Assembly (NCBI GenBank): GCA_964355175.1 | Contig: CAYHBZ010000001.1 | Coordinates: forward strand, 445 to 64,444 | DNA: 64,000 nt | Source: an uncultured Gammaproteobacteria bacterium | GTDB lineage: Bacteria > Patescibacteriota > Patescibacteriia > Magasanikbacterales > GWA2-37-8 | Direction of reading: 5' to 3' | Part shown: piece by piece, positions 1 to 64,000 of the stretch | How positions within the stretch are numbered: position 1 is the stretch's first letter | Layout of the letters: each line of letters opens with the position of its first letter | The notes under the pieces: model-generated | The model's database searches: none | Seen by the model: the letters and a program-made list of their open reading frames with translations, nothing else | Told to the model about the DNA's origin: nothing | Made by a program: the position numbers and the translations under genes

Positions 1-164
1 CGTAGGTGAGATAGCCCGCGTCCAAAATTCCAATTGAAGCCAAGGCGATAATCGCTTTTTTCCAATTAGCTTCAATAATTACTGGTTGGCAAATAAATTG
101 TTTTATTTTGTTCAACATACTGTATGTTATATATAATATTATATATACAGTGTAGCACGCCTTT

Positions 165-1640
165 TTATTTCTCAAAAGTGTTGTCGGCACCGAGATCAAG
201 AGTCTGATCAATATTTATTTCAGCCACAAATTCGTAGGCATGACTTACCAAAATAATCGCGCCTTCAAAATCATTGAGCGCTTTAGCTATGATTGGTAAA
301 TGACGGAAATTGATATGATTGGTTGGTTCATCCATGATAAGTAGGCCTGGTTTTTGTAGCACAAAGCGTGCGTAGCAGAGCAAACCTTTTTGACCTTCAG
401 AAAATGAACCAATTTTATTTTTTAAAATTTCGCTAGAGAGTAAAAATTGGGCGGCCGTACCGTAGATTTCTTGATTCCATGGATCTACCATCATGTCAGC
501 CAATGCCTGATAGCCGGTTTTATCAAAATCCAGACCAGAAAAATCTTGGCGGTAATATCCCACTTTTACATCTTTGCTAATAGAGGCGCCAGTTTCGGTC
601 CCTAGAGCTAGAGCTTGCAAGAATGTGCTTTTGCCAATACCATTTGGACCTTCGATAATTAATTTTTGTTTTTTGCGTAGGGAGATAGGGGAGAGTAAAT
701 TTTTGCGTACCGGTTCGTGGTTTACCATGATGCCGACAGATTTTATTTCCGCTACGGCGCCGACAATATCAGTCTGAGAAGGAATAATAAAATCACGAAT
801 AGTTTTATCTTCTTGGCGTTCATCTACCATGTTTTCTTCGGCTTCTTCCACTTGATCACGAAGTTTGCTGGCGAGCGCGCGCATCTTACCACCTTTGTGA
901 GAGAAAAAGTTTATTTTGTCTTTTCTGTCTTGGATACTTCTTTGTAGCTGGGCGTTCTTTGCGCGTTCACGCTCTATTTGCGCTTCGATTTCGCCAAGCA
1001 CTTCATAGTAGTCGCCTACATATTGCTCCACTTTGTGAGTATATGAATCCAAATAAAGCACACCGTGAGTAAAAGCGTTCAAGAAATTCGCGTCATGCGA
1101 AATTACCAAACAAGTTTTTGGATAATTCATCAAAAATTGTGTAAGGTGTCCAATACCGTCGGCATCAAGATTGTTGGTCGGCTCGTCAAGCAACAAAATA
1201 TCCGGTTGTTGAATCAAAGCAAAAGCCAAAAGTAAGCGAGCTTGTTGGCCGCCGGAAAATTCTTTTATTTTTTTATCAAGTTTTACATTTAGTCGCACTA
1301 CTTCCAATACATCCTTAATTCTTTTTGGCAGATCATATTTTTTATCTTCAAAAGCTCCGGCAAAAAACTCTTCCAAACTTTTTTCAGCATTTTCCGGCTT
1401 CATTACTTGAGTGGCGATGCCGATAGTGGCGCCTTGTCCGATATGGACACTGCCTTTTTCCGGTTTGAGTTCACCAGTAATCATTTTAAAAATAGTACTT
1501 TTACCAGCGCCGTTTTGGCCCATGATAGTAATTTTGGCATTTTCACGCACTGAAAAACTCGCGTCTTCGAGCAAGATTTTGTTTTCATCGTAATAAAATG
1601 TCACATTATCAAAACGCAGAATTACGTCACCATGGTCCAT
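165..1640 (-). CDS. ABC-F family ATPase (two tandem ABC cassettes, EttA/YheS-like)
   Basis: 491 aa with two Walker A motifs (GQNGAGKST, GPNGIGKST), two LSGG-like signatures and no TM segments. Confidence 0.85.
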   Translation of the reverse strand: MDHGDVILRFDNVTFYYDENKILLEDASFSVRENAKITIMGQNGAGKSTIFKMITGELKPEKGSVHIGQGATIGIATQVMKPENAEKSLEEFFAGAFEDKKYDLPKRIKDVLEVVRLNVKLDKKIKEFSGGQQARLLLAFALIQQPDILLLDEPTNNLDADGIGHLTQFLMNYPKTCLVISHDANFLNAFTHGVLYLDSYTHKVEQYVGDYYEVLGEIEAQIERERAKNAQLQRSIQDRKDKINFFSHKGGKMRALASKLRDQVEEAEENMVDERQEDKTIRDFIIPSQTDIVGAVAEIKSVGIMVNHEPVRKNLLSPISLRKKQKLIIEGPNGIGKSTFLQALALGTETGASISKDVKVGYYRQDFSGLDFDKTGYQALADMMVDPWNQEIYGTAAQFLLSSEILKNKIGSFSEGQKGLLCYARFVLQKPGLLIMDEPTNHINFRHLPIIAKALNDFEGAIILVSHAYEFVAEINIDQTLDLGADNTFEK

Positions 1641-1748
1641 ATATTGAATTTAATCTATTTTACTGGCAAATTGTACCACAAAAATCGCTTTTGGTCAATG
1701 TTAAACAGCCCCAGAAATATCGGGCTTTAATATATTTGGTTGATTATT

Positions 1749-3515
1749 TTAGGTAGTTAAAATAGCCCTGAGTCTTTTGGTGGCTTCGGGTGCTTTGGAT
1801 CGCACTGGTCCGATGCCGCTAGCGGCTATATTTTCTACCTCAAAAACAAAAGTAACCTGTTTTTCTTCCCCTTTATTGCGCGCTTCTTGGTTTAATCTCG
1901 GAATATCAATATTATAATGTTCCCAAGTTCTTTGAATTTGTTCGGTGCTTGGGGATTGGCCCATAGGCAACTTGCGTCTGTGGGCGCGGCGTGAATAAAA
2001 AGCACTGCGTCCGCCTTCCTGTGTGTTTTTGTCTTCGCCTGCCTCATTTAATTTTTCAGAACATCGAATCTCCCGCAGGTGGCTAAGAATAATATTTTTC
2101 AAAAATTCCGCGTCTGGGGGCAGTAGTAGACCATCTTTGGTATCCGCTTGTTTAAAAGTAAAAAATTCGTCCAATAACAGTTTAAATGTAAAATTTCCGA
2201 TTTTTACAGTCACTACCGTATCGCGTTTGTTTTTAGGATCCATTTCGTAGGCGATAGCTTTGAATCCTAAATTTTTTAAATCCTCATCGGATATTTCCAA
2301 TAAATCTCCTCGAGGGGATAGAAGATATCTGGTGTCAGTTTGCATTTCTTGTACGAGTCGTTCATTTTCTTTGGCGATCAGTTCTAGTTTTTCTTGGTCA
2401 ATATTTTCTGGATGTAGATAAGCCAATGACTCCCAATAAGTTTCATCAGTTTGAGCAGTTTTATCTTTTGAATCTTTGTCTAGAGCGGTTTTTATTAGTT
2501 CGGATATATTTTGAATGTTTGAGCCGCCTTGAAAATTTGGCAATACCACGTTGATTCGTGTCTTTGATGGATCTAAGCGATTGTGCTCTTGGACAGATAA
2601 TTTTGTTACCAATTTTCTGAGGTCGCTAGGATTTTTAAATATGATGTCGTTTGGATAGCCACCGGATGTCATATCATCCATAGTCATGTTGGTGGTATCT
2701 TTTGCTCCCTTACTAAAAAGCATTTTTAGCTTACGCAATTTTACCGGGTCCCATTCTTTCTGTATATTTTGAAAAGCAATCATATTTTCTTTTTTACTCA
2801 GTGCTTGTTGCAAGCCGGTGTAATATTTATCTTTTAGTTCCGGATATTTTAGATAAATATAATAATCACGGGCGGCATCAATGTCGATTGCTTTTTTTAG
2901 TACTTCGTCATCGTTTGGAATCCAGGTGCCTAATATTAACAAAGTAAATTGTTTGGAGTCGGCGTCCATGATATTGTCAGCGTCGTTGCAGATAATTTGA
3001 GATACAAGTTTTTCTATATTCTGATTTCCACTCTTTATGCCGATCAATAATAAATTATAAACACAATCAATCATTGATTTGGAATCTTTGTTGCTACGGA
3101 GGAATTGTCTAATAAAATTTTCCGCTATATCTTTGAAAACGGTATCTTGGGCATAATAGCTAAGCCATTTTTCAATAGCGGCATTGGGCAGTGTCGGTGT
3201 TTCTTTAAAATTTATCTTTTTAATTCCTTCAATAATTTTTTCTCTGTATCGTAATACCTTGTCATAGCCAGGTAGACCGTCTATCATATCAAAGGCGGCA
3301 AATAAGCCCTCCAGCTTTTCTGGTTCAGCCGGCAGTTGAGCGGTAAATTCTTTTATTTGTTGATGAATTTGTTCTGAATTTTTATATGGGAAATCCAATA
3401 GCCAAGTTAATTCAGGCGATGTTGCAAAAAGAGATTCTTCTGGCGAATGTGGCACTCCTTCTAATTTTGGTTCTTCCGGAAAGCGAGCCATTTCTGGAAA
3501 TGGTCTAAATTTCAT
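1749..3515 (-). CDS. hypothetical protein (588 aa)
   Basis: Long uninterrupted ORF; no motif I recognise. Confidence 0.55.
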   Translation of the reverse strand: MKFRPFPEMARFPEEPKLEGVPHSPEESLFATSPELTWLLDFPYKNSEQIHQQIKEFTAQLPAEPEKLEGLFAAFDMIDGLPGYDKVLRYREKIIEGIKKINFKETPTLPNAAIEKWLSYYAQDTVFKDIAENFIRQFLRSNKDSKSMIDCVYNLLLIGIKSGNQNIEKLVSQIICNDADNIMDADSKQFTLLILGTWIPNDDEVLKKAIDIDAARDYYIYLKYPELKDKYYTGLQQALSKKENMIAFQNIQKEWDPVKLRKLKMLFSKGAKDTTNMTMDDMTSGGYPNDIIFKNPSDLRKLVTKLSVQEHNRLDPSKTRINVVLPNFQGGSNIQNISELIKTALDKDSKDKTAQTDETYWESLAYLHPENIDQEKLELIAKENERLVQEMQTDTRYLLSPRGDLLEISDEDLKNLGFKAIAYEMDPKNKRDTVVTVKIGNFTFKLLLDEFFTFKQADTKDGLLLPPDAEFLKNIILSHLREIRCSEKLNEAGEDKNTQEGGRSAFYSRRAHRRKLPMGQSPSTEQIQRTWEHYNIDIPRLNQEARNKGEEKQVTFVFEVENIAASGIGPVRSKAPEATKRLRAILTT

Positions 3516-3650
3516 ATATAAATGTCAGTTTGTTAATGCTATATATTATATCAACAATGATTAATAAAGCAATTAGTTTATATGCATCATTTTGACAAAA
3601 AAGTTATTATGGCCTAGTGTATATATAGGTTATTTTTAATTTATAAAAAT

Positions 3651-4403
3651 ATGTACGAGATTGCTCTTGTAGTTTTCTTAGTCATAGTGCTAGGTCTGCG
3701 TGTGGTCCAACAGTATGAAAAAGGCGTAGTGTTTCGCTTGGGTAAGATTATTGGTATCAAAGAACCTGGTTTAAATTGGGTAATTCCATTTATCGACCAG
3801 GTGCGCAAAGTGGATTTTCGCACCATTACTTTGCCAATTTCTCCGCAAAAAATTATTACCAAGGATAATGTATCGGTAGATGTGTCTGCCGTGGCTTATT
3901 ACAAAATCGTGGATGGTGTGAAAAGTATTGTGGCAATTGAAAATGTGATGTCCGCCATCAATCAGATTGCTCAGACTTCCGTGCGTAATATTGTTGGGCG
4001 CTTTCAATTGGATGAAATCTTGAGCGAACGCGAAGCAATTAACAAAGAAATTGCTGTAGTATTGGATGCCCATACCGAAGCCTGGGGTGTGGTGGTATCG
4101 GTAGTAGAAATCAAAGATATTGAATTGCCGGAAGGCATGCAGCGCGCCATGGCCAAACAAGCCGAAGCCGAGCGTGAAAAACGCGCCAAAATTATTGCGG
4201 CTGAAGGTGAATTCTTAGCTTCTCAAAAATTGGCCGATGCGGCCGACATTATTGCCGCTCATCCGATTGCTCTCCAATTGCGCAATTTGCAGACTATGGC
4301 CGAAATTAGTGTAGAGAAGAATTCCACTATCATCTTCCCGGCCCAAATGATGAGTACAATCTCCGATATTAAAAATTTTGTTGCCGGTGAAGGTATAAAA
4401 TAA
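3651..4403 (+). CDS. SPFH/band-7 (stomatin-like) membrane protein
   Basis: N-terminal TM followed by an SPFH core (GVVFRLGK..., RAMAKQAEAEREKRAKII coiled coil). Confidence 0.85.
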   Translation: MYEIALVVFLVIVLGLRVVQQYEKGVVFRLGKIIGIKEPGLNWVIPFIDQVRKVDFRTITLPISPQKIITKDNVSVDVSAVAYYKIVDGVKSIVAIENVMSAINQIAQTSVRNIVGRFQLDEILSEREAINKEIAVVLDAHTEAWGVVVSVVEIKDIELPEGMQRAMAKQAEAEREKRAKIIAAEGEFLASQKLADAADIIAAHPIALQLRNLQTMAEISVEKNSTIIFPAQMMSTISDIKNFVAGEGIK

Positions 4404-4449
4404 ATTATTCAAAAGCCTCGACCAGTGTTGGGGCTTTTTTGTTTTTAGG

Positions 4450-4478
4450 TTGTCAAAAAGCCGTTTTTATGCTATAGT
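4450..4478 (+). promoter_or_regulatory. sigma70-like promoter TTGTCA-N17-TATAGT
   Basis: Hexamers with a 17-nt spacer, 10 nt upstream of the ATG at 4488. Confidence 0.5.
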
Positions 4479-4487
4479 TAGTTTATT

Positions 4488-5216
4488 ATGTTTGATACTC
4501 TTCTAGTTATTTGGAATCAATTTTTGTTGATTCCGCTTGTGAACGCCTTGATCTGGATTTACAATAATTTCACTGACCACAATTTAGGCTGGGCCGTAGT
4601 ATGGCTCACGGTTTTGTTACGATTTGTTTTGTTACCGCTCACTATTATTTCTGAGCGTAATTCCGTAAAACAAGAAAAAGCTCAGGAGGAAGCCCTAGAA
4701 GCTGCTCAAGCTTTTCGTCATGATAGTATTGCCCAAAACGAGGAAATTCGTAAAATAATCAAAAGAAATAAGATCTCTCCTTGGGCCAAAGTGCTTACGT
4801 TGCTGATTCAATTACTCGTGTTAGTACTGCTTTATCAGGTGTTTGTGCGCGGTATCACCGGAGACAGACTAGCCAAAATTTTGTACCCTTCGATAGATTT
4901 TCCAGGTAAAATTAACACCAATTTTTATGGCTTTGAGATTGGTCATATCCATGATTGGATTTGGGCTGGAATAGCCGCTGTTTATATTTTTGCTTATACT
5001 GTTTTTGAAAATCGTAATCAGAAACATTGGGAAAATAGTCAGGTAGTTTTTCTATTTTTATTCCCACTATTTACCTTTACCGCGCTATGGATGTTGCCGA
5101 TGGTAAAGTCCTTGTTTATTTTGACTTCCATGGTATTTTCTGATATAATCAGCGTATTAATATATGTGCTTTTTTCCGCTAAACCCAAAGATACGGGCGG
5201 GGGAGGCCACCACTAA
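4488..5216 (+). CDS. yidC: YidC/Oxa1-like membrane insertase (short form)
   Basis: Multi-TM protein; LLRFVLLPL and KVLTLLIQLLVLVLLYQV resemble conserved YidC TM motifs. Confidence 0.55.
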   Translation: MFDTLLVIWNQFLLIPLVNALIWIYNNFTDHNLGWAVVWLTVLLRFVLLPLTIISERNSVKQEKAQEEALEAAQAFRHDSIAQNEEIRKIIKRNKISPWAKVLTLLIQLLVLVLLYQVFVRGITGDRLAKILYPSIDFPGKINTNFYGFEIGHIHDWIWAGIAAVYIFAYTVFENRNQKHWENSQVVFLFLFPLFTFTALWMLPMVKSLFILTSMVFSDIISVLIYVLFSAKPKDTGGGGHH

Positions 5217-5221
5217 AATTT

Positions 5222-5791
5222 ATGGCCGGAGATTCTTTAGATAAATTAATGTATTCGTTCGTAGTGGACGATGTTCTCAAAGGCTTTTTTATCACCGTCC
5301 CACCAGGTTATGTTGCTTGTGTCTATGATTTGGGTCGCGGTGTATTGAAAAAAGTTTTGACCCCAGGCTTACACCTCAAAATTCCTTTTTGGCAGAAAGC
5401 CAAGCTGTTTAATGTGCAGACCTTGGAATATTCCATCAATCGTCAATTCAATGTCCAAAATGAAAAAGCTTTGGGAGATATTCCAATAGCCGCTATGACC
5501 CAGGACGGTATGCGTGTGGGTGTAGAGGGGACTGTATTACTCCGCTTGGATGTTCATCAGATTCCAAGCATCTGGCAACAGATCGGTGAAGATTTTGTCG
5601 CTAAGATTATCCGCCCGACTATCCGCAGTAGAGTACGTATGGTATTTAGTAAATTTGATCAGAATGAGATCGTAAGCACCAAGCGTGACGCGGTAGAGAT
5701 GGATCTCAAAAATGAGCTCGAACGCATCTTTTATGCTCGTGGGATATATGTAGAAAATGTTCTTTTGCATGAAGTGCAGACTATAAAATAA
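5222..5791 (+). CDS. SPFH/prohibitin-like domain protein
   Basis: Band-7 core pattern (GLHLKIPF..., VLLRLDV..., ARGIYVENVLL). Confidence 0.65.
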   Translation: MAGDSLDKLMYSFVVDDVLKGFFITVPPGYVACVYDLGRGVLKKVLTPGLHLKIPFWQKAKLFNVQTLEYSINRQFNVQNEKALGDIPIAAMTQDGMRVGVEGTVLLRLDVHQIPSIWQQIGEDFVAKIIRPTIRSRVRMVFSKFDQNEIVSTKRDAVEMDLKNELERIFYARGIYVENVLLHEVQTIK

Positions 5792-5851
5792 AAGCCTAAA
5801 AGACCATGTAAAATGGTCTTTTTTGTTTATTTTAAGCCAAAGTTTAATCCC

Positions 5852-5880
5852 TTGACAGTGTGGATAAGTTCTGGTATATT
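5852..5880 (+). promoter_or_regulatory. promoter TTGACA-N17-TATATT for the hrcA operon
   Basis: Consensus -35, 17-nt spacer, -10 overlapping the CIRCE element. Confidence 0.6.
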
Positions 5881-5905
5881 ATCACTCGTAAGGTTAGAGT
5901 GATAA
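5879..5905 (+). promoter_or_regulatory. CIRCE operator (TTATCACTC-N9-GAGTGATAA)
   Basis: Perfect 9-bp inverted repeat with N9 spacer, one mismatch per half-site to TTAGCACTC-N9-GAGTGCTAA; it sits directly upstream of hrcA. Confidence 0.8.
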
Positions 5906-5906
5906 C

Positions 5907-6593
5907 ATGCCTATGAATACCCGCCAAGAACAACTCCTCACCCTCGTAATTGAAAAATATATTGCTACGGCCCAACCAATTGGGTCGAAAGTTTTGGTGT
6001 CTGAAGCTGGTTTAGATTGGAGCGAAGCCACTGTCCGCAATGAATTGCGCGAACTGGAAGAGATGGGCTACCTGACTCATCCTCACACCTCAGCTGGTCG
6101 TATTCCTACCGAAGCAGGGTATAAGTACTATATTGAAAAAACTGATTGGGAAAAAATGAAAGTCGGCAAGAAAGAGTCAGATGCTTTGGAAAGTTTTTTT
6201 GGTTTTGAAGACAAAATTCAAGCTCAAAAAAATCTAGCAAAAGTTTTGGCCGCTATCACTCAGGAAACCGTTATCTTTGCTTTTTCTCCCAATTCGATTT
6301 ATTACACCGGTCTTTCCAACTTATTTTCCAAACCGGAATTTATCGAATTAGGTATAGTGGGGGATGTATCGCAAGTTTTTGATCGCTGTGAAGATTGTAT
6401 TCCTGGTTTTTACGATCTTGTTTCTGGTGAAATTAAATTTTTTGTTGGTACTGAGCATCCGTTTGGAAATATGTTATCCGTCGCGTCTTTTAAATTTGGT
6501 GACAGCTTGTTGATATTGTTGGCGCCAAATCGCACCGATTACAAACGCAATTATTCGCTTTTACAATTAGTTAAAGAAATTTTAAACAAGTAA
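5907..6593 (+). CDS. hrcA: heat-inducible repressor HrcA (short, 228 aa)
   Basis: N-terminal wHTH (IGSKVL...ATVRNELRELEEMGYL...HTSAGRIPT). Confidence 0.85.
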   Translation: MPMNTRQEQLLTLVIEKYIATAQPIGSKVLVSEAGLDWSEATVRNELRELEEMGYLTHPHTSAGRIPTEAGYKYYIEKTDWEKMKVGKKESDALESFFGFEDKIQAQKNLAKVLAAITQETVIFAFSPNSIYYTGLSNLFSKPEFIELGIVGDVSQVFDRCEDCIPGFYDLVSGEIKFFVGTEHPFGNMLSVASFKFGDSLLILLAPNRTDYKRNYSLLQLVKEILNK

Positions 6594-6594
6594 T

Positions 6595-7527
6595 ATGACT
6601 GATTTAAATACAGAAAAAAAGTTCCCAAGAGTAGTGGTTGGTGCCTATATATTTAACAAAGAAGGTAAAATGTTTGTAATGCGCTCTCCTAGTTGGGGTG
6701 GTCGTTTAATTGGTCCAGGCGGCCATGTAGAATACGGCGAAACTGGAGAAGAAGCTTTAAAACGCGAAGTGAAAGAGGAAACTAATTTAGATATTGCCGA
6801 TATTGAACTATTGGGCACTCTAGAATTAGTTGAACATCCTGGATATAAAAGTAAAAAACATTTTTTAGGACTTAATTACAGAGCTAATGTTGTGGGAGAA
6901 GATTATGAAATAAAATTAGATGAACGAGAAGCGTCTGAATATTTTTGGTTAACACCAGAAGAGATTGTTAAAAGAGACGATGTGGTTGATATTGTAAAAG
7001 AAAATGTTGAAAAATTTTTAATAAAAGACAAAAAAAGTTTTTGGGGAAGTAAAGAATGTAAAGATTGCTCTGCAAATACAGATAAAATTGAAGAATATAA
7101 AAAAGATTGGCAGCGTGCGCTAGCAGATTATAAAAATTTACAAAAAGAAACTAGTGAGCGCCGTGGCGAATGGGCGCAAATGAGCAAGGCGAATATTCTC
7201 GAAGATTTTATTCCAGTTTACGACAATTTCAAATCCGCTTTTTTTCATCATCCTCAGTTACAAGTTGATAATGAAGAACATAAGCAAATGAAGAACTGGA
7301 TTGATGGTGTCGGATTTATCATGAAACAATTTGGTGATGTGATGAAAGCGCACGGTATCGAAGAAATAAAAACTGTCGGAGAAAAATTTGACCCAAATAT
7401 GCATGAATCCATGGGCGAAGAAGAAGTGGAAGGAAAAGAACCGGGGATAGTAATTAAAGAATTAATAGGTGGCTATAAAATGGGAGGAAAAATTATTAAA
7501 GCCGCCAAAGTAACAATTACAAAATAA
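6595..7527 (+). CDS. grpE: Nudix hydrolase domain fused to a GrpE nucleotide-exchange domain
   Basis: Nudix box GGHVEYGETGEEALKREVKEETNL in the N-terminal half; C-terminal half matches the GrpE core (ILEDFIPVYDNF..., KFDPNMHESM..., GYKMGGKIIKAAKV). Confidence 0.75.
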   Translation: MTDLNTEKKFPRVVVGAYIFNKEGKMFVMRSPSWGGRLIGPGGHVEYGETGEEALKREVKEETNLDIADIELLGTLELVEHPGYKSKKHFLGLNYRANVVGEDYEIKLDEREASEYFWLTPEEIVKRDDVVDIVKENVEKFLIKDKKSFWGSKECKDCSANTDKIEEYKKDWQRALADYKNLQKETSERRGEWAQMSKANILEDFIPVYDNFKSAFFHHPQLQVDNEEHKQMKNWIDGVGFIMKQFGDVMKAHGIEEIKTVGEKFDPNMHESMGEEEVEGKEPGIVIKELIGGYKMGGKIIKAAKVTITK

Positions 7528-7550
7528 ATTTAATTTTAAATTTTTATTAT

Positions 7551-7982
7551 ATGACTTTAATACGCTGGAGCCCTATGTGGGATCCGTTTGATCAGTCAGA
7601 CGAAGCTTTCAATCGTTTGCCGGCAGTAAATTCCAGTATGAAAGCCTTTACACCCGCCGTAGATATATACGAAACCGACAAATCCGTAGTGGTAGAAACA
7701 CCGCTCGCTGGATTTAGTCCCGAAGATGTCAAAGTAAGTGTAGAAAATGGCGTGCTCACTCTGCAAGGTGAACACCACAAAGAACACGAAATTGAGGAAA
7801 AAAATTATCATCGTAAAGAAGTGCGTAGTGGATCATTTTTCCGCCAGATCGCTTTGCCGGCAGAAGTGGCCGAAGATAAAGTAGAAGCGACCTTTGAAGA
7901 TGGTATACTGAAAATTGAATGTCCGAAATTACAATTATCTGAACCAAAAAAAGTAGAAATTAAAATTACTAAAAAGAAATAA
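7551..7982 (+). CDS. Hsp20/alpha-crystallin small heat shock protein
   Basis: ACD pattern (PAVDIYETD..., GVLTLQGEH..., FEDGILKIECPK). Confidence 0.85.
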   Translation: MTLIRWSPMWDPFDQSDEAFNRLPAVNSSMKAFTPAVDIYETDKSVVVETPLAGFSPEDVKVSVENGVLTLQGEHHKEHEIEEKNYHRKEVRSGSFFRQIALPAEVAEDKVEATFEDGILKIECPKLQLSEPKKVEIKITKKK

Positions 7983-7984
7983 CT

Positions 7985-8386
7985 ATGCCAACTTCTAAAG
8001 AAGATTTAAAAAGTTTAACCAAATTAGGCAAGGGTGCGACTTCCAAAGTAGAAAAAAGTTTGGAAGTATTTCCTAATCACGCCGGACCAAATATGGAAGT
8101 GGAGCTGGTATGTACCGAATTCACTTGCCGTTGCCCGCTTACTGGTCAACCGGATTACGCTGAAATTGTAATCAATTATGTGCCGGATAAATATGTAGTG
8201 GAAAGTAAATCCATGAAACTATATTTAGAAACATATCGCAACGAAGGAGTTTTTCATGAGCATTTGGCTGTAGATATTGGAAAAGATTTTGTGAAGTTCG
8301 TGAAGCCAAAAAAATGTGAAGTGGAAGTAAGATTTAATATCAGAGGTGGCATCGCCATTTCCGCAAAATGGAAAGACGGAAAATAA
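7985..8386 (+). CDS. queF: NADPH-dependent 7-cyano-7-deazaguanine reductase QueF (type I)
   Basis: Catalytic-Cys region CRCPLTGQPDYA and the QueF motif ESKSMKLYLETYRN. Confidence 0.75.
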   Translation: MPTSKEDLKSLTKLGKGATSKVEKSLEVFPNHAGPNMEVELVCTEFTCRCPLTGQPDYAEIVINYVPDKYVVESKSMKLYLETYRNEGVFHEHLAVDIGKDFVKFVKPKKCEVEVRFNIRGGIAISAKWKDGK

Positions 8387-8413
8387 TTTAACTAATATAA
8401 TAATTTAATATAT

Positions 8414-10327
8414 ATGTCAAAAGTACTTGGAATCGACTTAGGTACAACCAATAGTTGTATGGCTATCATCGAGGGGGGCCAACCAAAAGTTCTCGAAAAT
8501 AAAGAAGGTGCACGCACCACTCCGTCCATCGTGGCTGTGAATAAATCAGGCGAACGCTTGGTAGGTCAGCTGTCCAAACGTCAGGCTGTGACCAATCCGG
8601 AAAATACTTTGTATTCCATCAAGCGCCTGATCGGTCGCAATTGGAATGACGAAGAAGTACAGCGCGATCTCAAACTCATGCCTTACAAGATTGTAAAATC
8701 TGGTGAAGGTGTGAAAGTGGTAATGCAAGGTAAAGAATATTCTCCTCAGGAAATCTCGGCCATGATTTTGCAAAAAATGAAAGCCGATGCCGAAGAACGC
8801 TTGGGAGAAAAAATTACCGAAGCAGTAATTACCGTACCAGCTTATTTTGATGATTCTCAGCGCCAGGCTACCAAAGACGCCGGTGAAATTGCCGGTCTAA
8901 AAGTGTTGCGTATTATCAACGAACCAACTGCCGCCGCTTTGGCCTATGGTTTTGATAAAAAAACTGAACAAAAAATCGTAGTTTACGATTTGGGTGGTGG
9001 TACTTTCGATGTGTCTATCCTTGAAGTCGCTCCAGACAATGTGCAGGTGCTTTCTACCAACGGTGATACTCATCTTGGTGGTGATGATTTTGATCAAGTA
9101 ATTATTCAATGGATTTTGGATGAATTTAAAAAAGATCAAGGCGTAGATTTAGGCAGAGATCCTTTGTCTTTGCAGCGTATTAAAGAAGCTGCTGAAAAAG
9201 CCAAGATCGAATTGTCCACTGCTCAAGAAAGTGAAATCAATCAACCATTTATTACTTCCGATGCCAACGGTCCGAAACATTTGGTTTTGAAATTGACTCG
9301 TTCTAAATTGGAAGAATTGGTTGGCGGTCTCGTAGAAAAAACTTTGGGTCCAGTGAAAAAAGCTCTCGAAGATGCCAAACTTTCTCCTTCTGATCTCAAC
9401 GAAGTAATCATGGTCGGTGGTATGACTCGCATGCCATTGGTGTTGGCTACTGTCGAAAAATTCTTTGGTAAAAAACCAAACATTAGTGTGAATCCAGATG
9501 AGGTGGTAGCTATCGGTGCGGCTGTGCAAGGTGGTGTGCTCAAAGGCGATGTGAAAGATGTGTTGTTGCTTGATGTGACTCCATTATCATTTGGTATCGA
9601 AACTATGGGTAGCGTGATGACCAAACTCATCGAACGCAATACCACTATCCCAACTTCTAAATCTCAAACTTTCTCCACGGCCGCTGACAACCAGCCAAGT
9701 GTAGAAATTCATGTATTACAAGGTGAGCGTCCAATGGCCGCTGACAACAAATCTTTGGGTCGCTTTATTTTGGATGGTATCCCAATGGCTCCTCGCGGTA
9801 TTCCGCAAGTCGAAGTGACTTTTGATATCGATGCCAACGGTATCTTGAATGTAAAAGCCAAAGACAAAGGTACTAACAAAGAACAAAGTATTCGTATCGA
9901 AGCCTCCACTGGTCTTTCCAAAGAAGAAATTGAAAAGATGAAAAAAGAAGCCGAATTGCACGCTGACGAGGATAAGAAAAAACAAGAACTTATCGAAGCG
10001 CGCAATATCGCGGATTCCATGGTCTACACCACCGAAAAAATGATGAAAGATGTGGAAGAAAAGAAAGTGGAAATTACTGCCGAAGAAAAATCCAAAGTGG
10101 AAGAAAATTTGAAAATAGTAAAAGAGCTAAAAGACAAAGACGATGTTGAGGCTCTCAAAAAAGCTGCTGACGAACTATCTAAAGCTGCTCAAGCGGTGGG
10201 TATGAAGATGTATCAGAAAGAACAAGACGCTGCCAAAGGGGCTCCGGGTGCCGCTGGTACTGAAGGCGCCGCTCCTGGTACCGACAAAAAAGAGGAAGGC
10301 CCAATTGAAGGGGAAGTAGTGAAATAA
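8414..10327 (+). CDS. dnaK: molecular chaperone DnaK (Hsp70)
   Basis: [28 protein letters not shown] equivalents; 637 aa. Confidence 0.97.
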
Positions 10328-10351
10328 TCCAATTTAAATGATATAATATGC

Positions 10352-10380
10352 GGGCAGACATTTCGTCTGCCCTCGTATTT
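10352..10380 (+). terminator. rho-independent terminator after dnaK
   Basis: GGGCAGAC-loop-GTCTGCCC stem followed by a T-rich tail. Confidence 0.7.
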
Positions 10381-10396
10381 ATAAAAAGTATACCAT

Positions 10397-10837
10397 ATGT
10401 CCGATAATTTTGAAGCCGACCAAATCGCCGCCGCTGAAATGGGCAAGCAAGATCTAAATAAATTTAGAGCGTATTTTGATCGTTTAAAAGAAAAATTTGC
10501 TAGCAGTAATGGTACGATCGTTTTGGTAAACTCGGAAAATATCGGACAGCCGGAATTAGATGTTTATAAAAAATTTGTTACTTTTGTAAAATCTCTCAGT
10601 GCCGATAATTGTGATTTTAATCAGGTGGTGGCTACTAGCAAAGAGTTGATAGAAGAAGCAAAAAATTGCCCGGAAAAAAATTTTTCCGCTTGGATAAAAA
10701 ATGAAATTGGGCCGTTTTTAATGTTGAAATTTTTGGCTACCAGTTGGGAAGGGTCTGTTGATGATGAAGATGACAGAGGTGTAAAATTTGTAGTTGATTA
10801 TGCTATTTTCAATACTGATCCAGAAAATTTGTACTAA
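10397..10837 (+). CDS. hypothetical protein between dnaK and dnaJ
   Basis: 146-aa ORF in operon context; no recognisable motif. Confidence 0.5.
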   Translation: MSDNFEADQIAAAEMGKQDLNKFRAYFDRLKEKFASSNGTIVLVNSENIGQPELDVYKKFVTFVKSLSADNCDFNQVVATSKELIEEAKNCPEKNFSAWIKNEIGPFLMLKFLATSWEGSVDDEDDRGVKFVVDYAIFNTDPENLY

Positions 10838-10853
10838 ATTCCGTAAATAAATT

Positions 10854-11945
10854 ATGTCCAAAGATTATTATAAAATATTAGGGGTTGAAAAAAACGCCAC
10901 TGCCGATGAAGTCAAAAAAGCTTTCAAGAAGGCGGCGATGCAACACCATCCCGATAGACCCGGCGGCGATGAAAAAAAATTCAAAGAAGCCAACGAAGCC
11001 TACCAGGTATTATCCGACGCCGATAAGCGCGCTAAATACGACCAGTTTGGTTCAGATTTTGAACAGCAGGGTGGATTTGGCGGTGGCGGTAATTGGGATG
11101 ATTTCATGCGTTCGGCTCGCGGTGGTCAGGGCGGTTTTCAGTTTGAAGGCGATCTGGGAGATATCTTTGGTGAAATGTTTGGATTTGGTGGTGGCCGCTC
11201 TCGCGGTGCTTCGCGCCAATCTCGTGGCCACGATATCCAAGTAGATGCAGAGCTGGAATTCAAAGAAGCGGCTTTTGGTGTAGAAAAACATATTCATCTG
11301 CGCAAACAAAGTGCTTGTGATGTCTGTAGTGGTAGTGGTGCTGAGCCTGGCTCCAAATTAGATACCTGTAGCACCTGTAAAGGCCAAGGGCAAGTAGTCC
11401 AGGTCCAGCGCACATTTTTGGGTGCTATGCAGACCGTAGTGACTTGTACCGATTGTCAGGGCAGGGGACAGAAGCCAAGTAAAAAATGTAAACATTGTAG
11501 TGGTAGTGGCGTAATGCAAAAAGATCAGGATATTACCGTAAAAATACCAGCTGGTATTGATGAAGGCGAATCTATTCGTCTCACTGGTTACGGTGAAGCC
11601 GCTGGACATGGAGGTCAAAGCGGAGATTTGTATGTGCGCGCCCATATTAAACCAAATAAATATTTTCATCGTGAAGGTTTTGATGTGTACACTCAAAGTG
11701 AAATTAGTTTTCCTCAAGCCGTGCTTGGTGATAAAATAGAGATAGAAACAATAGACGGTCCGGTGAAACTCATGATACCCGAAGGAATTGAATCCGGACA
11801 ATTGATAAAAGTAAAAGGTCACGGCATAACCCATCTTGGTCGCACCAGTCGCGGTGACCAATTTGTAAAAATAAAAATTCGCGTGCCAAAAAGATTTAGC
11901 CGCGAAGTGCGTAAAAAATTGGAAGATTTAAAAGACGAGTTGTAA
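10854..11945 (+). CDS. dnaJ: co-chaperone DnaJ
   Basis: J-domain (HPD), G/F-rich linker, four CxxCxGxG zinc repeats. Confidence 0.95.
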   Translation: MSKDYYKILGVEKNATADEVKKAFKKAAMQHHPDRPGGDEKKFKEANEAYQVLSDADKRAKYDQFGSDFEQQGGFGGGGNWDDFMRSARGGQGGFQFEGDLGDIFGEMFGFGGGRSRGASRQSRGHDIQVDAELEFKEAAFGVEKHIHLRKQSACDVCSGSGAEPGSKLDTCSTCKGQGQVVQVQRTFLGAMQTVVTCTDCQGRGQKPSKKCKHCSGSGVMQKDQDITVKIPAGIDEGESIRLTGYGEAAGHGGQSGDLYVRAHIKPNKYFHREGFDVYTQSEISFPQAVLGDKIEIETIDGPVKLMIPEGIESGQLIKVKGHGITHLGRTSRGDQFVKIKIRVPKRFSREVRKKLEDLKDEL

Positions 11946-11956
11946 TTTATCCTTTC

Positions 11957-11987
11957 AAAAGTATACCAGAAATGGTATACTTTTTTT
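11957..11987 (+). terminator. terminator hairpin after dnaJ
   Basis: AGTATACCA-GAAA-TGGTATACT stem with a T7 tail; abuts the next start codon. Confidence 0.65.
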
Positions 11988-12545
11988 ATGCAAGATTTAT
12001 CTGATAAAGAATTGGTAGAAAAGGCGCAAAAAGGGGATGTGCGTGCTTTTGAGCAGTTGCTTTTTCGTTATGAAAAGCAGATTTTTGGCTATCTATTGCG
12101 TTTTGTGAATCAAAAAGAAAACGCCGAAGATGTCACACAGGAAACATTTATCAAGATTTATCGCAGTTTGCACACTTTTGATCCAGATTATAAATTTAAG
12201 ACTTGGGCTTACACCGTGGCCACTCATACAGCCTATGATTGGCTAAGAAAAGCCAAAAAGACTCACGAATTATTTATTATTGATGATCCGGACAGCGCGT
12301 TTGAAACAATTGGTGAGTCCACTGCGTATAAAGATTTAGAAAACAAGGAAAATAAAGAGCTCATTGACAATGCAATCAAAAAAATAAAACCTGGTTATCA
12401 GGCCGTGTTGCTCTTGTTTTATCGAGATGAACTGGGTTATGAAGAAATCGCCGAGGTTTTAGAACTGCCTATAAATACAGTGAAAACTCATTTATATCGG
12501 GCGAAAAAAGCTTTAAGCGAAGAATTAAAGAATCCATATGAATAA
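11988..12545 (+). CDS. ECF (group IV) sigma-70 factor
   Basis: Region 2 (DVTQETFIKIYRSL...W) and region 4 HTH (YEEIAEVLELPINTVKTHLYRAKKAL). Confidence 0.9.
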   Translation: MQDLSDKELVEKAQKGDVRAFEQLLFRYEKQIFGYLLRFVNQKENAEDVTQETFIKIYRSLHTFDPDYKFKTWAYTVATHTAYDWLRKAKKTHELFIIDDPDSAFETIGESTAYKDLENKENKELIDNAIKKIKPGYQAVLLLFYRDELGYEEIAEVLELPINTVKTHLYRAKKALSEELKNPYE

Positions 12546-12957
12546 TGAAGAGCAAAACATCTCGAGTAAAATAGAAGAAATTCCCCCAAAAATGCACGGC
12601 GATATCATGCGTTCGGTCCAAGTGGTACGAAAGCGTTATTATCTCTTTGGGCTAATTACGTTTTTTGTGGCTATTTTGGCGCTGATGGTGCGCGTGGTTT
12701 ATATAAAAATGTCCGAAGAAGGAACCTTTGAATTTTTGCCGGTGATGGTGGATATTATTAAAAGTAATCTTTCTTTAGTTACGGATTTTAGTGATGAAAT
12801 ATTCGAATTTTTTCCGATTGAAAATATTGGTATAATAATTCTGGTTTTGACCGCTGTAATCATTTTATTATTAATAGTTTTTCGTTTCAGAAAAGCTCTT
12901 TTTCTCAAGGTCGATAAATTTTCTGACAGAAAAAATAATCAAAAAAGTAAAAAATAA
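12538..12957 (+). CDS. putative membrane anti-sigma factor (overlaps the sigma gene by 8 nt)
   Basis: Translational coupling to the ECF sigma, cytoplasmic N-terminus plus TM segments; no conserved motif recognised. Confidence 0.45.
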   Translation: MNNEEQNISSKIEEIPPKMHGDIMRSVQVVRKRYYLFGLITFFVAILALMVRVVYIKMSEEGTFEFLPVMVDIIKSNLSLVTDFSDEIFEFFPIENIGIIILVLTAVIILLLIVFRFRKALFLKVDKFSDRKNNQKSKK

Positions 12958-12976
12958 ATTAAATTTAATTTTATCT

Positions 12977-13621
12977 ATGAAAAAAATATTATCCAGTTTG
13001 TTTGTTTTGGGTCTAATGCTTTCCGCTCTTCCAGCTTCCGCAGTTGAGGTAAACGCCAACGCCAATGTAAAAGCTGAAACAAAAATTGAAGCCAAGGAAG
13101 TCAAGAAGGAAATAAAAAATATCATTAAAGAAACCAAAGAGGCCAAGAAGGAGATAACTCAGAAAGCGGTAATGGAGAAAAAAGCCGTTACTCAAAAAGC
13201 CGTCGCCGATCGCAAAGCGATTAACGAAAAAGCCAAGGAGATGGTTCAAAAATTAAAAGATGAAAGAAAACAAAAGCAAGAAGTAGTCAAAGCCAAAGCG
13301 GTGGCTATAAAAGCTTTGGAAAAGACTAAGGTAGAAGCCAAGAAAGCTGCTCAAAAAGAATACAACGAAGCTTTGAAAAAAGCCGGTGTTGATCTAAAAG
13401 TAGCTGTTGCCAGCAGTGCCGATGCTGTGGCCAAGAAAGCCGCCGTCACTGTTTTTAACACTACCAAGAAAGCCGCTTTAGAGAAGTTTAAAGTCACAAA
13501 TAAAGCCGCTGAAGCCGCTTTTAAAGCCGGTAAAGCCGCGCTGAAAGCCCAGGTTGTAGTCAGTGCTAGCGCTACTACTACTGGTTCTGCCAGCACTCAG
13601 ACTACTACCACCGCTCAGTAA
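12977..13621 (+). CDS. secreted Lys/Ala-rich protein with 11-mer amphipathic repeats
   Basis: Signal peptide (ALPASA-VEV), repeated KAV..K/KKA units, Thr-rich C-terminal tail. Confidence 0.7.
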   Translation: MKKILSSLFVLGLMLSALPASAVEVNANANVKAETKIEAKEVKKEIKNIIKETKEAKKEITQKAVMEKKAVTQKAVADRKAINEKAKEMVQKLKDERKQKQEVVKAKAVAIKALEKTKVEAKKAAQKEYNEALKKAGVDLKVAVASSADAVAKKAAVTVFNTTKKAALEKFKVTNKAAEAAFKAGKAALKAQVVVSASATTTGSASTQTTTTAQ

Positions 13622-13631
13622 ATTAAAATTA

Positions 13632-13664
13632 AAAACCTCTCGATTATTTTGAGAGGTTTTTTTT
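13632..13664. terminator. bidirectional terminator (A-run / hairpin / T-run)
   Basis: AACCTCTC...GAGAGGTT stem flanked by A5 and T8; lies between convergent genes. Confidence 0.7.
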
Positions 13665-14054
13665 GTCCAAAGTTTCGTTTACTTGTTTGTCGGCTTCTTT
13701 ATTACTTTCACGAAATATATGGTGGTAAGTGATTTTTTTGAAAGCAGTGGAGGCGTTGTAAGCTTGGACAAATAATTTTTGCAGTCCAGGATCGCGAACT
13801 TTATATTTGCCCTGCATTTGTTTGGTCACTAGCTCACTGTCGAGCCGGCATTCCACTTCGGTCGCACCTAGTTCTTTGGCGCGTTTGAGCGCGGAAATGA
13901 GTGCGGAATATTCGGCAAAGTTGTTCGTTTGCTCACCCAGATATTCGCCATAGGCATCAATAGTATGTCCGGCTTCATCTTTTATGACAATCCCAGTCGC
14001 CGCTGGACCGGGGTTGCCGCGCGCACCGCCGTCCGTAAAAGTAATTAATCGCAT
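13644..14054 (-). CDS. rnhA: ribonuclease HI
   Basis: TDGGARGNPGPAA, NNFAEYSAL, DSELVTKQM, RESNKEAD catalytic-motif pattern. Confidence 0.85.
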   Translation of the reverse strand: MRLITFTDGGARGNPGPAATGIVIKDEAGHTIDAYGEYLGEQTNNFAEYSALISALKRAKELGATEVECRLDSELVTKQMQGKYKVRDPGLQKLFVQAYNASTAFKKITYHHIFRESNKEADKQVNETLDKKNLSK

Positions 14055-14060
14055 ATTATT

Positions 14061-15389
14061 TTAATAATTTATTTTCCACAGTCCATCTTGATTGTCTAGC
14101 TTACCGGAAAAGTATAAAATTCTATTTTGTCCATCGGACACGGCATCGGAAATAGATTGGTTAATTAAGGTATGGTTTACAAAATAGTAGGGGAACAGAA
14201 CAGTCATTTTATCAGCCCAAATCAGGCCTAGTGTATTGTTTTCGTCCAGCACTACTACTTTATTTAATTTTTCACCGGAACGATTCAATAAAAACGGTTC
14301 TTCGCCGCGGCTATAGGTGGTAATTTCCCACGGTGTCCACATTATCCACCAATTATTATAAGGCGAATTTAAAAATTTTTCACCATAAAAATTATATTGA
14401 GATCCCTGATAGCCCAAAAGCATTTCGGATTGGTTTATTTTTTTTAATAAAATTTGATTATCGTTTGTTTGTATAAAATTCCAGTTTGGGTCATTGAGGG
14501 TGATAAAAGTTTGTTTAAAACCAAAAGTATTTTTTATTACCACAAACTGATCGGTAGAAGAAGGTTTTTGAATGCTCCATATCTGGCGATTATCCGTCCA
14601 CCAGTCCAGAAAATTATTTTTACCAAGGGTAGTTTTTTGTTTAGTGGCGGTATCGATTATTGTTAGTTGAGTTTTTGTGGAATAATAAATTTCGGCATCG
14701 TAGGCATCGCTCCAATGCCATTTGATAATTTTATTTTTTTCTTCTTTGGCTAGATCCCAATTTTGTTGCGGTTCGGTGGTGTCTACTATCTGAATCTGAG
14801 AATTATCATCCGCGCCAATAGCAAAAATATTAGCGTTTTCAAACCATTGGATTTTATATTTTTTGAGTTTATCGCTGGTTAAAATAAGAGTATCTTGCTT
14901 CTCTACAAGATCACGCAGATAAAATTCCTGATTTTTTTCATTATTTTTTTGATATACGAGATATTTTTTATCGGCTGACAGTGATAGTTCTCCAACTTGT
15001 CCGTCAATAATTTTTTCCGCAACTGATTTTTTTATTAATTTTATTTCCTTGATATAGACAGTCTGTTTGGTTTCTACGGTAATTTCTTTTTCCCAGTCAT
15101 AAAATCCATCCGCGGTGATTTTTATTTTATATTTGCCCGGAGAAACATTTTTTAGACGAAGCGGCATTTTACCGGTGATTTTCATGTCGTTCAAAAAGAC
15201 GGCGGCATTTTTTGGTAAAATATCCACACTGATTGCGCCGATTTCTTGGATGATGCCGTTTTTGAAATCATAGCGATAGCCAGCCGTATACATTACCAAT
15301 AGGGGGGAGATGATGAAAAAAGCGGTAATAAAAAAAGCCAACATTGTTAGTCGCCATGGTCTGGTAAATTTACTCCCAGGATATTCCAT
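14061..15389 (-). CDS. membrane-anchored PEGA-domain protein with a C-terminal beta-rich region
   Basis: TM, then PEGA-like ILPKNAAVFLNDMKITGKMPLRLKNVSPGKYKIKITADGFYDWEKEI; an upstream in-frame extension to 15464 is possible. Confidence 0.55.
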   Translation of the reverse strand: MEYPGSKFTRPWRLTMLAFFITAFFIISPLLVMYTAGYRYDFKNGIIQEIGAISVDILPKNAAVFLNDMKITGKMPLRLKNVSPGKYKIKITADGFYDWEKEITVETKQTVYIKEIKLIKKSVAEKIIDGQVGELSLSADKKYLVYQKNNEKNQEFYLRDLVEKQDTLILTSDKLKKYKIQWFENANIFAIGADDNSQIQIVDTTEPQQNWDLAKEEKNKIIKWHWSDAYDAEIYYSTKTQLTIIDTATKQKTTLGKNNFLDWWTDNRQIWSIQKPSSTDQFVVIKNTFGFKQTFITLNDPNWNFIQTNDNQILLKKINQSEMLLGYQGSQYNFYGEKFLNSPYNNWWIMWTPWEITTYSRGEEPFLLNRSGEKLNKVVVLDENNTLGLIWADKMTVLFPYYFVNHTLINQSISDAVSDGQNRILYFSGKLDNQDGLWKINY

Positions 15390-15469
15390 AAGTAGGTTTG
15401 CGCGAATTAATTCTTTGTAGTATAGTATATAATATAAAAAAAGAAAAGCCTTTAAAATACGCATAAAAC

Positions 15470-16771
15470 ATGTCGTACCTTATTATCAACGGTGGAAAAA
15501 AATTAAAAGGAACGGTAGATACTCAATCAGCGAAGAATTCGGCGGTGGCCCTTTTGTGCGCGGCGGTGATGATCAAAGGAAAAACCACCTTATCCGATAT
15601 GCCTCAAATCCAAGAAGTGAGTCGTATTATTGAATTATTACAAAGTATTGGGGTGAAAACTCGCTGGGTGAAAGATAATATTTTGGAAGTAGATGCCAGC
15701 TGGGAGCTCAAGATGAATAAAATTGATGTGAACGCTTCGGAGAAAACCCGAGCCTCAATATTCTTCTGGGGCGCTTTGGCGTCTCGCGTAAAAAGTTATA
15801 AATTACCAAAATCCGGCGGTTGTCATTTGGGCGAGCGCACTGTGCGTCCGCATTGGTACGCTTTGGAAAAATTAGGGGTAAAAGTGAAATCTACCGATTC
15901 TAATTATATTGTAAAAAATTCCGCTCTGAAAGGAGCCTGTATAGTAATGTACGAATCCGGGGATACTACTACTGAAAATGTAATAATGGCGGCCGTGCTG
16001 GCCCAGGGAAAAACCACCATAAAAATGGCCTCGGCCAATTATCAGGTCCAAGACCTTTGTTATTTCTTGATAAAAGCCGGTGCCAAAATAAAAGGTGTCG
16101 GCACTACTACTCTGGAAATAGAGGGTGTGTCAGCCTTGCAGTCGGTAGATTATCCGGTGATGCCGGATCCAATAGTAGCGATGACTTTTATTTCGGTGGC
16201 GATTACTACTGCCTCAAATCTCACAATAAAAAATTGCCCTTTGGAATTTTTGGAGCTTGAACTTTGTAAATTAGATGTAATGGGACAGAAGTATAAAATT
16301 AAAAATGAGCGTTTATCCAAAAATGGACATTTCAAAATCGTGGATATTGAAATAGTGCCGAGTAAACTAATGGCTCTGCCGGATAAAATCTACGGACGAC
16401 CATTTCCTGGTCTTAATATCGACAATTTACCACTCTTCATTCCTATTCTTACTCAGGCTCAGGGGCGTACGCTAGTGCATGATTGGGCCTTTGAAAATAG
16501 AGCTGTCTATGCCCTTGAATTGCAAAAATTGGGAGCGGATGTCACTTTGCTAGATTCGCATCGTCTGTGGGTAGAAGGTCCTACGAAATTTGCCGCGACC
16601 GAACTAATGTCGCCGCCGGCTCTGCGACCCGCCGTAAATGTGCTGATCTGTATGTTGGCCGCCAGTGGCAAATCAATTTTGCGCAATACCTATGTGATTG
16701 ACAGGGGTTATGAAAATTTGTACTCGGTATTAAATTCCGTCGGTGCTGATATTAAAATCGTAAAAGAATAA
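15470..16771 (+). CDS. murA: UDP-N-acetylglucosamine 1-carboxyvinyltransferase MurA
   Basis: LIINGGKKLKGTV..AKNSAVALL, active-site loop with Cys (KSGGCHLGERTVRPH). Confidence 0.85.
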   Translation: MSYLIINGGKKLKGTVDTQSAKNSAVALLCAAVMIKGKTTLSDMPQIQEVSRIIELLQSIGVKTRWVKDNILEVDASWELKMNKIDVNASEKTRASIFFWGALASRVKSYKLPKSGGCHLGERTVRPHWYALEKLGVKVKSTDSNYIVKNSALKGACIVMYESGDTTTENVIMAAVLAQGKTTIKMASANYQVQDLCYFLIKAGAKIKGVGTTTLEIEGVSALQSVDYPVMPDPIVAMTFISVAITTASNLTIKNCPLEFLELELCKLDVMGQKYKIKNERLSKNGHFKIVDIEIVPSKLMALPDKIYGRPFPGLNIDNLPLFIPILTQAQGRTLVHDWAFENRAVYALELQKLGADVTLLDSHRLWVEGPTKFAATELMSPPALRPAVNVLICMLAASGKSILRNTYVIDRGYENLYSVLNSVGADIKIVKE

Positions 16772-16775
16772 ATTT

Positions 16776-18062
16776 ATGACAGATCAAATAAATCCAACTA
16801 AAGACAGAGCGCGTAAATACGCCGGAGTTTATTTTACTATTATCATGTCCGTGGCTTTGTTTGGTCTGGGTGTGGTGGCTGGTCAAGCGATGGATTCCAA
16901 ACGCCTGATAAGTCAGGCAGCAGAAAATTCCACTTGGTCTACTTCGGTTATCAATCTGGATAAAAATCAGACTAATTCCCGAGAAGTTGACTTCCAACAA
17001 TTTTGGGAAGTTTGGGATAAAGTTAAAAGTAAATACGCTAAACAACCGGTAAAAGATTCTGATTTGTTTTATGGAGCGATGCAGGGAATGGTGTCTGGGC
17101 TTGGCGATCCATATACTGTATATTTTCCTCCAAAACAAGCGGAAGAATTTAATAAAAGTTTGGATGGTGAATTTAGCGGCATCGGAGCCGAAATCGGTGT
17201 AAAAAATAACCAATTATTAATTATTGCTCCATTGTCGGGTACGCCGGCGGAAAAGGCCGGTTTGTTGCCGGGAGATAAAATTTACGCGATTGATAAGTTG
17301 GTCAGTATTAGTATGGACAGTAATACCGCGGTAGAAAAAATTCGCGGCACCGCCGGTACGAATGTGACGCTTAGTATTATGCGCGCCGGTTTTACGAAGC
17401 CAAAAGATTTTGTAATCACTCGCGCCAAAATCAGTGTGCCGTCTGTAATGTTTTCGATAAAAAATAAAAATGTTGCCTATATCCGCATCATGCAATTTAA
17501 TCAAGATACCGTACCACAGTTTGATAAAGCTATCAAACAAATTCAAGATAAAAAACTCACCAAATTAATTGTAGATTTGCGTAATAATCCTGGTGGGTAT
17601 CTGGATGCCGCTGTAGCGGTGGCCAGTGAGTGGATACCGGAAGGAAAAGTTGTGAGTGAAAAATTCAGTAACGGCGACAGTAATGATCATCATACTATCG
17701 GCACCCATCGTTTGCAAGATATAAAGACCGTGGTGTTGCTAAATGGTGGCTCCGCTTCGGCCAGCGAAATTTTGGCCGGTGCTTTGCAAGACTTTAAAAA
17801 AGCCACTATCGTAGGCGAAAAGAGTTTTGGTAAAGGTTCGGTGCAGGATTATGAAATGCTTAGTGATGGGTCGGCTTTGAAAGTAACCGTAGCTGAATGG
17901 TATACTCCAAACGGTAAAAATATTAATGAACAAGGCATACAACCAGATGTGGTGGTGAAAGAAGATTGGGCTAAACAAAAAGTAGGGGAGGATGTGATGT
18001 TGCAGAAAGCGTTTGGCGTGTTTCTTCCGAAACCTGCGGCTAAGGCGGTTATCAAAAAATAA
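16776..18062 (+). CDS. ctpA: C-terminal processing peptidase (S41, CtpA/Prc)
   Basis: PDZ (GIGAEIG...GDKIYAIDK), LRNNPGGYL, catalytic GGSASASEILAGAL...GKGSVQ. Confidence 0.85.
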   Translation: MTDQINPTKDRARKYAGVYFTIIMSVALFGLGVVAGQAMDSKRLISQAAENSTWSTSVINLDKNQTNSREVDFQQFWEVWDKVKSKYAKQPVKDSDLFYGAMQGMVSGLGDPYTVYFPPKQAEEFNKSLDGEFSGIGAEIGVKNNQLLIIAPLSGTPAEKAGLLPGDKIYAIDKLVSISMDSNTAVEKIRGTAGTNVTLSIMRAGFTKPKDFVITRAKISVPSVMFSIKNKNVAYIRIMQFNQDTVPQFDKAIKQIQDKKLTKLIVDLRNNPGGYLDAAVAVASEWIPEGKVVSEKFSNGDSNDHHTIGTHRLQDIKTVVLLNGGSASASEILAGALQDFKKATIVGEKSFGKGSVQDYEMLSDGSALKVTVAEWYTPNGKNINEQGIQPDVVVKEDWAKQKVGEDVMLQKAFGVFLPKPAAKAVIKK

Positions 18063-18070
18063 AATAAAAA

Positions 18071-18105
18071 ATATCCCCCGACTGAGTCGGGGGATATTTT
18101 TTTTG
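18071..18105. terminator. bidirectional terminator between ctpA and era
   Basis: ATATCCCCCGAC-TGAG-GTCGGGGGATAT stem with T8. Confidence 0.8.
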
Positions 18106-18107
18106 TT

Positions 18108-19004
18108 TTAAACTCTTTCTTCCCAGTGTTTATCGGTTTCTACTTCTAGTTGTAAGAATATTTTGCTGTTGAGCGCTGTTGCCAATTCCTTGCGGGCGGC
18201 AATGCCGATTTCTTTTAGAGCGCGTCCGCCTTTGCCGATGATCATTTTTTTGTATCGAGCGTCGGAGGTGGCAATAATGGCATCGATTACGATGATATCT
18301 GCTTTTACTTCAATGTTTTCTACCTTTACGCTGATAGTGTATGGCACTTCTTTACGTAGCGCCAAGAGAATCTTTTCGCGGATAATTTCTGATACCCACT
18401 GGCTTTTTCCAATGTTGGTGATTTGATCACCGTCGTACATTGGTTCGCCTACCGGTAATAGTTCAAATACTTTTGCTTTGATTGGCTGGATATGGCGATT
18501 GAGTAAAGCAGAAGATTCAAACACGGCATCAAATTCTTCGCCGAGATTTTTATAGTCCGCCAAGAATGTTTTTTCTTTTTCTGGTAGGTCGCATTTGTTT
18601 ATTACCAAAAGTTTGGGTATAGATAGTTTGCGTAAAATGGAAAGAATGAATCTTTCTTCCGCGCCGATTGGTTTGGTAGGGTCTACTACATACAATATTT
18701 CGTCGATCTCTTTTACGGCTTCTTCTACTTTTTCTACCAGTCGGCCAGCTATAGGATTATTCTTTTCCTTCAATACACCCGGGGTATCTACAAAAATAGC
18801 CTGTCCTTCGCCAGTATTGAGTACGCCGTGAATAATATCGCGGGTAGTCTGCGGTTTGTGGGTAACGGCGGCCAGTTTGGTACCTATTAAAGTGTTTAAT
18901 AGCGTGGATTTACCGGTGTTGGAACGACCTACAATAGTAATAAAACCGCATTTAAAAGCAGGTTTTTCGGCCATAGGTTTTTTGCGTTCAGGTTTTTTTG
19001 TCAT
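18108..19004 (-). CDS. era: GTPase Era
   Basis: G1 GRSNTGKST, G2 T, DTPG; KH-domain C-terminus. Confidence 0.9.
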   Translation of the reverse strand: MTKKPERKKPMAEKPAFKCGFITIVGRSNTGKSTLLNTLIGTKLAAVTHKPQTTRDIIHGVLNTGEGQAIFVDTPGVLKEKNNPIAGRLVEKVEEAVKEIDEILYVVDPTKPIGAEERFILSILRKLSIPKLLVINKCDLPEKEKTFLADYKNLGEEFDAVFESSALLNRHIQPIKAKVFELLPVGEPMYDGDQITNIGKSQWVSEIIREKILLALRKEVPYTISVKVENIEVKADIIVIDAIIATSDARYKKMIIGKGGRALKEIGIAARKELATALNSKIFLQLEVETDKHWEERV

Positions 19005-19073
19005 AAAGTATTGTTATTTTTAACCATCAGTGGTATAATACTAGCGTAAAACGGTCAATATTGCAAGCTAAAT

Positions 19074-19514
19074 ATGAAAGTAGTGCTATTACAAGAAGTG
19101 AAAGGTTTGGGTAAAGCCGATGAAATAAAAGAGGTCAACGAAGGCTATGCCCGCAATTTTCTCTTCCCCAAACATTGGGCAGTGGTCGCCAAAGATAAAG
19201 CACTCAAAGAATTGAGTGATAAGAAACTAAAACAATCCAAAGATGCTGAACTTGATTTGAAGACCCAGCAAGAATTGGCCGCCAAGCTCGATGGTATCGA
19301 AATTAATATCAAAGAAAAAGCTAGTGAAGCCGGTGTTTTATACGCCGCTGTCGGTCAGGCCAAGATTATGCAGGAGCTCTCTAGACGCGGAACAAAAATT
19401 GAGCGCAATCAGCTCGAAAATAAGACTATCAAAAAAGCTGGTGAATATTCGGTAAAAGTAAAACTACGCCATGGGTTGGAGGCTGAAATCATGGTCCGAG
19501 TTGAGACCCTTTAA
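19074..19514 (+). CDS. rplI: 50S ribosomal protein L9
   Basis: MKVVLLQEVKGLGKADEIKEVNEGYARNFLFP N-terminal signature. Confidence 0.9.
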   Translation: MKVVLLQEVKGLGKADEIKEVNEGYARNFLFPKHWAVVAKDKALKELSDKKLKQSKDAELDLKTQQELAAKLDGIEINIKEKASEAGVLYAAVGQAKIMQELSRRGTKIERNQLENKTIKKAGEYSVKVKLRHGLEAEIMVRVETL

Positions 19515-19515
19515 A

Positions 19516-19545
19516 AACGGACGAAGTAGTGTCCGTTTTTGATTT
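19516..19545 (+). terminator. terminator after rplI
   Basis: AACGGAC-loop-GTCCGTT stem with a T-run. Confidence 0.7.
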
Positions 19546-19568
19546 TTTATATTATATAATTAAAGTTT

Positions 19569-21200
19569 ATGAAACAAAAAACAAAATTTATTTTCGTAAT
19601 TGGTGGGGTGTTGAGCGGTGTTGGCAAAGGTGTCACGGCTGCCTCAATTGGCCGTATTTATAAAAATTATGGTTTTAATGTATCGGCGATAAAAATTGAT
19701 CCGTATATCAATGTGGATGCTGGCACGATGAATCCGGTGGAGCATGGTGAAGTGTTTGTGACCGAAGACGGCGATGAAACTGATCAAGATTTGGGCAACT
19801 ACGAACGATTTTTGGATACTAATCTGCTTTCGACCAATTATATGACTACGGGTCGCGTGTATTTGAGTGTGATTGAAAAAGAACGCTCTATGGGCTATAA
19901 AGGCCATTGTGTGCAGGTAGTGCCCCATATCCCGATGGAAATAATTGACCGCATCAAAGCCGCGGCGGAAAAAACCAAAGCCGAAATAATGGTGATTGAA
20001 ATTGGCGGTACAGTGGGTGAGTACGAAAATATTTTATTTTTGGATGCTGCCCGTATGATGAAATTGGACAATCCCGACGATGTCGCTTTTGTGTTGGTAA
20101 GTTATATGCCGGTGCCTTCGCATTTGGGTGAGATGAAGACGAAGCCCACTCAACAGGCCGCTCGTACGCTCAATAGCAGTGGTATTCAGCCGGATTTTAT
20201 TATTGCTCGCGGCAAAGAAGTGTTGGATCAGCCTCGTCGTGAAAAATTGGCTTTCTTCTGCTGGCTTCAATCCAAAGAAGATGTTATTTCCGCTCCGGAT
20301 GTGGCTAGTATTTACGAAATTCCAGCAGTTTTGGAAAAACAAAATTTTGGAAAATTATTGGCCAAGCGTTTGAAAATAAAATTAAATCGCGCCAATAAAA
20401 GTGGGGAGTGGAATAAATTTATTTCCCGCATGAAGAGTCCAAAGAAAACTATTAAAGTGGCGGTCGTAGGTAAATATTTTGCCACCGGTGATTACACTTT
20501 GTCCGATTCTTATATTTCGGTAATTCAAGCGGTGAAACATGCCGCCTGGAGTGTGGGAGCGGAAGCGGATATGACTTGGCTCGATAGTGAAGATTACGAA
20601 AAAGATAAAGGTGCGGTAAAGAATTTGGGTCAGTATGACGCTTTGATTGTGCCGGGTGGATTTGGCACACGCGGTATTGAAGGTATTATCAACGCTATCC
20701 GATTTGCGCGCGAAAATAATCTGCCATATCTAGGCTTGTGCTATGGTATGCAATTGGCCACTATCGAATTTGCTCGCAATGTGCTCGGTGTAAAAGACGC
20801 TCATACGGTGGAAGTAAATCCAAAAACAACTAATCCTATAATCCATATCAATCCAATGCAAGCGCAAAATGTTAGCAAGAATCGCTATGGCGGCACAATG
20901 CGTTTGGGAGCCTATGACTGTGTATTAAAAGCCGGTACCAAGACCGCCAAAGCTTATGGTGAAAATAAAATTTCCGAACGTCATCGTCATCGTTATGAAT
21001 TTAATAATGATTATAAAAAAGCCATTGATGATGCCGGTTTAAAAATTGTCGGCGTGAATAAAGAAAAAGATTTGGTAGAGATAGTTGAATTAGTAGATCA
21101 TCCATTTTTTGTCGGAACTCAATTCCATCCGGAGTTAAAATCACGTCCAACCAGTCCGCATCCTTTGTTTGTGGGCTTGATGAAAGCGGCGATTAAATAA
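19569..21200 (+). CDS. pyrG: CTP synthase
   Basis: N-terminal synthase plus glutamine amidotransferase domain (GLCYGMQ, HRHRYE). Confidence 0.95.
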   Translation: MKQKTKFIFVIGGVLSGVGKGVTAASIGRIYKNYGFNVSAIKIDPYINVDAGTMNPVEHGEVFVTEDGDETDQDLGNYERFLDTNLLSTNYMTTGRVYLSVIEKERSMGYKGHCVQVVPHIPMEIIDRIKAAAEKTKAEIMVIEIGGTVGEYENILFLDAARMMKLDNPDDVAFVLVSYMPVPSHLGEMKTKPTQQAARTLNSSGIQPDFIIARGKEVLDQPRREKLAFFCWLQSKEDVISAPDVASIYEIPAVLEKQNFGKLLAKRLKIKLNRANKSGEWNKFISRMKSPKKTIKVAVVGKYFATGDYTLSDSYISVIQAVKHAAWSVGAEADMTWLDSEDYEKDKGAVKNLGQYDALIVPGGFGTRGIEGIINAIRFARENNLPYLGLCYGMQLATIEFARNVLGVKDAHTVEVNPKTTNPIIHINPMQAQNVSKNRYGGTMRLGAYDCVLKAGTKTAKAYGENKISERHRHRYEFNNDYKKAIDDAGLKIVGVNKEKDLVEIVELVDHPFFVGTQFHPELKSRPTSPHPLFVGLMKAAIK

Positions 21201-21235
21201 TAATGGAAATATCTCATTCTATCTAAACCTGTATT

Positions 21236-22270
21236 ATGAACCTCAAACAATACTTTAAAGACGCTATTGATAACAATGCTTCTGATTTACATTTGGTAGG
21301 CGGTGAAATGCCGATGATCAGGGTGGAAGGGGAGCTAAAAGTACTGGAAACCAAACAATTATCAGCCAAAGAATTGCAGGTCGCCATATTTGAAGAGATG
21401 CTGAGTAAAGAACAAAAAGATCGTTATCTTGAAGAACAAGAATTAGATTTTAGCTACGAGCAAGACGGTGAGCGTTTTCGTGTAAATCTGCATCAGCAGA
21501 CCGATGTGGTGGGATTGGCCGCACGCCTTATCCCGGCCGAAATTCCTAGCCCAAAAGAATTAGTTTTTGAGCCGGCTCTGTTGCGGGTGCCACAAACTTT
21601 AGACGGCTTGGTGTTGGTCACCGGTCCTACTGGTTGTGGTAAATCTACCACCTTGGCCGCTATTATTGAAGAAATAAATAAAACCCGCAAAGCTCATATC
21701 GTGACTATTGAAGACCCGATAGAATTTTTGTTTAAAGATAAAGAAAGTCTTATTGAACAGCGCGAGGTTGGAGTAGATACCAAATCTTTTGCGACCGCGC
21801 TTAAACATGTTTTGCGTCAGGATCCAAATGTGATCTTGGTAGGGGAAATGCGCGATCCAGAAACTATCGCTACCGTACTTACTGCAGCTGAAACCGGTCA
21901 CTTGGTACTTTCTACTTTGCACACCAGCACTGCCGCCGAGGCAATAGAGCGTATTGTGGATGCTTTCGACGGTTCTCGTCAAAAACAAGTTTTGATTCAG
22001 TTGTCGGCTGTACTGAAAATGGTGGTAGCGCAACAGCTTTTGCCCAGTGTGGACGGCGGTCGTGTGCCGGCTCGTGAAATTTTGGTAAATACTCCGGCCG
22101 TGTCGAATCTTATTAAAGAAAATAATATTAGTCAGATCAAATCCACTATCCAAATCGGCGCCAAAGATGGTATGGTGAGTATGGAAAATTCTATCAAGCA
22201 ATTGTTAAAAGATGGTTTAATTTCTGCTGATATTGCCGCCAAACGCTCCGGTCGTGACAAAAAGGTTTAG
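21236..22270 (+). CDS. pilT: type IV pilus retraction ATPase PilT
   Basis: Walker A GPTGCGKSTT, Asp box, Walker B/His box; length typical of PilT. Confidence 0.85.
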   Translation: MNLKQYFKDAIDNNASDLHLVGGEMPMIRVEGELKVLETKQLSAKELQVAIFEEMLSKEQKDRYLEEQELDFSYEQDGERFRVNLHQQTDVVGLAARLIPAEIPSPKELVFEPALLRVPQTLDGLVLVTGPTGCGKSTTLAAIIEEINKTRKAHIVTIEDPIEFLFKDKESLIEQREVGVDTKSFATALKHVLRQDPNVILVGEMRDPETIATVLTAAETGHLVLSTLHTSTAAEAIERIVDAFDGSRQKQVLIQLSAVLKMVVAQQLLPSVDGGRVPAREILVNTPAVSNLIKENNISQIKSTIQIGAKDGMVSMENSIKQLLKDGLISADIAAKRSGRDKKV

Positions 22271-22272
22271 TT

Positions 22273-23727
22273 ATGGATATTTTTAAAGTAATAAAAAAAA
22301 TTAACACTCTATCCAAAAAAGAAAAAACTCCGGTATATGCCGTGGGTGGTTTTGTGCGTGACTATCTGCTCGGACGCGATCAAAAAAAAGATGTGGATTT
22401 TGTGGTGGTTGGAAGTGGTTTGGAATTCGCCAAAAAATTTGATGTTTATCTCAAAGAAGTGGGTAGTCTAGTGGAATTCCCGGATTTTGATACGGCCCGC
22501 TATGTTTTTGAAGATAAAAAAGGAAATCTGGTGATAGAATTTGCCGGTGCCCGATCGGAAAATTATGATGCAAATTCTCGCAAACCAAAAGTAGAATCAG
22601 CCACCTTGGCGACCGACCTTTCCCGCCGTGATTTTACGGTCAATGCTATGGCCGTGCCGGTAGCCGCTTTTTCTGGATTGCTCAGACCAAGTATGGCCAA
22701 AATAAAATCTCAAGTAGTAGATTTATTCAATGGCCAAGCTGATCTTTCAGAAGCGGTATTGCGCACACCACTTGATCCGGACGCTACTTTTAGTGACGAT
22801 CCTTTGCGTATGATGAGAGCAATTCGTTTTGCCGGACAGCTGGAATTTGGTATTGATATCAAAACTCTGGAATCAATTCACAAAAATCGCGAGCGTCTAA
22901 AAATAATTTCAGCCGAGCGCGTGCAAGAAGAGTTGATGAAAATGATGGCGGTAAAACAACCATCGGTTTGTTTAAATTTGCTTTTTCAGACCAAATTATT
23001 GGATATTATCTTGCCGGAAGTAGTGGCTCTAGATGGTGTGGAAGAAATTTTTGGTCATCAACATAAAAATAATCTTATCCATAGTTTTAAAGTGGTGGAT
23101 AATATCGCAATTCGCAGTGCCAAGCCGCTATTGCGTTTGGCGGGATTATTACATGATATTGGCAAGCCAAAAACCAAAAAATTTATGCCTAAAATCGGCT
23201 GGACTTTTCATGCTCATGAATTTGTAGGCGAGAAAATGATGAAAGTTATCGGCCGTCGTTTGAAATTTGCCAATAACGATACTGCCTATCTGGCGAAACT
23301 AGTTCGCTGGCATATGCAACCAATTAATCTCATGGATGACGAAATTACCGACTCAGCTGTGCGCCGATTGATCGTGGATCTGGATGATGACCTCGATGAT
23401 CTTTTGATTTTGGGACAAAGTGATATCACTACCGGCAATCCCTATAAAAAAGAAAAGCGTTTGAAAAATTATGATCACCTAAAAGAAAAAATTACTTTGG
23501 TAATGGAGCGTGATAAAATGCGTGCTTTTCAGTCGCCGGTGCGCGGAGAAGAAATCATGCGCTTGTGTGGACTCAAGCCCGGCCCTACTGTAGGTAAAAT
23601 AAAAGAAGATATCGAAGAGGCGATATTGGACGGTAAAATCGATAATACTTACGAAGCCGCCAGCGGTTATTTTCTTGGCATTAAAGATAAATACCTCAAA
23701 GACGCCCGGGATTGGGAAAAGGTTTAA
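22273..23727 (+). CDS. cca: CCA-adding tRNA nucleotidyltransferase with HD domain
   Basis: PolyA-pol head (GGFVRD...DVDF) plus HD motif (HSFKV...LHDIGKP). Confidence 0.85.
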   Translation: MDIFKVIKKINTLSKKEKTPVYAVGGFVRDYLLGRDQKKDVDFVVVGSGLEFAKKFDVYLKEVGSLVEFPDFDTARYVFEDKKGNLVIEFAGARSENYDANSRKPKVESATLATDLSRRDFTVNAMAVPVAAFSGLLRPSMAKIKSQVVDLFNGQADLSEAVLRTPLDPDATFSDDPLRMMRAIRFAGQLEFGIDIKTLESIHKNRERLKIISAERVQEELMKMMAVKQPSVCLNLLFQTKLLDIILPEVVALDGVEEIFGHQHKNNLIHSFKVVDNIAIRSAKPLLRLAGLLHDIGKPKTKKFMPKIGWTFHAHEFVGEKMMKVIGRRLKFANNDTAYLAKLVRWHMQPINLMDDEITDSAVRRLIVDLDDDLDDLLILGQSDITTGNPYKKEKRLKNYDHLKEKITLVMERDKMRAFQSPVRGEEIMRLCGLKPGPTVGKIKEDIEEAILDGKIDNTYEAASGYFLGIKDKYLKDARDWEKV

Positions 23728-23752
23728 TTATTCAAATTAACTTAAAATAATT

Positions 23753-25345
23753 ATGTCGTTTTTTAAAACCAAAAAATTCTATATCGGATTGGTCGTAGTG
23801 CTGGCGCTTGGCGGTTATGGAATTTACCGTAATAATGTGGCCAAAAAAACTGTGGCGTATGATACCGCCAAGGTAGAACAGGGAATGTTGGCACAGAGTG
23901 TGGACGCTACCGGACAAATTCAGTCGGCCAATGATGTCTCCCTAAAATTTGAAATTCCAGGAATTCTCAGTGCGGTCAATGTCAAAGAAGGTGCTCAGGT
24001 GAAAGCCGGTCAAGTTTTGGTTTCTTTGCGTTTGAGTGAACTCAATGCGGCCGTAGCCCAAGCTCAGGCGAATCTAAATAAACAGTTGGCCGGCGCTACT
24101 CCCGATTATATTGCTCAGCTTCAAGCCTCGCTCGATAAAGCCAAAAATGATCTCACTCAGGCCAAAGGAAATGGTAACGATGCCGAGGGAAGTAAATTAG
24201 TGCAAAATACCTATGATGATTTATTGATTTCATTACAATCTATGCAGGTTGTTTTGGCTTCTTCTCTCACTTCAGCGGACAATATTTTAGGTATTGATAA
24301 TACTTTAGGCAACAATAGTTTTAAAAGTTATTTGTCTATTTTAAATACCGAGTATTTAAATAAGGCTAATAGTAGTTATTTGGAAGCAAAAGAGGCAAAG
24401 CTGGCTTTTGATTTGTCTATAAATAATCTCACCAAAGCATCAACTCACGCTGAAATTGATTTTTCTTCCGCTAAATCAGAAAGTGCTATAGTAAAGATGA
24501 AAAATTTACTTTATTATGTTTCTTTGGTGTTGGACAATACTCCTCCGGTGGGCACACTTTCTCAGGCTACTTTGGATACAATGAAGAGCGGTATCCAATC
24601 CGCGCGCACTGATTTAAATTTAAAATACGCGACATTAAACGCTGATATTCACGATATCGTGACTGCTCGTAATAATTATGCCTCTTACCAAACTCTTGTC
24701 GAAAAAGCTCAGGCCGCCCTCAAAGACGCGCAGAATCCACCGCGCGAAGTGGATGTGGCTTCATATCGAGCGGCCGTAGCGCAAGCGGTGGCTAGTCGCA
24801 ATAAAGCAATTATTACCGCGCCAATAGACGGAATTATTACTAAAGTAAATTACAAAGTGGGTGAATCGGTCAGTGGGGCCGATGAAGTTATCAAACTTTT
24901 GTCTCCGCATTATGAAATTCAAGTAGATGTTTCCGAAACCGATATTGCCAAAATTAAATTAGGACAGGCTGTAGCGATGACGCTCGACGCTTTTGGAGAA
25001 GATATAAAATTTAGCGGAAAAGTTTTTAATATTGATCCGGGATCTACAAATGTCCAAGATGTTGTCTATTACAAAGTAAAAATTTCTTTGGACGATAGCG
25101 ACAAGCCGGTCAAGCCGGGCATGACTGCCAATGTCAGTATTTTGACTGACAAACGCGATAACACTCTCTTCATACCTTCCCGCGCCGTTATTACTACTGG
25201 TGATCAGAAACAAGTAAAAATATTACAAAATAATCAGGCGGTCACCACTACTATAAAATTAGGAATAAAAGGTGACGACGGCAAAGTGGAAGTACTCGAA
25301 GGCTTGTCGGCCGGACAAGAAATAATTTTGGGTGTCAAACAATAA
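23753..25345 (+). CDS. HlyD/MacA-type periplasmic adaptor subunit
   Basis: N-terminal TM, lipoyl-like halves flanking a long coiled-coil, beta-barrel C-terminus; followed by MacB-type genes. Confidence 0.8.
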   Translation: MSFFKTKKFYIGLVVVLALGGYGIYRNNVAKKTVAYDTAKVEQGMLAQSVDATGQIQSANDVSLKFEIPGILSAVNVKEGAQVKAGQVLVSLRLSELNAAVAQAQANLNKQLAGATPDYIAQLQASLDKAKNDLTQAKGNGNDAEGSKLVQNTYDDLLISLQSMQVVLASSLTSADNILGIDNTLGNNSFKSYLSILNTEYLNKANSSYLEAKEAKLAFDLSINNLTKASTHAEIDFSSAKSESAIVKMKNLLYYVSLVLDNTPPVGTLSQATLDTMKSGIQSARTDLNLKYATLNADIHDIVTARNNYASYQTLVEKAQAALKDAQNPPREVDVASYRAAVAQAVASRNKAIITAPIDGIITKVNYKVGESVSGADEVIKLLSPHYEIQVDVSETDIAKIKLGQAVAMTLDAFGEDIKFSGKVFNIDPGSTNVQDVVYYKVKISLDDSDKPVKPGMTANVSILTDKRDNTLFIPSRAVITTGDQKQVKILQNNQAVTTTIKLGIKGDDGKVEVLEGLSAGQEIILGVKQ

Positions 25346-26069
25346 TATGGCCTTGATAGAATTAAAAAATGTTTCCAAAGATTATCAAAATGAAGAAATA
25401 GTGACACCAGTTTTGCATGATCTGAATTTTAATATTCAAAAAGGAGAGTTTGTTGCTATCATGGGTCCAAGCGGCTCTGGGAAATCTACGCTGATGCATA
25501 TTTTGGGATTTTTGGATAAAATTACCAAGGGAGAATTTCTGTTTGAAGGCAAAGACGTTAGCACTTTGTCCGACGATGATTTGGCTGTGATGCGTGGCAA
25601 GTCCATTGGTTTTGTGTTTCAAGCTTTTCATCTTTTGCCTCGTACTACGGTGCTCGAAAATGTAATGTTGCCTTTGATCTATTCACAAGTGCCGGCCGAG
25701 GACAGAATAGTCCGTGCCAAAGCGGCGCTGGACTCGGTGGGGCTTTCTCATCGTTTGGATTTTTCTCCTAGCCAGCTCTCGGGTGGTGAAAAACAGCGTG
25801 TGGCAATTGCGCGTGCTTTGGTAAATAATCCCAGTGTGATTTTTGCGGATGAACCAACGGGAAATTTGGATTCCAAATCCGGTTTGCAAGTAATGAAAAT
25901 TTTACAGAATTTAAATGACCAAGGTCATACCATTATTTTGGTAACTCACGAAAAGTATACCGCTGATCACTCTAAAAGAATTTTGCGCATTAAAGACGGC
26001 GAGATAGTGAGTGATGAAAAAGTAGTAAATAGACAGCTGGCGACAGAATCCACTGATTTAATTAAGTAG
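25332..26069 (+). CDS. ABC transporter ATP-binding protein (MacB/LolD type)
   Basis: [31 protein letters not shown]. Confidence 0.9.
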
Positions 26070-26167
26070 TTGTCATCCCGAGCGTAGCGAGGGATCCATT
26101 AACAATTGTCATCCCGAATGAAATGAGGGATCTGAAAAGATTTCTCACATTCGTTCGGAATGACAAA
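26070..26167. repeat. cluster of short hairpin repeats TTGTCATCCCGA-N11-GAGGGATC (two direct copies plus a partial inverted copy)
   Basis: Copies at 26070-26096 and 26106-26132; inverted partial copy at 26149-26167; a third copy at 28688-28714. Confidence 0.7.
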
Positions 26168-26172
26168 ATATT

Positions 26173-27411
26173 ATGAATTTTATCGAAAATATTAAAACTG
26201 TGTGGCTCAGTATCATGCGTAATAAAGTCCGTTCGTTTTTGACAATGCTTGGGATTATTATTGGCATCATGTCAGTAATCGTGATTATGTCAGTGGGTGC
26301 CGGTGCTCAGAGTCTTATTCTCAATCAAATCAAAAGTCTTGGTTCCAATCTGATCGGTGTTTTGCCGGGAAAATCGGATGAAAAAGGTCCGCCGGCTTCT
26401 GCGATGGGTATTGTGATCACCTCTCTCAAAGCCAATGATATAGAAGCTGTATTAAAAGACAGTTCGTCACATTTTTTAGCCGGTACCGGCTATGTCCGTG
26501 GTAGTGACACTGTGACTTGGGATGGAAATAAAATCGATACTAGCTTTGTCGGTGTTTCGGCTGATTATCCCAATGTGGAAGACGCGCCGTTGGCGGGGGG
26601 TAGATTTTTTTCCGAGGATGAAGATAAATCGCTTGGCAGGGTAGCGATAGTGGGTAGTCAGGTAGTAAAAGATTTATTTGGTCAAAATGATCCTTTAGGA
26701 AAAGATATTAAAATAAAAAAATCAAATTTTACAATAATCGGTACAATGAAAGAGCGTGGGATGAGTGGTTTCCAAAATCAAGACAATCAAATTTTTGTAC
26801 CGCTTAGTACCGCTCAAAAAATTCTTTTGGGTATAGACTATGTCAGCTTCGCGCGTTTCAAAGTAGACAATGCCAATGAGGTGGATAGTAGTATGGAGCG
26901 GGTGCGTGAAATTTTGCGCGATCGTCATGAGGTGTCGAATCCGGACAACGATGATTTTTCCGTGCGCTCTATGGCACAGGGTTTAGATGCTATCACCAAT
27001 GTCACGAACGCGCTCAAAATGTTTCTCACTGCTATCGCGGCCATTGCTTTGGCGGTAGGTGGTATTGGTATTATGAATATTATGTTGGCGGCGGTGCAGG
27101 AGCGCACGCGTGAGATTGGTCTACGCAAAGCCGTGGGTGCCAAAAACAAAGATATAGTTTTTCAATTTTTGACCGAGTCCGCAATGATTACTTTTATCGG
27201 CGGTGTGTTTGGAATTATTTTAGGCGCGCTAATTTCTTTTATTGTTTCTCAGGTAGCGGTCTCGATGGGCTATGATTGGGATTTTGTAATTTCTTTTTCT
27301 TCTATCCTTGTGGCTACGCTAGTATCGATAGCGGTCGGTTTGGTATTTGGTATTATTCCGGCACGACGCGCGGCCAAGTTAAATCCTATTGAAGCTCTGA
27401 GATATGAATAA
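26173..27411 (+). CDS. ABC transporter permease, MacB/FtsX family
   Basis: N-terminal TM, large periplasmic domain, C-terminal FtsX 4-TM bundle. Confidence 0.85.
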   Translation: MNFIENIKTVWLSIMRNKVRSFLTMLGIIIGIMSVIVIMSVGAGAQSLILNQIKSLGSNLIGVLPGKSDEKGPPASAMGIVITSLKANDIEAVLKDSSSHFLAGTGYVRGSDTVTWDGNKIDTSFVGVSADYPNVEDAPLAGGRFFSEDEDKSLGRVAIVGSQVVKDLFGQNDPLGKDIKIKKSNFTIIGTMKERGMSGFQNQDNQIFVPLSTAQKILLGIDYVSFARFKVDNANEVDSSMERVREILRDRHEVSNPDNDDFSVRSMAQGLDAITNVTNALKMFLTAIAAIALAVGGIGIMNIMLAAVQERTREIGLRKAVGAKNKDIVFQFLTESAMITFIGGVFGIILGALISFIVSQVAVSMGYDWDFVISFSSILVATLVSIAVGLVFGIIPARRAAKLNPIEALRYE

Positions 27412-28654
27412 TATTATCAGCTCAATCAAAATGGCTTTCACCGCTTTGCTGGCTCAGCGCACGCGTTCTATTTTGACTATTCTCGGCATCTCTATCGGTA
27501 TCGCTATTGTTATTACTATTATGGCCGCCGGTCGTGGACTTGATAAATTTGTTTTGGGAGAGCTGGACGCTTTTTCTCCGGACGCGCTTAGTATTGAAAC
27601 CAAGATTCCGAGTGTTGGTAAAAATTCTACGGATAATTCCGCTGGACAGTCTACCGGTATTACCATTACTTCCTTGAAAGATAGAGATATAGAAGATATA
27701 AAAAAACACCCCAACATTGCCTCGGCCTATGGCTGGGTGATTGGTCAAGGGGTAGTGAGCTATGCCGGATTGGACAAGACCCTTACTTTGATGGGCGAGG
27801 GCTATACTTTGCCTGATGTAGAAAAGTTTGATTTATCCGATGGTCGCATGTTTACGCGGGAAGAAGAATATGGATTGCAACAAGTGGCTGTACTTGGGTA
27901 TACCGTAAAAAATGATTTGTTTGGACAAAACGAAGCGGTCGGACAAAATATTTATATCAAGGGCAAACCTTTTCGGGTAGTTGGTGTAGCGGCCAAACGC
28001 GGCGCGGCTTTTTTTATGGATATGGATAATGTAATAATTATTCCTACCAAGACCATGCAAAAAAGAATTTTGGGTATAGATTATGTGCGCTCAATTATGG
28101 CTAGGATGAAAGATGGTACCAAGGTGGATCAGACTGTAGCCGATCTTACTGTCATATTGCGCGAGAATCACGAAATTACCGATCCAAATAAAGATGATTT
28201 TGCCGTAAGTTCTATGGCCGAAGCCCGTGATACTTTGGGTTCAGTGGTCCAAGGCGTGACTTTTTTATTAGTAGCCTTAGTCTGCATTTCGCTCATCGTT
28301 GGTGGCGTGGGAATTATGAATATTATGTATGTATCGGTGACAGAGCGCACTTTTGAAATCGGTCTGCGCAAAGCCGTGGGTGCTAAAAATAAAGATATTT
28401 TATTGCAGTTTCTTAGCGAAGCGGTATTACTTACTTTTCTGGGAGGAGTATTTGGAATTATCTTTGGTGTACTCATAGCTCTGTTAATTTATTTTGTCGC
28501 TACGGCCAATAATTTTAAATGGGTTTTTTCTATTCCACTTTCTTCTATTATTTTATCACTTGGTTTTTCCGCTTTTATCGGAATTGTCTTCGGTCTTTAT
28601 CCGGCCAAACGCGCAGCTAATATGGATCCAATTGAAGCGCTAAGAAAAGAATAA
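27404..28654 (+). CDS. second MacB/FtsX-family ABC permease (paralogue)
   Basis: Same architecture and clear paralogy to the upstream permease (…ERTxEIGLRKAVGAKNKDI…). Confidence 0.85.
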   Translation: MNNIISSIKMAFTALLAQRTRSILTILGISIGIAIVITIMAAGRGLDKFVLGELDAFSPDALSIETKIPSVGKNSTDNSAGQSTGITITSLKDRDIEDIKKHPNIASAYGWVIGQGVVSYAGLDKTLTLMGEGYTLPDVEKFDLSDGRMFTREEEYGLQQVAVLGYTVKNDLFGQNEAVGQNIYIKGKPFRVVGVAAKRGAAFFMDMDNVIIIPTKTMQKRILGIDYVRSIMARMKDGTKVDQTVADLTVILRENHEITDPNKDDFAVSSMAEARDTLGSVVQGVTFLLVALVCISLIVGGVGIMNIMYVSVTERTFEIGLRKAVGAKNKDILLQFLSEAVLLTFLGGVFGIIFGVLIALLIYFVATANNFKWVFSIPLSSIILSLGFSAFIGIVFGLYPAKRAANMDPIEALRKE

Positions 28655-28687
28655 TTTTTATTTGTCGTCCCAAAATTTGTCATCAAT

Positions 28688-28714
28688 TTGTCATCCCGAA
28701 TAAAATGAGGGATC
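28688..28714. repeat. third copy of the TTGTCATCCCGA-N11-GAGGGATC hairpin repeat, preceded by three TTTGTC direct repeats
   Basis: Near-identical to the 26106-26132 copy; TTTGTC recurs at 28661, 28677 and 28687. Confidence 0.7.
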
Positions 28715-28723
28715 TTTGTAAAT

Positions 28724-29335
28724 ATGAAAAATAATTTTAATACAATACCAGAAGTCATTGAAGAAATAAAAAATGGCGGTATGGTGCTGGTGCTCGATGA
28801 TGAAGACCGAGAAAATGAAGGCGACCTCATAGTTGCCGCGCAAAAAGTAACAGCGGCCCACATAAATTTTATGGCCACCTATGGTCGTGGGATTATTTGT
28901 GTGCCGATGAGTGGCGAAATTTTGGATAGATTGGATTTGCCGTTGATGGTAAAAAATAATCAAGATTCATTTGGCACAGCTTGGACCGTTACGGTGGATG
29001 CTAAAGAGGATGTTGATACTGGTGCTTCTGCTTTTGATCGGGCCAAAACTATTCAGGTGCTTATCAATCCTAATACCAAACCACAAGATTTGGATCGTCC
29101 TGGCCACACTTTTCCTCTGCGTGCGCATCCGGGTGGCGTATTGGCTCGACCCGGTCATACTGAAGCAGCTGTTGAATTAGCGCGTTTGGCCGGTCTTTCT
29201 CCGGCTGGAGCGATTTGCGAAATTATGAATGAAGATGGCACTATGGCACGCGCCCCAGAATTATTTGCATTTTCACGCAAATATAATTTAAAAATTTGCA
29301 CTATAAAAGATTTCATTGAATTTTTAAAAAAATAA
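28724..29335 (+). CDS. ribB: 3,4-dihydroxy-2-butanone 4-phosphate synthase
   Basis: VLDDEDRENEGDL, ICVPM, RPGHTE signature blocks. Confidence 0.85.
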   Translation: MKNNFNTIPEVIEEIKNGGMVLVLDDEDRENEGDLIVAAQKVTAAHINFMATYGRGIICVPMSGEILDRLDLPLMVKNNQDSFGTAWTVTVDAKEDVDTGASAFDRAKTIQVLINPNTKPQDLDRPGHTFPLRAHPGGVLARPGHTEAAVELARLAGLSPAGAICEIMNEDGTMARAPELFAFSRKYNLKICTIKDFIEFLKK

Positions 29336-29343
29336 TATTAACA

Positions 29344-29385
29344 AAAAATCTCTCGATTAATATCAAGAGATTTTATTTTTTTAAG
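29344..29385 (+). terminator. terminator after ribB
   Basis: AAAATCTCT...AGAGATTTT stem with a T-run. Confidence 0.65.
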
Positions 29386-29475
29386 ACTGCTACTACTGTA
29401 AATACAAAATTTATATTCACAGTGGTTGGAGCAGTCTTGAAACTCTCGCGGTTGTACCCACCTCGATGGCTCGAG

Positions 29476-29847
29476 TCACGCAATGCCGTGCATGGCCTTG
29501 AACACCTGGACGACCGTGCGCTGGATTTCAGCATCCTGGATCTGGCCACGGCTCGTGTAGATGGCGCTTGTGCCAAAGCCGTGATTGTAGAACGCCAGGA
29601 AGTCGCGAGCCTCACACTCCCGAATCAGATCTGCCTTGTGGCAATGCATCTTGGTCGAGAGGCGGACCAGGGTGGGCTGGCCGTTTTTCTCCGGCAGGGA
29701 GCTGACGTTGCCGTCCCAACGCCCTTCTTCCAGTTGGTCCAGTCTCAAGCCCAGGAACTTGAAAAGGGGCAATTCATACCCCCAGACACCATCCAGACTG
29801 AGGTGGTTCGGAAAGAGGAGAACTCGCACTTTCGTGGACGTGGACAT
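29476..29847 (-). CDS. hypothetical protein encoded in a high-GC island
   Basis: 123-aa ATG-initiated ORF with protein-like composition inside a ~58% GC segment; other frames there read as high-GC frame artefacts. Confidence 0.4.
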   Translation of the reverse strand: MSTSTKVRVLLFPNHLSLDGVWGYELPLFKFLGLRLDQLEEGRWDGNVSSLPEKNGQPTLVRLSTKMHCHKADLIRECEARDFLAFYNHGFGTSAIYTSRGQIQDAEIQRTVVQVFKAMHGIA

Positions 29848-29972
29848 GGGATTCCTCGCGGAGCAGGTGTTTGCCTGCGGTAGATTGCTTTATTTATACT
29901 ATAATCACGCAAATAGTCAATATCAGCTCTCACCCTTGTTTTTTCCAATCAATAGTGTTAAATTAGCCTAGT

Positions 29973-31751
29973 ATGGCCGATACTCAACTTATCAAAGAGA
30001 AGATAGATTTGGCCCAATTGGTGCAGGAATATGTGCCACTCAAAAAAGCGGGTATTTATTACAAAGCGCCGTGCCCATTTCATCGCGAAAAAACTCCGTC
30101 CTTCATGGTCAATGCCGAAAAGCAAATTTGGAAATGCTTTGGGTGTGGCAAAGGCGGGGATATTTTTTCGTTTGTGCAAGAAATGGAAGGTCTGGATTTT
30201 GTGGAAGCGCTGAAACTTTTGGCTGAGCGTGCTGGTGTAAAGATTGATAGCTATCGTAGTGAAATAGATAAAAGTCAAAAAAATCGTATTTTGGAAATAA
30301 ATCAAAAAGCCGCTTATTTTTTTCATCATGTATTATTAGAGATGTCCGCTTCAGCTGGCGCTCGTGAATATCTGGAAAATCGTGGATTAAAAAAAGAAAC
30401 TATCGAACAATGGCAAGTTGGTTTTATTCCGGATCAGTGGGATTTGCTCACGCAATATTTTCTCAAAAAAGGTGTGGGTATCGATGATCTTATGGCCGCC
30501 GGCCTTACAATAAAAAAAGATGCCGCTCGCGCCGGACAAGGATTTTATGATCGTTTCCGTGGTCGTATTATGTTCCCAATTTGGAATGTGCATGGCAATG
30601 TGGTGGGTTTCACCGGTCGGGTATTGGTAGAGACCGAGCACAGCGGCGGGAAGTATGTAAACACTCCACAGACTCTGGTTTATGATAAATCACGCGTGCT
30701 CTATGGCCTCAACAATGCCAAAACTGAAATAAAAGCCCAGGACCTAGCTGTAATAGTGGAAGGACAGATGGATGTGGTGGCCTGCCATCAGGCTGGTATG
30801 AAAAATGTAGTCGCCTCGTCTGGCACGGCTTTGACTTTGGAACAAATAAAATTACTAAAAAGATATTCACCAAATGTCGCCATGGCCTTTGACGCGGATA
30901 AAGCCGGAGTCGCCGCCGCCAAAAGGGGGATTGATATCGCGCTTACCGAAGGCTTAAATGTTCGCGCAATTTCAATTCCAGATGGTGCAGGCAAAGACGC
31001 TGATGAATGTTTGAAAAAAAATCCTCAAGTTTGGTTTGATTCAGTCAAAAATGCCAGCGATGTGATGGATTGGTTTTTTGCAATGGCGTTCAATAATAAA
31101 GATGTGTCTGGACCTAAAGCCAAACAGCAGGTGGCTGATGAGCTTCTGCCGCTGGTGGGCTTAATTCCATATGCTGTCGAGCGTGACTATTGGCTCAAAC
31201 AGCTCGGGGATCGTCTGGGAGTGGAAGTATCGGTATTGCGTGATGACCTCAAACGTTTTGATAAAAATAAAAAAGAAGGAAATCAGGTAGACAAAAGACC
31301 GGCGGTGGCCAAAGCCGCGCCGCTCGACACCGTAGAGCGCTTACTCCAGCGTCTACTCATGATTTGGAGCTCGCATCCGGAGTATATATCCGCTCAGTGG
31401 TCCAAGTTAAACTCCCGTTGTTATGTCGGAAGTGTTTATCAACACCTTTACGAATCCATAAAAAATCAGTATAATACCAGCAGTCCATTGAGCACTGCTG
31501 ATTGGCAGAATTTTTTTGTAAATACTGATTTGACTTCGGAGTTTGAAAATTTGAAAATGTTGGCCGCTATCGAGCCCGGTGAAACCGAAGATTCCGATCT
31601 GAAGATTGAAGGCGTAGAAATTGTAGTTCGTATCAATGATGAGTGGTCTAGAAAAAAAAGAAAAGAAATTCAATTTCAACTAGCGCAAGCCGAGAAAATC
31701 GGCGACAAAGAACTTTCCCAAAAATTATTTGTGGAGCTTCAAAATATTTAA
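29973..31751 (+). CDS. dnaG: DNA primase DnaG
   Basis: Zn ribbon CPFH...CFGCG, TOPRIM (EGQMDV..., DAD). Confidence 0.92.
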
Positions 31752-31753
31752 TT

Positions 31754-33070
31754 ATGCCAAAGAAGGTGCAAAAAAAGAAAAAAGTTTTAATGAAAAAATC
31801 AACACCAAAAAAACCGGTTAAAAAACCGGTTGTTAAGATTGTGAAAAAGGAAAAAAAGGTTACGGTCAAAAAACCACAGCCAAAAAAAGTTTTTAAACCT
31901 TTGAAGGCCAAGGCCAAGCTAGAAATTAAAAAACCGAAATTCAAGAAAATAATTCCGGTGGTGGAAGAAGTCGTAATAGAACCTACCAATGACGATCTCT
32001 ACAGATTAATCAGCAAGGGTCGTAATCGTGGCTTTATTACCGATATTGAAATGCTAGGGCTAATAAAGCGTCCGGAATGTTATTTGGATTTATACGAAGG
32101 ATTTTTGGATGCACTAGATCGCAATGGTGTGACTGTGGTGGAATCAAACGCGAATTTGCTCGGTGTAAAACCAGAGCACAAAGAAACCTTGAAACAATTC
32201 CAAGGGGCTCAGCCGGATATGGACAGTCCTTTTGATTTGGGTGAAATTTCCTCCGATTCAATTCAGATGTATTTGCGTGAAATTGGTAAAATTCCTTTGC
32301 TCAAAGGTGATGAAGAAGTATCTCTAGCCAAACGCAAAGAGCGTGGTGATAAAGTAGCCGAACGAAAAATTATTGAAGCCAACTTGCGTTTGGTAGTTTC
32401 GATTGCCAAAAAATTTGTCGGCAAAAGTTTGTCTTTGCTTGATCTGATTCAAGAAGGTAATATCGGTCTTTTCCGTGCCGTGAAAAAATTTGATCACCGC
32501 AAAGGTTATAAATTTTCTACTTACGCCACTTGGTGGATTCGTCAGGCTATCACCCGTGCTTTGGCCGACCAATCCCGTACCATTCGTATTCCGGTACATA
32601 TGGTGGAAACCATCAATCGTTTCCAACAAGTACAGCGCCGTCTTACTCAGGATTTGGGTCGTGACCCAACTCCGGAAGAATTAGCCGCCGAAATGGGCGA
32701 GGAAGTTACCAAAATTCAACACATTATCAAAATTTCTCAGGATACCGTATCGCTCGATGTGTCGGTGGGTGACGACGATGAAGATACTCAGCTCGGTGAT
32801 TTCATCGAAGATGTTAAAAATGTTTCACCAGATCGTGCTGCCGGATTGCAGATCTTGCGTGACTATGTCAAAGAGGCTATCAAGTCGCTTTCTCCTCGTG
32901 AACAAAAAATTCTCGAAATGCGTTTTGGGTTGGCTGATGGTGTAACCCATACTTTGGAAGAAGTGGGTCAGGAATTTGGGGTTACGCGTGAACGTATTCG
33001 TCAGATCGAAGCCAAGGCTTTGGAAAAAATTCAGCATACGGATTTGATTGGTAAGCTTAAGGATTATTAA
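31754..33070 (+). CDS. rpoD: primary sigma factor RpoD with a Lys-rich N-terminal extension
   Basis: Regions 1.2-4 ([23 protein letters not shown], region 4 HTH); residues ~1-80 are KKPVKK-type repeats. Confidence 0.93.
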
Positions 33071-33086
33071 TTTTTCTTCTGTCTTC

Positions 33087-33270
33087 ATCAACTAGGTATT
33101 TCCTCGCTCTCTCACCTATGAAAATCCTAGGATAATTTGCAACCCACCGAAGCTCTGGCCGTGAACTCGTCGCTTGGCTCCTCAAACAGCACGGCCAGCC
33201 ACGCTTCGTTGGCTCACAAATTATTTCCTAGGATTTTCAGCGGTTCGTTCGGAGGAAATACCTAGTTGAT
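33087..33270 (+). ncRNA. 184-nt nested palindromic element; candidate 6S-like RNA or MITE
   Basis: Perfect 19-bp terminal inverted repeats, ~20-bp inner inverted repeats, a 13/14-nt internal bubble and a GC-rich apical hairpin. Confidence 0.4.
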
Positions 33271-33280
33271 TCTTAATTAT

Positions 33281-34354
33281 ATGAAAATTGTCTTTTCTGG
33301 TGGGGGTACGCTTGGGCCGGTGACGCCGCTTTTGGCGGTGGCGCAGGCTTATAGGGAAAAATATCCGGAAACTGAATTTGTCTGGGTAGGTACAGTCAAT
33401 GGTCCGGAGCGTGAATTGGTGGAAAGAAATAATATTAAATTTGTCACTCTCACGGCCGGCAAATGGCGTCGTTATTTTTCTTTGTTAAATATTTTTGATA
33501 TTTTCCGTTTTGCTGTTGGTTTTTTTGAATCAGTGGTTTTTATTGTGCGCGAAAAACCCGCTTTACTAATTTCGGCTGGTGGGTATGTCAGCGTGCCTTT
33601 GCATTGGGCGGGGGCGATGTTTGGAATACCGCAGTGGATACACCAACAGGATTTTCAAGTTGGCCTGGCCAATCAGCTGATGAGCAAAACCGCCAAAGTA
33701 ATTACCGTGGCTCTGAAAAAAAATCTTTCCGCTTTTAATATTAAAAAAACTATTTGGCTTGGTAATCCGGTGCGTCCTGAGCTTTTTAAGGGAGATAAAG
33801 CGGCCGCGAAAAAAATGTTTGGTATAAAATCCGATCTGCCGGTAATCCTAGCCATGGGCGGGGGAACGGGGTCGCTGAAATTAAACCAAATGGTGGTGGA
33901 ATCTATTCAACATCTCCAAGGTTTCTGTGAAATAATTCATCTCTCCGGCAAAGAACGTCCGCAAGAATTAGTGGATCATGCCGCCAAATATTTTGATTAT
34001 TATCACCACTATCAATTTTTAAATAAAGAAATGGCCGACGCCTATGCGGCGGCGGATTTGGTAATTTCACGTGGCGGATTTGGTTCAATTTCCGAAATTG
34101 CCGCTCTGAAAAAGCCGGCGATCTTGATCCCGAAACCGGGCCATCAGTTTGATAATGTAAAATTTATTGCCGATGATCAGGCCGCTGTTTTTGTGGATGA
34201 GCGAGTTTCCGACGGTTTGTATCTTGCCAAAATTATAAAAAGGTTGTTAAATAATGATATCGAAAGAGTGCAGATGGCGAATAGGTTGAATAGTTTAATG
34301 CCTTCGGCTGAAAAGGAAGCTTTGGTTGATATAGTTAACAAATTATTAAAATGA
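33281..34354 (+). CDS. murG: MurG UDP-GlcNAc:lipid I N-acetylglucosaminyltransferase (GT28)
   Basis: MKIVFSGGGTLGP N-terminus; C-terminal GGxGS...PKPGHQ pattern; the ORF track extends to a TTG at 33266 inside the palindrome. Confidence 0.8.
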   Translation: MKIVFSGGGTLGPVTPLLAVAQAYREKYPETEFVWVGTVNGPERELVERNNIKFVTLTAGKWRRYFSLLNIFDIFRFAVGFFESVVFIVREKPALLISAGGYVSVPLHWAGAMFGIPQWIHQQDFQVGLANQLMSKTAKVITVALKKNLSAFNIKKTIWLGNPVRPELFKGDKAAAKKMFGIKSDLPVILAMGGGTGSLKLNQMVVESIQHLQGFCEIIHLSGKERPQELVDHAAKYFDYYHHYQFLNKEMADAYAAADLVISRGGFGSISEIAALKKPAILIPKPGHQFDNVKFIADDQAAVFVDERVSDGLYLAKIIKRLLNNDIERVQMANRLNSLMPSAEKEALVDIVNKLLK

Positions 34355-34596
34355 AACATTTTTAACGAATGTTTTGTATTAATAACATGGCAGGACAAGC
34401 AATTGTTTTGTCGGAGTCGCTAACGCGACCAAACACGCAAAGACCCGCTGAGAAATCAACGGGTTCTTTGTTTTTAAATTCTTTAAAATTAGCCAAAATA
34501 TTGTATTTTTTGAAACATAAAGCAGAGTATGCTCGTAGTAATTTCTGGGAGAGGGTAAAAAGGTCGAACTTTTTAATCATCTAATGTATATAAATT

Positions 34597-35418
34597 ATGA
34601 AAAAACTCAATTCATGGCTATTTATGACTCTTTTAGTTGGTTCTCTCGCCCTTGGTATTACCGCCTCTGCTCAGGATTCTGATGATAGAGATGTCAGAGT
34701 AGCGACTACCGCCAGTGTGGATGCCGAAGCCAGGGTAAACTTTGAAGGTTCAAATTTATTTCCTCCACTACCCGATGTATCCAAATTCCTTTCCAAACCG
34801 GCTTCTTCCAGCTCCGTATCCAGTAGTATGCAGAAAATAGTGGAAGCTGATATCAAGCTTGTGGACGCTCGTCTTTCCGCTTTAGCTAGTTTGAAAGTTG
34901 AAATTGATCGCAGTGCTTATTTGACCGCCAGCCAGAAAACTAGTTTGAAAGCTATGGTAGATAGCAATATTTCCGGGTTAACTACTTTGCTTGCCAAGAT
35001 TAAAGCCGATACGGATTTGGCCGTATTGAAAGCTGATTCAGAAAAAATTTATACCGACTTTCGTATTTTCTCCGTGTTTACTCCAAAGATCAAGGCATTA
35101 ATAGCGTTTTATTCTCAAGCCAATTATTCTGGAAAAGCCAATGAAGTATTGGTAGTGGTACAGAATAAGCTGAATGACTTCAAAGATGCTGGTGTGAATG
35201 TAGTGGCCAACCAGGCCGCCCTCGACGCCGCTAAAGCCTCTTTGGTTCAGGCCAACGCCAAGATTGGCACTATGACTACCAAAGCTTCGGATTTGAAACC
35301 TTCGGACTTTCCTACAATCAGCGCTACTGTAATTTCAGACCTGAAAGTAGGTGTTAGACAAGTTCGTGATTTCTTTGTCCAAGTAAGTAATAGTTTGAGA
35401 GCCGCTATTAGATTGTAA
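34597..35418 (+). CDS. secreted hypothetical protein
   Basis: Signal peptide (ASA-QDS), then an Ala/Ser/Lys-rich helical protein. Confidence 0.55.
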   Translation: MKKLNSWLFMTLLVGSLALGITASAQDSDDRDVRVATTASVDAEARVNFEGSNLFPPLPDVSKFLSKPASSSSVSSSMQKIVEADIKLVDARLSALASLKVEIDRSAYLTASQKTSLKAMVDSNISGLTTLLAKIKADTDLAVLKADSEKIYTDFRIFSVFTPKIKALIAFYSQANYSGKANEVLVVVQNKLNDFKDAGVNVVANQAALDAAKASLVQANAKIGTMTTKASDLKPSDFPTISATVISDLKVGVRQVRDFFVQVSNSLRAAIRL

Positions 35419-35428
35419 TATGTAATAT

Positions 35429-35560
35429 GAGCCGGGGCGCTCACGTCGGAGTCCCGACTCAGTCGGGACTCCTCCTGCGGAAACCTTCGGGTTTCCGCAG
35501 ACCTTCCTCCGCAATGTGGGGAAATACTTTCCCCACCACCCCTTGGTTCGAGCCCCGGCC
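35429..35560 (+). ncRNA. GC-rich multi-hairpin element with a tRNA-like 3' end (candidate structured RNA)
   Basis: Three perfect hairpins including a C(UUCG)G tetraloop; 5' GCCGGGG pairs with 3' CCCCGGC next to a GGTTCGAGCC T-loop-like sequence; followed by a terminator. Confidence 0.35.
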
Positions 35561-35570
35561 AAAATAAAAA

Positions 35571-35598
35571 ACATTCTAATAAATTAGAATGTTTTTTT
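35571..35598. terminator. bidirectional terminator (A-run, ACATTCTA/TAGAATGT stem, T-run)
   Basis: Lies between the plus-strand structured element and minus-strand tRNA-Lys. Confidence 0.7.
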
Positions 35599-35599
35599 G

Positions 35600-35672
35600 T
35601 GGGCCGGCCGGGGCTCGAACCCGGGACCTTATCCTTAAAAGGGATCTGCTCTACCAGCTGAGCTACCGGCCC
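35600..35672 (-). tRNA. tRNA-Lys (anticodon UUU)
   Basis: Manual cloverleaf: GGGCCGG acceptor, GCTC/GAGC D-stem, CTTTTAA loop, TTCGAGC T-loop; CCA not encoded. Confidence 0.85.
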
Positions 35673-35747
35673 ATTTTCCGTAGACAAAACGATAGTGATA
35701 ATGATATAATAAAATCAATAAAAAATCAAGACCTTTAATTCTAAACA

Positions 35748-36332
35748 GTGGATAATTGTATGATGGACAAAAAATATCTTCAGTCAATCAGGACTGATCT
35801 ACTTGGTTATGCGCAGAAAAGACGAGAAGTCATAAAGATGTCCGGTGACGCCCAGCAACACTCTAAAAAAGCCATTTTTGCCCTTCAGCGTGATGATAAG
35901 GCGGGTGCCGACGAGCGCTTTGCTTTGGCCAAAGCCTTATTTTTGGATTTGGAAAAAAAGTTTAAAAAAGAACCGGGTTTGCTCGACGAAGGCTCATATC
36001 GCGCCGCACTGGAAGAATATGTGGAAGCGGTTTTATTTCATGATTTTATTGCCGGCAAATCAGTTGGTAAAATAAAAAATATAGCTATAGATTCTGATGC
36101 TTATATTAGTGGCCTGTGCGATGTGCCGGGCGAACTCTATCGTTATGCTATCAAATCCGCCACGGCGCGTGATTTTGAAATGACCAAAAAATGTTTTGGT
36201 TATGCTCAAGAAATTATCGGTGAATTAATTGATATGGATCTTACCGGCTATCATCGTAATAAATTTGATCAGGCCAAACAAGCTTTACACAAACTCCAAG
36301 AAGTAGTCTACGAAGTAAGTTTGCGCGCCTAA
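35748..36332 (+). CDS. translin-family protein (putative)
   Basis: All-helical; SKKAIFALQR, EEYVEAVLFHDF, GLCDVPGELYRYAI resemble translin-family blocks. Confidence 0.5.
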   Translation: MDNCMMDKKYLQSIRTDLLGYAQKRREVIKMSGDAQQHSKKAIFALQRDDKAGADERFALAKALFLDLEKKFKKEPGLLDEGSYRAALEEYVEAVLFHDFIAGKSVGKIKNIAIDSDAYISGLCDVPGELYRYAIKSATARDFEMTKKCFGYAQEIIGELIDMDLTGYHRNKFDQAKQALHKLQEVVYEVSLRA

Positions 36333-36337
36333 AAAAT

Positions 36338-37633
36338 ATGTTTCAACAAAGATTAAAAAATCTAAAACATTTTTTGGTTGCCTTTTTCGCTTATTGGTAT
36401 TACGGCCGTCCGGCTCGTAAATTAATAGTGGTAGGGGTGACCGGTACCAAAGGGAAGTCTACGACCTCTCGTTTTGTTGCTTCTGCTCTGCAGGCTGGTG
36501 GATATAAAGTGGGTCTGCTTTCCACGGTTGAATTTCAAGTAGCCGACAAACGCTGGCTGAATGATAAAAAAATGACCATGCTTGGGTTGGGGCAGATTCA
36601 AAAAATGCTACGCGATATGGTACTGGCCGGCTGTCAGTACGCAGTGGTGGAAACATCATCGGAAGGCATTTTGCAATATCGTCACTTTGGTTTGCGCTAT
36701 GATATCGCTGTATTTACCAATCTCGGCACCGAGCACAACGAGCGTCACGGCGGGTTTGAAAATTTGCGTGGCGACAAAGGCAAATTATTTGAACAATTGA
36801 AAAAATATCCTCATAAAATTTTTAATAATAAAAAAGTAGAAAAAATTATTACCGTGAATCTGGATGATACGAATGCCAATTTTTATCTCAATTATTCTGC
36901 GGATAAAAAAATTGGTTTTGGTATAAAAAATAAAAATAGCGATTTACCACAAAATTATTTTGGTGAAATTTTGGCTTCTTCCGCCTCCGGCGTGGATTTC
37001 TTGGTAGATCAAAAAAAATATCATATCAATTTAGCCGGAGAATTCAATGTCTATAATGCTCTAGCCGCGATTGCGGTAGCGTCTTCACAAAATATTTCCG
37101 CGGAAAAAATTTCACAGGGACTTGATAGTGTAAAAATGCTCGAAGGCCGTATGGAATTTATCGAAGCTGGTCAGACATTTAAAGTAATCGTGGATTACGC
37201 GCACGAACCGATGAGTCTGACCGAATTATTTATAAATCTTAAAAAAATGGTTAGTGGCAAAGTAATTGCAGTCATCGGCTCAGATGGCGGCGGGCGTGAT
37301 GTTTCCAAGCGTTCCAAAATGGGTGAGATCGCCGGCCGGCTCTGTGACTATGTGATAGTGTCGGATGTAAATTGCTATGACGAAGACCCGGTGCAGATAG
37401 CGCAAATGTTGGCCGATGGCGCCAAACAAGCCGGGAAAATTCAAAATGAAAACTTATTTGTAGTAGTGGATAGGCGCCAGGGCATAGAGCAAGCGATTGA
37501 GTTGGCTCAGCCAAATGATGTCGTGGTAATCACCGCCAAAGGGACCGAGCCATATATCGGAGTAGCCAATGGTAAAAAAATCCCTTGGGATGATAGAGTG
37601 GTCGCCAGAGAAATTTTGCAAAAAGTGGTATAA
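36338..37633 (+). CDS. Mur ligase family protein (MurE-like)
   Basis: GVTGTKGKSTT P-loop, DYAHEP, C-terminal Mur-ligase domain. Confidence 0.7.
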   Translation: MFQQRLKNLKHFLVAFFAYWYYGRPARKLIVVGVTGTKGKSTTSRFVASALQAGGYKVGLLSTVEFQVADKRWLNDKKMTMLGLGQIQKMLRDMVLAGCQYAVVETSSEGILQYRHFGLRYDIAVFTNLGTEHNERHGGFENLRGDKGKLFEQLKKYPHKIFNNKKVEKIITVNLDDTNANFYLNYSADKKIGFGIKNKNSDLPQNYFGEILASSASGVDFLVDQKKYHINLAGEFNVYNALAAIAVASSQNISAEKISQGLDSVKMLEGRMEFIEAGQTFKVIVDYAHEPMSLTELFINLKKMVSGKVIAVIGSDGGGRDVSKRSKMGEIAGRLCDYVIVSDVNCYDEDPVQIAQMLADGAKQAGKIQNENLFVVVDRRQGIEQAIELAQPNDVVVITAKGTEPYIGVANGKKIPWDDRVVAREILQKVV

Positions 37634-37640
37634 TGTATTT

Positions 37641-38045
37641 ATGGCAAACAAAGATCAGAATCAGAAGTGGAAACAGATATTTTATTCGCGCTGGTTTTTG
37701 GCGTTGTTATTTGGGTTAACTTTTTTATTAATAATTTCTTATATTCGCGCTTATTATCAGGAATTTCAAGTGCGCCAAGAAATTAGTAATTTACAAGAAC
37801 AGCTCAGGTCGTTGGAATCCAAGAAAATTGAGACCGTGGAACTGCTCAAATACGCCCAGTCGTCCACTTTTGTAGAAGAAAAAGCGCGGACTGAATTAAA
37901 CCTTATAAAACCGGGTGAAAACGCGGTGATTATCACCAGCGGCTCCGAACTTCTCGCGAATAGACAAGAAAAAACAAATATGATAAAATGGTCGCAAGTT
38001 TCAAACCCAATAAAATGGTTTAAATTTTTCTTTATTACTAAATAA
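37641..38045 (+). CDS. FtsB/DivIC-like septum formation initiator
   Basis: Short cytoplasmic tail, single TM, coiled coil (LQEQLRSLESKKIE...), EEKARTELNLIKPGE motif. Confidence 0.6.
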   Translation: MANKDQNQKWKQIFYSRWFLALLFGLTFLLIISYIRAYYQEFQVRQEISNLQEQLRSLESKKIETVELLKYAQSSTFVEEKARTELNLIKPGENAVIITSGSELLANRQEKTNMIKWSQVSNPIKWFKFFFITK

Positions 38046-38052
38046 TTTTTAT

Positions 38053-39036
38053 ATGGAAATACAAAACGAACAAAATAATTTGAAGATGTTTGGATACGGA
38101 TTGGCTGGTATTTTGGCCGTGGCCTTGGTAGGCTCGGTAGTCTGTGGCGTGTATAGAGTATATGCCAAAGCCGCTACGGATAATTTCACCGTCACTGTGG
38201 CCAAAGTTTTGCGTTTGCCGGCAATGAAGGTAAATGGTGAGCGCGTGCTCTATTCCGATTACGCCGAAGATTTGCGCGCTATCCATACGTTGGTAGCCTA
38301 CGACAAAGCCACGGGTGGTAATAATGCTTCTCTTACAGAAGAGCAAATGTCTGATCAAGTGTTGTGGAGATTGGCCAATAATATTTTGGTCAAAGAATCC
38401 GCTCAAAAGTATGGTGTGTCTGTTGATGAAAAAGATATGGAAGTTATCAAGAGTAACTTATTGCAACAATTTAAAAATGAAGATGAAATTAATAACGAGA
38501 TCGTGAAGCGCTATGGCTGGACATTCGCGCAGTATCAAAATAAAGTAGTAAAAAATTATATCTTACAGCAGAAAATTTCTGAAAAAATTCAAGGAGATCA
38601 ATCTGGCCGTGAAGCTATTCGTAATAAAGCTTTGACTGTATTAAACGAAATTAAAGCCGGTAAAGATTTTGCCGCTCAAGCAAAAGTTTATGCCGAAGAT
38701 GGTACCAAGGAAAATGGCGGTGACTTGGGCTGGTTTGGAAAAGGGGATATGGTGCCGGAATTTGAAAACGCTGTGTACGCTTTGAAACCTGGTCAGATCA
38801 CCCAGGATTTAGTAGAAACTCAGTATGGATACCACATTATAAAATTGGAAGAAGTAAAGACTGAAAAGGTAAAAGACGACAAAGGCAAGAATGTGGATCA
38901 GCAGAAAGTGCATGCCCGTCACATTTTATTCAAATTCCCGGATTCCAGCACTTATATGGATAGTTTGGCCAAATCCGCCAAATTTCATTTGTACCTAAAA
39001 GTGCACAATCCTTTCACAGAATTATTGGTTAAATAA
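38053..39036 (+). CDS. PpiC-type peptidyl-prolyl isomerase (PrsA/SurA-like foldase)
   Basis: N-terminal TM anchor; parvulin domain (GGDLGWFGKGDMVPEFE..., YGYHIIKLEE). Confidence 0.8.
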   Translation: MEIQNEQNNLKMFGYGLAGILAVALVGSVVCGVYRVYAKAATDNFTVTVAKVLRLPAMKVNGERVLYSDYAEDLRAIHTLVAYDKATGGNNASLTEEQMSDQVLWRLANNILVKESAQKYGVSVDEKDMEVIKSNLLQQFKNEDEINNEIVKRYGWTFAQYQNKVVKNYILQQKISEKIQGDQSGREAIRNKALTVLNEIKAGKDFAAQAKVYAEDGTKENGGDLGWFGKGDMVPEFENAVYALKPGQITQDLVETQYGYHIIKLEEVKTEKVKDDKGKNVDQQKVHARHILFKFPDSSTYMDSLAKSAKFHLYLKVHNPFTELLVK

Positions 39037-39074
39037 ATCTAATACCTCCTCGATTCAATCGGGGAGGTTTTTTA

Positions 39075-39145
39075 GCGGGGTTAGTACAGTGGTAGTATGT
39101 GGCCTTCCCAAGGCCAAGATGCGGGTTCGATTCCCGTATCCCGCT
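39075..39145 (+). tRNA. tRNA-Gly (anticodon CCC)
   Basis: Manual fold; loop TTCCCAA, T-loop TTCGATT. Confidence 0.8.
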
Positions 39146-39182
39146 CAAATAAAACGCATTAAGAATTTAGTGCGTTTTTAAA

Positions 39183-39211
39183 TTGACTTCTTCGCTGTAA
39201 AAAGATATAAT
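39183..39211 (+). promoter_or_regulatory. consensus sigma70 promoter TTGACT-N17-TATAAT ahead of tRNA-Thr
   Basis: Exact hexamers with a 17-nt spacer, 13 nt upstream of the tRNA. Confidence 0.7.
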
Positions 39212-39224
39212 CTCACTGTTTTTA

Positions 39225-39297
39225 GCCGACCTAGCTCAGTTGGTAGAGCGACGGTATCGTAAACCGTAGGTCATGGGTTCAATTCCCATGGTCGGCT
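39225..39297 (+). tRNA. tRNA-Thr (anticodon CGU)
   Basis: Manual fold; GCCGACC acceptor, loop ATCGTAA. Confidence 0.8.
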
Positions 39298-39369
39298 CAA
39301 TTTATACACACCTAAAGGTGTGTTTTTGTTTATTGAAATATATGATATAATAATCAATGTATTATAGTT

Positions 39370-40050
39370 ATGATTACTATCGAAGGAGTTAGTAAAATTT
39401 ATTCCGCTTCTTCAGTCGCTTTGCGCGATGTGAGTTTGCATATCAAAGCCGGAGAATTTGTTTCGGTGATAGGACAGAGCGGTAGTGGCAAAACCACGCT
39501 TACCCGCCTGCTTATCGCTGAAGAAAATCCCACCAAAGGAAAAATAAAAATCGGGGATTGGGATATTTCCAAAATTAAAACTGATGAAATTCCATTTTTA
39601 CGCCGTCAGATTGGTATGATTTTTCAGGACTATAAATTATTGCCACAAAGAACTGTTTTTGAAAATGTAGCGTTTGCTCTAGAAGTGGCTGGAGAAAAAA
39701 ATAAACGCATTCGTCATGTGGTACCACAACTTTTGGAGATAGTGGGATTGTCTGATCGCAAAGAGCGTTATCCATTTCAATTATCCGGTGGTGAACAACA
39801 GCGCGTGGCTATCGCCAGATCTTTGGCCCATCGTCCAAAAATTATTGTGGCCGATGAGCCAACCGGGAATTTGGACACCATTAATACCGAAGAGATAATC
39901 CAGATCTTGAAAAAAATAAATGAATTTGGCACGACTATTTTGTTGCTTACCCACAATCGTGAAGTGGTGAATGCTCTGCGTCGTCGTGTGATTACTCTTC
40001 ATAATGGTCAAATCGCTTTGGATCAGGAAGCCGGTAAATATATATTGTAA
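39370..40050 (+). CDS. ftsE: cell division ATP-binding protein FtsE
   Basis: GQSGSGKTTL, LSGGEQQRVAIARSL; followed by ftsX. Confidence 0.88.
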   Translation: MITIEGVSKIYSASSVALRDVSLHIKAGEFVSVIGQSGSGKTTLTRLLIAEENPTKGKIKIGDWDISKIKTDEIPFLRRQIGMIFQDYKLLPQRTVFENVAFALEVAGEKNKRIRHVVPQLLEIVGLSDRKERYPFQLSGGEQQRVAIARSLAHRPKIIVADEPTGNLDTINTEEIIQILKKINEFGTTILLLTHNREVVNALRRRVITLHNGQIALDQEAGKYIL

Positions 40051-40055
40051 TTAAT

Positions 40056-40964
40056 ATGGTAAATTTGCAACGCGTTACGAAGTTTGCTTTTCAAGATATT
40101 GCCCGTAATTTTGGTCTGTCGTTCATGACAGTACTTATTTTGATATTAATGCTTTTGTCGGTCAATACTCTATGGTCCGTAAAAATTATCACCAAAGAAG
40201 CGGTCGGGCTTATCAAAGATCAAGTAAATGTTTCAATATATTTCGCGGCTAATGCCGGAGAAAAAAATGTTGGTGAGATTGAAAAATATGTTACCGCTTT
40301 TCCTGAGGTAATAAATGTGCAGACCCAAACCGCGGATCAAGTTTTGGCTTCGTTCAAACAGCGCCATGCTTTGAGTAAAGATGTTTTGGCGGCCTTGGAT
40401 GAACTCAAAGCCAATCCGTTTGGTCCTACTATGGTAATAAAAACTCGCGAACCACAGGATTACAAAAAAATAATTCAGGCGCTAAGTGTACCCGAATACA
40501 AAGATTTAATTGAGGCCAAGAGTTTTGATGAACACGAGAGTGCGATTGAAAAAATTCAAAATATTACCAATCGTACCGAAAATATCGTTGCTGGTTTGGT
40601 GGTTTTATTTGCGGCCATTTCTTTCTTGATAGTGTTTAATACCGTGCGCGCGGCTATTCATACTCAGAGAGTGGAGATTGGTATCAAGCGCTTGGTGGGG
40701 GCTAGCAGCTGGTTTATCCGTGGTCCCTATCTGGTAGAATCTTTTATTTTTTCCGTATTGAGTTTGCTCGGCACTATTGCCGTGATTTATATCACTTTAC
40801 GCTTTGTTGATCCCTATCTTTCGGTGGTTTTCCCCAGTGGTTTCTCCTTGACAAATTACTATAATTCGCATATCCTTTACGTGTTTGGGTTGCAGTTTTT
40901 GAGCGTTTTGGTTCTCACTGTAATTTCCAGTGCGTTGGCTATGCGTCGTCAACTCAAAGTGTAA
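40056..40964 (+). CDS. ftsX: cell division permease FtsX
   Basis: TM1, periplasmic domain, C-terminal 3 TM; operon with ftsE. Confidence 0.85.
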   Translation: MVNLQRVTKFAFQDIARNFGLSFMTVLILILMLLSVNTLWSVKIITKEAVGLIKDQVNVSIYFAANAGEKNVGEIEKYVTAFPEVINVQTQTADQVLASFKQRHALSKDVLAALDELKANPFGPTMVIKTREPQDYKKIIQALSVPEYKDLIEAKSFDEHESAIEKIQNITNRTENIVAGLVVLFAAISFLIVFNTVRAAIHTQRVEIGIKRLVGASSWFIRGPYLVESFIFSVLSLLGTIAVIYITLRFVDPYLSVVFPSGFSLTNYYNSHILYVFGLQFLSVLVLTVISSALAMRRQLKV

Positions 40965-40975
40965 CCAGCCTATAA

Positions 40976-41046
40976 TCCGAGGTCGTCTAAAGGTAGGACA
41001 ACAGCCTTTGAAGCTGTCTATCTTGGTTCGATTCCAAGCCTCGGAA
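40976..41046 (+). tRNA. tRNA-Gln (anticodon UUG)
   Basis: Manual fold; TCCGAGG acceptor, loop CTTTGAA, T-loop TTCGATT. Confidence 0.75.
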
Positions 41047-41124
41047 CAAATTTAGAGTCTTTGTTGGCTCTTTTTTTATTTGTGTGGATAAGTAATGTTT
41101 GACCGATTTTCTCAGTAGGAGTAC

Positions 41125-41155
41125 TATATACCTATACCTGGGGTGTAGGTATATA
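41125..41155 (+). promoter_or_regulatory. candidate CsoR operator / promoter (TATATACCTA-N11-TAGGTATATA)
   Basis: 10-bp perfect inverted repeat with a G-tract centre, 27 nt upstream of csoR, overlapping a TATATA -10-like box. Confidence 0.5.
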
Positions 41156-41181
41156 AAATAACTAATTTAAACATAATAAAT

Positions 41182-41457
41182 ATGATCGACGAGTATAAAT
41201 CAAAGATTAAATTAAATCTCAAAAAGGCTCAGGGTCAGATGAAGCTGGTGGATAAAATGGTAGATGACAATCGCTATTGTATTGATGTTGCCCAGCAGAT
41301 AAACGCGGCGATTGGTTTGCTTAAAAAAATTAATAACAATATTTTAGAAAATCATTTGCAGAGCTGTGGTACCCACAAGCTTGGTTCCAAAAACCAAAAA
41401 GAAAAAGATGAGTTTATCCAAGAATTAATTAAAACTTTTAATTTAGCCGGTAAATAA
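41182..41457 (+). CDS. csoR: CsoR/RcnR-family metal-sensing repressor
   Basis: RYCIDVAQQINAAIGLL ... HLQSC matches the DUF156 signature with Cys/His ligands. Confidence 0.85.
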   Translation: MIDEYKSKIKLNLKKAQGQMKLVDKMVDDNRYCIDVAQQINAAIGLLKKINNNILENHLQSCGTHKLGSKNQKEKDEFIQELIKTFNLAGK

Positions 41458-41462
41458 TTTTT

Positions 41463-42785
41463 ATGCCAAAGTTAAATCTTTCTATCGCGGGAATGCATTG
41501 CGCGTCTTGTGAAATTTTAATAGGGGACAACCTTAAAGAAATATCCGGTGTTACCAAAGCCGATGTGAATTACAAAACCGGCAAAGCGGAAGTGTATTAT
41601 GAGGGCAATACTCCTAAAAAAGAAGATCTGGCTCGGGCTGTAGAAGAAGCCGGTTATAAAATAGGAGAAAAACAAAAAAGTGGTTGGCTGTCCAAGGATT
41701 TTAATGATTACTGGAATTTATTTTATGGTGTCCTGGTTATTTTGGCCTTGTACACCTTGGCAAAAATTTTTGGCTTAAATAACTTTAATGTAAATACCAT
41801 TCAGGATGGTTTAGGTGTGGTATTTTTGGTTGGTTTGGTGGCCGGTGTTTCTACTTGTATGGCGCTTATTGGCGGTTTGGTCCTCAGTTTGTCGGCCCGT
41901 CATAGCGAGCTTCATCCCGAGGCCACGACTATAGAAAAATTTCGTCCTCATTTATATTTTAATCTTGGTCGTATTGGCGGCTACGCTTTGTTAGGCGGTG
42001 TTATTGGTTTTGTTGGTTCCGCTTTACAGTTTTCTGCGAATTTGCTCGGCATCATTACTATCCTAGTGAGCTTCGTGATGATTTTTTTGGGATTAAAATT
42101 AGTCGGTGTTTTTCCATCTTTGCAGGATAAAAATTTCGCCTTACCAAAATCAATTGCCAAATTTTTTGGTATAAAAAGTGAAGCAAAAGAATATAGCCAT
42201 AAAGCCGCCATACTTTCCGGCGCGGCCACTTTCTTTTTACCTTGTGGTTTTACTCAGGCGATGCAACTTTATGCCGTGAGTTCCGGTAGTTTTGGGCAAG
42301 GCGCGGCTATCATGGGGCTGTTTGCTTTGGGCACCTCACTTGGTCTGCTTTCTATCGGCGGCCTATCTTCGGTATTCAAAGGCAGAAAAGCAAAAATATT
42401 TTTTGCTACCGCCGGTGTCGCCGTGATTATGTTTGGTTGGTTTAATATCGGCAACGCTTTGGCCTTGGTTGGTGGTGGCGGCTCAAACAACAACTCAGAC
42501 CAGACCGTAGTCAGCGATAAAGAGCAGGTGGTATATATGACCCAAAATGTGGACGGTTATAGTCCAAATATACTTAGAGTCAAAAAAGGTATACCGGTAA
42601 AATGGGTAATAAATTCTAAAAGTACTTTTTCTTGCGCCAGCTATATCGTGATGCGTCAATTTAAAATCGGCAAGCCCCTGCAACTGGGAGAAAATATTTT
42701 CAAATTTACTCCCACTCAAACCGGTGAAATTCCATTCTCATGTTCTATGGGAATGTATCGCGGCAAATTTATTGTAGAAAATTAA
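41463..42785 (+). CDS. HMA-domain / DsbD_2-like metal permease / C-terminal cupredoxin-like fusion protein
   Basis: N-terminal GMHCASC HMA; polytopic core with Cys-containing TMs ([15 protein letters not shown]); C-terminal [13 protein letters not shown]...[14 protein letters not shown] cupredoxin-like. Confidence 0.55.
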
Positions 42786-42796
42786 TCAATTATTAT

Positions 42797-45070
42797 ATGT
42801 CGAACAATACTTCTCTAAAAGTGGATATCACCGGCATGCACTGCGCTTCTTGCGCCAAAATTATTGAAAAAAGTTTGTCAAAAGTAGATGGCGTAGTTTC
42901 CGCGGAAGTGAATTATGGTACCGAGACCGCCAAAGTGACTTTTGATCCAGCCAAAACTAATCTGCAAAATCTCTCCAATACGGTGGCACCACTTGGTTAT
43001 TCTTTCAATTTGCCAAATGAAATGGAAAATGATTCCAAGATGGATCACAAAAAACAAAACAAGTTGAAAGAAATAACGGAGATGAAAAATAAAGTTCTTT
43101 CAATCTTGCCTTTGACTATAATTAGTATTTTGCTCATGACCGCGGATATTTTGGCTCAGGTAAATTTTTTGAAGGAAATGCCGTTGTTTTGGAAAGAATT
43201 TTTTCACCATCTATTGCCGATTTTTGCGACCTACGCGCTGTTTGTAGTGGGCAAGCCATATTTGGTCGGTGTTTATAATTTTTTGCGCCACGGAAAAGCT
43301 AATATGGATACCTTAATAGGCATTGGTACTCTGGCCGCTTTTATTTATAGTTTTGTAGTCACCGCTTTTGAAGAAAGCTTGCGCCCGTTTTTAAATGTGG
43401 AGCATACTTACTATGATGTGACCATTGTGGTAGTGGCCTTCATTACTCTAGGAAAATACCTGGAAGCCAAATCCAAATTAAAAACCGGAGATGCGATAGA
43501 AAAATTATTGAGCCTACAAGCGAAAACCGCTTTGATAATGGTAGATGGCCAAGAAAAAGAAGTATCAATTTCTGATGTTAAAAAAGGTGATACCGTTTTA
43601 ATAAAACCGGGAACAAAAATTCCGGTGGATGGTAAAATAATTTCCGGACAATCGTTTGTGGACGAATCCATGATTAGCGGTGAGCCGGTTCCGGTAGAAA
43701 AACAAGCGGGCGATATGGTGACTTCCGGTACTATGAATACTACTGGCTCGTTTACTTTTTCAGCCACCAAAGTAGGCTCCGAAACGGTTTTGTCCAATAT
43801 TATTAAAATGGTAGAAAATGCTCAAGGCAGTAAAGCTCCAATCCAGGCCCTAGCCGACAAAATTTCCGGTGTGTTTGTGCCGGTAGTAATAGTGTTATCA
43901 TTTTTGGCATTGGCTATTTGGCTGATTGTCGGTACTCGCTACCTGGGGCTGAACCAGGCCCTGTCATATGGCTTGGTATCATTTGTCGGTATTTTGGTTA
44001 TCGCTTGTCCTTGCGCACTAGGATTGGCTACACCGACCGCTATCGTGGTAGGTGTTGGCAAAGGTGCGAAAGAAGGTATATTAATAAAAGACGCGGCCAC
44101 TTTGCAAAAGTTACATGAAGTGACTATGGTAGTAATGGATAAAACCGGCACAATCACCAAAGGCAAACCGGAATTGATTTCTATTACACCACAATCCTCA
44201 ATGGATAAAAAAGAAATAATTTCCATCTTGGCCTCTTTGGAAAATTTATCCGAACATCCTATCGCTCATGCTATCGCGTCTTATGCCAAAGAAAATAAAA
44301 TAGATTTTTTAAAAGTAGACGCGTTTGAAATTATCAAAGGACAAGGCTTAAAAGGAAAAATTAATGGCCAAGAATATTTTGCTGGTAATTCTAAATTAAT
44401 AAACAGTCTAGAACTGACTTTCGACGAAGATTTGATCAGTCGCGAAACCAAAGAAGGTAAGACACCAATTATCCTAGCGCAAAAAGATAAAGTGCTGGGA
44501 ATAATCATGGTAGCCGATGTCCTAAAACCAGAATCCAAAGAAGAAATAAAACGACTACACGATATGGGAATCTCGGTGGTAATGTTAACCGGAGATAATA
44601 AAAATACCGCCACTTATATCGCCGCGCATGTTGGAATAGACAAAGTTTTTTCCGAGCTTTCACCAGAACAAAAATTAATTACCATTAAAGAATTCCAGTC
44701 CGAAGGTCAAATCGTGGCGATGGTAGGGGACGGTGTCAACGATGCTCCGGCTTTGGCCCAAGCGGATGTGGGTATCGCTATGTCTACCGGCACCGATGTA
44801 GCTATAGAATCCGCCGGCATCACTTTATTGCAAGGAAATATTTCCAAGCTCGTCAAAGCCATAAAATTATCCAAGCTCACCATGCGCGGTATCAAACAGA
44901 ATTTATTTTGGGCATTCTTTTACAATCTAGCTGGCATTCCTTTGGCTGGCGGCTTATTCTATCCGATCTTTGGCTGGCTTTTAAATCCGGTATTTGCCGG
45001 CTTGGCCATGGCCCTTTCCAGTGTTTCGGTAGTAGGTAATTCTCTGCGAATCAAAGCCAAGAAATTGTAA
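42797..45070 (+). CDS. copA: copper-translocating P1B-type ATPase CopA
   Basis: [13 protein letters not shown] ([12 protein letters not shown]), [17 protein letters not shown]; the ORF track's upstream extension to 42740 is unlikely. Confidence 0.92.
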
Positions 45071-45131
45071 TTCGCTTGGTAAATTGGCCGAACTGTAATA
45101 AACTACAGATGTAGTTTGTAATAACAACGAT

Positions 45132-45689
45132 ATGGCTAAAATTTCGTCAGATTTCACCGACGAACAATTAGTAGCTGAAATTCGTGAAAAGGACAAAGAA
45201 TTATATAGTGAAATCATCAGACGCTATGAGACCAAACTCTCTCACTATTTGAAAAAATTCTTTAGAAACCAGGATGAACTAGAAGATGTTTTACAAGAAG
45301 TTTTTATAAAAGTTTACCGTAATCTTTACGGTTTTGATGTTGATAAAAAATTCTCTTCCTGGGTTTATCGTATCACTCACAATGAAGCGATAAATCATAT
45401 TAAAAAGAACTCCAAGAAAAATATTTCTTTGGAGGAAACAGAATGGGATATAGTGGATGAAAAATTTGATCTCAACGAACATATCGACAATAAACAAGTG
45501 CGTGAAAAGGTTTCTAGAGGGTTGTCCGAATTAAAAGAAAAATATCGCGAACCTTTAATCTTATATTATTTTGAACAAAAATCTTACGAAGAAATCAGTG
45601 AAATCTTGCGCCTGCCGCGCAGTACGGTCGGAGTACTGATTATGCGCGGAAAGGAAAGACTAAAAGAAACCTTCAAAAATTTAGTATGA
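45132..45689 (+). CDS. ECF sigma-70 factor (second copy)
   Basis: Region 2 (VLQEVFIKVYRNL...W) and region 4 HTH (YEEISEILRLPRSTVGVLIMRGKERL). Confidence 0.9.
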   Translation: MAKISSDFTDEQLVAEIREKDKELYSEIIRRYETKLSHYLKKFFRNQDELEDVLQEVFIKVYRNLYGFDVDKKFSSWVYRITHNEAINHIKKNSKKNISLEETEWDIVDEKFDLNEHIDNKQVREKVSRGLSELKEKYREPLILYYFEQKSYEEISEILRLPRSTVGVLIMRGKERLKETFKNLV

Positions 45690-46501
45690 ACGATTTAGAA
45701 AATAGAATTGAATCAAAGGTAATGGCCAATATCAAAAGCGGAAAAGTAAAATTGCGCTCCAAGTATATTTTTTTGGCCGAAAAACTAGGCTTGGGAAGTG
45801 CCGTAATTTTGAGTTTGTTGCTTTCGATTTTACTTTTTAATTTAGCGTTATTTTATTTGAAAGCTTCTGATAATCTTGGATACTTGAGTTTTGGTAGCCG
45901 TGGTTTTTTTGCTTTTCTGGAATCTTTTCCTTATCTGTTGGTAGTCAGTTTAATAATTCTTGTTTTTATCGCCGGATCATTATTCAAAAAAACCGAAATT
46001 GCGTATCAAAAACCGTTTGGTTATTTGGCGCTTGGTTTGGTTATTTTTATTCTTTTGGCTGGAGCGGCTTTGGCTTTTACCAGTATTGCCGAACAGATTG
46101 AGCGGCAGGCTTTTGAAGCGCGTTCATTTGGTTATTTCTTTAAACCATTTTTAAGACAGGGCGAGGAGGATCATCATCGTGGCCTTGTGGGTAGGATTAT
46201 CGAGGTAGGCGAGGATTGTATTATTGTTCAAACACCACAAGCACTAGAAAAATTAAAAGTAGACACTGTAAGTGATTTGGATAAAAATATTTTATTAGAA
46301 GGAAATTTCATAATGGCAATAGGACAAAGAGAAGAAGGAGATTTTGAAGTCATCAACCTGCGGGTGATAGATCCTAGAGAGATGCCGATGGTTCTTCGCG
46401 GCATTCATCACCGTTTCGGCTCAGACAATATATTCTCCGCGCGTAGGAAGTGTGGACCGGTGGTCGTATCGCCGGTATCCACTACGGTCAGCTGTCATTG
46501 A
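45686..46501 (+). CDS. putative membrane anti-sigma factor (4-nt overlap with the sigma gene)
   Basis: Coupled to the ECF sigma; four predicted TM segments; soluble C-terminal domain. Confidence 0.45.
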   Translation: MNDLENRIESKVMANIKSGKVKLRSKYIFLAEKLGLGSAVILSLLLSILLFNLALFYLKASDNLGYLSFGSRGFFAFLESFPYLLVVSLIILVFIAGSLFKKTEIAYQKPFGYLALGLVIFILLAGAALAFTSIAEQIERQAFEARSFGYFFKPFLRQGEEDHHRGLVGRIIEVGEDCIIVQTPQALEKLKVDTVSDLDKNILLEGNFIMAIGQREEGDFEVINLRVIDPREMPMVLRGIHHRFGSDNIFSARRKCGPVVVSPVSTTVSCH

Positions 46502-46624
46502 TTAAAACAAAAATCCTCTATTAATGAGGGTTTTTTTATTTGAAATAATCCTTGGGCGGGCGCTGTACTAATATTACAAAAGGCTAGCCTAAAAAAATTA
46601 TTCACCTAACCCGTTATTTTTTTT

Positions 46625-47065
46625 ATGAAAAAAGCTTACTTTGCTATACCGGCATTAGCCGCCGTTGCTCTTTTTGGCGCCAGCGCCGCCTCCGCTTATG
46701 GCGGACCGGGCGGGCATATGTTTTTCAATGCCGATCCATCTATTATGGCTACGCGTTTTGAAGAACAGATGGCCCAACAGGCCCATCTAATTGGTACTAG
46801 CGTGGACGAAATGAAAAACGATTGGGCCGCAGGAAAAAGCCTGATTGATATCGCCAAAGAAAAAGGTTTGAGTCAGGCCGATATTCAAGCGAAAATGCAG
46901 ACCGCTCGTACGGAGCAGATGAGACAACAATTACAAAATCTCGTCACTCAAGGCAAAATCACCCAGGCGCAAGCCGACGCTCGTTTGAAATTTATTACCG
47001 ACAACCATAAAAAACACGATAAAGGTTTTGGTAAATTTAAAATGAAACACGCGAGGATCAAGTAA
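46625..47065 (+). CDS. secreted hypothetical protein
   Basis: Signal peptide (ASAASA-YGG); helical Gln/Lys-rich protein. Confidence 0.6.
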   Translation: MKKAYFAIPALAAVALFGASAASAYGGPGGHMFFNADPSIMATRFEEQMAQQAHLIGTSVDEMKNDWAAGKSLIDIAKEKGLSQADIQAKMQTARTEQMRQQLQNLVTQGKITQAQADARLKFITDNHKKHDKGFGKFKMKHARIK

Positions 47066-47149
47066 TCAAAAATTTTAATATTTTAGCCACCCGATAATCT
47101 CCGGGTGGCTTTTATTTTAGAAAGATAAATTTTGTGATATAATATAGTC

Positions 47150-47842
47150 ATGAATAATTTGAGTATTATAAATTTTAATAATCAGGAATTCCAGTTAGAT
47201 TTATCTACGGAAGCCGACATCAGCGTAGCCGCTGAGATTTTTAAACATCGTGAATATCGCATGGCCGATGAGGCTATTAAAAATGCCGATACTATTTTGG
47301 ATGTTGGCGCCCACAAAGGTTTTTTTGCGGCCTATTGTGCGGCCTTGAATCCCAAAGCAGAAATTTTTTGTATTGAACCAGAAAAAAATAATCTTACCGC
47401 TTTAAAAAATAATAAAAAAATTAACAAGTTAAAAAATGTTACGGTGGTGGAGGGTGCGCTCAGCGATCGTACGGCCCAGGTTAACTTGGTAGTCACCACC
47501 GATTCTCATAATCACTACTTGGACGACATAGCCGAGGAAGGCGACGTCATGCAAGCCACTATGGCGTATAAATTTTCTGACCTACTGCGGGAATATAAGA
47601 TAAAATTTGTTTCTTTATTAAAAATGGACATCGAGGGAGGGGAGTATGCGGTATTTGATGGAATCGACGCTGATGATTTTTATAAAATAAAAAATATCGT
47701 GATGGAATATCATAATTTTCCAGACAGAAATTATAAAAAAATAGAGCAACAGTTGCGTGAAAATGGTTTTGGAGTTCAGGTTTTTCCTTCCAAATTTGAT
47801 AAAACAATGGGTTTTATTTTTGCTAATAATAAAAGAATATAA
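47150..47842 (+). CDS. FkbM-family SAM-dependent methyltransferase
   Basis: ILDVGAHKGFF...CIEP motif I region; 230 aa. Confidence 0.65.
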   Translation: MNNLSIINFNNQEFQLDLSTEADISVAAEIFKHREYRMADEAIKNADTILDVGAHKGFFAAYCAALNPKAEIFCIEPEKNNLTALKNNKKINKLKNVTVVEGALSDRTAQVNLVVTTDSHNHYLDDIAEEGDVMQATMAYKFSDLLREYKIKFVSLLKMDIEGGEYAVFDGIDADDFYKIKNIVMEYHNFPDRNYKKIEQQLRENGFGVQVFPSKFDKTMGFIFANNKRI

Positions 47843-47843
47843 T

Positions 47844-49169
47844 ATGCAAAAAGCTTGGATAGTCGCTGTCGATATGGGCTATGGTCATCAGCGCGCCGCC
47901 CACCCGTTGCGTTTTTTGTCTCCAAATGGCCATGTGATCTTAGCAAATAATTACGAAGGCATGCCCAAAAAAGACAAAGCCATTTGGGATAACTCACAAA
48001 AATTCTATGAGTTTTTTTCCCGGGCTAAAAATATTCCACTCATTGGTAATCTATTGTTTGATTTATCAATAGACAAAATGCAGAGAATTTTGCCGTTTTA
48101 TCCTCGTCGCGATCTTTCCAAAACAAATTTTCAAGTAAGTTTAAATTATAAAGCAATAAGAAAAGGTTGGGGCAAAGACCTAATAGAATATTTTAATACT
48201 CAAAAAATTCCTTTGATCACCACCTTTTTTACCGTGGCGTTTATGGCCGAGGAGCATGGATTTAAAAATGATATATATTGCGTGGTTTGTGATACAGATA
48301 TTGCGCGCACTTGGGCACCACTAAATCCTGCCAAAAGCCGAATAAAATATTTGGCACCATGCCGACGAGTAGTGGAAAGACTAAAAGAATATGGTATCAA
48401 ATCAGAAAATATTATTCTTACTGGTTTTCCATTGCCGGAAGAAAATTTAGGTACAAAAAATTTACATAAATTAAAAACCGATCTAGCTGAAAGAATAGTG
48501 AATTTGGATCCGGAGCATTTATACCGCCAAAAATATCTTGGTACGATTCGCCAATTTCTCACCGGCGTAGATCTAAAATCTCGCAATAAACACCCGCTCA
48601 CTCTCACTTTTGCGGTCGGTGGAGCTGGTGCTCAGCGTAAAATTGGTCTGCAAATTTTGAAAAGTTTACGCAAAAAATTACTGGCTCAAGAAATAAATCT
48701 AAATTTGGTAGCCGGCACCAGACGCGATGTGTTTGAATATTTTAAAAGTTATATAAATGAGCTGGGGATGAGTAAAATTTTGGGAAAAAATTTATCAATT
48801 ATTTTTTCTGTTGAAAAAGAAGATTATTTTAAACAGTTTAATAGATTATTGGTCTCTACTGATATATTGTGGACCAAACCAAGTGAATTGGTATTCTATA
48901 CCGCCCTCGGTATCCCAATTATTATTGCCGAGCCGCTAGGCTCTCAGGAAGTTTTCAACAAGACTTGGCTTAAGACAGTAGGGGCGGGGATATCCCAGCA
49001 AGATCCCGAGCTCACTCACGAATGGCTATTTGATTGGATAAATAGCGGCTGGCTGGCCGATGCGGCGATGTCTGGCTTCCTAGATGGCCGTCAGTTCGGG
49101 GTGCAGAATATTCAGGCGGTGGTTTTTGGTGGCGAGAAAGAACCTTCAAAAAGCTTCCAGTTATTATAG
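47844..49169 (+). CDS. glycosyltransferase (MGDG-synthase/UgtP-like GT28 fold)
   Basis: N-terminal VAVDMGYGHQRAAHPL resembles the MGDG_synth head; C-terminal GGAG...; the ORF track's upstream extension to 47757 is unlikely. Confidence 0.5.
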   Translation: MQKAWIVAVDMGYGHQRAAHPLRFLSPNGHVILANNYEGMPKKDKAIWDNSQKFYEFFSRAKNIPLIGNLLFDLSIDKMQRILPFYPRRDLSKTNFQVSLNYKAIRKGWGKDLIEYFNTQKIPLITTFFTVAFMAEEHGFKNDIYCVVCDTDIARTWAPLNPAKSRIKYLAPCRRVVERLKEYGIKSENIILTGFPLPEENLGTKNLHKLKTDLAERIVNLDPEHLYRQKYLGTIRQFLTGVDLKSRNKHPLTLTFAVGGAGAQRKIGLQILKSLRKKLLAQEINLNLVAGTRRDVFEYFKSYINELGMSKILGKNLSIIFSVEKEDYFKQFNRLLVSTDILWTKPSELVFYTALGIPIIIAEPLGSQEVFNKTWLKTVGAGISQQDPELTHEWLFDWINSGWLADAAMSGFLDGRQFGVQNIQAVVFGGEKEPSKSFQLL

Positions 49170-49190
49170 TTTTTTCGTCAAAATCATATA

Positions 49191-49219
49191 TTGACAATAT
49201 GGTGCTTTTTGATTATAAT
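49191..49219 (+). promoter_or_regulatory. consensus promoter TTGACA-N17-TATAAT ahead of tRNA-Asn
   Basis: Exact hexamers with a 17-nt spacer, 14 nt upstream of the tRNA. Confidence 0.7.
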
Positions 49220-49233
49220 CAATGCAGTTAAAT

Positions 49234-49305
49234 TCCGAGGTAGCGCAGCGGTAGCGCAGTTGGCTGTTAACCAATTGGTCGTGGGTTCGAATCCCACCCT
49301 CGGAG
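49234..49305 (+). tRNA. tRNA-Asn (anticodon GUU)
   Basis: Manual fold; GGCTGTTAACC anticodon arm typical of Asn, T-loop TTCGAAT. Confidence 0.85.
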
Positions 49306-50769
49306 CATGTTTGCAAAATCACCCTTTTGGGTGGTTTTTGCTATCACCTCGTAAGGCATTTTAAAGCTAACGTCAGCGATATTTTGATTTTCAAAAGTAA
49401 GGTTCCAAAGTAAAATTTCTAACAACTCTCTTTTACCATCATTTTGAGAATGCAAAAATTTTATTTTGGCTTGATTAGCAGTTAAAAAGACATTTTTGAT
49501 TCGTTCCAAAGTTGATAAGGGGTTATTCGGTGATTCTTTTTGAATATCTTTTTGCTGTTTCTCGAGCGTTACCCGTTCATTGTTTAAAGCCTGTATTTTG
49601 GTCGTATAAACGTCTTCGGGTATTAAGTTGGATAAGTGGCCATCTAAGACCTTTGCTTGCTTCTGACGAACGTCGTTGAGCTGTTTTTGTATACTTTCAA
49701 CTGACAGCTGAACGTATTCAAAGCTTTTGCCTGTTTTTTCTTTATTGGCTAGATATGCCATCTCAATTAAATCAGAATCTACTGCTAGTTTATTTAAAAT
49801 TTCAGCGATTTTATTTTCAGCTTCTCGTTCTTTTAAATATTTTTTGTGTTCGTCACAAATTTTCTTGCCATTAGTACAATAATAATAGACATTTCCTTTT
49901 TTGGTACTGCAAGTTAATAAACAGCCGCAATTTTTACAGTTCATAAAACCACGAAAAGGGAAGTTGTGTTTTTCTTTTTTTGCATGCATTCTGCCAGTCA
50001 AAGCAAATTTAGTTTTTTCAAAAAGTTCTTGTGAAATAATTGGTTGATGGTTGCCAGGATATAATTGACCGTGCCATTGCATAAGTCCAGCATAAAAAGT
50101 TTCAGATAATACACGATGGATAACGCTGTGTCCAACTTTACGTCCAGCCTGAGTTCTTAATCCTTGTTTATAAAGTTTGTATTCGATATCTTTAACGCTA
50201 TATGCACCGGTAGAATATAATTTAAACATTTCTTCTACAAAATGAGCACGCTCTGGATCTGGATAAACAGTTTTGTCACCTTTGTTATTTAAATAACCAA
50301 AGGGCGCATAAGAAGGCCATCCACCTTGTCTTAACTTCTCTTGATTTCCACGCTTTACATTTACACTTAAATCACGAACAAACTGATTCGCCATACCAAA
50401 TTCAAACGTCATCAAAAGTACATTGTCGGTTGGAAAATAAGTTCTATCGTGGGCTCGAATTTCTTGCACTATACTTTTTTGAAGAATCCAATTTATGGCA
50501 CCACCATCGACAGGGTTTCTTGCTAAGCGATCCAGTTTCCACACATAAAGAACACAAGGATTATTTAATTTAATATAATCCATCATTTCTTGAAACACTG
50601 GTCGCCCTGGTTCTTTCGCAGACATGCTCTCACAAAAAATCCTATCTAAGATAACACCCTCACGAGCCGCCTTTGTTTGTATTTCGTTTACTTGAGCGTC
50701 AATAGACAAGGATTGTTTCTCTTCTGATTCGGAAGATTTACGACAGTAAGCGAGGTATTTCATATTCAA
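49267..50769 (-). CDS. large serine recombinase (integrase)
   Basis: N-terminal resolvase domain (YCRKSSESEEKQSLSIDAQ, catalytic Ser), recombinase domain, Zn-ribbon CKNCGC...YYYC, coiled-coil C-terminus. Confidence 0.85.
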   Translation of the reverse strand: MNMKYLAYCRKSSESEEKQSLSIDAQVNEIQTKAAREGVILDRIFCESMSAKEPGRPVFQEMMDYIKLNNPCVLYVWKLDRLARNPVDGGAINWILQKSIVQEIRAHDRTYFPTDNVLLMTFEFGMANQFVRDLSVNVKRGNQEKLRQGGWPSYAPFGYLNNKGDKTVYPDPERAHFVEEMFKLYSTGAYSVKDIEYKLYKQGLRTQAGRKVGHSVIHRVLSETFYAGLMQWHGQLYPGNHQPIISQELFEKTKFALTGRMHAKKEKHNFPFRGFMNCKNCGCLLTCSTKKGNVYYYCTNGKKICDEHKKYLKEREAENKIAEILNKLAVDSDLIEMAYLANKEKTGKSFEYVQLSVESIQKQLNDVRQKQAKVLDGHLSNLIPEDVYTTKIQALNNERVTLEKQQKDIQKESPNNPLSTLERIKNVFLTANQAKIKFLHSQNDGKRELLEILLWNLTFENQNIADVSFKMPYEVIAKTTQKGDFANMLRGWDSNPRPIG

Positions 50770-50772
50770 AAA

Positions 50773-51723
50773 TTAAAATTCAGGTAATTCAATCGGTCTT
50801 TTATTATTATCATAAGCCTCTTGATCCAGTTTTGTCGGAACGGTTTCGAGAATATCATAACCAGTAATATCAAGAAAGGCAAGTAGCTGTTTTAAAATAT
50901 CAGGATTATTAATTAGATTATAACGCTTATAATCAAGTAAAGGTATATACCCTTCGGTCTTTTTATCAGAGTGGTATTCAAGTGTTTCAGGTGGAACGAA
51001 ATCCAACAACTCATTGATTTGATCATCAAAATATACGAAGCGAGGTTTTTTAAGTTGTTTGCTAACAAAATAACATTTTTTACCGTGTAAGCGAGAATCA
51101 TCAAAATTTTTTGACATATACTTTGACATATACCTAATTATCTTTTTAAGTTCATCCACATTTTTGGTACTTTTAACATTTATAAATCCTTGTCCCCATA
51201 CCTCAACAATTTTCTTTTTAATATCACTGATAAATGGAAGGTTGAAAAACATAATATGATAATGAATAGCCCCACGCTTTTGAAACTCGATAACCACAAT
51301 GTATCTCAGAAAACTCTTTTTATTTTTGGTAATAAAGAAATTAAGACGTTGAATATATTTAGTAAATTCATAATTAGCAAATTTGATGTCAGTAATATTA
51401 TCTCCGAAAGTAAGGGTAATAAACAGCGGGGGATCAATGTGTCCATATGAATCAGGCCAAGCATAGGCATTGCAGTTGATATGATCGTGAAATTGACGTT
51501 TGGCACGCCATAGACGTTGTTGTTTGGCTAATTCTTTATCTACATCTTCTACCCCTGTCTTTTCAACTCTCTCTTTCTTTTCCTTTTCTGGTCTACCACC
51601 AACAAAAAAGTCTTTGCCAAAAAGACGAACCTCAATAACTGCTCCGCAGATTTTTAACTGTTTATCAGTTTTGTAATATAATTTTTCACCATTAAATTTT
51701 GATTTAGCCCAATTACTTAGCAT
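50773..51723 (-). CDS. rolling-circle replication initiator (HUH endonuclease, phiX174 gpA-like superfamily I Rep)
   Basis: Motif I FITLTF, motif II HYHIMFF (HUH), motif III YMSKYMSK (two catalytic Tyr, YxxKY). Confidence 0.75.
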   Translation of the reverse strand: MLSNWAKSKFNGEKLYYKTDKQLKICGAVIEVRLFGKDFFVGGRPEKEKKERVEKTGVEDVDKELAKQQRLWRAKRQFHDHINCNAYAWPDSYGHIDPPLFITLTFGDNITDIKFANYEFTKYIQRLNFFITKNKKSFLRYIVVIEFQKRGAIHYHIMFFNLPFISDIKKKIVEVWGQGFINVKSTKNVDELKKIIRYMSKYMSKNFDDSRLHGKKCYFVSKQLKKPRFVYFDDQINELLDFVPPETLEYHSDKKTEGYIPLLDYKRYNLINNPDILKQLLAFLDITGYDILETVPTKLDQEAYDNNKRPIELPEF

Positions 51724-51749
51724 ATTTATAAATTGTTTATCTGATTATG

Positions 51750-51843
51750 TGTATAGTGAATCAAGTCCAACTACCTATACACAATGGCACAGGAAATAAA
51801 ATTAGATTTATGATTATTTGCCTTGCCTTTGGCAAGGCAAATA
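51750..51843. other. candidate replication-origin hairpins next to the rep gene
   Basis: TGTGTATAG...CTATACACA inverted repeat (51750-51785) and a perfect 12-bp palindrome ATTTGCCTTGCC-TTT-GGCAAGGCAAAT (51817-51843). Confidence 0.35.
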
Positions 51844-52184
51844 ATATTTCAGTGGCCTATAGACCTCTACAGGTTCGCTCCGCTCTCACGGCCACCGACC
51901 ACCACATACAGTCCTTTAATAAAAAACTACCTTCTGTAGGAAAACTCTGCTCTCGCGGAACACAGTTAATGCTTTTCGAACCAATCACATAGTTTAGCGA
52001 GCGAATCCAAATACTCATTGGCCTGTTCGTTCGTTATATCCAAACCATATCTACTTTTGAAATAGACAATAAGACGTCGGCGAAGAGGTTCGGAATAATT
52101 AAATAAAAAAGCCATAGTTTTAAATATATGGCTTCTACTCTATATTGTTTATTTAAAAACGTATAAGGCGGAATTGGTTTCTGA

Positions 52185-52838
52185 TTATGTCTTATTCTTT
52201 AATCTCTTAATAATTTTGGAAATATCATTATAGCCTACAGTAGTTGAAGGGTAGTTGTCTTTTACATTTCTTACTATTTTTTTCGCTGTCAGACCTTCTT
52301 TTTTTAAAAAGAGTATAAACATATCACGAGGATAGTTTTTCGATATCCGCAAATCTTTTTCCTTCACTTTATAAAATTCTTGCTTTGCTTTATTAATTTT
52401 AAGCCACCGTTTTTGAATATCTTTTATCGTTGTATCAGGATAAATCGGTATCGCTAAAATACCATCTTCTTTTTTTTCAGCACCATAAATAAAACAAGCC
52501 GGAGTTTGTAGTATAAATCTATCACACCATTTATGTGTAACACAACCAAAAATCACAATACTAAATAATATCGGAATTGATTTAGATCCAAGTTGGTATT
52601 TCTTTTGTAAAAAAATCAATTCCTTCTCAAGGGTTGGCCAATTTTCTTTGGTAATAATTTCTTTGGATGAATCCCGAGAAAGGTAGGTTTCGCCACCTCT
52701 TTTAATTATTGGGACAAATATTTTTGCAATTTCTTTAGTATCTTTATCAAATTTTTCATCTATTTGATGAAGAGCTAATACTCTCGCAAGAGCTTTCTTA
52801 TCAAATGTTTCTTCCCACCATTTTGTATTAAATTTCAT
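52185..52838 (-). CDS. hypothetical protein of the integrated element
   Basis: 217-aa ORF with a possible HTH-like C-terminus; no recognisable family. Confidence 0.5.
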   Translation of the reverse strand: MKFNTKWWEETFDKKALARVLALHQIDEKFDKDTKEIAKIFVPIIKRGGETYLSRDSSKEIITKENWPTLEKELIFLQKKYQLGSKSIPILFSIVIFGCVTHKWCDRFILQTPACFIYGAEKKEDGILAIPIYPDTTIKDIQKRWLKINKAKQEFYKVKEKDLRISKNYPRDMFILFLKKEGLTAKKIVRNVKDNYPSTTVGYNDISKIIKRLKNKT

Positions 52839-52907
52839 AGTGAATTTACTGTATCACAAGTAAAAACTCTTTAAAAGAGGAGGGAAACACATTGTTGTTT
52901 ACTGTAG

Positions 52908-53555
52908 CTATTTCTTATTATATTCAATTTTGGCTACCTTAACTATTCCATCCGCCACTCTGTCCAAATATTTATCAATAACAAAATTTGGGTACCGTAT
53001 TGTTTTAAAACCTTTTTTAACTGAATAGTACGATCTGTAATAATCGGATTCAATTTGTTTTGGATCTGTATAATGTTGAATTCCATCGATTTCAATATTG
53101 ATTCTTGCCCACGGAATAGCTATATCAATGTGTTTATACCCATCCCATTTTTCTAACTCACATTTTATACCTCTTGATTCTAAAGCAGTGTGCAAAGCTT
53201 TTGCTTGTGGTGTTGACGAACTTGTGTTTATTTTTGCGATATTATGAATTTTGTCTGGTTTTATAGTGACTACCATCTGCTCAATATCCGCATTGAGATT
53301 TTTATAGCTAGCCAAAATTTTATCCGCTTTCTTTTTGTTCCAAATTTTAAATGCTATATAACCAGCAATTAACAAAACAAGAATAATACTTATTACAATA
53401 AACCAACGCCAAAAAGTTATTTTATCCGTATAAAAAATATACAAAATATAAATTAGGCCAAAAAGTAATAAAATACCTAATGGGTTATCAGTGTCATAAT
53501 CATAAAAATCTTCATCATCATTGTAGTGTCTATATTTTCTTCGGTATTTACCCAT
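52908..53555 (-). CDS. membrane-anchored DUF559/Vsr-like (PD-(D/E)xK) endonuclease domain protein
   Basis: TM segment, then GIKCELEKWDGYKHIDIAIPWARINIEIDGIQHY matching the DUF559 core. Confidence 0.6.
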   Translation of the reverse strand: MGKYRRKYRHYNDDEDFYDYDTDNPLGILLLFGLIYILYIFYTDKITFWRWFIVISIILVLLIAGYIAFKIWNKKKADKILASYKNLNADIEQMVVTIKPDKIHNIAKINTSSSTPQAKALHTALESRGIKCELEKWDGYKHIDIAIPWARINIEIDGIQHYTDPKQIESDYYRSYYSVKKGFKTIRYPNFVIDKYLDRVADGIVKVAKIEYNKK

Positions 53556-53825
53556 ATATATAATAATTGGGTAACAAAAAAGGCTACCCGTAACTCTGGC
53601 GGCTCCTTGCGAAGCCCAACAGCCTTTCGACTGCTGACTGGAAAAACAATACCAGAGACGGCGTAGCCATCTCTATGTTTTTCCAGATTTTTGACCATAC
53701 CCGACGGAATTCGACGGGGTTAGGTCTGTTGAATTGTAAAGATAGTATATATTATCTACTTATTTTTATCAACACTTGACACTAATTTTAGTTACTGTAT
53801 AATACTCCTATTCCTTGGTGGAGTA

Positions 53826-55472
53826 TTGGTATCAAAATTGATATCGATCACAGAAACCAAATACAATCTTACTGGTCGATTTGTATTTGATCTCGAACAC
53901 CTTCCAAGGGTGTTTATTTATTTTTTAGTATCCTTTATGGATATTGAAATAACAAAAAATTATATGGATCAATTTACTTCAAATCACCCAAATGCAGCAA
54001 GATTACTCACTTCATTGCGAAACACAGGTTATGATAGTCGAACAGCGATAGAAGACATAATCGACAATTCTATCGATGCTGGTTCGCGTATTATTAATAT
54101 AAATATTAACACTGTTGATAAAGAATCTCGAGTTGTCATTTCAGATGATGGGTCTGGAATGTCACTTCAGATTTTAGACGAAGCTTTAAAATTGGGATCG
54201 GCTACCGAAAAAGACGAAATGTCTGATTTGGGAAAATATGGCATGGGCCTTTGTACAGCTTCTATTTCGATGGCAAAGAGACTTAAAGTAATAACAACAA
54301 CAAACGGACTTGAGTATCTTACTAGTATTCAGGATCTTGATGACGTGGTTAAGGCTAACGATTTTATAAAGGAATTACGTGGCGCAAATACCGATGAAAT
54401 TTCATTGTTCAAAGAATTCGTTAAAGGCGACCATGGAACAGTTGTAATTCTTACAAAGATCGATCGATTGTCTAATGAAAATCTTAGTATATTTTCAGCA
54501 AGTTTAGCCAAAGAGGTCGGTCGTATTTTTCGAAAATTTATTGAATCCGGAATTCAATTTACCATGAATGGAAAAAAGATTGAGTCAGTTGATCCTCTTA
54601 TGTTAGATCAAAAAGGTACGCAAGTATATTCAGACGAAGAATACGAAGTGCCTGTTTCAAACGGTAAAGAAAAAATTCGAGTAAAAGTTGTTATATTGCC
54701 TGATGTAAATGAAGAACTAGAGAAAGAACTTAAGATGAATATCCAGTCGCAAGGTTTCTATTTATTAAGAAATAATCGAGAAATTGCAAACGGCGAGGCA
54801 CTTGATGTATTTAGAAAGCATAACGATTACAATCGTTTGCGAATTGAGCTTTCTTTTACTTCAAATATGGATAATGAAATGGGTGTTCGGTTTACTAAAG
54901 ATGGGGTAAGTCCAAATCAAGCTATAAGCGATTATCTCAAAAGTGAGATTGGAGGACAGGTAGCATCAATCCGAAAAATATTAAAACCAAAGTTTGCTGA
55001 CAAATCAAAAGAAATTGACCATGAGGAGTCTGCAGCTGTTATTGCAAGAAAATCAAAATTGCTTATTACACCAGAAGCCATTATTGAAAAAAGAGAACCA
55101 AAAATGAATGATGGGGCCAAAAAAGAAAAAAACGAGAATGATGAAAAAAGAGAGCGGGTGCCTAACAAAACACGACTTTCTTCAAGAGGGCTTGGTGCAC
55201 GTTTTGAAACTTCATCAATGGGCAGAGAAGGTGCGTTGTACGATTGTTACCAAGAAGGAAAAGTAGTTGTTATACGTTGGAACGTGGATCATCCTTTTTA
55301 TGAAAAGATTATTCTATTAAATAAAGACCGAAAGGATATAACAGCAGGAATAGATTTTCTCATTTATGCCTTAGCTTCAGCGGAGCTTAAAACTACTAAT
55401 GATGATAATGCTGAATTAATAAGTACAATTAAATCAATAATGTCTGCAAACCTAAGAGCCTTGTTGTCTTAA
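53826..55472 (+). CDS. MORC-like GHKL (Bergerat-fold) ATPase
   Basis: N box IEDIIDNSIDAGS, G1 DDGSGMS, G2 GKYGMGL, MORC-like GFYLLRNNREI S5 region; the true start may be the internal ATG at 53937. Confidence 0.7.
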   Translation: MVSKLISITETKYNLTGRFVFDLEHLPRVFIYFLVSFMDIEITKNYMDQFTSNHPNAARLLTSLRNTGYDSRTAIEDIIDNSIDAGSRIINININTVDKESRVVISDDGSGMSLQILDEALKLGSATEKDEMSDLGKYGMGLCTASISMAKRLKVITTTNGLEYLTSIQDLDDVVKANDFIKELRGANTDEISLFKEFVKGDHGTVVILTKIDRLSNENLSIFSASLAKEVGRIFRKFIESGIQFTMNGKKIESVDPLMLDQKGTQVYSDEEYEVPVSNGKEKIRVKVVILPDVNEELEKELKMNIQSQGFYLLRNNREIANGEALDVFRKHNDYNRLRIELSFTSNMDNEMGVRFTKDGVSPNQAISDYLKSEIGGQVASIRKILKPKFADKSKEIDHEESAAVIARKSKLLITPEAIIEKREPKMNDGAKKEKNENDEKRERVPNKTRLSSRGLGARFETSSMGREGALYDCYQEGKVVVIRWNVDHPFYEKIILLNKDRKDITAGIDFLIYALASAELKTTNDDNAELISTIKSIMSANLRALLS

Positions 55473-55519
55473 TCGGCTGGCCCCCTTAATTGGGGGTCTT
55501 TTTTTAATATATATACAAT

Positions 55520-56404
55520 ATGACTGATCAAAATATAATTCAACAAGATTCGCTGGAGCCACATTTGTCGGTCGTTGTTAGTGGTAATTTGGTGGAGCCG
55601 ACACACGACGCCTTTATAGAACAATTAACTGGTGGAAAAAGCAAAAAATACGTCAGATTCGTAATTGCCGCGTTAAGTAGTATTCCTTGGGTGGGTGGTG
55701 TAATCGGAGCAGTAGCAGGTTATAGTGCTGAAAAGGATCAGGAAAAAATCAATATACTACAAAAATTATGGCTTGAGGAACATAGAGAGAAAATAAAAGA
55801 ATTGACGAATACCTTTGCTGAAATTTTTGGCAGATTAGATAGTTTTGGAGACGAAGTGCAACAACGGATCGAGTCACCGGAATACTTGTTATTAGTCAAG
55901 AAAAATTTTCGTATTTGGGACCAAGCGGACACAAACGACAAAAGAGAAATGTTAAAAAAACTTATAACAAATGCTGGCGCAATATCGTTATGCCCGGATG
56001 ATTTAATCAGGCTTTTTATCAGTTGGATTGATTTATATCACGAAGCTCATTTCTCGATAATCAAAGAAATTAATAAAAATCCAGCAATAACTCGAGGGTC
56101 AATATGGGAAGAAATTCATGGTGAAATACCACGTGAAGATTCCGCAGAAGCTGATTTGTATCGTTTATTAATTAGCGATCTTAGTATCGGACGTGTAATT
56201 CGTCAAGCAAGAGACACGGATATGCACGGCAGATTTTTAAAGAAAAGTCGTACCGGCCAATCTCGTAGTCGCTCGTCTGGCATAATGGAATCTGCATTTG
56301 AAGACACCAAACCATATGTGCTAACTGAACTTGGTACGCAATTCGTACATTACGTTATGAAAGACGTGGTGCCAGAGATTGGGACAGGTAACATCTCACC
56401 ATAA
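55520..56404 (+). CDS. hypothetical membrane-associated protein, partner of the GHKL ATPase
   Basis: 294 aa, one TM (FVIAALSSIPWVGGVIGAVAGY); same strand and short gap to the GHKL gene. Confidence 0.5.
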   Translation: MTDQNIIQQDSLEPHLSVVVSGNLVEPTHDAFIEQLTGGKSKKYVRFVIAALSSIPWVGGVIGAVAGYSAEKDQEKINILQKLWLEEHREKIKELTNTFAEIFGRLDSFGDEVQQRIESPEYLLLVKKNFRIWDQADTNDKREMLKKLITNAGAISLCPDDLIRLFISWIDLYHEAHFSIIKEINKNPAITRGSIWEEIHGEIPREDSAEADLYRLLISDLSIGRVIRQARDTDMHGRFLKKSRTGQSRSRSSGIMESAFEDTKPYVLTELGTQFVHYVMKDVVPEIGTGNISP

Positions 56405-56512
56405 TAAAATCTTTCTAAAGTCGTCTAAGACATCCAGAAATAGAAAAAAACGACTTACAATCAATGGTTGATAGCTTTGGTAGGTGAGTTGGTTAATATA
56501 AATATGTCTATA

Positions 56513-56558
56513 GTTTAGCCAAATACCGTCCAATCTCATCCCACATGTAGAGCCAACG
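56513..56558. repeat. ~45-bp direct repeat, copy A (copy B at 57288-57335), flanking a high-GC sub-insert
   Basis: TTAGCCAAATACCGTCCAATCTCATCCCACATGTAGAGCCAA versus TTAGCCAACCACATTCCAATTTCATCCCACAACCAGAGCAAT, about 80% identical. Confidence 0.55.
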
Positions 56559-56767
56559 TGCACGAACAGAAGCGAAAGCTTCTGTTTTTTGTTCAACCAT
56601 ACGGGTTTTTATCAATTATCTCTTACAATCTTTTTTATGCATATATCATTGACAAAACCAACCAAATCATGGTAAGTTTATCTATTCCAAAAACCACACT
56701 TCGTGGATATGGGATCTCCGCCGTGAGAGGGTCGCGGTCAACCAAAGTTCTGAACAAGGAGCATGTC

Positions 56768-57253
56768 ATGCTGGCACGTTTGCAAAAGTACATCCAGGCT
56801 CAAGGGTTCCGTGTCCACGAAATGGCCGAATTGGCCCCTGGCGTGATCGTCGTCCACGACAACTACGGCGAACACGGCGGAGAGTTTGATGCCTACATCG
56901 ACGCTGAAGCCATCGGGCCGACGCAACCGGAAATCTGGGGAGAGGAAGGCCTCGTAACTCCTGGTCTCAAGGGCACTGGCCTCGGCGTCTTGCAGGGCGT
57001 TGCCTTCGGGTCCCCCCCCCAAGAGCGTTTTGCAGTTCTTCCAGGCCGCGCCCCAGCTCCTGACCGGCAAGCAGGCGCCGATCTCCTGGTACGAAGCGCC
57101 CCAGCCGCTCGAAGTCCCGCAGGACATCCGGGCGTGAGCCACATCCGGGTCTTACCAACCCAGGCAGAGCTAGGGTTCTCGGATCCTCGCTCTCGCTGTC
57201 TGAATATTAAATTAGTATTTGGACAACGCGAGCGATTCGAGATTTATATATAA
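56768..57253 (+). pseudogene. high-GC ORF with its own AAGGAG RBS; the C-terminal half reads as a frameshifted product after a C9 homopolymer
   Basis: ~62% GC; SD AAGGAG 7 nt before the ATG; the N-terminal ~80 aa are protein-like, after C9 (57012-57020) it becomes Pro/Ala/Arg-rich; a convergent minus-frame ORF is also protein-like. Confidence 0.35.
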
Positions 57254-57290
57254 AATCCAACCATTTTTATGGTTGGATTTTTATTTTGTA
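57252..57290 (+). terminator. terminator hairpin AAATCCAACCA-loop-TGGTTGGATTT with a T-run
   Basis: Perfect 11-bp stem followed by TTTTATTTT. Confidence 0.7.
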
Positions 57291-57489
57291 TTAGCCAACC
57301 ACATTCCAATTTCATCCCACAACCAGAGCAATTCAAAAATAGGCGGTGCATTAAGTTTAGGTTACTGCCTTTGCAAGTTAGTTGGTCTCGCTAAGTTTAT
57401 TATTTTTTGGTATACTGAGTAAGTTGATAAGAAATAATATTTTGTACAGGTGGCTTAATTTATTATATTCAAAGTAGATACTTCATAAT

Positions 57490-58200
57490 ATGATATACTC
57501 TTTTAAAAAATTGACGGACCTGCAAAGGAAAATATGTCTTAAAACCATTAGCCCAAAAGCGATATATGCTATAGTCGGCGATGCAATAATAAACCGTAAA
57601 AGCATCTCTATAGTTAGAATGGGTGATGGAGAGTGTAAAATATTAAGTGCAGACAAAGCTAAGCCATTTACGGATTTTAATCATACGCACAAAGATTGGA
57701 ATAAAAGGTTGGGCATCGAAGGCATTTCCATTGATGTTTTACAAAAAAATATTCTAGAAGCCGGAAACAAATGTACTTACTTCGCACCCTCGATTTCTGG
57801 TGTTTTTATACCTGAATATCATTTATATAATTTTTTTAAACCACGCCCGTATTATTTTGATAATTTTTATGTAAACGACTGGACTACGGGGATGATCAAA
57901 ATGCTTTTAGAGGCCAGTGACGGTATTTTTATTATACATAGAGATTATAAAAAAATTATTAGTAATTTTAAAAAAAATATAATTTGCGACAAAAAAATAA
58001 AGTTTGACGGCTTTCCTAAAAACAATTGGGATGATAATGATCAAGCGATTGATATGGCAGTTAAATCCGGTATGCAGTTAATTCTTTTTAGTGGTGGCCC
58101 TAGCGGAAAAGTCATTGGACCAGAAATTGCAAAGGCTAAGAATAAAATAGTGTTGGATGTTGGAAACACATTGATGTCTTGGAGTATAAAAGCAAGCTGA
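57490..58200 (+). CDS. DUF1792 (GT-D type glycosyltransferase-like) protein
   Basis: SIVRMGDGECKIL matches the DUF1792 hallmark. Confidence 0.45.
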   Translation: MIYSFKKLTDLQRKICLKTISPKAIYAIVGDAIINRKSISIVRMGDGECKILSADKAKPFTDFNHTHKDWNKRLGIEGISIDVLQKNILEAGNKCTYFAPSISGVFIPEYHLYNFFKPRPYYFDNFYVNDWTTGMIKMLLEASDGIFIIHRDYKKIISNFKKNIICDKKIKFDGFPKNNWDDNDQAIDMAVKSGMQLILFSGGPSGKVIGPEIAKAKNKIVLDVGNTLMSWSIKAS

Positions 58201-58251
58201 TTAATGATATACTTAGATAATAAAATAAAATTTGAAACACTTTTTTAAAGT

Positions 58252-59568
58252 ATGCTTACTGGATTATTTACAAAATTAGTATTGTCGATTATTTTTGGCG
58301 CAATCATCGGTTTGGAGCGTGAGGGGAGTAAACAGGGCGCCGGAGCTATTGGTGGGATGCGGACATATTCTTTGTTTGCTTTGATGGGCGCTTTGACCGG
58401 CGTATTTTTTATCCATAATTTTTCTTCTCTAGCGCTTTTGGTAGTTGGAGGGTTTTTAGTTTTATTGATTTCTTATTACATCGTTGGTTCTTCGGCCACT
58501 CATGATTTTGGTATGACCAGTGAACTGTCAGCTATAATCACTTATTTGATTGGTTTGTTATTGATGTTGGATATCATACCTTTGCAAATTACTGTCGCCA
58601 TTTTTGTCATACTAATGCTTATTTTGTCTATGAAATCTAAGACTGGCCAAATCGTGGCCGGTGTTTCTAGGCAAGAATTACAATCATTTATTAGCTACGC
58701 TATTATCGCGCTGGTGGTCTTGCCGTTTTTACCTGATGTTGCTTACAAATTAAATGATCTCCCTATCTTACCAACAATTTTACAAGGCTTAAATGTGGAT
58801 TTGGGTCAGTTTAATACTTTAGATTTAATTAATCCCAGAAAAATTTGGATGGTGGTGGTGCTGATTACCGGCATTGATGTTTTTGGATATATTTTAGGCA
58901 GGATCGTTGGAAACAAAAAAGGTTTTGCGTTGACCAGTTTTATTGCCGGTTTTATTTCTTCCACCTCTGCTACTCAATCTTTGGCGCAAAAGAGCAAAAA
59001 AACCGGTTTTGTTAATCATCTAGTTGGGGCCGCAGTTTTAGCCAACATGGCCAGTTTTTTACAAATATTTTTATTAGTCGGCCCGCTTAATCCCAAGTGG
59101 CTTATTTCAATTGCGCCCAGTATTCTAATCATGATTTTTACCGCCGGTTTGAGTGCTATGATTTTTTTGAGGAAGAAAGAACCTGAGAAACAAGAAGAAA
59201 AGGAGCAGACAAAAACCGAAAAAATATTTTCTCTCATGCCAGCTCTAAAGTTTGCTGGTATTTTAATTGTTATTAAAATTGTGACAAAAGTTTGTTTAAT
59301 TTTATTCGGAGAATCCGGCTTTGTGATCAGCTCGGTTATCGCTTCTTTTGCCGGGATAGACGCAATTTTGGTCAACTTGGCGGAAATGGCCGGTCAGACT
59401 ATTACCTTTAAATTTGCTTTTATCACTTTCTTGCTGGTTAATGCCACTAATTTGTTAAGTAAAGTAGTTTATTCTTTTTTACAGGGAGATCGACGTTTTG
59501 CTCTTAAATTTTTGGTGGCGGCTGTGTTTATTGTAGCGGCTAGTTCAGTTTGGTTATTTTTTATATAA
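58252..59568 (+). CDS. MgtC/SapB N-terminal domain fused to a DUF4010 membrane domain
   Basis: GLEREGSKQGAGAIGGMRTYSL MgtC motif; ~10 TM segments. Confidence 0.65.
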   Translation: MLTGLFTKLVLSIIFGAIIGLEREGSKQGAGAIGGMRTYSLFALMGALTGVFFIHNFSSLALLVVGGFLVLLISYYIVGSSATHDFGMTSELSAIITYLIGLLLMLDIIPLQITVAIFVILMLILSMKSKTGQIVAGVSRQELQSFISYAIIALVVLPFLPDVAYKLNDLPILPTILQGLNVDLGQFNTLDLINPRKIWMVVVLITGIDVFGYILGRIVGNKKGFALTSFIAGFISSTSATQSLAQKSKKTGFVNHLVGAAVLANMASFLQIFLLVGPLNPKWLISIAPSILIMIFTAGLSAMIFLRKKEPEKQEEKEQTKTEKIFSLMPALKFAGILIVIKIVTKVCLILFGESGFVISSVIASFAGIDAILVNLAEMAGQTITFKFAFITFLLVNATNLLSKVVYSFLQGDRRFALKFLVAAVFIVAASSVWLFFI

Positions 59569-59586
59569 TGAGAAAAATTATCATTT

Positions 59587-59838
59587 ATGACCAAAAAAGA
59601 AATTTCTTCGAGTATATTGCACAAATTGCCAACTGATTTACGAAAAGTTCTTAGTTCTGCTCCCAAGGCACTATCAGCTTGGGAGGGTATTACGCCCATC
59701 GCGCGCAATGAATGGATATGTTGGATTGAATCCGCCAAGAAACCGGAAACCAGGAGTCACCGGATCGATAGGACTCGTACGGAGCTTATGTCCGGAAAGC
59801 GTCGCCCTTGTTGCTGGCCAGGTTGTGACCATCGTTAA
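59587..59838 (+). CDS. YdeI/OmpD-associated family protein
   Basis: PTDLRKVL...ARNEWICWIESAKKPETRSHRI pattern. Confidence 0.6.
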   Translation: MTKKEISSSILHKLPTDLRKVLSSAPKALSAWEGITPIARNEWICWIESAKKPETRSHRIDRTRTELMSGKRRPCCWPGCDHR

Positions 59839-59867
59839 AATAAAAATTTCTAAGTTACATTTTAATT

Positions 59868-60296
59868 ATGTTTCATTCCATATTCAATTTTTTTGATAAG
59901 TTAGAAGATAAAGTTCGTGGGCGTTTGAGTCGTAGGCCGATTCTTTATGCGTTTGTGGGCGGTTTCGCCATCGTAATGTTTTGGCGTGGCATATGGCATG
60001 GTATGGATTATTTTATTCAATATTATTTTCATGAGTTTCCTTGGTGGGATGGTCCGCTTTCATTTTTAATTGGCACATGTGTCTTATTGATTTCGGGAAT
60101 TTTTGTGTCCACTGAAATTGGTAACGAGGTTATTATCTCCGGATTACGCGGACAAAAAAAGATTATTGAAAAAACGAAAGAAGAAATTGAGAGTGAGATG
60201 CTTTCATTTGCGGATATTCAAAAAGATTTAAAAGAATTATCGCTTCAATTAAAAAATGGCCAGCAGAAGGATAAAAAGCGTGCCAGATCAAAATAA
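59868..60296 (+). CDS. hypothetical membrane protein
   Basis: Two TM segments; Lys-rich C-terminus. Confidence 0.5.
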   Translation: MFHSIFNFFDKLEDKVRGRLSRRPILYAFVGGFAIVMFWRGIWHGMDYFIQYYFHEFPWWDGPLSFLIGTCVLLISGIFVSTEIGNEVIISGLRGQKKIIEKTKEEIESEMLSFADIQKDLKELSLQLKNGQQKDKKRARSK

Positions 60297-60370
60297 CCAT
60301 ATTTGAAATAACACCCTCGGTCATTTGACAGGGGGTGTTTTCTATTTCTCAATAAATAAGGGAGTCAAAT

Positions 60371-61021
60371 TTAAAACCAAGGAATTCCGTCTGCTGGTTT
60401 AGTAAATAACAAAGCTTTTCTGCCAGCCCTATAGTTTATTTGATCTAGATCATGGATAGCCTTCATAAAAACATCATATTTAAATCGTATCCCTTTGCCA
60501 TTTTTAAAAGCCGGATCATTTACAATAAATTCATTAGTCTTATCATCATACCCGGTAATTACCATCACATGATAGTCTGGACCGCCTTCAGCATAGTGTA
60601 AAGCCGGAGCAAATACCGGCGCGATGATAGGTTGATTTTTGGCAAGCTGTTTTTTTATATCTTCTATAGACGGATTTTCTACTACTTCTGTTTTCCACGG
60701 AAATCCTAATAGCGCGATCAACTCTGAAATTTTCTCTAGTGACTCATCCGCGCTGACTTTGAATTCTTTATTTTTAGCAGCGATTATTTCTTTAATATGC
60801 TTGATGGCCTGATCGCGTTTAATAGTATCATCAGTATAAAAGCTACTAACCATATAAATTGAAGTTTCTTCGCAAGCATTTTTCCACGGCTCAGACCAAT
60901 TGCCGGTAGGCGCTTGGGAAGTAAATGGCACATCGATATTGGTGGAAGAGGGGAATTTACCACAACCAACCATCATAGTGGTCGTAAAAAAAAGTAAAAA
61001 AGAAAACAATAATTTTTTCAT
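60371..61021 (-). CDS. lipoprotein with a C39-like (YvpB-type) cysteine peptidase domain
   Basis: Lipobox MMVGC; candidate catalytic Cys (NACEETS) and His (YHVMVITGYDD). Confidence 0.55.
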   Translation of the reverse strand: MKKLLFSFLLFFTTTMMVGCGKFPSSTNIDVPFTSQAPTGNWSEPWKNACEETSIYMVSSFYTDDTIKRDQAIKHIKEIIAAKNKEFKVSADESLEKISELIALLGFPWKTEVVENPSIEDIKKQLAKNQPIIAPVFAPALHYAEGGPDYHVMVITGYDDKTNEFIVNDPAFKNGKGIRFKYDVFMKAIHDLDQINYRAGRKALLFTKPADGIPWF

Positions 61022-61154
61022 AGGATGAGTAAATTAATTTTATATCTCCAGATAGGTCGCATAATAACTGTAGCACCTTTTATTAGAAGTGTCATTTTTG
61101 CGTCCTTGTATCTATTTTGCTATACTATATATGTTATTTATTAACCAACCTAAT

Positions 61155-61712
61155 ATGAACAAAAACATGAGATTAGGCCTGATTATTGTGGCGGTGTTGT
61201 TACTTATTAGCGGGGGAGGATATTTAATTTATAAAAATTTCAACAAAGCCCCAAAAATTATTTTGGTAAATAATTTTGAAGAATGTCTCGCCGCCGGCAG
61301 TGCGGTGATGGAGTCATATCCGCGTCAGTGTCGATATAACGGCGTTACTTTTACTGAAAATATAGGAAATGAGCTTAAGAAAGCGAATCTTATTCGCCTG
61401 AACAGTCCGCGCCCAAATCAAACAATACAAAGCCCTGTTCTTATCACCGGAGAAGCGCGCGGTGTATGGTTTTTTGAAGCCAGCTTTCCTGTCTTTCTGA
61501 CAAATTGGGACGGTTTAATAATCGCGCAAGGTATCGCCACGGCCAAAGGTGATTGGATGACAAATAATTTTGTGCCATTTGAAGCAACTCTCACATTTAT
61601 AGCGGATAAAAATGTTTATAGTAATAGAGGGACACTAATATTGCGTAAAGATAATCCTTCTGGACTTCCTCAAAATGATGACGCACTCGAAATTCCAGTG
61701 ATAATACAATAA
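61155..61712 (+). CDS. membrane-anchored Gmad2 immunoglobulin-like domain protein
   Basis: TM, then SPVLITGEARGVWFFEASFPV...NPSGLPQNDDALEIPV matching Gmad2; the ORF track starts earlier, at 61089. Confidence 0.6.
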   Translation: MNKNMRLGLIIVAVLLLISGGGYLIYKNFNKAPKIILVNNFEECLAAGSAVMESYPRQCRYNGVTFTENIGNELKKANLIRLNSPRPNQTIQSPVLITGEARGVWFFEASFPVFLTNWDGLIIAQGIATAKGDWMTNNFVPFEATLTFIADKNVYSNRGTLILRKDNPSGLPQNDDALEIPVIIQ

Positions 61713-61726
61713 TAGATAGTACAATA

Positions 61727-61762
61727 AAAAAATAATGGTTTTTGAAAACCATTATTTTTTTA
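61727..61762. terminator. bidirectional terminator hairpin
   Basis: AATAATGGTTTT/GAAAACCATTATT stem flanked by A- and T-runs. Confidence 0.7.
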
Positions 61763-61769
61763 TATCTGA

Positions 61770-61994
61770 TTAGTTGCCAGTTTGAGCAGAAGGCTGTGTG
61801 CCGCCAATTGGAGGGGTGTTTATTTCCACTTTCGTATCGGATTGTTGGTTTGGTGTTTGTTGTTGGCCGTTTTTTTGCAGAGAGGGGAGTACATAAACAA
61901 AGAAAACAATTGCCAGCCCCACCAATATAATAATAGCTACCATGGCGACCACGCTAGTGCTGTTATCGCCACTTGAATTTCCGTTTGACATCAT
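61770..61994 (-). CDS. small membrane protein, hypothetical
   Basis: 74 aa, one TM, Gln/Thr-rich tail. Confidence 0.4.
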   Translation of the reverse strand: MMSNGNSSGDNSTSVVAMVAIIILVGLAIVFFVYVLPSLQKNGQQQTPNQQSDTKVEINTPPIGGTQPSAQTGN

Positions 61995-62012
61995 ATAATT
62001 TATCTTAATAAT

Positions 62013-62261
62013 TTATTTTGCTATCGCTTTGACGATAGCGATTAGAATTACCGCTCCGATCAACGCCACCAAGAAGCTGTATAGATTGAAGCCGGTAACA
62101 GAATATTGCCCAAAGAAACTCATGAGGGCACCGCCGATCACGGCTCCGATTATACCGACCACGATATTAAGTACCAAACCCTGTGAGGCATCGGTCTTCA
62201 TAATCAGCGAGGCGATCCACCCTACTAATCCACCAAAAATTATCCATAGTATAATACCCAT
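62013..62261 (-). CDS. GlsB/YeaQ/YmgE-family small membrane protein
   Basis: MGIILWIIFGGLVGWIASLIM...NIVVGIIGAVIGG typical of the family; the upstream in-frame extension is unlikely. Confidence 0.7.
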   Translation of the reverse strand: MGIILWIIFGGLVGWIASLIMKTDASQGLVLNIVVGIIGAVIGGALMSFFGQYSVTGFNLYSFLVALIGAVILIAIVKAIAK

Positions 62262-62449
62262 ATAATTCAATTTAAGAAAAAAACTGGCCAAAGAAATGGT
62301 CAGTTTTAAATTTTGTAATTTTTCACTTTTTAAATTTATTGAGCAGGTTTGAAGTTTTATTGCCGCTTGTGCGGTTTGCTCTGCGGGCTTTATGTCGTAA
62401 GCTCTGGCCAAGCAACATAGATACCCGTCATTGCTAGTTTAAAAATGAT

Positions 62450-62560
62450 CTAAGAGCGAGTTCCGTCATCACGCTCGTCCTGACTGCCACCCTGCTGACC
62501 GCCTTGTCCACCACCCTGATCGCCGTTGCCGCCTGGAACGTTGATATTTGGAATGTACAT
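62450..62560 (-). CDS. small Gly/Gln-rich peptide (36 aa), hypothetical
   Basis: ATG-initiated MYIPNINVPGGNGDQGGGQGGQQGGSQDERDDGTRS; locally GC-rich; below the ORF-track cutoff. Confidence 0.25.
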   Translation of the reverse strand: MYIPNINVPGGNGDQGGGQGGQQGGSQDERDDGTRS

Positions 62561-62976
62561 ATAATTATAATTTAATAATTAAATTAGGCTGTACTTCGAT
62601 CCAAAGGGTATCGTGGCAATGATCGACCACCATTTAAGAATAATGGCAATGCACGCGATAGGTTGGTTTAAGCACAGGAGAAAATTTATATTGAGTAAAA
62701 CTTTCTCCTGTGCTTGAATGTATATTTTAAAAGAATAACCAGGCACCTATTTACTGTAGTCCTATAAAAAATTAGTGTCAAAGAAAAGGTGGATAACTTA
62801 AAAAAACCATTAATTTAAAACAAAAATAATAATTGATATTTTTAAAATTTAATCAAAATTATTTTTTAATAAAAAATAATTTTTGCTCATTTAGCATGTA
62901 TTCTATCCAAATAAGCAGGGATATGGTAGAGTATAAGAAGACTTTTTAAGCAGTCATATTGGTGATACGCGTTTGT

Positions 62977-64000
62977 ATGAATGAAATTTTTATTGAAATT
63001 ATTTTGATCCTAGCTCTTATTTTATTGAATGGATATTTTTCTCTTGCCGAAATAGCCCTGCTTAGCGTAAAGAAAAGTCGTTTAAAACAACTTTCTAAAT
63101 TGGGAAATAAAAAAGCTGATAACGCTTTATTTCTTATCAGAAGATCGTCGGAAATGTTGTCGGCTATTCAGATAGGAATTAGCATGATTGGAATTTTTGC
63201 TGGTGCGTTTGGTGCCGCTACGCTCGCGCAAGATTTGGCCAAACCGCTCATTAAATTTCCTTCTATCGCCGAGTATAGCGAGCCCATAAGTGTGGTAGTG
63301 ATAATAATAATTATAACTTTTCTTTCTTTAGTGATTGGCGAATTGGTTCCCAAACAAATAGCCTTGTCCAACCCGGAAAAACTTTCTTTATTGGTGGCTA
63401 ATCAAATAAAATTTATTATGGTCTCCACCACGCCGTTGGTAAAAATTTTGAGTAGATCTACCGACGCAATTTTAAAAATGTTAAAAATTAAACCCGGCAC
63501 GGAACAGCCAGTAACTGAAGAAGAGATCAGACTGCTAATAGCCGAAGGCGCTGACAGCGGGGTATTTGAAAGATCTGAACAAAGAATGGTGGAAAGTATT
63601 TTTCATCTCGGTAATCGTCCGATAAAAGATTTTATGACCGCCCGCAAAGAAGTAAAGTGGATTGATATTCATGATTCACCGGAGGCGGTGCGTGATAAAA
63701 TAGCCGGTAGTGACCGCTCTGTTTTTCCGGTTTGCGACGGGAATATTGATAATAATATCGGCGCGGTAGAAACCAAAGATTTATTGGTTCATATATTTGA
63801 TAACGGCGCCGAAAATTTTGATCTCAAATCTCTAGTTCAACCAGTAATGCATATAAATTCCGAGGTGCCATCGCTTATAGCTATAGAGCGTCTCAAACGC
63901 TCGTCCATTAGCATTGTCTTAATAACCGAAAAAGGTTCAGACAAGGTCGTGGGAATTATTAGCTTTCACGATATTCTCGAAGAAATTATCGGAGAGTTTA
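62977..64000 (+). CDS. CNNM/CorC/TlyC-family protein (DUF21 TM domain plus CBS pair), 3'-partial at the window end
   Basis: Four TM DUF21 N-terminus (LLNGYFSLAEIAL), CBS pair; no stop before position 64000. Confidence 0.8.
   Translation, partial: MNEIFIEIILILALILLNGYFSLAEIALLSVKKSRLKQLSKLGNKKADNALFLIRRSSEMLSAIQIGISMIGIFAGAFGAATLAQDLAKPLIKFPSIAEYSEPISVVVIIIIITFLSLVIGELVPKQIALSNPEKLSLLVANQIKFIMVSTTPLVKILSRSTDAILKMLKIKPGTEQPVTEEEIRLLIAEGADSGVFERSEQRMVESIFHLGNRPIKDFMTARKEVKWIDIHDSPEAVRDKIAGSDRSVFPVCDGNIDNNIGAVETKDLLVHIFDNGAENFDLKSLVQPVMHINSEVPSLIAIERLKRSSISIVLITEKGSDKVVGIISFHDILEEIIGEF

Follow-up and report, generated by a model that had tools for sequence, protein, structure and literature searches.

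A single open reading frame in the stretch of DNA analysed here (64,000 nucleotides, referred to as the window) encodes a 310-aa protein that joins a Nudix hydrolase domain to the nucleotide-exchange factor GrpE. This Nudix-GrpE gene is genuine, and many ultra-small Patescibacteria have conserved it; a literature search that included a survey of the Nudix clan and a GrpE review found no publication describing such a fusion. The explanation that we favour, with moderate confidence, is a heat-shock-regulated bifunctional protein, in which a normal GrpE carries a dispensable Nudix module for nucleotide house-cleaning.

Architecture and conservation of the fused protein

The fusion gene and the parts of its product are as follows.

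6595..7527, + strand: Nudix-GrpE fusion gene, one uninterrupted 310-aa open reading frame from ATG to TAA
6628..7017, + strand: Nudix fold domain, residues 12-141 (AlphaFold2 model, Foldseek, Pfam)
6721..6789, + strand: Nudix box GHVEYGETGEEALKREVKEETNL, G43 to L65 (the box quoted in the earlier note is residues 42-65)
7018..7065, + strand: flexible linker, residues 142-157, with the basic-aromatic stretch KDKKSFWGSK (AlphaFold2 pLDDT)
7057..7068, + strand: CxxC motif, C155 and C158, at the N-terminal start of the stalk helix
7066..7245, + strand: GrpE long stalk helix running into the first bundle helix, residues 158-217 (AlphaFold2/DSSP; alignments with 4ani, 8gb3, 3a6m and 1dkg)
7273..7350, + strand: second bundle helix, residues 227-252 (AlphaFold2 model)
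7357..7521, + strand: GrpE C-terminal beta-sheet domain, residues 255-309 (AlphaFold2, alignments, Foldseek)

The Pfam run proposed in the earlier note placed both domains above their cutoffs. PF00293 (NUDIX) matched residues 11-129 with 74.1 bits (cutoff 21.1; E 1.4e-20) and PF01025 (GrpE) matched residues 161-310 with 119.1 bits (cutoff 25.8; E 2e-34), covering positions 23-165 of the 165 in the GrpE profile. Both scores are far above chance, and together with the open reading frame they confirm the in-frame fusion of 310 aa described in that note.

An independent Logan assembly of run SRR24858484 yielded a protein 100% identical to the 310-aa fusion, and the uninterrupted frame is not the product of a local sequencing error. 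The survey of related genomes that had been suggested recovered the same fusion, a GrpE reading frame with an intact Nudix box, in 34 of 80 GTDB species-representative loci (the 80 best genome matches), the hosts being Magasanikbacteria, Falkowbacteria and other Patescibacteria. A profile search found NUDIX and GrpE in one reading frame in 36 of 84 loci, a set in which L062 and L004 are included, the latter being the window's gene as it occurs in a second assembly. PF00293 and PF01025 were combined within about 270-330 aa in 101 of the 120 best database matches, with identities down to 45%, and the fused architecture occurs in more than 100 database clusters. The architecture had been called unusual; this holds in comparison with textbook GrpE and not within these lineages, where the fusion is common. 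An artefact joining two separate genes (missed frameshift, missed stop or chimeric assembly) was rejected with near certainty: nothing was found in its favour, and it is countered by the identical protein in the second assembly, by the one continuous reading frame in 34 species-level genomes, by the more than 100 clusters and by unfused relatives that have no neighbouring Nudix gene available for joining.

The Nudix domain has the alpha/beta/alpha fold of its superfamily and was modelled with a mean pLDDT of at least 92 in each 10-residue block over residues 11-140. Its box, which the earlier note had rightly located in the N-terminal part (residues 42-65), reads G43-x5-E49-x7-R57-E58-V-x-E61-E62-x-N64-L65 against the consensus GX5EX7REUXEEXGU. 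The sole deviation in the window protein is N64 in place of the penultimate G, which is present in the family consensus. Across 56 fused homologues (45-73% identity) G43, E49, R57 and E61 are invariant, and E58, E62 and E112 are each retained in 90% or more. Because these catalytic residues are invariant or nearly so, the Nudix domain is probably an active enzyme.

The nearest characterised relative of the domain is of the promiscuous NUDT1/MutT type. Small enzymes of this type, namely Arabidopsis NUDX1 (AtNUDX1; 5GP0/6DBY), Rickettsia felis MutT (4KYX), human NUDT15 and NudI, have the same fold (TM scores of 0.69-0.82; Foldseek: 4kyx 0.82, 5gp0 0.76), are 25-29% identical to it and about 130-140 aa long, and likewise have their Nudix box intact; they differ from it in not being fused to GrpE. 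Many free-standing relatives of about 140 aa are 38-46% identical. Modules of the same Nudix subfamily with 34-40% identity are likewise fused to a partner in HAD-Nudix, HAD-Nudix-FolB and RpiB-Nudix proteins (P0175, P0262, P0142); those partners are metabolic enzymes of consecutive steps, whereas GrpE is a chaperone cofactor without an obvious shared substrate.

Assignment of a substrate through NCBIfam equivalogs or the classical downstream motifs was attempted for the substrate-defined subfamilies MutT, NudB, RppH, NudC, ADP-ribose pyrophosphatase and ApnA hydrolase, and no assignment was obtained. No substrate-specific NCBIfam model reached its cutoff, the best being MutT with 40.1 bits against 97.9; the match to the NudB model was negligible (21 bits against 103). 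None of the classical downstream specificity motifs (ADP-ribose, ApnA) is conserved, residues 80-88 being variable in the family consensus, and the Pro/Tyr specificity-marker region, 15-19 residues downstream of the box, varies in the family. Since no substrate-specific model comes near its cutoff, any substrate class given for the domain is a guess.

The GrpE part matched human GrpEL1 (9bls_C) with a TM score of 0.84 in a Foldseek comparison of the monomer model and aligned with the whole of the ordered regions of solved GrpEs from M. tuberculosis (43-185), T. thermophilus (29-166), G. kaustophilus (73-212; E 6e-20 against the fusion) and E. coli (62-194). These matches dispose of the possibility that the C-terminal half does not align to GrpE. 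The family invariants W172, R174, A177, D178, Y179, N181, L182, P207, F265, H270 and G293 are retained. Among the NCBIfam GrpE equivalogs, which serve to name proteins of particular lineages and do not define the family, the best scored 88.2 bits (cutoff 137); a score below cutoff is expected for a divergent Patescibacteria sequence whose match is limited to the C-terminal 150 residues. The proposal that the long N-terminal GrpE helix is replaced did not hold, as a continuous helix aligning to solved GrpEs is predicted for residues 158-217. In solved complexes the GrpE beta domain contacts the nucleotide-binding domain of DnaK (PMC10803776).

What the fusion lacks is the disordered N-terminal pseudo-substrate tail, a typical but not a defining feature of characterised GrpEs, whose position is held by the folded Nudix domain and the linker of about 15 residues. 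The linker is poorly ordered in the model (block means of 62 and 59 over residues 141-160, with residues 146-154 below 50), and the pTM of 0.48 means that no fixed orientation between the two domains is predicted.

The heat-shock operon around the fusion

The genes flanking the fusion, and the synteny of the fused loci, bear out the hrcA-grpE-dnaK position assigned to it earlier, a location that is usual for grpE though not obligatory. The window has the gene order CIRCE-hrcA-fusion-hsp20-queF-dnaK-x-dnaJ, with these features.

5798-5822: terminator-like hairpin upstream of the promoter candidate
5852..5880, + strand: sigma-70-like promoter candidate, TTGACA-17-TATATT with TG extension (11 of 12 consensus positions; a consensus match only)
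5879..5905, + strand: CIRCE-like operator, perfect inverted repeat TTATCACTC-N9-GAGTGATAA, 2 nt upstream of hrcA
5907..6593, + strand: short hrcA-like repressor gene, 228 aa (PF01628, 24.5 bits, cutoff 22.2, and winged-helix matches)
7551..7982, + strand: hsp20 (small heat-shock protein), same operon
7985..8386, + strand: queF (preQ0 reductase), embedded in the operon (PF14489, 95.7 bits)
8414..10327, + strand: dnaK, encoding the presumed client of the fused GrpE
10352..10372, + strand: terminator-like hairpin 3' of dnaK (pattern match only)
10854..11945, + strand: dnaJ (Pfam domains recorded for the syntenic genes)

Both features of an HrcA/CIRCE-type regulon are present, the CIRCE repeat in the promoter region and the hrcA gene. 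The repeat has two mismatches to TTAGCACTC-N9-GAGTGCTAA (chance expectation 0.01) and is the only match with three or fewer mismatches in the window. The PF01628 score of the HrcA-like protein barely exceeds its cutoff; hrcA is syntenic across all related loci, and its stop codon lies 1 nt ahead of the ATG of the fusion. Every fused gene examined occupies the slot between hrcA and hsp20/dnaK, and no separate grpE was found in the 64-kb window or in the fused loci examined. The fused gene is likely the cell's GrpE.

Nudix is independently associated with the heat-shock operon at two loci: a stand-alone Nudix gene lies between dnaK and dnaJ in L070, and another immediately precedes the fused gene in L062. 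The idea, prompted by L070, that a cryptic Nudix is encoded by the unknown 146-aa gene that separates dnaK from dnaJ in the window was rejected.

Unfused relatives and evolution of the fusion

The closest unfused GrpEs are 189-200 aa long and start with an acidic low-complexity tail of about 25-35 residues. Fused and unfused proteins share the sequence from 'GFF..KCxxC..EEYKKDWQRALADY' onward; by this comparison, the Nudix domain takes the place of the disordered acidic tail at the N-terminus. The linker-equivalent stretch 'K.K.GFF..K' also occurs in unfused relatives, and the CxxC motif was found in 75 of the 113 fused relatives and in 37 of the 62 unfused ones. Unfused sister Magasanikbacteria (P0099, P0100, P0054) have GrpEs that are 66-87% identical over the GrpE part, the same operon, the same linker and CxxC segment and a DnaK with 92% identity; in place of the Nudix domain they have the acidic tail.

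The unfused relatives are not split versions of the fused gene: at 47 loci no Nudix reading frame of the fused-domain family lies within 4 kb of the unfused grpE, and this explanation was rejected on that ground. P0046 (217 aa) was rejected as a decaying Nudix remnant; the gene begins at a contig edge.

The Nudix and GrpE halves of the fused proteins co-vary (Mantel r 0.46, permutation maximum 0.13). In a neighbour-joining tree of the Nudix domain (127 columns) the fused domains form several pure clades mixed with free-standing ones. The corresponding GrpE-domain trees imply a minimum of 14 changes between the fused and unfused states, a number that is unreliable because the trees are weakly resolved and the sampling favours fused proteins. 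A DNA alignment of the fused/unfused indel boundaries was uninformative, and the GC content dips slightly at the fusion (0.32-0.33 against 0.36-0.43), which is not diagnostic of recent horizontal acquisition. No DnaK column segregates with the fused state, and no co-adaptation of DnaK was detected. A Falkowbacteria-type clade in the GrpE-domain tree is uniformly fused, which suggests more than a casual add-on; this uniform retention and N64 in the box were counted against the favoured explanation, as was the failure of every substrate-specific Nudix model to approach its cutoff.

Possible functions and comparison with known systems

According to the favoured explanation, the acidic disordered tail of this lineage's GrpE has been replaced by a small MutT/NUDT1-like Nudix domain, apparently catalytically competent, which the flexible linker of about 15 residues tethers to the stalk. 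As GrpE forms parallel dimers, two Nudix domains would be displayed at the tip of the stalk. The module would most probably hydrolyse a nucleoside-triphosphate-like or other pyrophosphate-containing small molecule, yielding a monophosphate and PPi or Pi as house-cleaning in times of stress. Fusion would give it HrcA/CIRCE co-regulation, 1:1 stoichiometry and dimerisation. The exchange reaction itself would not need the module; we infer this accessory status because close relatives do without it although their operon is the same and their DnaK 92% identical, because they have no Nudix gene within 4 kb, and because no DnaK column segregates with the fused state. The proposed substrate class draws on the nearest characterised relatives (AtNUDX1, R. 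felis MutT, NUDT15 and NudI) and on the sister fusions, of which HAD-Nudix-FolB would suit the removal of pyrophosphate from a triphosphate such as dihydroneopterin triphosphate, an activity known from AtNUDT1 (PMC5389931). The co-variation of the two halves and the Nudix genes at L070 and L062 were also counted in favour of this explanation.

Alternatively, the tethered Nudix domain might act on the nucleotides of the DnaK cycle itself, the exchange factor also editing the nucleotide pool at the exchange site. It might convert released ADP to AMP and Pi and render exchange irreversible at low energy charge, or clear away Ap4A or oxidised analogues of ATP to which DnaK binds under stress. That the fusion partner is a nucleotide-exchange factor makes a suggestive 'Rosetta stone'. 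The domain also has conserved catalytic residues and a flexible linker that gives it reach, the Falkowbacteria-type clade is uniformly fused, and the structural neighbours include the di-/triphosphate-cleaving DR0079 and the Ap6A hydrolase Ndx1; Ap4A, moreover, builds up in stress and binds DnaK (PMC7705103). However, the domain is attached at the stalk tip, the end that in solved DnaK-GrpE complexes lies next to the substrate-binding domain of DnaK and far from the nucleotide cleft contacted by the beta domain (PMC10803776). Close relatives also manage without it, their DnaK being 92% identical and showing no co-varying residue, and neither a conserved ADP-ribose/ApnA downstream motif nor an assignable subfamily points to such substrates. 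We regard direct coupling as unlikely. Its most specific form is somewhat more doubtful: Nudix-GrpE would hydrolyse ADP, Ap4A or damaged adenine nucleotides where DnaK reloads, with a CxxC clasp at the stalk base, possibly zinc- or redox-sensitive, as a further control point. If true, exchange would be made directional, or DnaK would be shielded from inhibitory nucleotides in energy-poor, stress-exposed ultra-small cells.

The Nudix fold might also be non-catalytic or a ligand sensor, either a bulky replacement of the pseudo-substrate tail that tunes substrate release or a nucleotide- or temperature-dependent switch. The GrpE tail is under active study as a coupler of nucleotide exchange to client release: it makes transient contact with the substrate-binding domain and helps the substrate to be released, and in both E. 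coli and M. tuberculosis release is impaired when the tail is deleted (PMC12915176, PMC10803776). The Nudix domain sits in the exact position of this tail, and exchanging the tail for a folded domain may therefore change GrpE function and not be neutral, a point that also counts against the favoured explanation. Consistent with a structural role, the KDKKSFWGSK linker, kept in fused and unfused forms, resembles a DnaK-binding peptide, and non-enzymatic Nudix proteins exist (PMC5389931). The deep invariance of the metal-binding and catalytic glutamates and the arginine is nevertheless the signature of an enzyme and not of a scaffold, and the Nudix domain does not dock on the stalk in the model (pTM 0.48), which makes a structural or regulatory module improbable.

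A dihydroneopterin-triphosphate-type pyrophosphatase tied to the queuosine genes (a pterin/7-deazaguanine link), and not to the chaperone cycle, is less probable again. AtNUDT1, the closest characterised homologue, has dihydroneopterin-triphosphate pyrophosphatase activity (PMC5389931), one close relative of the Nudix domain is part of a HAD-Nudix-FolB protein, and queF lies in the operon, accompanied in relatives by Vut_1 (a Vut_1/YhhQ-type transporter). Against this, operons whose GrpE is unfused contain queF and Vut_1 equally, queF is missing from many of the fused ones, and the NudB model scarcely matches.

A specialised paralogue, in which a canonical GrpE elsewhere serves DnaK and the fused copy has a side role, is very improbable. 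The window is only part of a genome of about 0.95 Mb, which leaves room for a second copy; but the fused gene occupies the exact slot of the unfused grpE in sister genomes, the 80 best genome matches include no assembly with two GrpE loci (all WGS prefixes are distinct), and Patescibacterial genomes are small, with chaperone genes that are typically single-copy.

In a whole set of lineages the GrpE tail has given way to an enzyme domain, while sister species keep the plain tail. As these sisters have the same operon and a near-identical DnaK, they provide a ready-made natural comparison, which addresses what can be accommodated at the tail position and whether nucleotide hydrolysis can be coupled to an Hsp70 exchange factor. 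The fusion also marks as bifunctional several hundred database entries that carry just the label 'GrpE' or 'nucleoside triphosphatase'. Should the enzyme perform unrelated house-cleaning and have only the heat-shock promoter in common with the chaperone, the finding would be a point of annotation on genome-reduced bacteria and no more.

Canonical bacterial GrpEs (E. coli 1DKG, G. kaustophilus 4ANI, M. tuberculosis 8GB3, T. thermophilus 3A6M) have the stalk helix, helical bundle and beta domain in common with the fusion, as well as the conserved sequence signatures and the hrcA-grpE-dnaK-dnaJ operon behind CIRCE. They differ from it in their disordered N-terminal tail, where the fusion has a folded Nudix domain of 130 residues and a short linker, and in lacking its CxxC motif at the start of the stalk. 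Eukaryotes have multi-domain Hsp70 exchange factors, namely Hsp110 and the BAG family, whose members carry ubiquitin-like or other modules; none is known to carry a nucleotide pyrophosphohydrolase. Their folds and ancestry are unrelated to those of Nudix-GrpE, and the analogy lies in an exchange factor whose extra module connects a further activity with the chaperone cycle.

The Nudix-GrpE gene and its operon

The earlier note had described a Nudix hydrolase domain fused in frame to GrpE at 6595-7527. Since the open reading frame is uninterrupted and contains two Pfam domains and a Nudix box, this observation is correct. Pfam analysis of the 310-aa protein revealed NUDIX at residues 11-129 (74.1 bits, E 1.4e-20) and GrpE at residues 161-310 (119.1 bits, E 2e-34; profile positions 23-165 of 165). 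The Nudix box (G43-HVEYG-E49-TGEEALK-R57-E58-V-K-E61-E62-T-N64-L65) shows one departure from the canonical GX5EX7REUXEEXGU, an N replacing the penultimate G.

Features in and around the heat-shock operon
5798-5822: terminator-like hairpin at the end of the upstream unit
5852-5880: strong sigma-70-like site, TTGACA-17-TATATT, after the upstream hairpin
5879-5905: CIRCE-like perfect inverted repeat, TTATCACTC-N9-GAGTGATAA, two mismatches to CIRCE
5907-6593: short hrcA-like gene (Pfam HrcA); the fusion starts 1 nt past its stop
6595-7527, + strand: Nudix-GrpE fusion gene, single 310-codon ORF, ATG start, TAA stop
10352-10372: terminator-like hairpin after dnaK (pattern-based)

The gene order is hrcA-like, fusion, hsp20, queF, dnaK, hairpin, a 146-aa gene and dnaJ. 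The CIRCE-like site is the sole such match in the window (0.01 expected by chance). The HrcA-like repressor has 228 aa, compared with 226 aa in relatives, and its Pfam match is barely over threshold (24.5 vs 22.2 bits) and confined to the model's C-terminal part; HrcA proteins characterised so far have about 340 aa. Between hsp20 and dnaK, the CIRCE-controlled operon contains queF (preQ0 reductase, 7985-8386) with an intact ESKSMKLYL motif, and in relatives a Vut_1/YhhQ-type queuosine-precursor transporter adjoins queF (6017-7105 in the related locus L002). Heat-shock control of queuosine salvage genes is unexpected. The conserved gene of ~146 aa (window 10397-10837; L002 9095-9532) lies between dnaK and dnaJ in relatives with and without the fusion alike, has a promoter-like site of its own at 10319-10347 and gave no Pfam match. 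Directly upstream of the operon lies a Band7-YidC-Band7 trio (3651-5791), which is kept in nearly all Magasanikbacteria-type loci and missing from Falkowbacteria-type fused loci. Profiles from each half of the fusion detected no further GrpE or Nudix of its family in the 64 kb.

Fused and unfused GrpE in related genomes

A 100% identical protein was also called on an independent Logan assembly. Among the best 120 matches in a collection of 5.8 billion proteins, 101 have 270-330 aa, combine PF01025 with PF00293 and are 45-95% identical to the fusion. The earlier note had also proposed surveying related genomes: with one genome scanned for each GTDB species, 80 loci were obtained, and 34 of them contain an intact Nudix box inside the GrpE ORF. 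The independent identical protein and this recurrence rule out an assembly artefact, and the fusion is not rare. All fused loci have the gene between hrcA and hsp20/dnaK and lack a separate grpE, and in the scan no two GrpE loci came from one assembly. Records of relatives carry the titles Magasanikbacteria, Falkowbacteria or 'Patescibacteria group'. Some 30 MAG records titled 'uncultured Gammaproteobacteria bacterium' (loci L005, L010, L013, L017, L020 and ~25 more) display the Magasanikbacteria order Band7-YidC-Band7-HrcA-(Nudix-)GrpE; these titles are probably placeholder or bulk labels rather than taxonomy.

In unfused relatives the genes follow the same order, Band7-YidC-Band7-HrcA-GrpE-HSP20-(Vut_1)-QueF-DnaK-x-DnaJ, and with only 1 nt between hrcA and grpE a separate Nudix gene would not fit. 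A Nudix of this family is absent within 4 kb in 47 loci. NJ trees of the GrpE domain showed an entirely fused Falkowbacteria-type clade and a patchy distribution in Magasanikbacteria, and we conclude that the Nudix domain was repeatedly lost or gained among close relatives; the minimum of 14 changes counted on them is not to be trusted, given short trees without support and a sample biased towards fused proteins. The halves of the fusion co-vary (Mantel r 0.46 vs a permutation maximum of 0.13), as expected if inherited together, and a Nudix-domain tree including free-standing relatives does not establish a single origin.

Association of Nudix with the operon also recurs without fusion. In the Patescibacteria locus L062 the module is in tandem, a stand-alone Nudix gene (1062-1505, 148 aa, Pfam E 4.5e-22) directly preceding Nudix-GrpE (1520-2368). 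The unfused Magasanikbacterium L070 carries a stand-alone Nudix (6566-7024, 153 aa, Pfam E 1.9e-11) between dnaK and dnaJ, an independent association with the dnaK operon; the 146-aa gene in the same slot is not related to it. Locus L083 (3176-4534) has a 453-codon open frame ending in a GrpE domain (residues 305-453), and the ~300 residues ahead show neither a Pfam match nor a Nudix box; they could be a different extension or merely upstream open frame, the first start codon giving 296 aa. In the database protein P0052 (403 aa, one contig) the GrpE match of a Nudix-GrpE ends at profile position 155 and is followed by an S1 RNA-binding domain, which may be a further fusion or read-through into a neighbouring gene.

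The GrpE part

An AlphaFold2 model (mean pLDDT 86.5) showed a very confident Nudix fold (residues 12-141), a linker of low confidence (~142-157) and a GrpE part with a continuous helix (158-217), a second helix (227-252) and a beta domain (255-309); with a pTM of 0.48, the model leaves the orientation between the halves unfixed. The GrpE part aligns over the whole ordered region of solved GrpEs (M. tuberculosis 43-185, T. thermophilus 29-166, G. kaustophilus 73-212, E. coli 62-194), and Foldseek gave a TM of 0.84 to human GrpEL1. Residues 1-44 of M. tuberculosis GrpE are disordered (PMC10803776). The nearest unfused relatives have 189-200 aa, are 66-87% identical across the GrpE part and have an acidic, low-complexity N-terminus of 25-35 residues; fused and unfused proteins have in common 'K.K.GFF..KCxxC..EEYKKDWQRALADY' and all downstream sequence. 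The long helix, which the earlier note had taken to be replaced, is therefore kept, and the Nudix domain stands in place of the disordered tail.

At the very start of the stalk helix lies a CxxC (C155, C158; window 7057-7068), often in the form '[GS]FF-x3-CKxCE', with variants CxxCxxC and CxC. It is found in 75/113 fused and 37/62 unfused Patescibacteria GrpEs, a Paceibacter among them, and just upstream of the stalk in the related loci L007, L008, L017, L020, L054, L068, L072, L078 and L079. A parallel GrpE dimer would gather four cysteines, which could form a zinc clasp or redox switch. We know of no CxxC at this position in characterised bacterial GrpEs.

Possible activity and role of the Nudix domain

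All of 56 fused homologues (45-73% identity) carry G43, E49, R57 and E61, and each of E58, E62, H89, E112 and W118 is kept in at least 90% of them, a pattern that argues for catalysis. None of the substrate-specific NCBIfam models came near its cutoff (top: MutT, 40 vs 97.9 bits). Among solved structures, the closest are those of Arabidopsis NUDX1/NUDT1 (29% identity), R. felis MutT (TM 0.82), NUDT15, NudI and GDP-mannose mannosyl hydrolase. Searching 1.84 billion representatives with the Nudix domain alone revealed 4241 matches; the best 149 comprise 105 free-standing proteins (~140 aa, 33-52% identity), 22 fusions to GrpE and 22 proteins of other architecture, including HAD-Nudix (P0175 and four similar), HAD-Nudix-FolB (P0262, 471 aa) and RpiB-Nudix (P0142). 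HAD-Nudix-FolB looks like three consecutive folate-pathway steps from dihydroneopterin triphosphate in one polypeptide, and an activity known for AtNUDT1 fits such a step (PMC5389931). From these relatives and sister architectures, our best guess is a pyrophosphohydrolase whose substrate is a small molecule of the triphosphate type.

Solved full-length complexes show the DnaK nucleotide-binding domain held by the GrpE beta domain and one helix of the stalk (PMC10803776). The disordered tail preceding the stalk promotes client release, in E. coli by transiently occupying the substrate site (PMC10803776; PMC12915176). The fusion would place two Nudix domains at the stalk tip, next to the DnaK substrate-binding domain, and the retained basic-aromatic linker KDKKSFWGSK may still act as pseudo-substrate. 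Sister species without the Nudix domain have a 92% identical DnaK, and in a comparison of 25 fused and 42 unfused DnaKs no alignment column tracks the fusion, which favours an accessory, loosely coupled role. The domain may instead act directly on nucleotides of the DnaK cycle (ADP, Ap4A, damaged ATP); Ap4A binds DnaK (PMC7705103). However, the Nudix domain is attached far from the nucleotide cleft, and no sequence feature indicates any of these as substrate. In the favoured accessory role, attachment to GrpE would supply a house-cleaning enzyme with heat-shock co-regulation, stoichiometry and dimerisation.

Hundreds of sequences with this architecture are already in public databases, under the names 'nucleotide exchange factor GrpE', 'molecular chaperone GrpE' or 'nucleoside triphosphatase'. 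Open-access full text and a 2025 review of GrpE-like factors revealed no description of the architecture, and a 2017 Nudix clan survey never mentions GrpE or chaperones; the fusion is apparently undescribed so far. It elaborates a textbook cochaperone in a clean, conserved way, at a site of GrpE under active mechanistic study, and its functional weight may be modest. As far as tested, the features that define GrpE and those that define the Nudix superfamily are present in the protein; its Nudix domain fits none of the substrate-defined subfamilies, and in contrast to characterised GrpEs it is without the typical disordered tail.

Follow-up and report, generated by a model that had tools for sequence, protein, structure and literature searches.

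The GC-rich segment between ribB and dnaG is best explained as a self-contained accessory cassette that occupies a hypervariable ftsX/ribB-dnaG expression slot of a Candidatus Magasanikbacteria clade, a reading to which we give a probability of roughly 65%. The host is a Candidatus Magasanikbacteria (CPR) genome. As read from its sequence, the GC island corresponds to the transcribed part of a monocistronic cassette made up of a promoter, a 5'UTR hairpin and a Shine-Dalgarno (SD) sequence, an ORF, a 3' RNA hairpin and a bidirectional terminator.

The first-pass annotation had described an island of about 58% GC with a sharp compositional break at both ends, and our measurements agreed with it. 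The GC content of about 29420-29886 was 0.577, which is 4.1 sd above the mean of 0.394 (sd 0.044, 466-bp windows) of the window, i.e., the whole 64,000-nucleotide stretch that was analysed. The GC content measured over 40 bp increased from 0.33 to 0.55 across 29400-29420 at the left edge and decreased from 0.62 to 0.28 across 29840-29880 at the right edge. Elsewhere in the window, a GC content above 0.55 was reached at 56.7-57.2 kb alone, with a maximum of 0.62. Another GC bump at 10.9-11.5 kb was rejected as a further cassette, as it is the Gly-rich region of DnaJ. Three independent Logan assemblies (loci L001-L003) have an orthologous island whose junctions are at the same places, which indicates that the island is no assembly artefact. 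The reported interval was not, however, variable DNA throughout, since its first ~60 nt belong to a conserved structured RNA element.

The left flank of the island is ribB (28724-29335, plus strand), encoding 3,4-dihydroxy-2-butanone-4-phosphate synthase (PF00926, E 4e-85). The terminator scan predicted a bidirectional intrinsic terminator at 29345-29374, with a 13-bp stem, an A-run on one side and a T-run on the other, which would be common to the convergent ribB and cargo transcripts and which is conserved with compensatory changes in five loci (alignment columns 122-153). It is followed by the conserved 3'UTR RNA element (29375-29462, minus strand), consisting of the box GGUGGGUACAACCGCGAGAG (29443-29462) and a long imperfect hairpin (29383-29438). 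The ATG-initiated cargo ORF of 123 aa was found, as annotated, on the minus strand (29476-29847), opposite to ribB and dnaG; it is open and conserved in L001 and its GC1/GC2/GC3 values of 0.59/0.40/0.75 form a coding signature. The 153-aa plus-strand ORF also present in the island is the antisense shadow of this ORF and is interrupted by stops in the orthologous locus L001. The GC-rich 5'UTR of the cargo, read from the sequence at 29848-29897 (minus strand; fold of -10.9 kcal/mol, z = -2.3), contains the SD sequence GAGGAA (29852-29857) and a small hairpin (29863-29878), both of which are also found in L001, L005 and L038. The promoter scan predicted a cargo promoter at 29893-29926 (minus strand), with a -35 box TTGACT (reverse complement of 29916-29921), a 17-nt spacer and a -10 box TATAAA (29893-29898), and gave CTGATA-17-TATAGT as an alternative. 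The ATTGAC box, present in the window and in L001, L005, L010, L016, L023, L038 and L045 (TTGACA in L046), is the last conserved position between loci with different cargos. Beyond it, by-eye alignment of the intergenic sequences delimited a conserved dnaG leader and promoter region (29927-29972, plus strand; CCCTTGTTTTTTCC...GTGTTAAATT), which is 93% identical to that of L001. The right flank is dnaG (primase; 29973-31751, plus strand), assigned from the ORF list and the Pfam domains of its L001 orthologue, and rpoD (31754-33070) is the next gene.

The 3' hairpin has an outer stem of 9 bp, a 5' bulge of 3 nt inside the invariant CCAACCAC, and an apex stem of 13 bp that is capped by a triloop; its base is CAAGACUG...CAGUCUUR and it has an invariant internal loop, CCAACC. 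It has an MFE of -31.9 kcal/mol (z = -5.6) and folds better as the minus strand; its G.U pairs and MFE both favour the cargo-sense strand. The covariance model R1 of this element scored 101 bits in the window and from 57 to 107 bits in seven other dnaG-upstream loci, and showed no copy elsewhere in about 485 kb. The alignment of the eight loci had 96.4% of its cells paired and seven pairs with double-sided (compensatory) changes; its covariation score was reached by 0 of 500 shuffles, and slid registers were just 27-51% paired. Rfam gave no gathering-level match in the island, the best sub-threshold scores being 16-22 bits against thresholds of 48-94 bits (E 0.8-3.5). The element is a new RNA motif, supported by covariation and not represented in Rfam. 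A dispersed repeat or REP-like element was rejected, as the R1 matches lie upstream of dnaG only. The fold scan of the whole window found this hairpin class at 29.4 kb and 57.2 kb only. The search for the hairpin loop motif gave nothing above chance; the strict hairpin pattern had zero matches in JGI metagenomes, the relaxed one matched two true loci there in addition to two chance matches, and IMG/VR yielded a single chance match. The hairpin most likely acts at the RNA level, where it would stabilise or process the 3' end of the mRNA or insulate it from the convergent ribB transcript.

The 123-aa protein had been described as belonging to no nameable family, and its comparison with Pfam, NCBIfam, PHROG and PADLOC indeed gave zero families at E <= 1. 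Family searches with ten relatives of the protein gave nothing relevant, and a PDB profile search was also empty. The AF2 model of the protein is of the alpha/beta type with a pLDDT of 94.6, and the best Foldseek match in PDB/BFVD had an E of 0.065 and a TM of about 0.3. The gene is nevertheless not the orphan that it was called, as it has homologues in the same slot at 80%, 33% and 32% amino acid identity (L001, L005 and L038, respectively) and a wider, rare family that was represented by 34 cluster representatives among 1.84 billion in an exhaustive HMMER search. The family has three invariant residues (P13, G46 and C78) and six near-invariant ones (L11, P52, R62, S64, C69 and F86). The presence of an SD sequence, the conservation of the ORF, the family representatives and the confident model all indicate that the protein is real. 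The dN/dS of the cargo ORF between the window and L001 was 0.43, on ~49 substitutions only. The predicted product is cytoplasmic and evolves fast, and it belongs to a rare alpha/beta family.

No relative of either island protein or of family D, another cargo family of the slot, was found by tblastn among 50,697 records of phages and 72,556 of plasmids, and a phage or plasmid origin was rejected on this basis and on the lack of any PHROG match. The candidate of a defence gene was also rejected, PADLOC being negative for every cargo. The neighbourhoods of six other family members had nothing in common (three of the contigs were too short), and one long-form family member adjoins SLATT_4 (a weak match) and DUF5681. 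Our guess is that the protein would serve in conflict or immunity, as an accessory function that is under pressure to diversify. With respect to such a role, the PADLOC result is negative and the neighbourhoods of family members are inconsistent.

We compared the slot upstream of dnaG in ten related loci. Two of these lack the hairpin: L004, whose slot is empty, and L016, which has a GC-rich segment. The ribB gene is present in the ftsX-dnaG gap only in the window, L001, L004 and L023 and is patchy among relatives. The stop codon of ribB and the ATG of dnaG are separated by 53 nt in L004, a close relative whose DnaG is 89% identical, and the dnaG leader region is all that remains between the two genes; the segment is therefore accessory. 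Besides the homologous cargos of L001, L005 and L038, three other cargo types, all small, GC-elevated and unrelated ORFs, were found in the slot (L023; L010; and L045 and L046, whose family D cargos are 48% identical to each other, E 1e-23). These unrelated cargos sit between an equivalent -35 box and the same hairpin, and the occupied loci other than L016 all retain both the -35 box and the hairpin.

The GC content of all eight cargos was from 5 to 19 points above that of the host. The first-pass annotation had proposed recurrent small foreign insertions, and the results supported a part of this proposal: the segment is accessory, as the empty site of L004 shows, and the second island is a unit of the same kind that has moved between non-homologous sites. 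Other points call for correction. The segment has the make-up of a complete transcription unit, located in a variable slot that is long-lived and seen in at least ten related loci, and it is neither a private nor a recent insertion of raw foreign DNA. A foreign origin is also insufficient on its own as an explanation of the GC content, as four unrelated slot cargos are all GC-elevated and the same protein family is host-like in composition in other phyla. The persistently high GC content of long-diverged homologues in the same slot is not explained by simple import.

Comparison of the window and L001 showed that third-position identity was 0.82 for the cargo and 0.70-0.80 for the first ~450 nt of dnaG, and 0.40-0.64 for ribB and the distal part of dnaG. 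The dS of the cargo was 0.27, compared with 1.1-1.6; judged by silent sites, the cargo is younger than what flanks it. This low value may partly reflect GC3 constraint instead of a recent transfer. Comparison of L005 and L038 showed the reverse: their flanks are 80-89% identical, their DnaG N-termini 99% identical and their hairpins 88% identical, while their cargos are only 58% identical in nucleotides and 44% in amino acids, and homology breaks immediately downstream of the promoter. The divergence of the cargo is thus decoupled from that of the flanks in both directions, which points to replacement by recombination. The cassette showed neither terminal repeats nor target duplications, and no recombinase was detected.

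We propose that a host-type sigma-70 promoter, divergent from dnaG, would drive a GC-rich mRNA composed of the 5'UTR hairpin and SD sequence, the 123-aa ORF, the bulged RNA hairpin and the intrinsic terminator. The chromosome would retain the -35 box at one end and the 3' RNA element with the terminator at the other, and the 5'UTR and ORF between these fixed ends would be replaced lineage by lineage, most likely by recombination through the conserved flanks following DNA uptake.

The island at 56.7-57.2 kb is, by comparison of sequences, demonstrably the same kind of unit, moved between non-homologous sites. This sister cassette (56633-57287, plus strand) is a ~650-bp promoter-to-terminator module, with a predicted extended -10 promoter (TTGACA, 56649-56654; TGGTAAGTT, 56670-56678) followed by a 5'UTR hairpin and the SD sequence AAGGAG, an ORF of 122 aa (56768-57137) with a +1 frameshift in a C9 run (57012-57020), a 3' hairpin that is likewise bulged and built in the same way (57177-57243; -32.6 kcal/mol, z = -6.1) and a terminator (about 57252-57287). 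BLASTN gave matches of 91% in L049 and 87% in L050 that were restricted to 56633/56641-57287, the flanks being non-homologous; the cassette was seen in three contexts. In addition, SRR24858483 has a contig that is 100% identical to 55674-57290 of the window. The flanks of L049 and L050 are 98.5% identical to each other, compared with 91% for the cassette. Full-length 122-aa homologues of the sister ORF exist, with a dN/dS of 0.17-0.28, and IMG/VR gave no relative of its protein. The proteins of the two islands are unrelated. The hairpins of both cassettes have a 3-nt bulge and their apices are alike at 16 of 19 nt, with mid-stems that are out of register with each other; the base of the sister hairpin is UCUCGGA...UUCGAGA.

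A speculative extension of these results is that Magasanikbacteria, and perhaps other CPR, would have an undescribed platform in which ~0.6-kb hairpin-marked promoter-to-terminator mini-cassettes with diverse GC-rich ORFans are inserted, swapped and moved by a dedicated mechanism, analogous to integrons and mechanistically unrelated to them. On this view, the hairpin would represent a structured RNA, or a recognition element, of a new kind, and the cargos would serve as a reservoir of folds not seen before. We regard this extension as unlikely. We consider quite unlikely the explanation of the slot as an integron-like socket of a dedicated gene-capture system, in which the -35 box, the hairpin or both would be attI/attC-like sites for a putative recombinase. 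The breakpoints of homology between loci with different cargos do lie at fixed points, right after ATTGAC and at the GTGGRCGCAACCGCGG box, and the sister cassette moved as a precise unit, from the start of its -35 box to the end of its terminator. Moreover, both cassettes have long imperfect hairpins with a bulge and a near-identical apex, and the cargos are small, diverse, often ORFan and compositionally foreign, as in integrons, where an imperfect bulged hairpin (attC) also follows the gene and a resident promoter (Pc) at a fixed chromosomal platform also drives expression. However, the base of the hairpin is devoid of the R''/R' core sites of attC (RYYYAAC/GTTRRRY), the sole AAC/GTT motif (CCAAC) being located in an unpaired loop with no GTTRRRY partner. 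The hairpin of the dnaG slot also belongs to the platform and not to the cassette: it is the same after four unrelated cargos and remains when the cargo changes, the reverse of attC, and its G.U pairs point to a cargo-sense RNA structure instead of a folded DNA strand. Each site has a single cassette, the -10 box and 5'UTR come with the cargo, and no extra hairpin copies are found in the window or in the ~420 kb of related loci. No integrase (IntI included) or transposase is present among the 12 genes of the 13-kb annotated collinear locus L001. Furthermore, selection alone would be enough to preserve signals as generic as TTGAC and a terminator.

We judged improbable a one-off horizontal insertion of higher-GC foreign DNA in the ancestor of the window and L001, with no slot and no ongoing exchange. 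The sharp compositional break, the empty site of L004, the closest homologue at the same place in a sister lineage and the occurrence of family members in unrelated bacteria would all fit such an event, but the same slot, hairpin and -35 box hold diverged homologues and unrelated cargos in loci whose DnaG is 71-91% identical to that of the window. A single event is contradicted by L005, L010, L023, L038, L045 and L046 and by the decoupling of cargo and flank divergence both ways. In addition, the base composition of the promoter, hairpin apex and terminator resembles that of the host, and these elements are conserved whichever cargo is present.

In another scenario, the gene would be an old vertical resident that evolved very fast in place, and the different cargos would be homologues that have diverged beyond recognition, GC-biased gene conversion or selection (e.g., acting on the structure or stability of the mRNA) having kept their GC content high. 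In its favour, the slot is ancient and syntenic, as are its promoter and hairpin, two deep branches have family A (that of the 123-aa protein) as the occupant, and all occupants are GC-elevated. The L023 cargo was also collinear with the family profile over 79 columns in hhalign, a match that is not significant (E 0.07, probability <1%). However, family D has no similarity to family A by tblastn, and the profile match of the L010 cargo (family C) was not significant either (hhalign, E 0.09). Divergence in situ would also hardly produce the cargos of L005 and L038 between such similar flanks, and the cargo shared by the window and L001 is, at silent sites, younger than the flanking genes. This scenario too has little probability. 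It is very improbable that the island is mainly a structured non-coding RNA, or a chimera that arose from assembly or contamination, with the ORF as a by-product of few stops: GC-rich DNA does give long ORFs on both strands, such as the 153-aa one, and there is a real RNA structure at one end, but the GC3/GC2 pattern is coding-like, the minus-strand ORF alone is conserved and has an SD sequence, remote homologues share its invariant residues, the AF2 fold is confident, Rfam has no match in the island body and the junctions recur in independent assemblies, so that the reading as RNA instead of gene is effectively refuted for the ORF.

We also compared the accessory cassette with other known systems. 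Phage morons (Juhala/Hendrix) are reportedly extra genes with their own promoter and terminator, located between genes that are adjacent in related phages and often of different base composition. The cassette resembles them as a promoter, a single ORF and a terminator of deviant GC content between genes that are adjacent in L004, and related genomes have the sister unit at differing sites. Unlike morons, the cassette lies in a cellular CPR chromosome, flanked by the housekeeping genes ftsX, ribB and dnaG-rpoD instead of a prophage, with no phage homologues in PHROG or the phage records searched, and the dnaG slot has a fixed promoter box and a structured 3' RNA between which the cargo alone varies. 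Replacement-type flexible genomic islands (O-antigen or capsule loci, SAR11/Prochlorococcus HVRs) share the fixed position between core genes, the non-homologous alternatives in close relatives, an exchange that probably proceeds through flanking homology and the decoupled histories of cargo and flanks, but they are multi-gene clusters, whereas the slot holds a single gene of ~0.4 kb, all of its alternatives are GC-elevated and its frame includes a structured RNA.

REP/BIME-like and other 3'UTR stem-loops, which stabilise the mRNA upstream of them, are likewise stable, mRNA-sense and located between the stop codon and the terminator; the hairpin of the dnaG slot differs in being single-copy and locus-specific instead of dispersed, in its much greater length, in its invariant loop (CCAACC) and in the conserved box upstream of it. 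The seg/mob genes of T4-like phages, which are free-standing homing endonuclease genes, are also small intergenic genes with their own promoter that are present or absent in relatives, and the tract of reduced divergence in the 5' part of dnaG, seen in one genome pair in which silent-site identity is not raised in ribB, could be co-conversion. However, Pfam showed no nuclease domain (GIY-YIG, HNH, LAGLIDADG and the like) in the 123-aa protein, and unrelated cargos are present at the same site. An IS200/IS605-type element or PATE would have subterminal imperfect hairpins at both of its ends and a Y1 transposase in cis or in trans; the cassette has one long hairpin, on the 3' side only, the 5'UTR hairpin being short and unrelated, and its 13-kb context has no transposase. 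The target of a diversity-generating retroelement was rejected, as no segment of the island has a repeat longer than 17 nt in the 64-kb window. A literature search found nothing comparable to the cassette slot; the "hypervariation" of Gracilibacteria concerns an intragenic repeat (PMC6851277).

The locus is a compact and well-delimited example of accessory-gene swapping in a tiny CPR genome, a single-gene expression slot next to the dnaG-rpoD operon in which the frame (promoter box, 3' RNA and terminator) is conserved and the cargo exchanged. The genomes of CPR/Patescibacteria are tiny and streamlined and have few recognisable mobile elements, and the turnover of their accessory genes is poorly understood. 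The slot adds a rare protein family whose predicted fold is confident and has no PDB/BFVD match, and it poses the puzzle of why the GC content of every occupant exceeds that of the host by 5-19 points. If the exchange is mediated by an enzyme, the slot would represent a new kind of gene-capture system; if it occurs by plain homologous recombination, the slot would still be useful for tracing gene flow, and selection that favours diversity, in this uncultivated phylum.

The GC-rich segment between ribB and dnaG is best described as a monocistronic cassette that can be swapped within a conserved expression slot and is accompanied by a new 3' RNA element. The GC content of the 466 bp from position 29421 was 57.7%, against a window mean of 39.4% (+4.1 sd relative to equally sized windows), and the only other region above 55% GC in the window was that at 56.7-57.2 kb. 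At 40-bp resolution, GC climbed between 29400 and 29420 (0.33 to 0.55) and dropped between 29840 and 29880 (0.62 to 0.28), which bears out the sharply bounded island of about 58% GC reported in the first-pass annotation. A mild GC bump near 11 kb (10854-11945) is nothing unusual: it corresponds to the Gly-rich linker of DnaJ and does not count as a third island. The 123-aa ATG-initiated ORF that had been called opposite to its neighbours was recovered on the minus strand at 29476-29847, with ribB (PF00926) on one side and dnaG-rpoD on the other, both on the plus strand; its GC1/2/3 of 0.59/0.40/0.75 is the pattern expected of a genuine gene at about 58% GC. A 153-aa plus-strand ORF was rejected as a gene, being the antisense shadow of the 123-aa ORF and interrupted in the orthologous locus L001 of a relative. 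No Pfam, NCBIfam, PHROG or PADLOC model matched either ORF, in keeping with the earlier failure to name a family, and no Rfam family or tRNA was found inside the island.

On the minus strand, a promoter predicted from the sequence (-35 TTGACT at 29921-29916, 17-nt spacer, -10 TATAAA) is followed by a 5'UTR that is rich in GC and holds a small hairpin and the SD GAGGAA; next come the ORF, a 13-nt spacer (29463-29475), the conserved 3' box GTGGRCGCAACCGCGG (29462-29443), a long imperfect hairpin (29438-29383) and a 13-bp bidirectional terminator (29374-29345) common to the cargo ORF and the convergent ribB. Given this order, the GC-rich interval would be the transcribed body of a predicted monocistronic unit; the promoter, hairpin apex and terminator are AT-rich and of host-like composition. 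A plus-strand promoter-like site (TTGCCT-18-TATACT, 29871-29900), conserved in L001, overlaps the cargo promoter (29893-29926) and 5'UTR, so that transcription of the cargo and of dnaG may interfere with each other.

Retrieval of relatives by DnaG yielded a graded series and placed the host in Candidatus Magasanikbacteria (CPR/Patescibacteria). Among 5.8 billion clusters, the sole close homologue of the 123-aa protein, P0001 (80-81% identical), was encoded in the same ribB-dnaG slot of L001, where 13 kb of a 24-kb contig run collinear with the window, with 82-86% of nucleotides identical. The P0001 locus was recovered from three sequencing runs, which excludes a one-off chimera. In the related locus L004 (DnaG 89% identical), ribB and dnaG lie next to each other without the segment, at a distance of 53 nt filled by the dnaG leader only, and this is an empty site. 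The dnaG of L004 has an in-frame stop at codon 30 (L004:4088-4090), the result of either pseudogenization or a sequencing error in the MAG. ribB (DHBP synthase, window 28724-29335) likewise counts as accessory in the ftsX-dnaG gap: only four loci of this group (window, L001, L004 and L023) have it, it is missing from L005-L016, L038 and L045, and it was only 72-75% identical where DnaG was 89-92% identical. In L012 (2669-3862), an ORF has the DnaG N-terminus (zinc ribbon) followed by divergent sequence, and the tblastn match to DnaG picks up again some 1.3 kb downstream, at residue 58; this dnaG seems to be interrupted, perhaps by an intein or another insertion.

Upstream of dnaG, the loci L001, L005, L010, L023, L038, L045 and L046 share with the window the -35 box ATTGAC as well as the 3' box, the hairpin and the terminator, while the sequence between the ATTGAC box and the 3' box varied by locus. 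Cargo family A occupies the window, L001, L005 and L038, the last three encoding proteins 80%, 33% and 32% identical to that of the window, respectively. Family B is a ~114-aa ORF (L023), family C a 77-aa ORF (L010), and family D consists of ~90-aa ORFs in L045 and L046 (48% mutual identity, E 1e-23) with no similarity to family A detectable by tblastn. Every cargo exceeded its host in GC by 5-19 points and family A members of other bacteria were host-like in composition; the GC elevation therefore goes with occupancy of the slot and not with the protein family. A distinct occupant was seen in L016 (3560-3920; DnaG 87% identical), where a ~300-nt segment of GC 0.52 upstream of dnaG lacks the hairpin, keeps a CTCGCGGTGGCGCCCAC box and carries an 88-aa ORF with an SD and a plus-strand promoter; the slot seems to have been rearranged here.

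Comparison of the window and L001 gave a dS of 0.27 for the cargo and of 1.1-1.6 for ftsX, ribB and dnaG. Third-position identity reached 0.82 in the cargo; in dnaG it was 0.70-0.80 over the first 450 nt and 0.42-0.64 beyond them, and in ribB it was 0.40-0.56, so the cargo and 5' dnaG look like a younger tract. The decoupling ran the opposite way between L005 and L038, where the cargo was more distant than its flanks: identity was 89% at the 5' end of dnaG, 80% in ftsX and 88% in the hairpin, with DnaG N-termini 99% identical, but only 58% (nucleotide) and 44% (amino acid) in the cargo, homology ending just past the promoter and restarting at the 3' box. We read this as probable replacement of the cargo through recombination rather than decay in situ. 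The foreign insertion proposed in the first-pass annotation was partly right but too simple a reading.

In an alignment of the 3' hairpin from eight loci that had been fitted to the model, 96.4% of pair cells were standard pairs, both-sided changes occurred at 7 pairs, and the covariation score was 0.273 against 0.152 for shuffles (0/500 reaching 0.273); sliding the 3' partner by 1-3 columns lowered pairing to 27-51%. Several conserved G.U pairs become A.C mismatches on the opposite strand, the 13-bp apex closes on the cargo-sense strand only, and the energy was -31.9 kcal/mol (z = -5.6) on the cargo-sense strand versus -27.1 on the opposite strand. The internal loop CCAACC was invariant. These features mark the element as a structured RNA. 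It is absent from Rfam, and a model search of the window and of about 420 kb of related loci found no further copies, so the element is locus-specific and not a dispersed repeat.

The GC-rich island at 56.7-57.2 kb is the same kind of unit, and one that has moved. When the C9 run at 57012-57020 is shortened by one C, an ORF of 122 aa reappears, with full-length 122-aa homologues (93% and 82% identical) and a dN/dS of 0.17-0.28; its protein is unrelated to the 123-aa protein. BLASTN homology to the homologue loci L049 and L050 was limited to 56633/56641-57287, exactly the span of an extended -10 promoter, a covarying 5'UTR hairpin, the ORF, a bulged 3' hairpin and a terminator. The three genomes have unrelated flanks: in the window the unit lies between a hypothetical gene, itself downstream of an MzaB-like ATPase, and a GT-D-like gene, in L049 between a sigma-70-like gene and PNP_UDP_1, and in L050 between a methyltransferase and DHH. 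Between L049 and L050, downstream flanks were 98.5% and cassettes 91% identical. The 3' hairpin of this island, more stable on the sense strand, has the architecture of that beside ribB (outer stem, 3-nt 5' bulge, 13-bp apex, triloop), with 16/19 apex positions identical. The C9 run causes a +1 frameshift; in relatives the sequence here reads AGC-C7 and the 122-aa protein is intact. The frameshift recurs in an independent, 100% identical assembly (L051, SRR24858483), and it may reflect genuine pseudogenization, phase variation or a homopolymer error of a systematic kind. The 548-aa HATPase_c_3 protein at 53826-55472 (plus strand) matched the PADLOC model MzaB (E 2e-32), so that this island, in an apparently variable region, has a candidate anti-phage defence gene as its neighbour. 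A full-length LOOT RNA (RF03000; 53601-53726, minus strand, 85 bits, E 1e-14) lies about 100 nt upstream of that gene and borders an AT-rich block of negative GC skew (50-54 kb, GC 0.29-0.37).

Among known systems, the ribB-dnaG cassette looks most like a phage moron, which consists of a promoter, a gene and a terminator inserted with deviant GC between genes adjacent in relatives; the cassette shares this organization but is flanked by housekeeping genes of a cellular chromosome and shows no phage signal. The slot also behaves as a miniature replacement-type flexible island. It resembles an integron platform in its logic (a resident promoter, small diverse cargos, a bulged hairpin); however, that reading was rejected, since the hairpin lacks core sites, belongs to the platform and not to the cassette, and is structured on the RNA-sense strand, and no integrase was found within 13 kb in the collinear locus L001. 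DGR, REP-like, HEG and IS200/605 readings were tested and gained no clear support. A dedicated capture mechanism behind the swappable cassette seems rather unlikely.

Searching 1.84 billion representatives exhaustively with HMMER extended the family of the 123-aa protein to 34 proteins (E < 1e-3), either stand-alone (~110 aa) or of 314-393 aa with a C-terminal extension, with invariant P13, G46 and C78 and near-invariant L11, P52, R62, S64, C69 and F86. No Pfam domain was found in the members except weak zinc-ribbon matches in one long form, and a PDB sequence search gave no match. AlphaFold with 35 sequences predicted an alpha/beta domain (pLDDT 94.6, pTM 0.88), for which Foldseek returned nothing significant in PDB and BFVD (best E 0.065, TM about 0.3). 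Gene neighbourhoods of the other members were inconsistent. The gene of the 393-aa long form P0023, which has a C-terminal zinc ribbon (L039:346-2709; run SRR22388280, numerically near those of L001-L003 and L038), forms an apparent operon with an 89-aa ORF and adjoins SLATT_4-like (weak) and DUF5681 genes, a neighbourhood typical for conflict systems or mobile elements. The fast evolution of the 123-aa protein (dN/dS 0.43), its replacement by unrelated small proteins and the strong predicted promoter together suggest that it may serve an accessory role under diversifying pressure.

Follow-up and report, generated by a model that had tools for sequence, protein, structure and literature searches.

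Organization of the rpoD-murG junction

In our study, a stretch of 64 kb (64,000 nucleotides), referred to as the window, was analysed, and its nearest public genomes were found to be MAGs of Candidatus Magasanikbacteria (CPR/Patescibacteria). The dnaG, rpoD and murG genes form a tightly packed operon in the window, all on the plus strand. The spacer between rpoD and murG contained 210 nt and was composed of a flank (33071-33086), a palindrome of 184 nt (33087-33270) and a tail (33271-33280). The foldback begins 16 nt past the rpoD stop codon, directly 3' of the sigma-70 gene as an earlier note on this DNA had stated, and finishes 10 nt ahead of the murG ATG at 33281. The features of the junction are given below, where L and P numbers denote loci of relatives and public proteins, respectively.

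29973-31751, plus strand: dnaG (Pfam)
31754-33070, plus strand: rpoD, primary sigma-70 factor (Pfam Sigma70 regions 1.2, 2, 3 and 4)
33068-33070, plus strand: rpoD stop codon TAA
33071-33086, plus strand: T/C-rich left flank TTTTTCTTCTGTCTTC, with a counterpart in L016 and L005 and none in the outgroups
33087-33098, no strand assigned: left arm of the outer stem, ATCAACTAGGTA, ending in TA (33097-33098); homolog of the left arm of the 24-nt hairpin of L016, GCCGACTAAATA
33099-33258, no strand assigned: foldback interior of 160 nt, TTTCCTC...GAGGAAA; candidate inserted (mobile) unit
33259-33270, no strand assigned: right arm of the outer stem, TACCTAGTTGAT, starting with TA (33259-33260); fully paired with 33087-33098
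33271-33280, plus strand: T-rich tail TCTTAATTAT, directly 3' of the stem
33281-34354, plus strand: murG (Pfam Glyco_transf_28 N- and C-terminal domains; P0001)

The public protein P0243 (426 aa) was found to be the product of rpoD, with the same C-terminus as the ORF of the window. For murG, an in-frame TTG is present at 33266 in the right arm of the palindrome, and the ATG at 33281 had been proposed as the more likely start. The public MurG protein P0001 (357 aa, 100% identical) begins at this ATG, and the MurG N-termini of all homologs, MKIVFSGGG or M[VA]KIVFSGGG, agree with it; murG is thus taken to start at 33281.

Structure and predicted fold of the palindrome

A repeat search recovered the terminal inverted repeats, claimed to be perfect over 19 bp, at 33087-33105 and 33252-33270 (19/19 complementary). 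The second inverted-repeat pair described inside them is present at 33114-33132 and 33226-33244 (19 nt, 89% complementary); its perfect core contains 14 bp (33119-33132/33226-33239), and a further nested pair of 22 nt, 82% complementary, is found at 33132-33153 and 33203-33224. The GC-rich apical stem was likewise recovered and is formed by CTGGCCGTG (33155-33163) and CACGGCCAG (33190-33198). An internal bubble is present as claimed, but not with the 13/14 nt given for it: it consists of an 8 x 7 nt loop (33106-33113/33245-33251), a 3-bp ACC/GGT helix and a 2 x 2 loop, and measures 13 x 12 nt only when the 3-bp helix is ignored. The 160-nt interior contains the 8 x 7 loop, helices of 14 and 7 bp, a 4 x 4 loop and the apical stem.

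The predicted fold had an energy of -88.6 kcal/mol on the plus strand and -100.9 kcal/mol on the minus strand (z of about -12 for both), and none of 200 shuffled controls was as stable as the palindrome. All 68 pairs of the plus-strand fold were Watson-Crick pairs and none was G.U, whereas the minus-strand fold contained four G.U pairs. This difference of four against zero was considered as a hint of an antisense RNA and was rejected, the count being too small (p of about 0.06, one-sided). When searched with up to three mismatches, the 19-mer of the terminal repeat was found only at its two arms in the 64-kb window (0.01 expected), and the palindrome was the sole long, high-quality foldback of the window.

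An assembly artefact was rejected because an identical copy was found in the ENA contig L004, the right half in the Logan contig L003 and a diverged homolog in an unrelated sample (L012). A protein-coding reading was also rejected: all six frames contain stops, and two 1-nt, frame-breaking indels distinguish the window from L012 within 57 nt. A scan of the plus strand found no promoter-like site in the palindrome, for example one driving murG. A promoter for murG inside the element was rejected as well, the lone minus-strand match occurring at the frequency expected from shuffled sequence.

The same junction in related genomes

The contigs of relatives were obtained through homologs of MurG and RpoD; P0244 and P0249 led to L016 and L019, and P0250 led to L017, which carries the L005 allele. 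In seven outgroup loci, among them L001, L010, L011, L013 and L014 (MurG 87-88% identical to that of the window), the rpoD stop codon and the murG ATG are separated by 1 nt (TAG-t-ATG). The spacer contained 2 nt in L015 and 7 nt in L007, L008 and L009, without a palindrome. L005, L006 and L017 (MurG 90%) were found to contain a 30-nt spacer, TTCGTCTTC-ATTTAACGGAT-TCTTAATTTT, with an 11-nt remnant. L016 and L019 (MurG 91%), which come from two independent samples, contained a 53-nt spacer with a perfect 24-nt palindrome made up of GCCGACTAAATA and TATTTAGTCGGC, flanked by ...ATCTTC on the left and TCTTAATTTTT on the right.

The contig of L012 (MurG 89%; reads SRR22388218) opens inside a diverged homolog of the element, the right arm of which can be followed over 69 nt as far as TCTTAATTTT-ATG; this copy has at least 69 nt, the contig being cut within the element, and is represented by its right arm only. 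L004 contained the element of the window unchanged and L003 its right half. The element is reduced in L005, L006 and L016-L019 and missing at the orthologous site in L001, L007-L011 and L013-L015.

Within the tail, TCTTAATT is conserved in the window, L012, L016 and L005. Read from it, the right ends are AAATACCTAGTTGAT in the window, AAATATTTAACCGTC in L012, AAATATTTAGTCGGC in L016 and CTTCATTTAACGGAT in L005, and since they can be aligned from TCTTAATT, the four are homologous. Homologous palindromes of very unequal size (184, at least 69, 24 and 11 nt) occupy exactly one position, beside TCTTAATT. In the MurG tree, the window groups with L005 and L016, and L012 groups with L007 and L015, the filled, reduced and empty states being interleaved.

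A 7-nt direct repeat, TCTTAAT, was observed to bracket ATCTTC plus the 24-nt hairpin in L016 (3434-3486) and L019 (803-855); its left copy is degenerate in the window (TCTTCTG). It is possibly an old target-site duplication that involved the hairpin module as a whole. The Logan/ENA contigs L003, L005-L009, L012, L015 and L017 often end in the last 30-175 nt of rpoD or in the element, and L003 begins at position 33175 of the window, at most 4 nt from the apex of the palindrome. Such ends are likely due to k-mers common to co-occurring strains and to low coverage, and they account for the absence of the left arm from the contig of L012.

Sequence conservation and pairing

Between the window and L012, murG was 81% identical at the DNA level and 47.7% identical at four-fold degenerate sites, which are saturated. 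The right half of the interior (33200-33258) was identical at 51 of 57 positions (89.5%), and its comparison with the local synonymous identity gave a binomial p of 4e-4 to 9e-7; GGCTCACAAATTATTTCCT is a conserved stretch of the interior. Just 5 of the outermost 12 nt were identical. Further inside the right arm, CCTAGGA and GAGGAAA of the window are replaced by CCTCGTA and GGGTAAA in L012. A local recombination tract was rejected as the cause of the interior conservation, since the adjoining synonymous identity, in the first 30 codons of murG and the last 75-174 nt of rpoD, was only 0.6-0.7.

In the outer stem, 5 of 12 pairs were changed on both sides between the window and L016 and none on one side only; for example, AA was replaced by GG in the left arm and TT by CC in the right arm. 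The stem was completely paired in both lineages in which the two arms are known (19/19 in the window and 12/12 in L016). On its 3' strand, TTCGTTCGG, the 8 x 7 loop did not differ between the window and L012. Among the right-arm positions, 1 of 19 unpaired and 14 of 52 paired positions were changed between the window and L012 (p = 0.055), and the contrast gave p = 0.42 without the outer stem. Conservation of the interior far exceeds that of neutral sites, and the adjoining stem changes at about the neutral rate yet stays paired. The conservation of the interior together with the perfect pairing excludes an old insertion decaying neutrally, which points to a mobile family that is active or, alternatively, to a hairpin under selection.

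Search for further copies

MITEs are defined as elements of 50-800 bp with terminal inverted repeats of at least 10-15 bp and a target-site duplication of 2-10 bp, without a transposase (PMC11602168). The 184-nt unit is small and non-coding, with stops in all six frames, and carries terminal repeats of 19/19 bp; the 160-nt interior alone has a perfect terminal repeat of 7 bp (TTTCCTC/GAGGAAA). Its presence and absence at orthologous sites among relatives also agree with a MITE. No clean direct repeat was found around 33087-33270 (TCTTC on the left, TCTTA on the right); TA is present on both sides of the 160-nt interior but also belongs to the palindrome. The MITE, which the earlier note had put forward as the alternative to an RNA gene, was partly supported, in architecture and insertion polymorphism but not in copy number, no second copy having been found in 64 kb.

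The window represents about 7% of a 954-kb contig, and no second copy was found in it, either by sequence or as a comparable foldback. The terminal repeat was absent elsewhere in the window, where an unsystematic look noticed no transposase or parent IS. A blastn search of phage records returned only 32-nt chance matches (E = 0.2), that of plasmid records returned none, and viral contigs scanned with the 19-mer conserved between the window and L012, the terminal repeat and an inner motif gave 0 matches. A six-frame peptide query against 5.8 billion proteins returned nothing and is uninformative, because known copies are equally missed by it. Exact scans with the 19-nt terminal repeat gave no match in the GTDB representative genomes and no true match in the JGI metagenomes. 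The single JGI match (L002) was rejected as a chance match, as it lies at the start of a 1203-aa ORF without an inverted partner. The 19-mer is made up of 12 nt of possibly host-derived stem and 7 nt of the interior, and is possibly locus-specific; if the element has the two layers proposed below, it is locus-specific, and the GTDB and JGI scans are therefore no test of copy number.

Origin and nature of the element

We consider the element to be a lineage-restricted, non-coding and MITE-like foldback insertion in an operon of Candidatus Magasanikbacteria (CPR), and not a 6S gene, with a probability of about 50%. At the same even odds, a foldback insert of about 160 nt would occupy the loop of a hairpin of the terminator type 3' of rpoD, would be kept as a DNA palindrome and would often be deleted. 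Membership among the MITEs is partly supported, as the architecture and the insertion polymorphism fit, and is unproven.

The outer layer would be the stem of 10-12 bp with the T-rich tail containing TCTTAATT, which stands alone in L016 and L019 and there looks like an intrinsic terminator after rpoD. The remnant of L016 scores as terminator-like, with a 10-bp stem, 5 G-C pairs, a 4-nt loop and the tail TCTTAATTTT (z = -6.9). In the window, the 160-nt interior takes the place of the short loop, the stem has an A/T-rich base (2 G-C among the outer 6 pairs), TCTTAATT contains 5 T in 8, and a simple scan reports no terminator; an A/T-rich stem base is weak for an intrinsic terminator. The inner layer would be the imperfect palindrome of about 160 nt (33099-33258), with TA on each side, which occupies the position of the hairpin loop. 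Either this layer is under constraint, or it is a mobile copy of much later origin than the host lineages. Two independent insertions into one loop would need strong target specificity. A single old insertion inherited vertically would need purifying selection, since the interior identity is 89.5%.

The structure is probably maintained as DNA, as suggested by the strictly Watson-Crick pairs and the mirrored changes in the arms, which arm-to-arm template switching would yield. Template switching between the arms of inverted repeats homogenises the arms and can expand them (PMC8604942, PMC13100816, PMC7202029). Homogenisation makes arms alike and not lineages alike, and the identity of the interior at 51 of 57 positions therefore needs recency or selection. 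A long DNA palindrome would also be truncated or lost frequently, and the series of 184, 24, 11 and 0 nt is as expected from this.

As part of the operon transcript, the element is predicted to give a hairpin of about 68 bp with the U-rich tail UCUUAAUU on its 3' side. Such a hairpin would most likely attenuate or terminate transcription and provide a site for the processing of double-stranded RNA between rpoD and murG, and the two genes, 1 nt apart in relatives, would then be uncoupled. By analogy with known transcript-borne elements, transcription is likely to be terminated in part between the two genes and/or the transcript to be processed there in the manner of RNase III. Among transcript-borne MITEs, Correia elements are cleaved by RNase III, ERIC alter mRNA stability and SPRITE resemble terminators (PMC10969869).

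A possible but doubtful alternative is that the element is not mobile and is a locus-specific, cis-acting structured element under selection, acting either as RNA (in the 3'UTR of rpoD or the 5'UTR of murG) or as a DNA hairpin. A single origin in the sub-clade's ancestor would have been followed by vertical inheritance, with the interior and the loops conserved in sequence and the closing stem only in pairing. It could attenuate transcription, stabilise the mRNA or bind a protein as a hairpin that tunes the rpoD:murG expression ratio. The interior identity between the window and L012 in spite of saturated synonymous sites argues for such selection, as do the 5 of 12 closing-stem pairs that differ from L016 and are still fully paired. 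The unchanged TTCGTTCGG in L012 and the excess of unchanged positions among unpaired bases (18 of 19, against 38 of 52 paired ones in the right arm, p = 0.055) point the same way, but this contrast is not significant without the outer stem (p = 0.42). The element always occupies one locus and was found nowhere else in the window, in the GTDB/JGI 19-mer scans or in phage, plasmid and viral contig sequences; it also lies on the transcribed strand of the operon with a conserved U-rich tail on its 3' side. However, it is dispensable, being 24 nt, 11 nt or absent in at least 4 of the 6 closest lineages and absent in all outgroups. The lack of G.U among 68 plus-strand pairs is unusual for helices held by RNA selection alone, Rfam families are unmatched, and perfect helices of 14 and 19 bp would be substrates of RNase III rather than typical regulatory folds.

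A palindrome with neither function nor current mobility is unlikely. In this explanation, a past insertion or duplication would have been kept symmetrical and trimmed by mutation at inverted repeats, through template-switch homogenisation and through deletion by slippage or hairpin processing. Mirrored changes, strictly Watson-Crick pairs and the graded deletions (184, 24, 11 and 0 nt) among relatives agree with it. So does arm homogenisation, which is documented (PMC8604942, PMC13100816, PMC7202029). A deletion of the centre could be mediated by self-complementary motifs of the AAATATTT type, which L012 and L016 carry in both arms. Against this, the interior identity of 51/57 beside saturated synonymous sites demands recency or selection, and the non-complementary 8 x 7 loop persists, its 3' strand being the same in the window and L012. 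No match to either arm was found in rpoD, in murG or elsewhere in the window, and the sequence was therefore not built in place from local DNA. Growth of the palindrome in place was rejected for this reason, and the outgroups contain no spacer to grow from.

Two further readings of the interior are conceivable, though rather improbable. It could be a sequence-conserved structured RNA of one Magasanikbacteria sub-lineage, co-transcribed with rpoD, such as a cis-regulatory or RNA-polymerase/sigma-binding hairpin setting the expression of rpoD and murG; or it could represent a mobile element, the first of its kind to be described in CPR, with the loop of a terminator hairpin as its specific target. 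Either of these, if true, would explain the interior identity of about 90%, the saturated neutral sites and the covarying closing stem.

A 6S-like RNA, as proposed in the earlier note, is very improbable. It would be processed from the rpoD-murG transcript and, as a mimic of an open promoter, would bind the sigma-70 RNA polymerase holoenzyme. The palindrome is similar to 6S RNA (RF00013) in its length of 184 nt, in its outline of closing stem, internal loop (8 x 7, or 13 x 12 with the 3-bp helix open) and long inner stem with apical loop, in its position directly after the sigma-70 gene and in the conservation of the 3' strand of the loop in L012. However, it fails the covariance model. The Rfam search proposed for it gave no family at the palindrome site of the window at gathering thresholds, and at E<=10 neither 6S nor another credible family was found on 551 nt or on the 199-nt element alone. 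The snaR-A and miRNA-precursor matches were rejected as generic hairpins (12-16 bits against thresholds of 43-98). A large central bubble as in 6S is not seen either; the largest loop is the 8 x 7 nt one near the base, just above the perfect 19-bp basal stem. The inner helices of 14 and 7 bp are perfect and free of G.U pairs, the irregular, bulge-interrupted helices of 6S are lacking, and no promoter-like site was found on the plus strand. The conservation of a housekeeping RNA was not found: most close relatives, and every outgroup, lack the element at the orthologous site. The Rfam results, the helix shape and this absence from most close relatives rule out a housekeeping RNA such as 6S.

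Integron attC sites carry R''/R' cores (RYYYAAC ... GTTRRRY) at the base of an imperfect hairpin and lie in a cassette array beside an integrase; the ends of the window's palindrome, CATCAAC ... GTTGATT, resemble these cores at 5/7 and 6/7 positions, and this candidate was rejected as the homologous ends of L012 (ACCGTC), L016 (GTCGGC) and L005 (ACGGAT) are unlike the cores and the neighbours are rpoD and murG, not cassettes.

Relation to known repeat families

The element belongs to the palindromic intergenic insertions, which are already known as a kind. As a MITE-like foldback insertion it is most readily compared with ERIC and Correia (CREE), the MITEs of enterobacteria and Neisseria, which are also small, non-coding, mostly or wholly palindromic, placed between the genes of operons and variably present. 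Both ERIC and Correia are reported to duplicate TA on insertion, and the TA on either side of the 160-nt interior would match this. In transcripts, they form long RNA hairpins acted on by RNase III or RNase E (PMC10969869). The element differs from them in having no sequence similarity and in its host phylum (here CPR). ERIC and Correia also reach tens to hundreds of copies per genome, whereas one copy was found here in 64 kb and none elsewhere in the scans. Unlike them, it sits in the loop of a pre-existing hairpin. It differs further from true MITEs in that its least conserved part is the outermost stem, whereas the termini of MITEs are the part recognised by the transposase.

For IS1397, specific insertion into REP hairpin loops is reported, which would be a precedent for an insertion that targets a loop. 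Terminator-like repeat elements made up of a hairpin and a T-tail, such as SPRITE, insert into one another (PMC10969869). Such families are multi-copy, whereas here the hairpin was found at a single locus. The mutagenesis of quasipalindromes by template switching and the instability of long palindromes resemble our case in mirrored multi-nucleotide changes, perfect complementarity and central or one-arm deletions. They are, however, a mutational process and not a family of elements, and explain upkeep and decay but not the origin or the conservation of the interior.

A literature search on small mobile or structured non-coding elements of CPR returned nothing relevant, the field being barely described. 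The relatives provide a natural series, from the empty site through the short hairpin and the half remnant to the full element, at one of the most conserved junctions of the genome. This series offers a clean setting in which to study the rise of long palindromes, their lasting symmetry and their loss in very small genomes. In practical terms, a tempting mis-annotation as 6S RNA was corrected and the start codon of murG was fixed.

Other features of the window

The N-terminus of RpoD (31754-31900, plus strand; P0243 and P0244) was found to contain a Lys/Pro/Val-rich low-complexity extension, the length of which varies among relatives. P0243 starts 12 codons 3' of the first ATG of the rpoD ORF of the window (426 aa against 438 aa). 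A full-length match to the LOOT RNA (RF03000) was found on the minus strand at 53601-53726, with 85.1 bits against a gathering score of 46.4 (E = 1.2e-14).

The spacer 3' of murG (34355-34596 in the window; 1154-1353 in L012) was identical at 97 of 117 positions (83%) in a local alignment of the window with L012, murG four-fold sites being saturated. It finishes in a terminator-like hairpin, AAAGACCCGCTGAGAAATCAACGGGTTCTTTGTTTTT. Gene calls in this spacer include a 72-aa ORF on the minus strand in L003 and L004 and a 44-aa ORF on the plus strand in L005, L006 and L017. The spacer may encode a conserved small RNA or a small protein.

An ORF of 273 aa without a Pfam match follows on the plus strand (34597-35418), and an ORF of 270-277 aa after murG is kept in L005, L006, L010, L011 and L017; L001 contained no ORF of at least 100 aa between murG and the translin gene. 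The Translin-family protein (PF01997, E = 1.1e-19) is encoded on the plus strand at 35748-36332 and is also present in L001 and L010. In the window, its gene is flanked by a minus-strand tRNA gene (35600-35672) and a Mur ligase gene.

Follow-up and report, generated by a model that had tools for sequence, protein, structure and literature searches.

A GC-rich three-hairpin element between a protein gene and tRNA-Lys in a Magasanikbacteria-like genome: a candidate structured insertion in a 3' untranslated region

What is the GC-rich hairpin cluster that lies between the gene of a 273-aa protein and a tRNA-Lys gene in the 64,000-nt window (the whole stretch of DNA analyzed here), and how did it come to be there? 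The window is a chromosomal CPR segment near Candidatus Magasanikbacteria, and the closest named homologs of the proteins that flank the cluster are encoded in Magasanikbacteria MAGs. The original prediction, made from the sequence of the window, had offered three readings of the cluster, namely a tRNA-like small RNA, a degenerate tRNA half, or a structured 3' UTR.

Extent, predicted fold and flanking terminator

The GC-rich multi-hairpin element that had been claimed is present and can be delimited to 130 nt of the plus strand, with a GC content of 65% compared with the window mean of 39%. A spacer of 12 nt separates it from the stop codon of the upstream 273-aa gene, and 5 nt lie between its 3' end and a terminator (Table 1). 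The element comprises three perfect hairpins (H1, H2 with its C(UUCG)G tetraloop, and H3), and the proposed pairing of GCCGGGG with CCCCGGC was recovered as part of an 8-bp closing helix, which encloses H1-H3 in a four-way junction with 39 perfect pairs across these stems and no G·U pair. The minimum free energy (MFE) of the 130-nt element is -76.8 kcal/mol, with 43 base pairs, again none of the G·U type. Taken together with the terminator (35429-35600), the region has an MFE of -89.2 kcal/mol versus -46.7 ± 4.3 for shuffled sequences (z = -10), and none of 200 shuffles folded as stably; in a GC-corrected sliding-window scan the element was the top folding outlier of the 64-kb window. The minus strand of the element folds equally strongly and the cUUCGg tetraloop of H2 is present on the plus strand only, hence this loop is the sole structural pointer to the plus strand. 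The pyrimidine-rich linker between H2 and H3, which is unpaired in both the MFE and the centroid structures, resembles the anti-Shine-Dalgarno sequence (CCUCC), a likeness from which a role might be inferred. Stems composed entirely of Watson-Crick pairs, without G·U, point to a young or DNA-level palindrome more than to a functional RNA of great age.

Table 1. Features discussed in the text, with positions counted from the first nucleotide of the window
Feature	Position	Strand	Details
Native bidirectional terminator	18069-18100		AAAAAATATCCCCCGAC-TGA-GTCGGGGGATATTTTTTTT
Sigma-70 factor	31754-33070
Upstream long hairpin	33087-33270		184 nt, single hairpin; perfect 19-bp terminal inverted repeats ATCAACTAGGTATTTCCTC / GAGGAAATACCTAGTTGAT
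MurG	33281-34354
Intergenic region, murG to 273-aa gene	34355-34596
273-aa protein	34597-35418	+	signal-peptide-like N-terminus; from ORF list
Spacer, stop codon to element	35419-35430	+	12 nt, TATGTAATATGA, with TGTAATA tandem duplication
GC-rich element	35431-35560	+	130 nt
Closing helix	35431-35438 / 35552-35559	+	GCCGGGGC / GCCCCGGC; 8 bp; pair probability >0.94 (0.94-1.0)
Change in L084	35444		C>T; unpaired 5' junction strand
H1	35448-35472	+	GGAGUCCCGAC UCA GUCGGGACUCC; 11 perfect bp, 3-nt loop
Change in L084	35460		C>G; center of H1 loop; turns H1 into exact reverse complement of the window's H1
H2	35475-35500	+	11 perfect bp, C(UUCG)G tetraloop
Change in L084	35477		G>A; H2 5' stem strand; pairing partner 35498 lies beyond the L084 contig
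Linker	35501-35515	+	15 nt, ACCUUCCUCCGCAAU
H3	35516-35536	+	GUGGGGAAA UAC UUUCCCCAC; 9 perfect bp, 3-nt loop
3' junction strand	35537-35551	+	15 nt including GGUUCGA
16-nt inverted copy	35545-35560 / 35606-35621	+ / -	GGTTCGAGCCCCGGCC; exact; arms 45 nt apart
Bidirectional terminator	35566-35597	both	AT-rich 15-bp hairpin, A-run before, T-run after
tRNA-Lys(UUU)	35599-35672	-	ARAGORN; Rfam tRNA 68.3 bits
Translin-family protein	35760-36332	+	PF01997
LOOT RNA	53601-53726	-	RF03000; 85.1 bits, full length
GC island	56780-57211		~430 nt, GC up to 73%
Structured region	57106-57310		second-best folding outlier of the window

A bidirectional terminator had been placed between the element and the tRNA, and our analysis agrees: its hairpin is followed by U7 on the plus strand and by U6-A-U4 on the minus strand, as is characteristic of intrinsic terminators. 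It is common to the 273-aa gene and tRNA-Lys. A consensus scanner missed it because its stem has fewer than three G-C pairs.

The copied piece of tRNA-Lys

As predicted, 16 nt at the 3' end of the element form the exact inverted partner of a piece of tRNA-Lys on the other side of the terminator, across a 45-nt gap; the supposition that they cover the 3' end of the tRNA did not hold, since its terminal GGCCCA is left out of the copy. The copied piece takes in the T-loop with the 3' strand of the T-stem, preceded by the final 2 nt of the 5' strand of this stem and followed by 2 acceptor nt. In a chance control for the inverted repeat of GGTTCGAGCCCCGGCC, with 3 mismatches permitted, no shuffle reached 2 matches. 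Within the last 9 nt of the copy lies the 3' strand of the closing helix, while the 5' strand of this helix is a direct repeat of plus-strand positions 35607-35614 within the tRNA-Lys gene; in all, 190 nt contain three copies of GCCGGGGC or its complement (35431-35438, 35552-35559 and 35607-35614). On its other side, the 16-nt arm lengthens the terminator hairpin to a quasi-palindrome of 77 nt. The idea of a degenerate tRNA half applies to these 16 nt only, the other 114 nt of the element being without tRNA similarity.

A tRNA-like small RNA or tRNA mimic, with an acceptor-like helix and a T-loop that RNase P, RNase Z or the CCA-adding enzyme would recognize, could be read from two features: the UUCGA directly 5' of the 8-bp GC helix, which ends in a single C followed by an A-run, and the 5' segment GCCGGGG-C-GCUCA, which loosely resembles an acceptor strand and the start of a D-stem. 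Profile searches speak against it. ARAGORN identified five tRNAs in the window but none at 35431-35560 on the plus strand, and no tmRNA; Rfam yielded no match in 35380-35598 at the gathering threshold, and in a 321-nt region no plus-strand match to tRNA, tmRNA or other tRNA-like (mascRNA-type) models even at E <= 10, in agreement with the earlier exclusion of tmRNA. Those sub-threshold Rfam matches that do appear are to microRNA-type and Clostridiales-2 models and lie on generic long palindromes or hairpins, and the only match to tmRNA_permuted (13.9 bits, E = 0.71) is on the minus strand, across the T-arm of the real tRNA-Lys. The structure argues in the same direction. Forcing a T-arm-like hairpin (CUUGG-UUCGAGC-CCCGG, with a U·C mismatch) raises the free energy from -76.8 to -62.3 kcal/mol, a cost of 14.5 kcal/mol, because the bases copied from the tRNA supply a strand of the closing helix; the T-loop and acceptor-like end that had been predicted from the GCCGGGG/CCCCGGC pairing are therefore not supported. 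A CCA end, D-stem pairing and an anticodon arm are all absent, the geometry of a 7-bp acceptor stem and a 5-bp T-stem cannot be drawn, and the T-arm-like segment is followed only by CC and the A-run, with no matching 5' strand. In comparison with tRNAs, tmRNAs and tRNA-like structures, the element shares 16 exact nt of the T-loop, 3' T-stem strand and acceptor start of tRNA-Lys, but it cannot form a cloverleaf or a T-arm, and the bases in common act as a helix strand. We consider the tRNA-mimic reading hardly credible, and the case illustrates that an RNA cannot be called tRNA-like on the strength of a perfect 16-nt match to a tRNA T-arm beside a GC helix.

The remnant of an integrase att site was also considered and rejected, since the tRNA fragment has the inverted orientation, not the direct one, and stops short of the tRNA 3' end. 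Retron ncRNAs, integron attC sites, ends of the IS200/IS605 type and ribozymes found no support in Rfam, and neither a reverse transcriptase nor an integrase or transposase was detected among the 13 neighboring ORFs scanned.

Distribution in related lineages and possible origins

Orthologous loci were retrieved through homologs of the 273-aa protein and of the translin-like protein; further contigs reached via variants of the latter start inside the tRNA or come from lineages that lack the element. It is absent at the same gene order from five Magasanikbacteria lineages (L003-5, L006, L007/L010, L008 and L085), in which MurG is 86-90% identical to that of the window (compared for L003, L007, L008 and L085). 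Their sites consist of the stop codon, a spacer of 10-40 nt, a terminator hairpin and tRNA-Lys, and nothing more; each lineage has a terminator at the same position, and the terminator sequences are all different. Three Logan contigs carry the element. Two of them (L001 and L002) are identical to the window along their entire length, and the third is from a sister strain (L084), whose 273-aa gene has 92.2% nucleotide identity and whose contig reaches the first 59-60 nt of the element. Thus, the window strain and L084 differ from the five other lineages in the presence or absence of the element at orthologous sites, and on this comparison it is a recent insertion restricted to one small branch. 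Because the five sampled lineages live without it, the element is dispensable.

L084 and the window differ at 3 of 59 element positions (Table 1), two of the three changes falling in unpaired positions. In the 273-aa gene the same pair of strains gives pS = 0.206, dS = 0.24 and dN = 0.044, and the divergence of the element is below the synonymous expectation (binomial P = 0.00085 against pS). This evidence of constraint consists of 59 nt of one second sequence, with compensatory changes beyond its reach. Next to it, the 12-nt spacer cannot be aligned with its L084 counterpart GCGCTAACGACA (5 of 13 columns identical), while the flanks are 92-95% identical. Such a pattern would be expected either if the element is under structural constraint, or if it is younger than the split of the strains and was gained separately or by exchange. 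The low divergence could reflect a recent transfer between strains instead of purifying selection, and the unalignable junction would favor independent or repeated insertion.

L001 and L002, which derive from two unrelated samples, both end at position 35540, inside the element, between the CCACC and the CC of a C-rich run, and two further contigs (L011 and L012) begin at 35643. Consequently, the segment 35541-35642, including the inverted-repeat arm within the element, occurs in no independent assembly retrieved. With k = 31, the common end point means that in these samples the 30-mer 35511-35540 can be extended in two ways; a polymorphism of the C-run, a co-occurring strain or variant that shares 35511-35540, or a loss of coverage at the 77-nt quasi-palindrome would explain it.

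These observations bear on the possibility that the element is a small palindromic insertion, selfish or neutral, of the kind represented by MITE, REP, ERIC, RPE or GC clusters; it would spread and be lost at the DNA level, with its hairpins kept by palindrome correction and any effect on the mRNA incidental. We regard this as the main alternative, possible rather than probable. It is in keeping with the presence/absence pattern at an orthologous site among close lineages, with a GC-rich sequence in an AT-rich genome, with terminal inverted repeats of 8 bp (GCCGGGGC/GCCCCGGC) and 39 perfect stem pairs without G·U, with a divergence from L084 that is far under the synonymous rate and yet accompanied by a wholly different junction, and with the finding that H1 of L084 is the exact reverse complement of H1 of the window. 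On the other hand, only one copy occurs in the 64-kb window, the flanks show no target-site duplication (ATATGA, or ACGACA in L084, on the left and CAAAAT on the right), and the terminal repeats are just 8 bp long, half of them being perhaps older local sequence. The scan of 13 neighboring ORFs, as stated, detected no transposase.

Database searches did not enlarge the family either. H1 (GGAGTCCCGACNNNGTCGGGACTCC) has no homologous copy in 185,579 GTDB representative genomes; its single exact match is the terminator of an unrelated rpoC gene in a Stahlbacteria MAG, which we judge to be a chance resemblance between hairpins. Scans of IMG/VR found neither H1, H2 and H3 nor the terminal repeat of the palindrome at 33.1 kb, and BLASTN against phages and plasmids gave no match to the element. 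A scan of JGI metagenomes with an ill-chosen pattern, CCTTCCTCCGC-N20-50-GGTTCGAGCC, returned 71 matches, none of them like the element: most, including those with a recurrent 64-nt spacing, represent one conserved protein-coding gene of high-GC bacteria, and the rest are scattered high-GC sequences. The concatenated open frames of the element matched none of 5.8 billion protein clusters, a weak negative which argues that it is neither a fragment of a known gene nor a repeat commonly translated by gene callers. A 46-codon ORF (ATG at 35427 to TAA at 35567) was discarded, as its ATG is missing in L084 and it has no ribosome-binding site. The element thus matches nothing known in Rfam, the GTDB representatives, viral contigs, phages, plasmids and translated proteins searched, and a literature search on palindromic or mobile small elements of CPR bacteria found nothing relevant.

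A second structured insertion with a patchy, mobile-like distribution, 2.2 kb upstream, between the sigma-70 gene and murG, is a further point for the palindromic-insertion reading. This long hairpin (fold z = -12; no Rfam match) is present at the same site, with 91% identity, in the most distant relative, L008, and is lacking in the closer relatives L003, L007 and L085, which have at most ~30 nt there. The pattern is typical of a MITE, and the insertion looks like one; it shows that insertions of hairpins are gained and lost among these lineages. The contigs L001 and L008 break at or within this hairpin, L001 at its center.

The comparison with described families of small palindromic elements is instructive in this context. 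ERIC/IRU, Correia (CREE) and Rickettsia palindromic elements (RPE) are intergenic palindromic insertions of 100-150 bp that are co-transcribed with flanking genes; what defines such families is a recognizable consensus together with a high copy number in each genome. The element resembles them in its length of 130 nt, its stable fold, its intergenic position, presumably within a 3' UTR, its polymorphism between close lineages and its short terminal inverted repeats. It differs in being represented by one visible copy and one orthologous copy in a sister strain, without target-site duplication, and in its composition of three unrelated hairpins within a closing helix, whereas theirs is one long imperfect palindrome. 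GC clusters of yeast mitochondria (30-50 bp) are highly repeated and confined to the organelle; together with similar organelle elements they share with the element the GC-rich hairpins in AT-rich spacers and the patchy occurrence among strains, but the element is single within the 64-kb window.

An origin by local DNA rearrangement was weighed as well. In this scenario the palindrome of the terminator would have seeded template switching or fold-back repair, by which the 3' region of tRNA-Lys was copied in inverted (35545-35560) and direct (35431-35438) orientation; the rest would be filler DNA, and the element a structural accident without function. The three copies of GCCGGGGC or its complement within 190 nt and the extension of the terminator to a 77-nt quasi-palindrome point this way, as does an 11-nt match, GAAACCTTCGG, that links H2 with the upstream coding region (35295-35312). 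So does the closest lineage without the element, L003, which has AGTCCTGGCCG at the same spot, identical at 9 of 11 positions to the reverse complement of the tRNA 3' region (shuffle P = 0.016); this is a weak hint that the inverted tRNA fragment may predate the hairpin cluster. However, a simple fold-back should have copied the 8-nt spacer GGCCCACA by the hairpin, where AAAAT is found instead, and rearrangement accounts neither for the source of three unrelated, perfect GC-rich hairpins nor for the fact that, in a strain at dS = 0.24, the element is conserved much better than expected of neutral sequence. On balance, we think rearrangement unlikely. A native bidirectional terminator elsewhere in the window (18069-18100) bears on the source of the hairpins: the H1 core CCCGAC-T[C/G]A-GTCGGG also makes up its stem and loop, and its 15-nt core is identical to H1 as found in L084, hence the hairpins of the element look like ordinary GC-rich terminator stems.

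Predicted transcription and genomic neighborhood

The position of the element, between a stop codon and an intrinsic terminator, suggests how it could be expressed. No sigma-70-like promoter was predicted upstream of it, and the TAATAT boxes in the corresponding spacer of the window strain are missing in L084; other promoters of the genome fit the consensus, e.g. that of the translin-like gene at 11 of 12 positions. With no conserved promoter, the element is most likely transcribed as the end of the 273-aa gene mRNA. By these two arguments a structured 3' UTR fits best among the three options initially considered, with the transcript, including its ends, its strand and any effect on stability, being what we infer. 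We propose that a GC-rich hairpin cluster of ~120-130 nt was inserted into the short spacer that separates the convergent genes for the 273-aa protein and tRNA-Lys and that it would be transcribed as the end of the mRNA, stopping at the shared terminator. The RNA is predicted to fold into the very stable four-way junction, with the 8-bp closing helix around three perfect hairpins, and its effect is most likely structural: this fold may act as a block that resists 3' exonucleases and stabilizes the 3' end of the mRNA; alternatively, a 3'-UTR fragment with an exposed CCUCC linker may be released. The element may also buffer the two converging transcription units. We assign a probability of about 0.4 to this reading, in which a structured element recently inserted in the 3' UTR of the 273-aa gene is co-transcribed to the shared terminator and serves as a stable 3' block and possibly also as a source of 3'-UTR fragments. 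Its part concerning an insertion follows from the comparison of orthologous sites, and its part concerning a present function is our extrapolation from fold and position.

The element has in common with 3'-UTR stabilizing stem-loops and 3'-UTR-derived sRNAs the location between stop codon and intrinsic terminator, the lack of a promoter of its own, the strong structure and the exposed C/U-rich single strand; it differs from them in being known from sequence alone and in its absence from close relatives that possess the same gene. It would be either an RNA module with a stabilizing role or a palindromic element of small size that may be mobile, and the 3'-UTR reading and the palindromic-insertion alternative differ more in emphasis than in kind. 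A bolder variant, which we regard as improbable, would make it the founding member of an undescribed class of small CPR elements that capture a piece of the adjacent tRNA T-arm. Such a class could consist of structured 3'-UTR RNAs, in which the closing helix and UUCGA recruit tRNA-processing enzymes and thereby set the 3' end of the mRNA, or of small mobile hairpin elements that home to the terminators of tRNA genes by the 16-nt identity.

If the 3'-UTR reading is true, the locus shows the birth and retention of a structured non-coding element in a reduced CPR genome of ~1 Mb with little DNA between its genes. Within 2.5 kb there are two hairpin-forming insertions, each polymorphic between closely related lineages, which suggests that such genomes are more changeable than their size would lead one to expect. 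Elements of this sort break short-read assemblies, as illustrated by Logan contigs that stop inside both. The wider importance is limited by the number of copies known, one full and one partial.

The 273-aa protein itself matches no Pfam family, and only six homologs were found, all of them CPR/Magasanikbacteria-like. On the other side of the element, the translin-family gene is followed by genes for a Mur ligase, DivIC and a PPIase. Translin-family proteins (PF01997) are uncommon in bacteria; here the gene adjoins tRNA-Lys in divergent orientation, an arrangement kept in every related lineage whose contig has both genes. The window also encodes a full-length LOOT RNA, a member of a family described partly from the OD1 and TM7 (CPR) lineages, which is consistent with the CPR origin of the window.

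Two other regions deserve mention. One is the intergenic DNA that separates murG from the 273-aa gene, which is structured as well as conserved in every relative (L003 ~1216-1380, L007 ~1546-1713, L085 ~3737-3975) and contains a GTCGC-TAAC-GCGAC hairpin and a terminator-like hairpin. It has no Rfam match; gene calls place in it a plus-strand ORF of 35-44 aa or a minus-strand ORF of 72 aa, and it could encode a small protein or a small RNA. Further downstream, an island of unusually high GC content in this 39% GC genome lies inside an ORF (56558-57253, plus strand, 231 aa) without a Pfam family, and a strongly structured region (57106-57310) overlaps it; neither the island nor this region has an Rfam match. 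The island may be foreign DNA or an unusual gene.
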